Part shown: positions 1 through 32,401 of the stretch, one piece after another | Position numbering within the stretch: position 1 is the first letter of the stretch | How the letters are laid out: each line of letters opens with the position of its first letter | Origin: Prasinococcaceae sp. CCMP 1430 | Taxonomy: Eukaryota > Plantae > Prasinodermophyta | Reading direction: 5' to 3' | Length of the DNA stretch: 32,401 nucleotides | Assembly: GCA_013416795.1 (NCBI GenBank) | Contig: RQSC01000028.1 | Coordinates: forward strand, 940,068-972,468 | Notes under the pieces: generated by a model | What the model was told of the DNA's origin: nothing | Databases searched by the model: none | What the model saw: only the letters and a program-made list of their open reading frames with translations | Made by a program: the position numbers and the translations under genes

Positions 1-491
1 GCAGCCTTGCCGCTGGGCATGGGGGGCTTGGGAGCAGCCGCGGCGCTGATGGCGGCGGGCGCCGCGGGCGCGCCGTCGGCACCGCCGCCGCCTGAGCCGG
101 CGTCGCTACTCGCGGCACTGGCGCCGGCGCCTTTGGCGCCAGCCGCGCCAGCCGCCTCCGCGACCGCCTGCTTGAGCGCCGCGGCGCTGGACTCGCTACC
201 ACCTGCCATCCCGGCGCTGGGCCCCGACCCTCCTCCGACCGACTGCTGCGTGGGCGGCGCCGCCGTGGTGCCCTCGGCACCCTCCGCCTTGGCCGCCGCC
301 TTGTCGAGCTGCTCCTCGCGCATCGCTGCCTTGCGCACCATCTCGCGGTCGCGCCCGATGAGCGAGCGGATGTCCGCCATGGTGCCGTCGTCGACGTAGG
401 CGGTGTCGGGCTTGTCCTTTCCGTCCTTGCCGCCCCTGTTGCCACCGCCGACCTTGAAGGGACCCTCGGCGCACGCGGGCACGTGCCGCCG
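1..491 (-). CDS. Internal or terminal exon of a hypothetical protein, running off the left edge; Ala/Gly-rich low-complexity tail
   Basis: Stop-free frame RRHVPACAEGPFKVGGGNRGGKDGKDKPDTAYVDDGTMADIRSLIGRDREMVRKAAMREEQLDKAAAKAEG... with strongly G/C-ending codons and a candidate CAG acceptor at 494-492. Not in the ORF track because it has no stop inside the window. HxxxC at the start could be the end of a C2HC zinc finger (weak). Confidence 0.5.
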
Positions 492-523
492 CTGCGCGGT
501 CGCGGCGCGCGCCGGGCGGGCAG

Positions 524-719
524 TGCGCGGTGCCGCGTGAAGGCGCGCGCCTCGTCGCCCAGGGCGAGCGCGGAGACCACTTCTACCTGCTCACCGAGGG
601 AGACGTCGAGGTGACGTCGAGCGGCGAGGCGAGCGCGGGCGCAGGCGTGGGCCGCAATGGCAGGGGTGATCTTGCCAGGGCCAGGATGGAGAGCATGGGG
701 GGTTCGGCCGACGAGAAAG
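524..719 (+). CDS. Exon fragment of a cyclic-nucleotide-binding (cNMP/CAP-ED) domain protein, truncated by an N-gap
   Basis: EGARLVAQGERGDHFYLLTEGDVEV matches the cNMP-domain pattern (i)xxqGexgdxfYiixxGxvev. CAG acceptor at 521-523. Confidence 0.6.
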
Positions 720-1414
720 NNNNNNNNNNNNNNNNNNNNNNNNNNNNNNNNNNNNNNNNNNNNNNNNNNNNNNNNNNNNNNNNNNNNNNNNNNNNNNNNN
801 NNNNNNNNNNNNNNNNNNNNNNNNNNNNNNNNNNNNNNNNNNNNNNNNNNNNNNNNNNNNNNNNNNNNNNNNNNNNNNNNNNNNNNNNNNNNNNNNNNNN
901 NNNNNNNNNNNNNNNNNNNNNNNNNNNNNNNNNNNNNNNNNNNNNNNNNNNNNNNNNNNNNNNNNNNNNNNNNNNNNNNNNNNNNNNNNNNNNNNNNNNN
1001 NNNNNNNNNNNNNNNNNNNNNNNNNNNNNNNNNNNNNNNNNNNNNNNNNNNNNNNNNNNNNNNNNNNNNNNNNNNNNNNNNNNNNNNNNNNNNNNNNNNN
1101 NNNNNNNNNNNNNNNNNNNNNNNNNNNNNNNNNNNNNNNNNNNNNNNNNNNNNNNNNNNNNNNNNNNNNNNNNNNNNNNNNNNNNNNNNNNNNNNNNNNN
1201 NNNNNNNNNNNNNNNNNNNNNNNNNNNNNNNNNNNNNNNNNNNNNNNNNNNNNNNNNNNNNNNNNNNNNNNNNNNNNNNNNNNNNNNNNNNNNNNNNNNN
1301 NNNNNNNNNNNNNNNNNNNNNNNNNNNNNNNNNNNNNNNNNNNNNNNNNNNNNNNNNNNNNNNNNNNNNNNNNNNNNNNNNNNNNNNNNNNNNNNNNNNN
1401 NNNNNNNNNNNNNG
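720..1414. other. Assembly gap (695 N)
   Basis: Run of N; probably hides the first exon of prefoldin 2 and the rest of the cNMP gene. Confidence 1.
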
Positions 1415-1736
1415 GGGGGGGAGAGGCACGCGCAATGCGCGGGATGGACGCGCAGCGCGCGCCTCGGCGGCGAGGCGCAGTGGGCGAAGCGTTGGCCCTT
1501 GCGCCATGTGGGCACGCGCAGCACATGCGCAGTTCGCGCACGGCGATCCCTGCCGGCCCCATTCCCCCTGAATCCTTGCGTAGCCCACCTTGGCGCTCCG
1601 GCGCTGGCGTGCGCTGACTCGAGGGCGCGCACGCGAATGGCGCATCGCGCGCATCGCGCCACGGCGTCGCCCTCCCGTGCCCACCCACATCGGGGCACGT
1701 TCCGCCCCCAACGCACCACACGCCGTCCCACCCCAG

Positions 1737-2081
1737 GTGAATCAGCTGTGGCGCAAGATCAATGAGCTGGACATAGAGAAGCAGGAGCACGGCCTGGTGC
1801 TGAGCGCGCTGCAGCCCATGGACGACTCGCGCAAGTGCTTCCGCCTCATTGGAGACGTGCTCGTGGAGCGCACCGTGGGCGAGGTGGCGCCTGCCGTCTC
1901 GCGGAACCAGGACGGCATCGCGCAGCTCATCGACAAGCTGCAGGAGCAGCTCAGCGTGCGCAAGAAGGTCATGTCCGAGTTTCAGGCCAAGTACAAGATC
2001 CAGGTCAAGGGGCAGGGCGGCCAGGAGACGCAACAAGGGCAGGCGCAGGGTTCGCAAGGGGTACTGGTGGGGGAGAGCTAG
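1737..2081 (+). CDS. PFDN2: Prefoldin subunit 2, terminal exon (first exon presumably in the gap)
   Basis: CCCCAG|GTG acceptor, then VNQLWRKINELDIEKQEHGLVLSALQPMDDSRKCFRLIGDVLVERTVGEVAPAV...; RKCFRLIGDVLVERTV is the beta-prefoldin 2 signature. TAG at 2079-2081. Confidence 0.92.
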   Translation: MNQLWRKINELDIEKQEHGLVLSALQPMDDSRKCFRLIGDVLVERTVGEVAPAVSRNQDGIAQLIDKLQEQLSVRKKVMSEFQAKYKIQVKGQGGQETQQGQAQGSQGVLVGES

Positions 2082-2095
2082 CGTAGATGCATGTC

Positions 2096-2100
2096 TGTAA
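2096..2100 (+). promoter_or_regulatory. Candidate UGUAA polyadenylation signal (also at 7146-7150 after the S6 stop and 20433-20437 after the patatin stop)
   Basis: TGTAA lies 15-60 nt downstream of three + strand stop codons. UGUAA is the established chlorophyte poly(A) signal. Confidence 0.4.
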
Positions 2101-2295
2101 GTTACTGTTGCTGGCGGCATCCCCACCCGCTCCGCTCGCCCTGGGAGTGCAGGCGAGCGCTCTGCGCACGGCGCGCCTAGCACGGCGCCGCTCGTCCCTT
2201 ACCGGAGGCTCTGCTCGCGAGGCGCGTGCACTCTCGGTGCGCCTGCGCACGTGCGGCTGCCAGCCTTGTGGCCCCGCTGCGTGCCCTGGCGCGGC

Positions 2296-4069
2296 TCAGA
2301 AGCCCGCTGCGGACCTGGCGGCCTGGTTGCGCGCCTGTTCCGCCTCCTCCTTCAGCCGGTCAGCACCCCCGCTCGACCTGAACCTGCAGTACACCAGCTT
2401 TATGTTCCAGAAGGAGATGAGCGTCTCGATGACCCACATGCTGGCGCCAATGATGTAGATGACACCCAGCCACGTGGAGTGTTCGAACGCGAACGTCACC
2501 ATCGGCATGAAGCCAACAAACGCCTGGCCGTCGTATGCCATGATCGGGGGGCCCACGGCCGCCCAGCCGCTGAAGACCACGTGGATCAGCCTGCGTGGGC
2601 AGCGATGGGTGGGGAAGGTCATCGTCCGAGGAGACGGGGAGGGCAGTCGCGGCGGGTCAGCGGTATTCCCACAGCAGCGGGAGATCGCGCGCCCGCTGTC
2701 ACGTGCGCGCAGGTGGGCGCGTGCGTGGGTGCGTGCTCGCCGGCGGGTGCACAAGCGCGGGCGCGACTCGAGCACTCCTGGGCGTGCCCTCGCGCGTCCC
2801 TGCGCGGGCGCGGGCGGCGCCAACGCACTTGAAGAGGAAGTAGCCCGCGTACGTGAGCGCACTGTCCTTCTGCGTGGCGTGGTAGAGCCTCAAGTACCAC
2901 AGAATGAAACCCAGCGGAACGCCGCAGACAAGGTACAGCGCACTCAGGAACCACGAGGCCGCGCTGTCGTCCTCGAGGGCGCCGGCCCCCCACGCCATCG
3001 TCACGCCCATGAAGTTCCACGAGAGGCAAAGGCACAGGCCAATGAATGCCCAGTAATTGTGCTTCACCATGCGCTGATGCTCAACGGGAATCTGCGCGCC
3101 GAGGAGTGCAAGGGCGCGAGCGTGCGCGCGCGGACCGTGCGGCGGCTCGTCAGCAGAAGGTGCGACGGCGCCCGAGCAGCGGACACTGCTGCCACCCGCG
3201 CGAGCGAAAACGTGCGATGGATGGACAGAGAGAGAGAGGGACAGAAAAAGAGAGCAGGCGCGCCTGCTCGGTCGCGTGGCGCGAGCGCTCGCGAGGGCAC
3301 ACGCACCTCGCCCTCGATGTCGTGGTACATGAGGGGGTAGCACCTCGGCCAGTTCCTGACCTTACCGCCGCCGCGCGAGCGTAGCTCGTCCTCGCGCCTG
3401 CGCAACGCTTCCTCGCGGCGCGCGAGGGCATCCTCGCGCCGCCGCAGGTCCGCATCGGCGCCCCCGGAGGAGCTGCCAGCGCCCGAGGAGCTCGTGGGGA
3501 CGCCCGATCCGAACGAAGATACGCTGAGAACATTGGTAGTGCGCGCATGGGCGAGCGGAAGGGTCACGGAAAGGAGGCCAGCGCAGCGCGGCGCCCAAGG
3601 CGGGGGCGAGCGGCGCGTCAGCGCGGGTCTCGGCTTCGCGCCCCCTCCGGCGCCACGCGAGCGGCGCGCGAGCCTCGCCCACCCACCACAGCACCACCAC
3701 ACAAGCACGCGCTCTGAGGGCGCAAACAGCGAGCACCCGTGCCGGCGCTGGCCCTGACGCTGCGCCGGTGGCGCCGGCTGCGCTGTCGCACCCTCCCTTG
3801 CTGCCGATTCCCGGGCTGCCGGCCGGCTTGCCCCCGCGCGTGCCGGCCTTGGACGCGGCCGACGGCTTGAAGAATGTCCCAGCGGCGGGCGGCCCGGGAT
3901 CAGCCTCGAGCGTCGCCGCCGATGGCGCCGGCTCAGGCGCGCCCGCATCCTGCGTCGCCGGGTCGGCGAACGGGTTCGGCTCGTCGCCGAACGGGTTGTC
4001 GTCGCCGCCGCCGCCCCCGCCGCCGCTCGGGCCGAACGGGCTGGGGTTGCCGAAGGGGTTGTCGCTCAT
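2296..4069 (-). CDS. SCAMP: Secretory carrier membrane protein (SCAMP), 4 exons: 4069-3792, 3523-3307, 3091-2829, 2590-2296 (350 aa)
   Basis: N-terminal NPF repeats (DNPFG, DDNPFG, PNPFAD), coiled coil LRRREDALARREEALRRREDEL, NWP...PLMYHDI motif, four TM segments and the LWYLRLYHA E-peptide. All GT-AG junctions are phase-compatible (2,0,2). Confidence 0.93.
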
Positions 4070-4837
4070 TGCTGTGGTTGACAGCGGCGGTCGCGACGGT
4101 GCCGGGGGGTGCACGCTCGGGCGCCCCGCGCACGCGCCCTCTCCCGGCCGGCGCTGTGGCGCGCGCCGCGCGGCACGGCGAGGAACAGCGACAGTGTCGT
4201 GCCGCGCGTGCGCGCTTCCGAAAAGCGTTTCAATATGCCCGCCTGCAGCGCGACGCCGGCCGGCCGACCCACCGACCGAGGGCCGTTCGCGTTCCCCCGC
4301 GCACCAACCGAAACCGACCGCGCACGCGCGCGAGCGCGCGCGCGAGCGAACGAGCGGGAGGGTGGGACAGAGCCCAGCCGGCAGCGGCGGAAGCGCAGGG
4401 GAATCCATCGATCGGATACTCCATCCTTGCTTGTCTCGCCGGCGCCGCGCTCCCGCCGCGGGCGCAGCGGCGCGAGCCCGACCGGGGTCCGCGCCCAGCC
4501 TGCCGTCCGTCCGGCCGCCTCGATCCAGCCAGGCAGTAAGCCAGCCAGGCGGTTGCTGGCTCGACTGCCCTGCCCGGGCTGCGGGCTGCACCGGGGCGGC
4601 CGCCGCGCCCGCCGCGGCGTGCGCGTTTGAATTCCGCGAGCGCCGCGCGCTTGGGGAACGGCGCGCCACTCCTCTCATCACTCAACACGCCAGTCGCTCG
4701 GCCGCATGTCAGTCGGCGATCAGCTCGCTCGCTCGCTCGGCCGGACTTGAATGGAGGAATTTCAATTTGCTTCCTTCGAACAACAGACACGTCGCGACGC
4801 GACGGACGGAGCGGGCTGTCCTGCCGGAGCTTGATGG

Positions 4838-4868
4838 AGATCGATCGCTGCATCGATCGATCGATCGA
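4838..4868. repeat. (GATC)n microsatellite; a shorter copy lies at ~31814-31826
   Basis: gatcgatcg...atcgatcgatcgatcga read directly, in the divergent SCAMP/S6 intergenic region. Confidence 0.7.
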
Positions 4869-5196
4869 CGCGCGAGGCTTTGTTTGTACATACGTATGTT
4901 TGTCGTTTGTCTGGCTGGCCTCCGTGCCTGTCCTGTCCATGCCCGCGTTATGGACGTGGCGCGCCACGAGCGGGGCGCCTCATCACATCACGAGCGCGGC
5001 GCATCACACATCACATCACATTCAATCAATCGATCCATCAAAACACACACGCACACAGACACACCAAGAAGTCCACCCATCACCATCGGCGGGCGTCGAT
5101 GGAGGGCTCGGCCCGCTGCCCGTTCGCCACGTCACGACGGCGGTGGGTGGGGTGGGTGGCGCGCCGCCGCGGCAGCCGCGGCGCACCTCAGTGCGC

Positions 5197-5660
5197 NNNN
5201 NNNNNNNNNNNNNNNNNNNNNNNNNNNNNNNNNNNNNNNNNNNNNNNNNNNNNNNNNNNNNNNNNNNNNNNNNNNNNNNNNNNNNNNNNNNNNNNNNNNN
5301 NNNNNNNNNNNNNNNNNNNNNNNNNNNNNNNNNNNNNNNNNNNNNNNNNNNNNNNNNNNNNNNNNNNNNNNNNNNNNNNNNNNNNNNNNNNNNNNNNNNN
5401 NNNNNNNNNNNNNNNNNNNNNNNNNNNNNNNNNNNNNNNNNNNNNNNNNNNNNNNNNNNNNNNNNNNNNNNNNNNNNNNNNNNNNNNNNNNNNNNNNNNN
5501 NNNNNNNNNNNNNNNNNNNNNNNNNNNNNNNNNNNNNNNNNNNNNNNNNNNNNNNNNNNNNNNNNNNNNNNNNNNNNNNNNNNNNNNNNNNNNNNNNNNN
5601 NNNNNNNNNNNNNNNNNNNNNNNNNNNNNNNNNNNNNNNNNNNNNNNNNNNNNNNNNNNN
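5197..5660. other. Assembly gap (464 N)
   Basis: Run of N; probably contains the start codon of the S6-family gene. Confidence 1.
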
Positions 5661-7088
5661 CGCCGCGCCCGCGCGCCGCGCGGCCGCCAAGCTCGCGCTC
5701 GGGGGGTGCAGCAGCAGCGGCAGCAGCAGCAGCAGGGGGGAGCTTCAGGTGCGTGCGCGGGGGACGGCGCGGGGGAGAAGGGAGGGGGCGGAGAGGGGCG
5801 AGAGGCGGGGGGCAACGAGGGACGGAGGGGGCGTGGGACGCCGGCCGAGCGCCCCGCGCCCTGCTCCGCGCGCGGCGCGGCACTTTATCCGCGGGGGCAG
5901 GAAAAATGGAGGGTTTCCGCCCGTGCGTTCCGACCGAGGGCGCGCGCGCGGGGAGGGGCGCGCGCCCGCGCCTCCACGCGCCTGCGCGCGCGCGGCGGAA
6001 GCGGGATGGGTGTGCGAAATGCTCGGGTGGCGAGCGCACGCGGGCACCGAGGGTCCCCCCTCCCCCCCCCGGAGCTCCTCACGGCGCCAACGCTGACGCC
6101 CCGCGCGTGCCCCTCTCTCGCGTCGCGCGCGTCACCTCCCAATTGTCGGGTTTTCCCGCGCGCGCGCGCTCCGCGGCGCTCGCTCCACACACAGGTGGCG
6201 CGCGCGGTGGCAGGTGGCGAGACCGAGGACGTGGTCTTCGACTCGAACCCGGCGGCGGAGAAGGTCACAGGTGAGAAGCCCGAAGGGCGCGCGCCAGCGC
6301 TACGCCCTGCGTGCGCAGGGTACGCGCTCAGGTTGGCCCGCGTCGCGCACGCGCGCGCGAACGGCGCAGGCCTGCAGCCGTGCGGGCGACCCCCGACGTG
6401 CAAAGCACGGGCGGTGGCGCGACCTTTGCGAGCGCCACGCGACCGGCGCCGAAAATTCCGCGGTCGGCGGCGGGTGTGGGTTTGCCCGCTCGCCAAGGAG
6501 GGCGAATGCCCCGCCGGCGGCGAGGGTTATGGGAGCGTGTGCTCGCGCATCACGAGAGAGCCGGTGGTGCCCGCCGGCACTGGCTACAGCGCGCGCTACG
6601 CGCGCGGCTGCGCGCCGACCCCGCGGCTCTCGCGCCCTCTCGCTCGCTGTCCGCACGCCCCATCCGCACGCTGACCGTTCTCGCGCCCCGCCACGGCCCG
6701 ACTTCCCTCCCTCGCCATCACCCTACCCCGCCCACGGCGCCTCCCCCCCCCCCGCCCTTCAGGTCGCCACTACGAGATCTGTTACCTCATCTCCCCCGAC
6801 AACTCGCAGGAGGCCCTCCAGGAGGTGATTGTCAAGTACAAGAGCATGATTGAGGAGCAGGGGGGGACCATCCACCGGCTCGAGGACTGGGGCCGCCGCC
6901 CGCTTGCGTACGCCATCAAGGGCAAGCTTGACGCCAACTACGTGCTCATGAACTTCGAGGTCGACCCGGAGGCGCTCACCGAGTTCAACACCGAGCTCAA
7001 CAAAGACGAGAAGGTCATCCGCTTCATGACCTTCTCGAGGAAGGAGGCCATCTCCGAGCCCTCGCCCATGCTCGGCGGGCTCGCGTAA
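5661..7088 (+). CDS. Nucleus-encoded organellar bacterial-type ribosomal protein S6 (bS6) family protein with transit peptide; exons <5661-5748, 6195-6270, 6763-7088
   Basis: Spliced product ...AAPARRAAAKLALGGCSSSGSSSSRGELQ|VARAVAGGETEDVVFDSNPAAEKVTG|RHYEICYLISPDNSQEAL...IHRLEDWGRRPLAYAIK...NYVLMNFE...DEKVIRFMTFSRKEAISEPSPML. Junction phases (0,1) fit. The Ser/Ala/Arg-rich leader ending in VARA resembles a plastid transit peptide. Confidence 0.9.
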
Positions 7089-7750
7089 GTGCGCCTCGAG
7101 CGCCTCACCCTGTTCCATTAACAGTCCCGACCTGAGACAAGCGCGTGTAACACACCCCTTCATAAGCGACGACCGAGTCGAGCCTGTGCTTGCGCCCGAG
7201 CGGCAACGGTCCAGGCGTGCCCCGAGGTCGCCGCTCCACGTAGACTGCGCGGGCTTGCTCGCGGGGCGACAGTGGTCGCCGCCACCGCCGCGGCGCGGCG
7301 CGCTGTGCGGCGCACGAACTGCCCGCTGCTCCTCCCGTCCGTCGCTTGAGTAGGGACATCGCTTGCGAAGCGCGCGCCCGCGACCGCTCTCACGGCATGC
7401 GAGTGCTGCCCCTGCCCCACCCGCAGCGCGGTCGCACTGCCAGCCAAAGCAGGCAGGCGCGGGCCTCAGCAGTCGGCCGGCCATCCCGCCAGCGTAGTAG
7501 TGCGTACTGCGGAGTGCGCGCGCCTCGCGCAATACCGCAACCAACCAGCGCAATTCTGAGGTGCGCCCTGCGGCGCGGCCGCTGCGGCTCGTGAGCAGGG
7601 GGCTCCCGTGCTGGCCCACGGGTCTGTGCGGGGAGGCGCGGGACGGGGTGGGTGTGGGCGGCGGGCGCGGCTGGAAGCGCGTCGCGCCACAGGGAGCGGC
7701 TGGCGCGGCCGTGGCGGCCCGGTGCCGCTGGCGGCCCTCGGCCGCAGGCG

Positions 7751-8863
7751 ATGCCGCCGCCAGCTACGGTGCTGGATCCGGACAAGCGCGCCGCCGCGTA
7801 CAGGTGGTTCATGGGCGGGACGAGCGCGCCGCCGCCGCTCGTCGACGGGGGCTCGGGAGAGGCCGGCGCCGGCGCGCACCACGCCGAGCCGCGGCGCACG
7901 CCGCGAGCACAAGGCGGGGGGGGCGAGCAGGGGGGGAACGACGAGGGCCTGGGGTCCCATGGCGGGTGGCGTGAGGAAGGGGAGCCGCAATTCCCGGAAG
8001 GCGACGCGGGCGGCGCCCCCGCTGCCACCGCCGGCCTTGCCGATGATGCCGCTGCCGATGGCAGCCTCGCCACGCGAGCCAACGAGGGGTACGCCCTGAC
8101 CAAGTGCGAGCGCTTCCTAGTAGACTACGCGCGCCGCGGTGCGAGCGCGGCGCGTGGCGCGGCGCAACGAGGAGAAGCGGCCTTGGTGGCCACGTGCCGC
8201 GACGCGCTGGGGCGGACGATGCTTGCTCTGGCTGCTCTGCGGGGGGACCTCGACGGCGCGAGCGCCGCACTCGCGCACGGGGCCGACGTGCACGAGGGTG
8301 ATGCTCACGGCGTTGCGCCGCTTGCGCTTGCTGCGTGGCGCGGCCACCATCGCATGGTCGACTTCCTGCTCGAGCACGCGCAGGCGGACCCTTCACGAGT
8401 CGACGCGTTCGGTGTGACGGCGCTGCATCGCGCAGTCGGGCATCGGCGCCTGCATGCCACCGCGCGGCTGCTCGGCGCGGCAGGCGTGGACGCGTCCGCG
8501 CGCACATTGCCAGCGACAGTGCCAGAGTCGTACGGCGCGCGCTCGCTGGGCCAGACTCCGCTGCACATCGCGCGCGGCGACGCAGCGCTCACGCGGCTGC
8601 TGTTGAGATACCGCGCGGCGCCCGCCGCGGTTGACGACCGTGGCGACACCCCGCTTCATCTCGCAGCAGAGCAGGGCGCGCTCGAGGCGTGCCGCCTGCT
8701 CCTCAAGGCCGGCGCGGACGCCGACGCGGCCAACCGCGACGGCAAGCGGCCTGCCGACATGCTGCCAGACCATGCGAGCAAGACGCTCGCGGACGTGCTG
8801 CTCGCAGCCGAGGCGAGCTCGCGCGCCAGGAAGAGGGCTGAGCAGGCGCGTGCGGCGGGCTGA
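7751..8863 (+). CDS. Ankyrin-repeat protein (about 5-6 repeats), single exon
   Basis: Repeats GRTMLALAA, GVAPLALAAWRGH, GVTALHRAV, GQTPLHIA, GDTPLHLAAEQGALEACRLLLKAGADADAANRDGKRPAD. First ATG in frame is at 7751. Confidence 0.9.
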   Translation: MPPPATVLDPDKRAAAYRWFMGGTSAPPPLVDGGSGEAGAGAHHAEPRRTPRAQGGGGEQGGNDEGLGSHGGWREEGEPQFPEGDAGGAPAATAGLADDAAADGSLATRANEGYALTKCERFLVDYARRGASAARGAAQRGEAALVATCRDALGRTMLALAALRGDLDGASAALAHGADVHEGDAHGVAPLALAAWRGHHRMVDFLLEHAQADPSRVDAFGVTALHRAVGHRRLHATARLLGAAGVDASARTLPATVPESYGARSLGQTPLHIARGDAALTRLLLRYRAAPAAVDDRGDTPLHLAAEQGALEACRLLLKAGADADAANRDGKRPADMLPDHASKTLADVLLAAEASSRARKRAEQARAAG

Positions 8864-9250
8864 GGCGCTGCCGCCGCCCGCCGCCGCACGCGATGGGGGC
8901 CCCGTGCCGGCGAGTCGGCCATGTGATGTATCATACATTGTGATTTTATGTGGTGGTGCGCGTTTGTTGCGCCTGCCCGCTGTGGGGCGCGCGGTGTTTT
9001 TGCATCGCCAGAATTGGTTTTGATTCCCTCGTGCCGTTGCTGCCTGGTTCGCGCGTGCCTGCGCCTGGCCGTCGCTGGTGCGAGGCCAGTGCCTGATGCA
9101 GCTCCCGTGCCCGGTCGTCGCCGCCTCGCCAACGATCGTTTCGTCTCTCCCTCCCTCCGCCTGAGTCCCTGCCTCCCTCGTCCAGGGCGGCCCCTACCTA
9201 CAACCAAACAATAATAGTGCTTGTCGCTAGTCGACAACGCGCAGCTGCGC

Positions 9251-10519
9251 TCAGGAGGGCGTGTGCTGCGACGGCGCCACGCCGGACGAGCCCGTCCCCC
9301 CGACGGGCTGGCCCGCCGGGTAGAACACGCCATGCGGCGTCATCGAGCCACCGAATTGCGGGTGGTAGGCGCCTTGCATCATCATTGGCATCGCCATCCC
9401 AGGCACCATCCCCCAGAAGCCCATCGGCGCGCCTGCGCCTCCGTAAGAGCCGGCAGGCGGCACCTGCGCGAGCATCGCGAGCATCGCCGCGTGGTACTGC
9501 GCGACCGCCTCCGAGGGCTTGTCCGTCGAGCCCGCGCGGGCGTTCACGAAGCTCGCCACGGCGTTGGCAGCCTCGAGCGCGGCAACGTCAGCGAGAGTCA
9601 TCGCGCCGCCCGCGGCGGCGGGCGTGACCTCCGGCCCGGCGGCGGCCTGTGCCGGCTGCTGCGCCCAGCTGCTGCCCGAGCCCTGCGGCGACCCCGCCTT
9701 GCTCCGGTCATCGACAGAGTCCTCGCCCTGCGCCTTGGGCCGTCGCGCGCGCGTCGATCTGGCCCCCTCCGCGATGCTGTCGTCAGCGACGGTCCTGGCA
9801 TCGACTCCGTCCGCCTCGTCCTCGTCCAGGAGCGCCTTGTGCTCGGCGGACAGCACCGCGCACAGAAGGCCCATCGGGTGTGTGGCATCGCCCTCCGACA
9901 GGCGCGTGGCGGCCGGCGCGTGAGGGCGCGCGCGCTTGGTGGCCAACGCGCCTCCCTCGGGCGACGACACGGAGTTGCGGCGACGCTTTGCGTGGGCGCC
10001 CTTGTCCGCGCCCTTGCGGCCGGCAGACACGAGGCTGGTGGTCGTCGTGCTGTCCGGCTGGCTGTGGCCCGGCGGGGGCCTGCGATGCATGCGGATGAGC
10101 TTGCGGCCCGGCATAGTGAGGGTGTAGTGCTGGGGCTCGCCGTTGGCGTCCAGCGCCTCCTCCGCGCCGTCGGCGTCGCCCTCGGGCACCACCGCGCGCA
10201 CCTCGCCGGGCGCTGTGCCGCTCGTCGGGCGCGCGAGGCCGAGCGCAATCACGTTGGCGAGTGCCGCGGGCGTGCCCCCATCCCCGCGGCGCGGCTTCAC
10301 GTACTCGGAGCCCAGCCGGCGCTTGAGCGTGACGAGCCGAAACGCCGTCGCCGAGCCGCGGCGATGCGCTTGGTTGAGGCCGCGCAGCACGCCGCGCTCC
10401 GCCTCGCTGAGCTCGGTGAGCACGAACACGGCGCGGCCCGTCTTTGTGTCGTACCCCAACGCGGCGCCGCTGAGGGCCGAGCTATTGGCTGCCGTGCCGG
10501 ATGGTGCTGCGGTGTCCAT
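9251..10519 (-). CDS. Hypothetical protein, possibly nuclear; N-terminal winged-helix-like segment, basic NLS-like motifs and a Met/Pro/Gln-rich C-terminus
   Basis: Long uninterrupted ORF with GC-ending codons. Start at 10519 (MDTAAP) or 10570. KRRRNS and KRARP basic clusters. AT-richer 3' flank at ~9200-9220. Confidence 0.6.
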   Translation of the reverse strand: MDTAAPSGTAANSSALSGAALGYDTKTGRAVFVLTELSEAERGVLRGLNQAHRRGSATAFRLVTLKRRLGSEYVKPRRGDGGTPAALANVIALGLARPTSGTAPGEVRAVVPEGDADGAEEALDANGEPQHYTLTMPGRKLIRMHRRPPPGHSQPDSTTTTSLVSAGRKGADKGAHAKRRRNSVSSPEGGALATKRARPHAPAATRLSEGDATHPMGLLCAVLSAEHKALLDEDEADGVDARTVADDSIAEGARSTRARRPKAQGEDSVDDRSKAGSPQGSGSSWAQQPAQAAAGPEVTPAAAGGAMTLADVAALEAANAVASFVNARAGSTDKPSEAVAQYHAAMLAMLAQVPPAGSYGGAGAPMGFWGMVPGMAMPMMMQGAYHPQFGGSMTPHGVFYPAGQPVGGTGSSGVAPSQHTPS

Positions 10520-10560
10520 GCTGCCCCGGAGCGACGTCGCCGCGCGGCCTCGGCCCCCCA

Positions 10561-11103
10561 ATGATCCCATCCCCTCCCCCCGTCCTTCCCCCCGCGAGGC
10601 GCTCCGCCACGTGCGCGCTCCGCCGCGTCACCCGGCTCGTACGCGAAGCGCGTGGATCGCCGAGCGGCGGCCGCGTGGTTCAACCCCGGGACAGTGCTCC
10701 GCCGGCGGCTGTCGATGTCGGCGGCGACGGCGTGCAGCAGGGCGGCCTCGCCGACGCCGTCATCATCCTAAAGCAGGGCATCCACGAAGTGGCCGCCGCC
10801 GCCGAGGCGCGTGAGGCGCACCTCCGCGAACAGGGTGCCACGGCCGCGCGCGCGCACGCGGAGGAGGCCGCGCGCCTCGAGGGCGCGCTGGCGTGTGCTG
10901 AGGCGGACCGTGACGAGGCTCGCAAGCACGCGGTGCTCGCCGAGGAGCGCTGCGCCGCCACCTCGATCGAGTGCGCCGCGCGCGTGGCGAGCGAGCGCGC
11001 GTGCAGTTCCTCGCGCGTCAAGGTCGCCCTCACCGTAGGAATGCTCACCTCTTGGGCGACGGGCGCCGCCGTCTACGCCCTCGGTGCCATCGCCGCCCTG
11101 TGA
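10561..11103 (+). CDS. Hypothetical coiled-coil protein with a C-terminal transmembrane anchor
   Basis: Heptad-like AAAAEAREAHLREQG...EEAARLEGALACAEADRDEARKH followed by hydrophobic VKVALTVGMLTSWATGAAVYALGAIAAL-stop. The start (10501 or 10561) is uncertain. Confidence 0.45.
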   Translation: MIPSPPPVLPPARRSATCALRRVTRLVREARGSPSGGRVVQPRDSAPPAAVDVGGDGVQQGGLADAVIILKQGIHEVAAAAEAREAHLREQGATAARAHAEEAARLEGALACAEADRDEARKHAVLAEERCAATSIECAARVASERACSSSRVKVALTVGMLTSWATGAAVYALGAIAAL

Positions 11104-11384
11104 GCGCGGACATAATGGCGCGCATCGCGAGCCGACGATGGCGACGCGCGCGCATCCACGCACGCAGACCGCACACATGCCATCCGAGTGCGGTGTAGCA
11201 TATACCATGAACGCACCCTTTTGTAGCAGTTGCATGCACTACGGTAGCTAGAGCGACGGCGCGGGTGCGCGCGGGCGCGCGCGCTCAAGGGCGCGAGCCA
11301 GCGAGCGCGGCATGCCTGCGCGGGAGAGCCTGGCTGCACGCGGCGAGGCCACGCGCGCGACGCGCGGTCGACGTGTGGGCTTCC

Positions 11385-12045
11385 TCAGCTGTAGTCGTCC
11401 TCATCGTCGGAGAAGAGCGTGCCCGGCCTGAAGAGGTCCGACACGCGGACGGTCGGCCGCCCCCTGCGCACGAAGCGCCCCGCCGTCGGCGCGGTGGCAC
11501 GCGCCCCCGGGTCGCGCCGGCGCGAGCGGTGGAAGCCGCCGTTCTGTCCGCCGACGGCCGCGGACGGCGACTGCGCGGCCGCGCGCNGGCGTGTGCGCTC
11601 TTGAGTTTGTTGTACTTTTCACGCAGCACGTCGGCTTTGGCGCGCTCCGCGTTGACATCTGCCCGAGCGCTGGCAAGCATTGCCAACTCCTCGCGCGCTT
11701 GGGCCTCGGCAGTGCGAGCAGTCTCGTGCGCCTCTCTCGCACGCTCTTCCATCGCCCGTGCGCGCTGCGCGGCGGACTCCTCCCGCGCTGGGCTTGCCCG
11801 CACGGCATCAGCCAATCGCTCCAGGTCGGCGCTCAGGCGCGCGATGTTGGATGCGCTCAGGACGTTCGACTCGGTGTCGCCTATCTCGCCGCAACCGCTC
11901 GGCCGGCCCGCGCGCTCATGCCCGCACCCGGCAGCGAAGTCGTCCTGAGCATTATCGCCAATGGGCGCCCCAACGCCCGCATCGCGCAACAATGCATCCG
12001 CGAAAGGCAACGACGCGGCTTCCTCGCCGTCCTTGTCCCGGTCGG
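11385..12045 (-). CDS. Hypothetical coiled-coil protein, partial; interrupted by the single-N join at 11587
   Basis: ARLSADLERLADAVRASPAREESAAQRARAMEERAREAHETARTAEAQAREELAML...LREKYNKLKS. After the N a different frame gives ...VRVSDLFRPGTLFSDDEDDYS-stop (TGA 11387-11385). Upstream 12070-12230 looks like an intron. The 5' exon was not found. Confidence 0.5.
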
Positions 12046-12434
12046 CTGTCCGTTGTTGTGAGAGGCGGGTGGGCGGGTCCGGCTGTCGTTCGCGGGGGTG
12101 AGGGGCGGGGTGAGGGGAGGTGGGTGGGTTGGTTGGTTGTTGGGGGATGGGGGGAAAAGGGTGTGTGCGTGGATGGATCGGTCGCGAGGGTGGGGGGTTG
12201 GTGGGTGCGGCTGTGGGTGGGGGAACGCGGTGCGGACGCCCGCCGCGTGCCGGGCTGATAAAAGAAAGGCAATACAGTACGGCCAGGGAGGGACGCGCCA
12301 TCGAATCACGGGGGACCCCGGCGCGAGCTATATCCCCCCCGCCCCTCTCGCTCGGCCCCAGCCGGGCCAGCAGTGGCATGCGCGACGCCGCGCGCCAACC
12401 GAGGGTGCTCCCGCGGGTGCGACGTGCAGCGAAA

Positions 12435-12778
12435 CGGCGCGGCGCTCTTAACAGCGCGGTGCGGTGCGGCGCGGCGGGGCGCGGCGCGGCGCGGTCACCT
12501 CTCATTGGCGGAGCCAGTGTGCTCCACGTCCCAGCTTCGCTCGGACATGATGCCTTCGAGCTCCTCCGCCGCGGCGGGCATTCGCTCTGTGAGGGCGTNC
12601 GGCGCGGCGCTCTTAACAGCGCGGTGCGGTGCGGCGCGGCGGGGCGCGGCGCGGCGGGGCGCGGCGCGGCGCGGTCACCTCTCATTGGCGGAGCCAGTGT
12701 GCTCCACGTCCCAGCTTCGCTCGGACATGATGCCTTCGAGCTCCTCCGCCGCGGCGGGCATTCGCTCTGTGAGGGCGT
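12435..12778. repeat. Direct duplication (12435-12598 and 12600-12778) flanking a single N; probably unmerged contig overlap
   Basis: The copies are identical except for 15 extra nt in a GCGCG/GCGGG pentamer tract in copy 2, and they are separated by exactly one N. Confidence 0.85.
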
Positions 12779-13250
12779 CAGCACTCGCGAACGCATCCGG
12801 AGGCACCGTTGCCCGAGCGCCGCCCGACGCCACGTCGACGTCCACGCGCTCGCCGCGAAGCATCTGCACCTTCCTGAGCTGCGACGGCGCTAGCGCGTCG
12901 CCACCGCGCGCCCAGCTGCCTGTGAAGCCCCCGAGCTCTCCGCTCGAAGCAACCACGCGATGGCACGGCACAATCGGCGCGTACGGGTTGCGGCGCAGCG
13001 CAGCGCCGACGGAGCGCGCGCAGCCCGCGCCGATCGCGTCCGCAATGGCGCCATACGAGCACACGCTCCCGCGGGGGATGGCCAGGCAGGCAGTGTACAC
13101 CGAACGCTCGAAGGTGGTCGCAGGCCGCGCCTTGGGAGCCTTCGCCGGCCCCTTGGCCGCAGTTCGGACGTGCTTGGACTTGTCGACCGCGCCCTCCTTC
13201 GTGCCGCGCGCCGCCCCGCGCTCGGTGGCGCCGCCGCCGCCGCGGCGCAT
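12675..13250 (-). CDS. MGMT: O6-alkylguanine-DNA alkyltransferase (MGMT/Ogt-type C-terminal domain)
   Basis: FERSVYTACLAIPRGSVCSYGAIA...ARSVGAALRRNPYAPIVPCHRVV...LGGF...KVQMLRGE shows the HTH, the Arg finger, the Asn hinge and the catalytic PCHR motif (Cys codon 12965-12963). The start at ATG 13250 is tentative because the poly-C run lies upstream. Confidence 0.92.
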   Translation of the reverse strand: MRRGGGGATERGAARGTKEGAVDKSKHVRTAAKGPAKAPKARPATTFERSVYTACLAIPRGSVCSYGAIADAIGAGCARSVGAALRRNPYAPIVPCHRVVASSGELGGFTGSWARGGDALAPSQLRKVQMLRGERVDVDVASGGARATVPPDAFASADALTERMPAAAEELEGIMSERSWDVEHTGSANER

Positions 13251-13329
13251 CGCGCACGCCGCGGGCACGCGCAGCCCCAGGCGCCTGAGGTTTCGAAGGA
13301 ATGCCGTCGGCACGACCGGTCCCTCCTCT

Positions 13330-13434
<105 letters not shown>

Positions 13435-13466
13435 NCGGCGCGCGGCGCACGCGGGGCGTCGACGCG

Positions 13467-14155
13467 ATGGGGGGGCTCCCTCGCGGCGCCACCGCGCTGG
13501 GCTACGCGCTCACCACCGCCGCCGACGTGGCGCTCAGCGGCGGCGTCACCTCGCAGCACCTCACGCTGTGGACGATGGGCCTGCACGCGGCCTACTTCGC
13601 GACGGCCGCCGCCGACCCGCCGAGGGGCATACGCGCGCTGCAGGGAGCGTCCTTCGTTGGAGCGCATGCCCTACTGGCGTCGTACCTTTGGATGATCAGC
13701 CAGAGCCCAGGTGCGCCGGCGTGCGCGCGTGCGTTTGGATGAGGATGAGGGAGGGGGGGGGTGCGTGTGTTGGAGGGGGGAGGCTGGCGTGCCGACCGCC
13801 ATAGCGCTGACCCATCGAACTCGCTCCCGTGGCGGCGACGCGGCATGCGCGTGGCGCAGACATGGAAACCAAGCTCCTTCGCGACCACATGCCCCGCCTT
13901 GCCTCCTGGATGCGCTGGCCGCGCTCCTTCATCCTCCACGGCATGCCCGTCGTGCTCGCGTGGGCGGACCTTCTCTCGAACGGTTCGTCTATTCGCGCAG
14001 CGCACATGGCCAAGGGCGGCGGCCCAGGCCAGCAGGCCTGGGCGATGCTCTCCTTCTTTGCGCTCACCACGGCGTACGAGGCCTTGGTGCCAGAACCCGG
14101 CGGCTCGCAGTACGACGTCAAAATGCCCCAGAAGAAATTCGTCGCCATCACCAAG
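13467..14155 (+). CDS. FAR-17a/AIG1/ADTRP-like multi-pass membrane protein; exons 13467-13710 and 13860-14155, last exon unresolved
   Basis: SQHLTLWTMGLHAAYF and SFILHGMPVVLAWADLL resemble the family motifs LTxWxxxlxxxyf and HxxPxxxxxiD. Phase-1 intron CCCAG|GTGCG...GCGCAG|AC with a GCTGAC branch point. Donor AAG|GTGTGT at 14155/14156. Confidence 0.65.
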
Positions 14156-14620
14156 GTGTGTGCGCTCGCGCTCGTGCGCTCGCGTGTCGTGCGCGCGCGT
14201 GTCGTGCGGCAACGCGTCCGCCACTGCCACCGATCCCGCGCTGCTGCTGCTGCGCGGACCGCGTCCAGGTCGCTCCGTCCCGCCCCACTCCTCCTGACCC
14301 CACTTGCCTCCCCCTCAAAAGGCCGTCGCCGGCGTGACTGCCGCTGCCGCGTTCTTCGGAGGCCTGCGCCCGCGCGCGTTTGGCGCAAAGGCGAGGAGCG
14401 CGTGAGAGAGAGGCGTGGTGCGATGGCTCCTGATGAGACGGCGGGAGGCGACGCCATCGTTGAGCGTGTGTGTGTGCCGAATAGAAGCCGCCCAAAGGGC
14501 TGTTGCGTGCCCTCCTCCCCCCCTGCCCCTCCCCCCTGCCATACCCAACCCACCCTCACCCCCGCCCCCCACACCCCCTGCGCTGCGCATGGGCCTTTTG
14601 GTTGATGGAGGTTGCGATGG

Positions 14621-14636
14621 TAGGGTTTACCCTAAA
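14621..14636. promoter_or_regulatory. Telo-box (TAGGGTTT) overlapping an inverted CCCTAAA telomere unit
   Basis: TAGGGTTTACCCTAAA read directly; TAGGGT and ACCCTA form an inverted repeat. Confidence 0.35.
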
Positions 14637-15385
14637 CATGGCCTTTGCCAAGTTGAAACGCCGTCGAGTCGAGCGAGACCGGCTGGCCGGCCGGAGGAGC
14701 GCGTCGCGCCGCGCCCAACCCCCTGCACTCGCGCGCGGCCGCGCGGCGCGCACTCCCGTCGTCGCTCCTGGCCTCCGCGTCCCTGCTGCCCTGCTGGGAG
14801 GCGGCGGGGCGCAGCGCGCGACGCTGGCTGCGCGAGTGATCACCAACAGACAGACAGAGGGTCTTTCTTGCCCGGCTGGCTGGGACTCGCAGCGCCTGCG
14901 GCGTGCGTGAGACTCACACAACACTTTTCAAAATGGGTCGCGCCTGCTCTTCCGCTGCCCTCCGAGACACCACGCACCACCACGAGCACGCAACACCCCA
15001 ACAACGCTGTTGCGTTTTGCACTTTTTGTCGTGCAGTAATCGATTGAGGATTTCGTGCAGAGCGCCCTGCTCCGCATCCGCCGCTCATCAACCCCGCCAT
15101 CCATCCAGCCAACCAAATATTACAGACAGTACGTACAGTTGTACAACAGTGCACGTGTACTGTCTGTACACCAGGGGCTGCTGCCCCCACCCCCCCCATC
15201 CCATCCCATCCCATCCCATCCGAACCGTTCCATTTGGGGTCTGTGCCCGCCGATTGGATGAATGCGCGCGCGCTCGGGCGCGCGCGCGGTGCGCCCCGTG
15301 CGAGTGACCCCTGCCTCTGATTGCGTGGGGATTGGCCTCGCGCCCGCGCGCGCGTCTGCCCCGCGCGCGCTCCGGCCGCGTCGCG

Positions 15386-15484
15386 TTCTGCTACGGCATG
15401 CTCAACCGCGTGAGCCGCTCGTTCGCGATGGTCATACAGCAGCTGTCGCCGGAGCTGCGCACGCCCGTCTGCGTGTTCTACCTG
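15386..15484 (+). pseudogene. Isolated exon of squalene synthase (N-terminal conserved block); the rest of the gene is not visible
   Basis: [33 protein letters not shown] followed by a CTG|GTACGT donor matches the SQS block FCYxMLxKVSRSFAxVIQQL...VCxFYLV. There is no good upstream acceptor or ATG, and no downstream LRALDTVEDD exon before the N at 15793. It may be a misassembled piece of a live gene. Confidence 0.6.
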
Positions 15485-15793
15485 GTACGTACGCAGGGGA
15501 CGGAAGGGGGGAGGAAGGAGGGCGAGGGGGGGCAGCGCATGCGCGCGCGTCTGCTCCGTGGTGATGGCAATCGCGGCGGTTGATGGCGGGGGGGGCGGCC
15601 GGAGGGCGAGGGCGCGCGTCCGCGCCGAGCGCGCCGATCTCGCGCCAACCCGTGCCAATTCGAATCGGCGGCTGACGGGTGTGCTCACGCGCCGCCGCCG
15701 ACGCCGACGCCGCCGACGCCGTCGATGCGCCGCACTCGCCGCCGCCCCGAAACCCGATTGCCCCCGTCTGCCCACGCTATGCCCCTCGATCGN

Positions 15794-16755
15794 CCGGCGC
15801 TGCGAGCGGGGCCGACGCCGCCGCGGCGCAGGCGAGGGAGCGCCAGACACGCGAGGACGAGGAGTTTGCGCGCAGGTTGCAGCGCGAGGAGCACGACCGC
15901 CGCGAGCAAGAACGCGCGGCTGTGCGCCGCGAGCGCGACGCGGCGCGGCGCGAGGCACGCGAAGCGTGGCGGAGGGAAACGCCGGCCTCGGGCGCGCGCG
16001 CTGGCGGCTTCCCCGGGCCAGGTCAGCACCTGTTTGCGGCGGGCTGGGGGGACGACGACAGTGATGACTACGACGACGACGAGGGCGGCGGCGGCGCCCC
16101 CTTTGGCTTCCCGGCTTGGCTTGCCATGCCCCCCAGCATGGGCGGGGCCGGCGGGACTGGTGGGGGCGGGCGCTCCGGTGGGGGAGCTCGAGGTCGCGGC
16201 GGCGGCGGCGGCGGCGGCGCGCATGGAGGCGCTGGTGGCGGGGGTGCCCACGCGCCCGGCCTGCAGTTCCCGCACCACGCCGCCCCGATGGGCATGATTA
16301 TGGCGATGCACGGCGGTGGGCTGTTCGGCGTGGTCGGCGGCGGGGGCGGGGGTGGCGGGGGCATGCCCCACAACCTGCCGCTGGCGCTGCGCCTCGCAAT
16401 GACCGACCGCGACTTCACCGAAGCGGACTACGAGCTCCTGCAGCAACTCGACGAGGGGGTCAAGAACAACAAAGGCGCCACCAAGGCCACCATCAACGAC
16501 AGCTGCAAAACCTCGCGCGCTAAGGCGACGGATTGCGGCGAGCCGTGCGCCATCTGCCTCGAGGAGCCGCACAGGGGCGAGACGCTGCGGGAACTGCCGT
16601 GCGGTCACAAATTCCACAAGCGATGCGTCGACAAGTGGCTCGCGCAGAATGCGGTGTGCCCAATCTGCAAGGTCCACATAGCTCAAAAGGGCACGTCGGA
16701 GAAGGACGGCGCCAGCGGCGGCGCCAAGGAGGGGGAGACGAAGAGAGACAAGTAG
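15794..16755 (+). CDS. RING-H2 E3 ubiquitin ligase (SDIR1/RNF38-like C-terminus), 5' end cut by an N
   Basis: C-x2-C-x14-C-x-H-x2-H-x2-C-x10-C-x2-C (CAICLEE...LPCGHKFHKRCVDKWLAQNAVCPIC), preceded by RLAMTDRDFTEADYELLQQLDE and an EDEEFARRLQREE segment. Confidence 0.9.
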
Positions 16756-16963
16756 GGAGTGCATTGCGTGCACATCGCACACCAGCCCATTCTCGTGTGG
16801 GGAGGCATGCAGCAGACACTCATGTATTATTCTGTACTAAGCGAGCGGCCCGCAGGAGCACGGCGCCCGAGTAAACGACACCAAAGACAACCACACGGCA
16901 GCACATGACGCGCGTGGCGCGAGCGGGTGCTCGAACGAGCGGGTGCGGGCGGCAGAGTCGGCG

Positions 16964-17859
16964 CTATCTTCTGTAGCGCGGAGGCGCCTCGTCCGACGGC
17001 CTCGCGCCACCCCGATTGGCGGCAATCGTGAACAGCATGCCCATCTGCTCCAGCATAGGGGCCGCCGCGACCCTGCCGAGCGCCACCGCCCCCGCCGCCG
17101 TTGCGAGTCCCTGGGCAGCACCGAGGGGGTGCCACAGCGACAGCACGCTGCACGCGATGGCGCCGTAGCCGGCCAGGCGCGCGACGCGCTGGGTCTCGCG
17201 CGCAGCCACCTGCGCCTCCTCCTGCGCGTTCGAGGAATTCGCGCTATACCGGCGTTCGGAGGCAACGACGTCGTCGTGAAGCAGCATGGCGTAGACAGAA
17301 CGGCCGTCTGACACGCTCGTCGGCTGGCCCGCGGCGGACGGGTCGCCCTCGCGAGCGCGGCGCGCCAGCTCGAGCGCGCGTTGCAGGTCCTCTTCGCGGA
17401 TGCCATCTGACACAGGCCAGCAGCGCACGAGGGGAGAAAGGCGCCGGCGCGGGCGGGCAGGTCAGCGCCGCTGCCAATGGCGCTGCATCGCGTAGCCCGC
17501 TGGCGACACCGCGCGCGCGCCTTCCTGATCGCGCGCAAGGCGCACATGCACGCACTTTGGTAGCCTTTGTCGAAGCGCCTCCCCTCTATGAGATCAGTGT
17601 CGAGGCTGCCGCGCAGCACTTGCATGTCCTCCTCGCGCGAACTCGCAAAGGCCTTCCATTCGCTCGCCACGTCGGCGCCTGGGGCGTCGGAGGCGCCCGC
17701 GCCCGCGTCTTCGCCGCCGGCATCCGTGGCGGAGCACGCCGCGCACACGCTGGAGCGGCCTGCCCCTCGCGGGCGGTGCGCGCGGCCCCGCGCGGTCGAT
17801 GGCGCCAACGGCGTGCGCGTGGATACGGCCGCCTGAGGCCCGCCTACGGCCGCTCTCAT
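16964..17859 (-). CDS. Hypothetical protein (248 aa) with a putative plastid transit peptide and two hydrophobic segments; exons 17859-17556 and 17406-16964
   Basis: Arg/Ala/Ser-rich leader ending SVCAA, then an acidic spacer. Phase-1 intron CAAA|GTGCG...TGTCAG|AT. C-terminal LAGYGAIACSVLSLW and LGAAQGLATAAGAVAL segments. Confidence 0.65.
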
Positions 17860-17982
17860 CGTGCCTCCTACGCCCCTAACGGGCACGCACGCATACACGC
17901 ACACGCGCCGCGCCCTCCGGTCGGCCGCGAGCGCCTCGTTGGCGCGGGCGGGGAGGTGGGCTCTGCGGCGCGCGGCGCCCGN

Positions 17983-18379
17983 ATATTTTTGTAATTCAGA
18001 AACTATTTCATCAGTTGAAAAAACTGAGGAGCCGTCGGTTAATTTAATTGGATTTGTTGCCCTTGGGTTTCATTCAACACATGACTATCAAGAATTACAA
18101 CGAATTTTAAAATCTTTAAATATTAAAATTAATGTTATTTTACCTGAAAAATGTACAGTAGAACAGTTAAAAACATTGCCAAAGGCGTGGTTTAATATTG
18201 TTCCTTACCGTGAGGTTGGTTTGATGACGGCCAAATATTTAGAAAGAAATTGGAATATGCCTTATGTTTCAACGATCCCATTAGGGCTAGTTGAAACAGG
18301 TAAATGGGTAAAAAATATCGAATCATTATTAAATACTTCGTCTTTATGTAAATCCAAGGTTAATTTTACTTCTTTTGTT
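17983..18379 (+). pseudogene. chlB: Plastid-derived fragment of chlB (light-independent protochlorophyllide reductase subunit B); NUPT or chimeric join
   Basis: 132 stop-free codons: TEEPSVNLIGFVALGFHSTHD...LPKAWFNIVPYREVGLMTAKYLE...MPYVSTIPLG. About 32% GC (114/360 counted over 18001-18360) with A/T-ending codons, against very GC-rich flanks. Truncated at both ends. Confidence 0.9.
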
Positions 18380-19098
18380 GCGCCCCCTCCTCACGGGCGG
18401 GGGCACGCGCGCGCCACGCGCCTCGGTCGGCCGGTCGGTCGGGGTCTGATCCGCTCCGCGCACCCGCGCGCGCTGGCGCTGGCGTGGGCTGCGGGTGGGT
18501 GCAGCAGGTCCGACCCGGGCCGGATCAATTTGAGGGCGAAGCGCCGGATTGATGGAGCGCACCCGCGGCTCGCACGCTCGTGGCAATTGGATGGATGGAT
18601 GGATGCGTGGATTGATTGATTGATTGCGCAATTCATAGACTGATTATTACTGGGCCAAACGCGGGTGGCGCGCCGCGCCGCACGGACGGCCGGACAGGTG
18701 CAGGCACCGATCCGCAATTGGCCGGACGGATGCGATGCGCGGGACGCGGGAGCTGGGCGGCTGGCATTCGAGCGTTCCGCCGACCCACAACTTAAACCAG
18801 GTGGTGCGCGTTCGGTCGGGTGCCTGTCTGATTTGCTGAGATTGATGAGTGCGCGAACGGTCACGCGCGAGCGCCGCGGCGTCGGGCCGCCGCGGCGGCC
18901 ACGGCGCATCGGGAGGGGCGAGCGACAGCGCGAGCCGCGGCAAGCAGGCGGGCGCCACGTGGGGAAGGGAGGGCAGAGGTGGCGCGAGCGGCAGGGCGCG
19001 CGCCACCTCTCTCTCCCTCTCTCTCTCTGCATCGCGGCCTCTTCCTCTCTCTCTCTCTCGAAACATTGCAGCCCCTCGGGGCGCGCGGCGTCGACGGG

Positions 19099-20413
19099 AT
19101 GTCCCGTGGCGCGCGCGTCTGCGACGGCGGCGGCGATGCGCCCACGCTGCGAGACTGGCTGGCGGCGGGGCCGTACACGCTGGCGCTGTCGAGCTCGTTC
19201 TTCGGCTTCTACTCGCATGCGGGATCGCTGGCTGCGCTCGAAGAGGTTGGGCTGACGCCTGCGGCGATCACCGGGAGCAGCGCAGGGGCGCTTGCGGGCG
19301 CGGCGTGGGCCGCCGGGCTCGACGCCAGGGACGGAATGCGCGACTTCATGCTGCGCACGCGTCGCGAGGACGCCATGCGCCCCTTCTGGAGGAGGCCATG
19401 CGCTGGCCTCATGAAACTAAACGTGGGCCCGCTTGAAAGGTGAGGCTCGGCGGCGCCTGGCCGCACGCGCGCGCGCGCGTGCTTCCTGTCGCCCAGCGCA
19501 CCAACACGGCTGACGATGCCCGCCTCTATCTGCCGCCGCAGCGCTTTGCCCGTGCTCGAGTTGGAGCGAACACGCGTGCCATGCCGCGTGTCAGTGTTCG
19601 ATGTGCTGTCGCTGCGCACGCGCGTGGTCACGTCGGGGGCTATTGCGCCCGCGGTCGCGGCAAGCTGCGCTGTGCCGCTGCTCTTCGCGCCCACTGTTCT
19701 CGACGGGCGCCCGTGCTTTGACGGCGGTCTGGGGGACTGCGATGCCTTCGCCGGCTGCGTCCCCGGAGAGCGCGTCCTCAGGTGCGGTCAGACACAGGGC
19801 TTTCCCACGCGCCTCACTAGAGAGCCCTCAGGCGACATGCGGGTGCGCAAAGGCTGACGTGCTGTGCTTGCACGTTGGCACGCGCGCGCGCGTGCTCACC
19901 GTGCGGGCGCGCTGGCCCGGACAGCATTCAACACGAGAACAAGGCCCATGTGGCGATCGACGCAGACGCGAGCAGACCCGCGGGCGAGCCAGCACAGAGG
20001 CCGGCAAGTGTTCGCCCGCTCACGCTCGTAGATAGGCTCATGCGAACGCTGCTATCACAGCACGAGCCCCCCAAAGGTGTGGCGAACGCCGCGGGCGCAG
20101 AACGAGCTGCATACCTTGGCCATGCACCACGCAGCCTGCTCCTTGGTGTGTCGCCCACCGCCCCCCGAGTTGGCCTGGCCGAAGCAAGCTGACACTCGCT
20201 GCGCGCGCAGACACTGTCGTGCTCACGCTATCGGGCCTGCCCTTCGTGGCCCCCGATCGCATGTGCTTGGGCGAGCGTGCAATGGACGAGGCGACCTCTG
20301 CGACGAGAGCGGCGCTTGACATGCGCATCGCACGCCCGGGAGTGGGCGGAGTGCCCGCCACAGCTGGACACATTCACGTGGCGTGCGCTCCGGCGCCTAG
20401 TGCGCCTCGTTGA
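19099..20413 (+). CDS. Patatin-like phospholipase (311 aa); exons 19099-19439, 19542-19781, 19925-20076, 20211-20413
   Basis: LALSSSFFGFYSHAG loop, GSSAG nucleophile elbow, AASCAVPLLF and DGG catalytic Asp motif. All splice phases (2,2,1) are compatible, and introns 1 and 3 contain GCTGAC. Confidence 0.85.
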
Positions 20414-20661
20414 GGGTCGTGGGTTACCTCGCTGTAATCATGTGTACAATCTTCACGCGCGAGGCGACGGGCGCGCAGCGCCGCCCACTGCCTGTGCTGA
20501 CGAAGTAGATTACTGTACAGGGATGGGGCCGCCCATGGGTTGCGCTGCCGCGGCACAGTCGCGCGGCGGCCCAAGCACAAAAAGTACGCCCGTCGCGGGA
20601 GCCGCTGCACCCGTGCGCGAGAGAGGGAGAGGCTCCCGTGCGCACAGGATGTGCCCGGTGT

Positions 20662-22062
20662 CTAGACATTCATGCGCACGATTGAGCTCACCGCGGCTGA
20701 CTTGAGTGTCGAGGACGGCCTGAAAGGCTCCGAGTTGACGAACGCCGGCGTGTACTTGGGGCGCTTCTCCGACCCCTCCGGATCAATCTCAGCCGCGTGC
20801 GCAGGGAACTGGATAGCAAGCGCGCGTGTCCGCGCGCGCGCGGCGCGTCAGTGCGCGAACCACCGTGCGTGGAAGAGCAAGCCGTCGCCAGCCTCGGCAG
20901 GAGCGTCGCGCGCGCCCATGCAGCGCAAAGCGCAACGACGAACGCGCTAACCTTGTTGATGGGTGCGTTGTATCCCTGCTTGGACGGGTTGGTGGGCACG
21001 AAGGGTGTGAGCCCCTTCTCGACAGGCGGGGGCTTGGCATAGTCCGGCGGGATGTACTCATACTCCTTAATCACCCCCTGGGCACCGCCGAGCGTGGTGC
21101 CCGGGACGCCAGGCCCGCCCTTGCGTGTCGGGTTGGCGGGCCTGAAGGGCTTCTCGGTGACGCGAAGCTTGTGCGACTCGGCGCGCTCGCGAATGTCTTT
21201 CTTCCTCTGCAAGTCGTACGGGTCGCTTGAGTAGGTGTACTCGCCGACGCTCCCCTTAGCAGCCTGGCCGATGTTCAGCTTGATCATGCCGTACGTGCCC
21301 CGCTTGCTCGGATTCGTCACGATGTTACGCGGACGCTCGACCACGTCGCCTTTCTTGAGGGGCGTCTCCGCCGCGGAGACGGGCATCGTCTTGAGCTGCG
21401 CGTGCGAATGAAGGCGCGCGTGCGCGTGGCGCGGCCGTGGGCGCGCGGGCGGGCGAGCGGCGCACGTGTGAGTGGCGGCCTTCGCTGTGCCAACTCGAGT
21501 CTTGCGGCCATGCGTGGGGCAAAGCTCCCACGGCGCGCGCGGGCGCATGACACGGGCGGGCGGCTGCGAGCGGCTCGCACTGCACATGCGCGGGCGCGAA
21601 AGAGCACGGAGGCGTGCGGCGGCCGCCGCGGCGCGTCTCGCAGTCCTCGCGTGCCCGCTCGCCCGGGGCCGCGCTGCAGCCCGCCGGCGACCTGAGTGCG
21701 GCGAGCGGCGCCAGCTTGCCTTGCGCCGCGTTGCGCTCGCTCACCTTAGACAGGCACCCATAGTCACCCCCGAGCCCCGAGCTCTCTTTGCCGGGGTTGG
21801 AGGGCCTGAAGGGCGCAGTCTGGACGTATCCCTTCTGGCTCTCCAGGCGCGCGCGCCGCTTCTCCTTGTAGTCCTGCGAGTATTTTTCGCCCGCGTAGAG
21901 GGGCGCGAATTTCCCGAAGGTGGCGTCGTTGCCCTTGCCGGTGCGCCGGCTGCCCGATTTGAAGTTGAGGCCACCGTGCCGGTCGTCGCGCGACTGTTTC
22001 TTCTCGTACGGGTCGCCGATGGAGTTGTAGCCGGGCTCGGAGAAAGTGCCGTACTTGGACAT
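20662..22062 (-). CDS. CFAP96: Cilia- and flagella-associated protein 96 (C4orf47/UPF0602-like), 302 aa; exons 22062-21745, 21395-20952, 20808-20662
   Basis: GTFSEPGYNSIGDPY start, recurring PFRPSNP/PFRPANP/PFVPTNP/PFRPSS motifs, GLGGDYG, and RNIVTNPSKRGTYG. All introns are phase 0. Confidence 0.75.
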
Positions 22063-22407
22063 GGTGTGGGAGCGGGGGCGTCCGCCGGCGTCCCCCCTCA
22101 CACCCACCCACCACCACCCACCTACTGCCCTCCTCTTCCTTCGCCTGCCCGTGGTCCTGCGCGAGGCACGCGCCGCCCTCGCCAAGCGGACCTCCGCCCC
22201 ACGCCTGCCGCCGACCGCAACGTGCGCCCCGGGTGCCGTCCCGGTCGGTGGATGCAGCACACGCGCGCCGGCCTTGCCGCCCCCGCCGCGCCGCCGCGCG
22301 TGCAGCCGAGCCAATCGACGCCGGTAGCGGCGGCGGCGGCGGCCCACCCGTCACGTCACGCATGTGGCGCGCCCCCGGTCGGCCGGCCGCCTGGCCGCAA
22401 GCTCCCT

Positions 22408-22412
<5 letters not shown>

Positions 22413-22438
<26 letters not shown>
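22413..22438. repeat. (CT)n microsatellite; others include (CATCC)n at ~15196-15220 and TTTGGTTGGTTG x3 at ~22924-22959
   Basis: Read directly. Confidence 0.8.
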
Positions 22439-23134
22439 CCGCAGTCCTGCCTGCACATCCACGTCCTAGCCCGCTCCGTCCGCCACCGCCGTCCTCGCCG
22501 GCCGCGGTCCGCGCGCGCGCCCTCCCCCCCCTTTTCCCCTTCCCCTTCACCTCCCGTCCCGCAGCCGGCCGGTGCGTGCTGCGCGCGCGTCCCAAAGCGG
22601 GAGCGTCGCAGCCCGCCGTTGCGTCGAGTGGGAACGGACGGTGCCCGGCCGCATGGCAGGGAGACCGCTCCGGCCGGCCGGCCGGCTGGGCGGCAGCGTG
22701 CCCCCGGGCTGGATGGGTTGGCGGTCCCTCCGTCCGCTGCCGCCTCCTCCGCGCGGCGCGCGGCGCGGCCCAATCAGATTGGGGATGGAACCGCGGAACT
22801 CTGCCTCGCGCGACGACGACGAAGCGGAAGCGGCGCGGGCGTGTGCCCCTCCCCTTGTCTCCTGCTTTTGCCCGTCCGTCTGTTGTTGGGTGGGTGACTT
22901 TGATTGCGTGGGTCATTTGGTTGTTTGGTTGGTTGTTTGGTTGGTTGTTTGGTTGGTGGTCGCCGCGCGCCCTCGCGCGCGCGCGCGCGTTCGCGGGCAT
23001 CCGCTCTGTGCCTGCCTGTCAGTCTTCGGCCGGCTCTGCTCCCGCCGCCTCGCTGCAGCGGCGGCCGGCCGCCTCACTGGCGGCTGCGGCGCAGCGGAGG
23101 GGCGGGGCAGGGCCGAGGGGAGGAAGGGGGGGGG

Positions 23135-23342
23135 NNNNNNNNNNNNNNNNNNNNNNNNNNNNNNNNNNNNNNNNNNNNNNNNNNNNNNNNNNNNNNNNNN
23201 NNNNNNNNNNNNNNNNNNNNNNNNNNNNNNNNNNNNNNNNNNNNNNNNNNNNNNNNNNNNNNNNNNNNNNNNNNNNNNNNNNNNNNNNNNNNNNNNNNNN
23301 NNNNNNNNNNNNNNNNNNNNNNNNNNNNNNNNNNNNNNNNNN
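23135..23342. other. Assembly gap (208 N)
   Basis: Run of N just upstream of the integrase-repeat protein ORF. Confidence 1.
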
Positions 23343-24945
23343 GCAGACGCGGCGCGCGCGCGCCGCCCTGCGCGGGTTCGCGGCGGCGGCGGCGGCGGCG
23401 GAACCTGAGATGGACATGACGGCCGCAAAGGCGCGCGTCGACGCCGACTTGGAGGAAAACTTCGACATCGAGGAACTCTTGGATCTGCTGGACGACGACG
23501 CGGAGCGGCATTCCCCGCCCTACGACTCCCAGCTTGAGTCGCGGCTCGAGACGTGGCGTGACCAGCGCGCTGGCGACCGCATGGAGCTGGGTTTCACCGA
23601 GCATGCCCAGCGGCAGCAGCAGCGGCAGCAGCAGCGGCGGCAGCGGCAACCGCAGTGGGGCGAGGGTGCCCCGGAGGAGCCGCGCGAGGAGGGCGGGGGC
23701 GCGCACGCGGTGGGTGCGGGTCGCGCCGGTGCGGGGGGCGCGTCGGTGACCGGGCGTGACTCTGCGGAGGCGGTGGGATTCCTCCCTTTCGAGGAGGCGC
23801 GCGACAAGGCTCGCCTGCTCGCGTCGGCGGGCGCGAATAGCGAGCTGCTGTATAGGCGCATGGTGTCGGCAGGGGCGGCGGGCACCGAGGGGCTGCCGCT
23901 TCACCCGCACCGAGTCTATCGGCTGGAGGGTTGGCAGTACTGGGAGGACTTTCTGGGCACCCCCGGCGACGTGGGCATATTTCTGCCGTACGAGGAGGCG
24001 CGCGAGAGGGTCCACCAGGCGGGCATCAGAAGCCAGCGCACCTTTCGCGACCTGATCAGGGCGCGCGACCCGCGGCTCGTGGGCGTGCCCATCAACCCGT
24101 CGACGGGCTACGCGAAGTCGGGATGGGTGAGCTGGGCGCAATTCCTCCCCAAAAGCGTCAAGCCCATGTCGCAGGCCGTGACGCTGCTGGCGCCCATGCG
24201 GCTGCGAAGCAAGGCAGACTTCGAGCAGCTGTCGAGGTGGGGCATTCGGCCCGCGGGGGTGCCGTCCAATCCGTCGGCGCACTACATGCCCCACGTCAGG
24301 GAGCACGGCCTGCCCGGCGATAAGCACAACAAGAACCCCACCGAGGAGGAGTTTTGGGACGCGCTGCTCGGCGTGCGCGCGCGCGCGCTCGCAGATGAGG
24401 GCCGGGCGGAGCTCGGCCCTCCGCGCTACCTGACCTACCTCCGCACGCGACGCTTCCTCGATCGCTGGGTGCAGCCGGAGCTCACATGCGAGGAGGACTA
24501 CGAACAGTGGGCGAGTCACGACGAGTCGAGGCGCGGCGCGTGGGCGGGCACATTTCGCCGGCCGGAGAGCATCCCCGAGGACCCGATGTCCGCGTACGCC
24601 AATCGCGGCTGGCGCGGCTGGAGCGACTTTTGCGCGGTCACCGACACGACCAGGTGGTCCGTTCACATCGCACGCCGCCGCCTGCGGCGGCGCACCAAGG
24701 TGGCGGAGCTTCTCAAAGAGGGAGTGCCCATGGACGAGCTGCCGCAGAACTTGGTGACCACCATGGACTTGCCGATGTTCAGGGACGAGCTCGACGAGGC
24801 TTTCTACGAGGCCGAGAGGGCCAGGACTTTCTCCAAAGTGGCCGCCGAGGAGGACGGGGCCGACGACGTCGACGAGACGGACGTCGATGCGGACCTCGAG
24901 GGTGCGGACGACGACGAGCCGGTCATCGCGCAGGCGGGCCTGTGA
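23343..24945 (+). CDS. Protein with four tandem phage-integrase-repeat-like units (Pfam INT_rpt/PF14882-like), a putative mitochondrial presequence and an acidic tail; 5' end in the gap
   Basis: Units at ~23779-23958 (FLPFEEARDKARLL...LPLHPHRVYRLEGWQYWEDFLG), ~23980-24150 (FLPYEEARERV...VPINPSTGYAKSGWVSWAQFL), ~24151-24372 (KPMSQA...LRSKADFEQL...RPAGVPSNPSAHY...FWDALLG) and ~24427-24636 (YLTYLRTRRF...RPESIPEDPMSAYANRGWRGWSDF). Confidence 0.7.
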
Positions 24946-25142
24946 GCGCCCCACGCTCGGCCACACGCGCGCGTGATCGTGCGTGGCCATGCGCGTGCGC
25001 GCACGGCCCGCCGCCCAATTTTTTGGTTTGCTGTATGCTACGGATTTAATAGCGTGTATTGTACCCGCGCGTCCGCTTGCGCCCGGCACGAGCGACTGGG
25101 AGCGAGCGGGGCGTGCGCGGCATGTGTCTGGGTGGCGCTCCA

Positions 25143-25862
25143 TCACGACTCGCAGCCGAAGTTGCTGCTCCGGCGCCTGGCGCCGTACGGCCGCGCCGTG
25201 CACTGCGACGGATTCTCGTCGGGAAATCCCCAGTCCCAGTACCCCGACGGGGTCGACTTCTGAGGAGCGGGCGTCGCCTCGTCCGCCGCGTCTGTGGGCG
25301 CCTCGGCCGTGCGTCCGCGATGGTGCTCCGGGGTCCGCCACCCCGCACCCTCGGGACGCCACCACGGCGCGGGCTGCTGCTGATGTGGCGCCTCGAGGGG
25401 CGACGCGCCGCCCCCGGGCGCGCACGTGCCGGCGCGCGCCGCCTCCCTCGCCGTCTGCAGGAAGTCGGGGGAGTCCGGCTCGACGTCCGTTCGGCGCCAC
25501 TCGCCGAAGGGCACCTTGGCCTGCCTGCCGCCTTTCGCGGCGGCGGATCCTCGCTTGCGCTTCGCGCGCCCGGCGTCGCCGCGCGACTGCCACGCGCCCC
25601 CGCCGGAGTCTTGCGTCGGCACGGCGGGGTCGGTGTCGTCGCCCACGTCCGACCCGGTCCGTGCGTTCGCTGACGGCTTCGCTTCCCCTCCTTCCGAGGC
25701 GGCGGCGGCAGCTGCGGCTGCGAACGCGGGCGCGGCCGGGGGAGCGGCCGGTGGCGCGGGCGGCGGTTTGATGAAAAGGAGGCTCCGCGGGGCAGCGCCG
25801 GGGCACGCGAGGGGGGGGGGGACGCCCCACGTCGCGCGCCGCGCCGGGGCGCACCCCCGCAT
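25143..25862 (-). CDS. Hypothetical low-complexity protein (~239 aa)
   Basis: Open frame with GC-ending codons (…AKRKRGSAAAKGGRQAKVPFGEWRRTDVEPDSPDFLQTAREAAR…GYWDWGFPDENP…). It converges on the previous gene across an AT-richer spacer. The start is uncertain. Confidence 0.45.
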   Translation of the reverse strand: MRGCAPARRATWGVPPPLACPGAAPRSLLFIKPPPAPPAAPPAAPAFAAAAAAAASEGGEAKPSANARTGSDVGDDTDPAVPTQDSGGGAWQSRGDAGRAKRKRGSAAAKGGRQAKVPFGEWRRTDVEPDSPDFLQTAREAARAGTCAPGGGASPLEAPHQQQPAPWWRPEGAGWRTPEHHRGRTAEAPTDAADEATPAPQKSTPSGYWDWGFPDENPSQCTARPYGARRRSSNFGCES

Positions 25863-25964
25863 GGGACCAAAAAAAAAAAAACGGTCCCAAATCTGCGGCC
25901 AAGGGCGCAGCTCGTCGCGCGTCCTTTCGCGTGGATTCGGATTTGGATTTGCGGAGCCCGTCAG

Positions 25965-25982
25965 CCGAATTCCGGAATTCGG
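25965..25982. promoter_or_regulatory. Perfect 18-bp palindrome CCGAATTCCGGAATTCGG
   Basis: Self-complementary as read; it lies upstream of the 25143-25862 ORF with other inverted repeats. Confidence 0.4.
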
Positions 25983-26866
25983 TTGCGGACTGGGAGCGGA
26001 GGTGCTCTCAGATCCATGTTCAGATGCGCGCAAACGACACCGCCGGGAGGCGATTCGAATCGCGGTGGAAAGCGACGGGGCGGGGCGAACGCGCGGCCCG
26101 GGCGCGCGCGCGCGCGAAAAAGCGCGAAAAGCGCGCCGGTTGTGTGGGGCCGTTTTTTTTTTACCGGCCCTGCTGCGCGGCTGTTGCGCGCCGCGGCAGC
26201 AGAGGCCGAAACGAAGGCGGGGGGGGGCACCGATCGGCGGAGGGTGCAAGCACTGGCCTCGGGAAGCACAGAGGGTGGGTGGGTGGGTGGGTGGGTTGGG
26301 GTGGGGGCGCACGCGCGCGCGCGCGCGCCGTGTGATGGCTGCCCCCCCCCCCCGTTCGCCGGCGCAGTACGCCAGCGGCGGCGAACCGGGGAACAGACAG
26401 CAAATTACTCCGTGAAAAACGAAAGACAATCGACTCTGCGATACCAAGCACCCCGCGATTTCGCAATTGCGCTCGCGCCCTGCGGGGCTCGCGACCATGT
26501 CCTCCGCGCGCCGAACGAGCGCGCCGAGGGTGGAGCGCCGCGGGAAGATGGGGGACGGGCCGCCGTCGACGGAGGAAGGCGCGCGCGAGCAGAGGCATCC
26601 AGGTCGCGCACTTTCACCAAGGGATGCTCGGGGGGGGACAAGCCAGTGGTGCATGGCGCGTTGCTGATCCCCCCGCGCACGCGCAAGCATGGTCTGCCGA
26701 GACCCCCTTTGACCCATGCGACCAATACGGCCATGCGTCAGCCTGTCGCGCAGCAGCACGTTCGCGAACCGGCGCCAGCAAGACGCCGCTCCCTCGACCG
26801 AACCTCTCGCCGTCGACGCTCGACGGCGATGTTGTGATGTACAAGCAGCAAGTGCTCATGAATTAT

Positions 26867-27935
26867 TTACTTCGCCGCCTGCATCTTGAGCACCTTCTAC
26901 TCAGGCGCGACGGGCGAGGGTGCGTGCGAGAGCGGCTGGGTTAGCATCGGCTGCAATGGGCTCGGGTGCGCACAACGAGGCGCATAGCGGCGCTGTCTGC
27001 GACGCGCGCACACGCCGCCCGCCCGCCCGCTTGCCAGCAGGGCGCGGCGGTCCGCCCACGCGGCGCAGCCCGCTGCGTCCGCGGCGACAGAGGAGAGCGT
27101 GGCGGTGCTGGCACTGAGAACTCGTGCGCTCCTCCCCTCCTCCCCCCCCTCCCTCTCCCCCGCCGCGCAGGCGAAAGCACGCGAACGCGGCCCGGGAGCG
27201 GTCGCGTCTTCACCCGTGCCACGCGCGGCCCGAGGCCGTGCCCTCTGCTGACCGCGCGGTCGTGCGTCTGCACGTCCCCACTGCCTGCAACTTGCCATGC
27301 GGCGGCACTTTTTTTTCCCACGCGACCAAAGAAAAAAAAAGCGCGCGGGAGCGGGCGCGCACGCCGCCGCGCGGGGGCGCCCCGCCAGCGGCGCGCGCGT
27401 CCAACGGCCCGTTCGCCGCCACGGGTGTGTGCTAGTGGCCCGTCCGATCCCCGCGACGGCGCACGCGCCCCAGGGACCGGCGCCCCCTTCCCCCCGCGCC
27501 CGTGCGCGCGCGCGGCGGCGGGCGCGCGCGCGCGCGAAAAAAGCCCCCATCGGCGCGCGCCTCCGCAGGCGCTTTACCCTAACGCCGACGCGTCGTCGTC
27601 AGGGCGGCCGGCGCGCCGCGCACCTTGACGATCTTCTGCTCCTCGACCAGGAAGGCACGCACGATGCGCGACTTGACGACGTCGTGCGCGAGGCAGCCGC
27701 CGTACGCCCTGTTGACGGTCTTCTGGCGGCGCGACATCAGCTTGCGCGACATCTTGGTGGGGCGCACCGCCTTGATGCCCTTGAGCGTGCGGCCCGACTC
27801 GCGGCACGTGGGCGCGTTGGCCCTCTTGGTCGTGTACTGCTTGCGCAGCACGCCGCCCGGCGTGCGCACCACGCGGGTCTTGTTCGACTTGGTGGCGTAC
27901 GCGTGGCGGCGGCGGTACTGGAGGCGGGCACCCAT
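26867..27935 (-). CDS. RPL34: Cytosolic 60S ribosomal protein L34 (eL34), 113 aa; exons 27935-27624 and 26896-26867
   Basis: MGARLQYRRRHAYATKSNKTRVVRTPGG...VNRAYGGCLAHDVVKSRIVRAFLVEEQKIVK|KVLKMQAAK-stop. AAG|GTGCGC donor and TAG|AAG acceptor restore the canonical KIVKKVLK. Confidence 0.95.
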
Positions 27936-28697
27936 GGCGACGGGCCGCGGCGCGGCTGCAGCAGGCGCGCTGTGTGGCCCTTCCCCCCCGCCCCCGCGCA
28001 CGCGTCAGCCGCCTCCGCCGCGGCGAAAAAAAAAGCACGGCATAATAAAATAAAAATAAAAATAAAACAGAATTGTTCGCCGGGAAACAGCATGGCGAGC
28101 GGAACGAAACGACCGGGTTTTACGTGGGACAAAACCGCGTCCCGTCCGCAAAAACCGCACGCGCGGCGGCGCGCGCGACGAAACCTCGCCGAGGCGTGCG
28201 CGCGCGGCGCCGGGTCAGATCACAACGCAGGCGCGCGGCGGGCAGCCGCCGCCGCCGCCGCCGCCTTTGCCGCGCGGCGCAAAACAAAGGGGAAAAAAAA
28301 AAAGGGGGTCGGTGGGGGGAAGAGGGCAGGTGGCCTGCGGGAGGGTGTCCCGCGCGCGTGTGATGGAGACAAGGAAGCGGAGGCGAAGCTCGCGCTCGCC
28401 ACCAGCCAGGCCGAGCCCTCGGTCAGGCCCGTCATCGTCCGTGGCATCGCCTTGCAGGCTCGGTCGGAGTGCCGCGAGGGCGTTGCATGCGGCGGTGCGA
28501 CCTGATCGCGTGGGGTCTGACCTCGCGGCGCCCCCGACCCGCCGGCGTCCGCGCTGCTGCGTACGGGGAGAGTCGGGGCTGACGAGAGCAGCCGAGGCGC
28601 GCCGATGCTCTCTGCTGCAGCTGCAGGCGCAGCAGCGCGTGCTCCCGAAGCTGCGTGCAGCAAAGCATGCTGAGATGTAGTTACGGTTTTGATCATA

Positions 28698-28705
28698 TAG
28701 GGTTT
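28698..28705. promoter_or_regulatory. Telo-box TAGGGTTT in an AT-rich patch upstream of the GrpE exon
   Basis: Exact match to the reverse complement of AAACCCTA. Confidence 0.35.
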
Positions 28706-28782
28706 ATATTGTGGTCAAAACGCATTGCAATTCGGCCGGCGGCGCGCGCGCGAGCCGGCGGCCCCCCGCGCGCGCGCCACAG

Positions 28783-29450
28783 AGGCGACCGCCGAGGGCG
28801 CCACGCGGTCGGCCGGCGAGGGCGAGGCCGACGCCGAGGGCGAGGCGGCCGCCGAGGGTGCCGGTGCCGAGCAGGAGGTCGAGGTGCAGGAGGATGGGGG
28901 CGAGGCCGCGGGTGGCGCCGACGGCGGGTCTGAGGCGGACGCGCAGCTCGCCGAGGCGCAGGCCAGGTCGGAGGAGCTCGAGGCGCAGCTCGCCGACATG
29001 AAGGACCGCATGCTGCGCGTCACCGCCGAGGCGGAGAACGTGCGGGAGCGCTCCAGGCGCCAGCTCGAGGAGGGCAAGAAGTTCGCCATCCAGAAGTTCG
29101 CCAAGGAGCTGCTCGACGTGGCGGACAACCTGGCGCGCGCTGCGGAGGCCGTGCCGGAGGAACAGCGCAAGGCTGACGGCGCCGAATCGGGCTCGCCCGC
29201 GGCCATGCTCGCGGCGCTGTACGAGGGCGTCACGATGGTGGACGGGCAGCTGCTGGGCGTGCTTGGCAAGCACGGCGTCGAGAAGATCGACCCGCTGGGG
29301 GAGGAGTTCGATCCGAACGACCACGAGGCCCTCTTCGAGGTGCCCGACCCTTCCAAGGAGGCGGGCACTGTGGCGCACGTGCAGAAGCCCGGCTACAAGC
29401 TGCATGGCCGCGTCGTGCGTCCTGCTCAGGTGGGCGTCTACAAAGCCTGA
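28783..29450 (+). CDS. grpE: GrpE nucleotide exchange factor, mitochondrial type (Mge1); first exon with the presequence unresolved
   Basis: DRMLRVTAEAENVRERSRR...KFAIQKFAKELLDVADNL...LYEGVTM...FDPNDHEALF...GTVAHVQKPGYKLHGRVVRPAQVGV. Candidate CACAG|AG acceptor at 28782/28783. Confidence 0.92.
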
Positions 29451-29688
29451 TCCGCGCGCCGACTGCCCCCACCCCGCCGCGCTTCGGCCGTTCCGAACGC
29501 GCTCGTGGGCGCGCCGCCGTCGCGCGCGTGGCGAGCACGCCGCGGCGCGAGGCCTCTGCGCGAGCATTTTTCCTGGGCGACGACGCTACGAAACGTTTTT
29601 GTCGCAATTACTCGTACAGGGGTGCGCTGGGGGCGCGGGCGCGCGCGGGCGCGCGTGTGTATGTGGGTGCGGGTGCGCGTCGCAGCCA

Positions 29689-31675
29689 TCACGCGTAGGT
29701 CGCCTCCTCCGCGCCGAGCGGCACCAGCGAGAACTTGGCGCTCTCCGGGTTGAATTCCGGCGTCTCGCAGAACTGCAAGAAGAGGTTGGCGACGCGCTGC
29801 CTGAGCCCCGCGAGCGTCTTCGGGCTGCGGCCGCGATTGAGCAGGTCAGCCTCGCGGTCGATGAGGTCGACGATCTCGCGCGTGAGCGAGCAGTCAAACT
29901 CCTTGACCGTCCACTTGATGTGCAGCAGCACGTCGAGGCGCTCGTCCGTCGAGAGCAGCGGCAGCTTGAGGCCGTGGTAGAGCTGCTGCAGCTCCTGCGC
30001 GCGCGTGGTGAAGGGCGTGATGACGTCAACCGTCGTGCCATCGGCCATTTCCCAGGTCTTCGGCTGCCCCATCTCGGCCAGCTCCCGCGCGATGCGCCGG
30101 TCGCGGTTCTCCTGGTTGGCGGCGATCTTCAGGCGGTCGATCGTCTGCAGCAGCTTGGTCTCCTTTTGCAGCAGGCCCTGCAGCGCGCGCTGGCGGGCGG
30201 CTTGGTCGTCGCCCGCGGCCGCTATCGCGCCCTCCGTCTCCTTCACTCGCCACGCCTCAAGCTCGGAGTACAGGATCTCGAAGTCCGCGGCCGTGCGCGG
30301 GTGCATGCGCCGCCGGATCTCGACCTCGCGGCGCGCCTCGGCGTCGGCGCGCGCGCGCTTGGCCTCGGCTTCCATGAAGGCCGCGCGCTCCTCCTTTCGT
30401 CTCCGCATCTCCGCGGCCATGCGACGCGCGAACCGACCCCGCGCGTGCCGCTGAATCACCAGCGCCGCTTCGACCTTGGCCAACGCCCACTCCTCGGAGG
30501 TCACGTACCGCCCCGGCGTGGCCTCCACGTCACCGCTCGTGTCGAGCAGCAGATCGCGGCGCGCCATCTGCGTCGACGCGTCCCGCCCCGTCTGGACCGT
30601 GCGCGCCACCGCGTCGGACGTCTGCGTGTCGCGCGTGTAGCGCGTCGCGCGAGTGTCCGCACGGCGCGCGGTCTGCGTGCTGCCGTGCAGGTAGGTCGTG
30701 CCCGTCCTCTTGTTGCGGTAGCCGCCCAGCCAGCGCTTCGGGTTGCTCTCCAGCGCGGAGCGGTCGATCGTCACCTCGATGATTTTGGCGGGCATGCCCA
30801 TGCCCTGGCGCATGCGCGGAGAGGGCGTCAGTGACCGCACGTTGGACCGGTGACGTGCGCTGGGCTCGGCGAGGCGCGCCACGCGCTGCGCCGGACGCCC
30901 CCCCCCCCCCCGTTTGCGGCCGCGCGCCGGGCGTGGGGCCAAGCAGAGCTGCGCGCGCGCAGCCGTGGCCCAGCGGTGCGCCCACTCGCTCGCGCGCGCT
31001 GGGCGGCGGCCCCCCGCGCGCTGCCGCCGCGCGCCCCCCGACGCATCGCCCAGCGCGCGCACCTGGTCGACCTCGACGTCGAGCTTGTCTTTGATGCCGC
31101 TGAACGTTTTCGGCGCTGGTGGCGCGCCGTACTCGAGCGCGAGCTCCATCTGCGCCTCCTGCCCCGGCGCGAGCCCGAGGTCGCGCAATGTGGCGCCCGG
31201 GTCGTCGCACGCCTCGCCGCCCGGCGCGCGCAGCGAGAGCGACGCGTCGCCCGAGCGCAGCTCCTCTGCGAGGGTGTGCGTGATGCTCGCCACCGTCGTT
31301 GTGACGGGGCACTCGCGTTCGAGGGTGAAGCCCTCGGGCACGAGCACGAAGGTCAAGCGCGCGGGCTCGTCGCTCGCGCCCCTGTCGCCCGCCCCCTCGC
31401 CCACCCCGCCGTTGGCCTCCTCGCCCGAGTCTCCGCCACCCGCGCGCATGAGCGCCACGCGCGCGCGCGCCTGGCGCCCCCGCTGCATTGCCTGGATGCG
31501 CGTCGCCGCGGCCTCCTCCGCCGCGGAGGGCCCGGACCCGTCATTCTGCCCCCCCTCGGCCCCCTCGCCCCCCGCGGGGGGAGGCGCGGGCGCGCCGGGG
31601 GCGGGCGACGAGCCCGTGTCGCCCTCCCCCCCGCGCGCGCCCGGTTCCCCATCCCCTGCTGCGGCGACGCTCCGC
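29689..31675 (-). CDS. IQUB: IQ motif and ubiquitin-like domain protein (radial spoke, FAP253/IQUB); exons <31675-31063 and 30804-29689
   Basis: Ubiquitin-like region, KRWLGGYRNKRTG...H.STQT, IQ motif VIQRHARGRFARR, RRMHPRTAADFEILYSELEAWR, ERLDVLLHIKWTV and LRQRVANLFLQF...PEFNPE. A 258-nt in-frame intron (CAG|GTGCG...CCAG|GGC) explains the non-conserved insert. The start is hidden at or near the N at 31676. Confidence 0.92.
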
Positions 31676-32401
31676 NCACCGCCCGCCGCGCCGCGCCGCG
31701 CGGGAAACCCCGCCGAACATCCAGCCCCGGCGCGCGCGCGCGCGAGCGGGAGGAGGGGGCGCACGCCTTCTTCCTCTTCTTCTTGCTCGCTTGCTTGCTT
31801 GCTTGCGCCCTCGTCGATCGATCGATTGCATCCACCCCCTCAACGCATCAGCGCGTGTGGGTGGCCGTCCCCAACGCAACCGGCCGGACTCCCCTCTTCA
31901 TCCGTTTTTATTAGGAGTAACCCGGTTCGGAGAGGGACGGATTCCTGGGAGCATCCCGGTCTGTCCGCCTGTTCCCCGACCCACGGCGTCGGGCGGGGTC
32001 ACCAGCAATTGACCTATCAATCGAAACGCGATGGCGTGATGCGAGCGGATGCACCACCAGCCAGGCCAGCCACAGTATAGCAGGTACAACCAGCACACCA
32101 CGCTCATCATCATCAACGCGCGAGCGAGGGCTCCCTGCCAAGGATGCTACGAACTCACTAGACTTGGACTTGGGGCCCGAACGCAAACGAGCACGCACAC
32201 ACTCCTGGCAGCGCCATCTTTTCGGAGATGGACGGATTCGGATGGGCGCAAGCGTGAATTGGTATCAGCACGACGTTGTGCGGATGGCGGGGTGGAGGGT
32301 TTGGAACGGCGGGAAAGAGGGCAACGCCGGGCGCGTGCGATTTGACCTGGGCGGGCTGCGGCGGCTGCCCGGCCCGCCGGGGGCCGGCGGCGGCGGCGGC
32401 G

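Follow-up and report, generated by a model that had tools for sequence, protein, structure and literature searches.

The question raised by this locus is whether a stand-alone array of integrase-type repeats, encoded beside an assembly gap in the alga Prasinococcaceae sp. CCMP 1430, represents a new class of organellar nucleic-acid-binding protein, as the original prediction proposed, or a different use of a known prokaryotic module. The window analyzed here is the whole stretch of 32,401 nt (contig RQSC01000028.1, positions 940,068 to 972,468), which has a GC content of approximately 70% and contains several N gaps.

The gene, the upstream gap and RNA-derived contigs

The reading frame opens at 23344 on the + strand, directly after a gap of 208 N (23135-23342), and ends with a TGA stop codon at 24943-24945. 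Closing of this gap had been proposed, and it has now been bridged by a relative: a member of the same protein cluster, P0160 (610 aa), is encoded on scaffold L004, a gap-free Tara Oceans metagenome scaffold that is 99.1% identical to window positions 23343-25763 and diverges from the window altogether at 25763. Positions 1-501 of L004 lie to the left of window position 23343 and match no window DNA before the gap, so the 208-N gap is undersized and its real content is at least about 500 nt; the X13 contig carries 537 nt upstream of 23343. The related sequence L001 breaks at the CAG repeat and does not bridge the gap, and exact pattern and back-translated scans of JGI metagenome contigs aimed at bridging it gave no match. 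Other assembled contigs skip repeats at this Gln/Arg-encoding CAG tract. The divergent upstream neighbor (21325-22062, - strand) is CFAP96-like (86 bits), which places the gene in eukaryotic surroundings.

The minimal coding sequence (23410-24945, + strand) specifies 511 aa plus the stop codon and shows strong codon-position GC periodicity (.72/.49/.88). A contig of 1559 nt (X1), from a run labeled with the same organism, is colinear with 23408-24966 with 0 differences and 0 gaps, and the gene therefore has no intron along this stretch. Marine metatranscriptome contigs X2 and X3 cover 23808-24938 and 24061-24922, respectively, while one metatranscriptome contig covers 23346-23601 and extends about 49 nt into the gap, that is, at least 113 nt upstream of the ATG at 23410, to about L004 position 456. 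The intergenic bins on both sides of the gene are empty in the RNA-library contigs. Since the RNA evidence consists of assembled contigs and not of reads, it speaks to the presence of transcripts and not to transcript ends or expression levels. The exact 511-aa product and two shorter variants were absent from the protein collection searched, and a word search with the N-terminal 86 aa gave no match. We concluded that the repeat-protein gene is real, transcribed, intron-free and nuclear.

Repeat units, family membership and predicted fold

All features of the protein lie on the + strand. The product begins with an acidic N-terminal block (23410-23523, containing DLEENFDIEELLDLLDDD) with a net charge of -10, counted over aa 23-60 of the open frame and without a match in relatives, and continues with a Gln/Arg-rich low-complexity linker encoded by the CAG repeat (23602-23652). 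Unit 1 (23779-23961, net charge -1) and unit 2 (23980-24153, net charge +5) are canonical. Unit 3 (24169-24378, net charge +1) is degenerate: it misses the FLPxEEAR start and carries an insertion of ~20 aa ahead of the W..LLG end. In unit 4 (24427-24636, net charge -2) the first half is degenerate and expanded by insertion, and the second half (RPESIPEDPMSAYANRGWRGWSDF) is canonical. The array is followed by a basic patch, RRRLRRRTK (24673-24699), which by eye only resembles a nuclear localization signal, and by an acidic C-terminal tail (24796-24942, net charge -15 over aa 485-533) for which the sole match outside the window is P0060, a 71-aa piece of this very gene. The whole protein has a net charge of -23. 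The original prediction had described four tandem units with insertions in units 3 and 4, an acidic block at the N-terminus and an acidic tail, and no integrase, helicase or nuclease attached, and the alignment of the units, the charge counts and the domain scans bear out this description. Pfam, NCBIfam and PHROG scans of the ORF gave no meaningful domain match and no enzyme domain, and PADLOC returned nothing for the window protein. It was conceivable that upstream sequence would add an enzyme; no integrase, helicase or nuclease domain was found either in the ORF or in the 570 nt upstream on L004.

The repeat itself was assigned by means of an HMM built only from the repeat units of unrelated proteins (P0002-P0004, obtained by word search). 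This outside-unit HMM detected four units in the ORF, at aa 146-206, 213-270, 276-314 (partial) and 399-431 (partial), with scores of 27.4, 43.3, 12.5 and 31.0 bits, respectively, and a total of 119.6 bits; the match in unit 3 covers profile positions 5-43 only and that in unit 4 positions 24-56. In a six-frame translation of the window the same HMM found nothing beyond the four units and no second copy. The unit motif (an EEAR helix, P-x-x-IP-x-x-P-x-x-x-Y and G-W-x-x-W-x-x-F-L-G, in tandem units of ~55-60 aa) is found in full in units 1 and 2, and units 3 and 4 retain part of it. The repeat had been called PF14882-like, and hmmscan of each unit had been suggested as a check. That check came out negative: the Pfam INT_rpt model gave 0 families with the ORF (E ≤ 1) and with single units (E ≤ 10), and its gathering score of 26.5 bits is not reached by the window protein. 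This miss can be attributed to the narrowness of the model, which recognizes 18 of 142 units of clear relatives. The Pfam threshold is passed by relatives that match the window protein at E-values of 1e-37 to 1e-72 (phmmer E down to 4e-72), with P0003 at 44.7 bits and P0032 at 216 bits. In a comparison of language-model features of the repeat part, INT_rpt was found in 23 of the 30 nearest Atlas clusters. Among predicted structures in the ESM Atlas, INT_rpt arrays are again the closest, at TM-scores of only 0.29-0.43, low values that are due to the flexibility of the arrays. The integrase attachment that gave the family its name is absent in the window protein, and many relatives are stand-alone as well. 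By transitive profile homology, and below the curated Pfam threshold, the window protein is thus a member of INT_rpt; the PF14882 likeness holds through the profile that links it to Pfam-passing relatives and fails with Pfam's own model. Judged by these profiles, it is a new, eukaryotic member of a known but uncharacterized repeat family.

Structure prediction had been suggested as well. AlphaFold2 modeled aa 140-440 from an 85-row alignment with a pLDDT of 86.5 (>90 in unit 1) and a pTM of 0.45, and unit 2 alone from 142 rows with a pLDDT of 88.7 and a pTM of 0.72. In the model each unit is formed by a helix of ~11 residues, a second of ~9 and then two single-turn helices, one at P-x-x-x-Y and one at W-x-x-F-L. 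There is no sign of a rigid solenoid, and the lower pTM of the array suggests that they are loosely coupled. Foldseek against the PDB found no match for the array (best E 0.97, 14-3-3) or for the single unit, VIA-align found no solved structure above noise (best Z 3.8-4.2, RepB oligomerization domain), and no PDB sequence reached an E-value below 0.3 in a profile search. The weaker VIA-align matches, namely Myb R2R3 (Z 2.7-2.9 over two units), homeodomains, the RAG1/Transib region and AAV Rep, scored below the noise level of the tool and were rejected.

An analogy to PPR, OPR or mTERF proteins had also been drawn. The likeness ends with the tandem arrangement of helical repeats in the product of a nuclear gene: neither sequence nor fold showed a relation, the window protein has four units without a sign of a rigid superhelix, its near-neutral array and net charge of -23 give no indication of a basic groove, and the targeting peptide is only putative. 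On these grounds we do not retain the analogy.

Relatives, fusion partners and a possible DNA-associated role

A full HMMER (phmmer) scan of 1.84 billion representatives (50% clustering) with a cut-off of E ≤ 1e-3 returned 2311 relatives, which makes INT_rpt a very widespread repeat. All of them aligned to the repeat region only; the acidic and Gln-rich parts had no match among the 2311 relatives except for the 71-aa fragment mentioned above. Most relatives carry 5-17 units, and those with a named source come from bacterial MAGs (Lentisphaerae, Planctomycetota), Pseudomonas and tailed phages. Their fusion partners include DEAD/ResIII helicases, Mrr_cat_2+ResIII+Helicase_C, SNF2, ResIII+Methyltransf_8, and Integrase_2+Phage_integrase (tyrosine recombinase; named GmtZ by NCBI), and Atlas clusters combine the repeat with DUF559, GIY-YIG and ExoI_C. 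The identification of the repeat as the bacterial/phage INT_rpt module is supported. A candidate paralog on Logan contig L002 (P0132), supposedly present in the run of X1, was rejected, as the two share only a length.

The INT_rpt arrays (earlier PHINT_rpt) of bacteria and tailed phages resemble the window protein in their tandem units of ~55-60 aa and in the motif F-x-(P/S)-(F/Y)-E-E-A-R ... P-x-x-(I/V)-P-x-x-P-x-x-x-Y ... G-W-x-x-W-x-x-F-L-G, whereas the window protein has a eukaryotic host, four units, no enzyme attached, and a near-neutral array flanked by eukaryote-style acidic low-complexity ends. Two groups of enzymes are instructive. GmtZ/VPA1269-family integrases of Gamma-Mobile-Trio islands (for example P0032 from Pseudomonas) have an N-terminal array of the same repeat; unlike them, the window protein lacks an Integrase_2 or tyrosine-recombinase domain. 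GmtZ is required for site-specific insertion of the Gamma-Mobile-Trio island (bioRxiv 10.1101/2023.03.28.534373), but the same paper is silent on the repeats and assigns them no role, so no function can be transferred from it. Restriction-type helicases of the Mrr_cat_2+ResIII+Helicase_C architecture (for example P0021 and P0218) carry the same repeat as a C-terminal array in the place of the methyltransferase and target-recognition part of Type IIG/I enzymes, and the window protein differs from them in having neither nuclease nor helicase. In P0021, a part that corresponds to the nuclease-helicase head of Type IIG/I restriction enzymes (483 bits) is accompanied by 12 units, which take the place of the other modules of those enzymes. 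A literature search on PF14882/INT_rpt found no function given in the papers that name the repeat. Since the repeat is carried by helicases, restriction-type nucleases and integrases of mobile islands, the nature of its ligand is relevant to phage defense and mobile-element biology, and the short, enzyme-free, expressed eukaryotic version is a handy object for binding and structural studies.

We tentatively favor the window protein as a DNA-associated adaptor of the nucleus or cytosol, at somewhat less than an even chance. Our inferences on DNA binding, on where the protein resides and on what the acidic ends do are as follows. In bacteria and phages the arrays on helicases, restriction-type nucleases and integrases would most plausibly hold the enzyme on DNA. 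In the alga the array has lost its enzyme partner, and the resulting protein (acidic and hydrophobic at the N-terminus, then the Gln/Arg linker, the four INT_rpt units, each small and helical, the Arg-rich patch and the acidic tail) is probably a small DNA- or chromatin-associated adaptor or regulator, in which unit 2 and the Arg-rich patch would form a basic surface and the acidic ends would recruit partners or mask the array. A DNA-targeting role is plausible because the arrays of relatives are fused to helicases, restriction-type nucleases and integrases; judged from these fusion partners and from the units of relatives, which are typically basic (mean net charge +3.2, n=1175), DNA binding is a plausible property of the array. 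If it holds, the protein would be a case in which a prokaryotic targeting module was recruited by a eukaryote.

The charges of the window units themselves point in another direction. At -1, +5, +1 and -2 they are below 91% of relatives, the algal units lack the basic charge typical of relatives, and the array as a whole is near neutral. Other points that weigh against a DNA role are the net charge of the protein, the secreted look of some relatives, the lack of any experiment in the literature showing an INT_rpt ligand, and the lack of any solved structure that resembles the unit. INT_rpt could accordingly be a general protein- or ligand-binding module, in which case the array would have lost nucleic-acid binding or never had it, and the algal protein would serve, with its acidic charge, as a scaffold or chaperone of, for instance, basic proteins. 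Such a role would fit the near-neutral window units, the mostly acidic units of another GC-rich algal member (P0099), the decay of units 3 and 4, and the fact that similarity to known DNA-binding folds did not rise above noise. It would also fit the N-termini of many bacterial relatives, which look like signal peptides (by eye, about 11 of the best 150 of the 2311 relatives) and indicate that the repeat module is not confined to DNA enzymes. On the other hand, the dominant fusion partners of the relatives are DNA enzymes, typical units are basic, and unit 2 (+5) with the adjacent Arg-rich patch retains a basic surface. We regard a scaffold without nucleic-acid binding as rather unlikely.

The supposed mitochondrial leader and the green-algal relatives

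Whether the protein could instead work in an organelle depends on the in-frame stretch between the gap and the first ATG (23344-23409, + strand; QTRRARAALRGFAAAAAAAEPE), which includes a (GCG)7 microsatellite. The original prediction read the sequence after the gap, RRARAALRGFAAAAAAAEP, as a mitochondrial cleavage pattern of the type R-x-F↓A-A. This string does occur, although the first in-frame ATG of the window (23410) comes only after it. L004 has in-frame ATGs at 275, 389 and 572, the last being equivalent to window position 23410; the gene frame is open from the start of the scaffold, and no out-of-frame ATG occurs between the two upstream in-frame ATGs. With a start at L004 position 275 or 389, both of which fall within the gap of the window, the protein would carry an Ala/Arg-rich leader of 61-99 aa cut near RGF↓AA, and the array would have the DNA or RNA of mitochondria or plastids as its target. 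Since both upstream ATGs share the frame of the gene and only 67 nt separate the end of the RNA contig from the nearer one (389), a longer protein with a leader is possible, and 23344-23409 could be the tail of an N-terminal extension. In favor of this, the gene caller gave the 610-aa product P0160, the first 45 residues of P0160 include no acidic residue, RGF↓AA is kept in both strains at a chance rate of only 0.27 per 100 aa for R-x-[FYL]-[AS] (six-frame translation of the window), and a metatranscriptome contig extends upstream of ATG 23410 as described above.

The composition of the upstream DNA argues against a leader. On L004 all three frames are open for about 570 nt, and the length of the ORF is therefore uninformative. 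Codon-position GC is.91/.77/.91 in 23344-23409 and.82/.74/.86 in L004 positions 275-571, which resembles the non-coding DNA further upstream (.70/.81/.81) and not the coding sequence (.72/.49/.88); the switch in composition falls at the ATG at L004 position 572. The 67 nt upstream of ATG 23410 differ from L004 by 3 substitutions and a GCG indel, compared with 4 differences in 1533 nt of coding sequence and 12 in 818 nt of downstream flank. Presequence-like composition is found in 26% of stop-free 22-aa windows in the six frames of the window and by itself says little here. ATG 23410 has G at -3 and G at +4. Moreover, the strong acidity of the mature protein would be out of the ordinary for a nucleoid protein or RNA binder, and the end of the RNA contig before ATG 389 also counts against the longer product. 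Translation most likely starts at ATG 23410 to give the 511-aa protein, and 23344-23409 is most likely 5' UTR. The claim of a mitochondrial presequence is not supported by a stretch that is open in all frames, has non-coding-like codon-position GC and diverges faster than the coding sequence, and we consider an organellar protein unlikely. For a genome of 70% GC the lesson is that leader-like peptides beside assembly gaps do not amount to evidence of organelle targeting.

If the supposed leader is most likely an untranslated leader sequence, the nucleus or cytosol is a likelier compartment than an organelle, in line with the DNA-associated adaptor that we favor. A nuclear leaning, with the localization signals judged by eye, is suggested by the Arg-rich patch and the acidic ends, by a related protein of Pseudoscourfieldia that begins with MPGKRKRS directly before unit 1, and by the array-plus-acidic-tail layout of a protein from Chlorokybus. 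The proposal of a mobile-element repeat domesticated as an organellar binder thus stands in part: a bacterial/phage module does stand alone in a eukaryotic nuclear gene, while the organellar part is unsupported.

Comparable proteins exist in other green algae. A search with P0099 led to annotated nuclear proteins in Pycnococcus provasolii (two; PPROV_000519500, P0181, and P0182), Pseudoscourfieldia marina (RI054_01g06610, P0186) and Chlorokybus atmophyticus (Chlat1/7245, P0236), all annotated as hypothetical. As array proteins of this kind were already public, the claim of a new class does not hold. Like the window gene, these are nuclear genes of early-branching green algae that encode stand-alone arrays, and in the Chlorokybus protein and P0182 the array is likewise joined to long acidic segments. 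The Chlorokybus array is followed by a long acidic and Gln-rich tail, and one of the Pycnococcus proteins is acidic in its N-terminal segment. They differ in having 7-10 nearly canonical units, mostly basic in Pycnococcus, whereas the window protein has four, two of them degenerate. The window units are no closer to these algal units than to bacterial units (ranks 34-203), so common descent within the green algae cannot be claimed.

This last result, together with two degenerate units out of four, the absence of a full-length ortholog beyond close strains in the phmmer scan, and 8 non-synonymous and 4 synonymous differences from L001, would suit the view that a bacterial or viral gene was acquired horizontally and is now decaying, still transcribed but functionless. 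This view is nevertheless very unlikely, because the coding sequence diverges 2.5 to 6 times less than the flank and three strains or populations (window, L001 and L004) share 1.5 kb of uninterrupted frame, and in addition the conserved unit core has 0 non-synonymous changes, the codon-position GC pattern is that of the genes of the host, and the gene is present in several metatranscriptomes.

A broader, doubtful extension of the DNA-associated reading is that early-branching green algae (the source alga, Pycnococcus/Pseudoscourfieldia and Chlorokybus) turned a bacterial/phage INT_rpt array into a eukaryotic DNA-binding domain, which would serve in nuclear regulators whose acidic ends are activation-like or, if an upstream ATG were used, in a protein of an organellar nucleoid. 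If true, a widespread repeat would gain a cellular role and a tractable system for its study, in each case for the first time. The algal member used for the search, P0099, has 8 units; its GC-rich contig also encodes, next to it, a DXP reductoisomerase whose N-terminal extension is of the plant type.

Extent of the INT_rpt family and N-termini of its members

The curated Pfam model of the repeat (PF14882, INT_rpt) recognised 18 out of 142 units taken from clear family members (E<=0.01), and the family is therefore far larger than the Pfam annotation indicates. When the N-termini of the relatives were inspected by eye, we observed signal-peptide-like sequences on the stand-alone arrays P0014, P0018, P0024, P0027, P0056, and P0061, and likewise on P0085, P0091, P0115, P0120, and P0146. 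This suggests that some members of the family may act outside the cytoplasm. The GC-rich bacterial array proteins P0080, P0097, P0132, P0136, and P0142 have in common a helical segment (..LPxxxLxxLAxxYxL..) ahead of the repeats, which lies in their N-terminal 90-130 aa and has no match in Pfam.

A relative with eight units is encoded by a GC-rich (70.8%) alga (P0099, L003:320-2170), and its units are for the most part acidic. The neighbouring genes on this contig (L003:2233-2961 and L003:3043-4386) encode a membrane protein, 63 nt away from the P0099 gene, and a DXP reductoisomerase whose N-terminus carries an extension of the plant type.

Assembly around the array gene

The gap preceding the gene (23135-23342, 208 N) is too short for its true content, since the Tara Oceans scaffold L004 (99% identical) extends 501 nt to the left of window position 23343, with no match to the window sequence preceding the gap, and an X13 contig extends 537 nt to the left of the same position. 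Downstream, the window and L004 are 99.1% identical up to window 25763/L004:2925, where they diverge completely, within a convergent minus-strand gene for an Ala/Pro-rich coiled-coil protein. No splice-site-like boundary is present at this point, and the break thus reflects either structural variation or an assembly error in the window or in L004.

Upstream neighbour and intergenic region

A CFAP96-like gene (cilia- and flagella-associated protein 96; 21325-22062, minus strand; Pfam, 86 bits) lies upstream of the array gene in divergent orientation, which is noteworthy if the alga is truly coccoid and non-flagellate. Between the two genes, a T/G-rich microsatellite with GGTTGTTTGGTT in repeats (22915-22960) is among the few GC-poor spots of the intergenic region.
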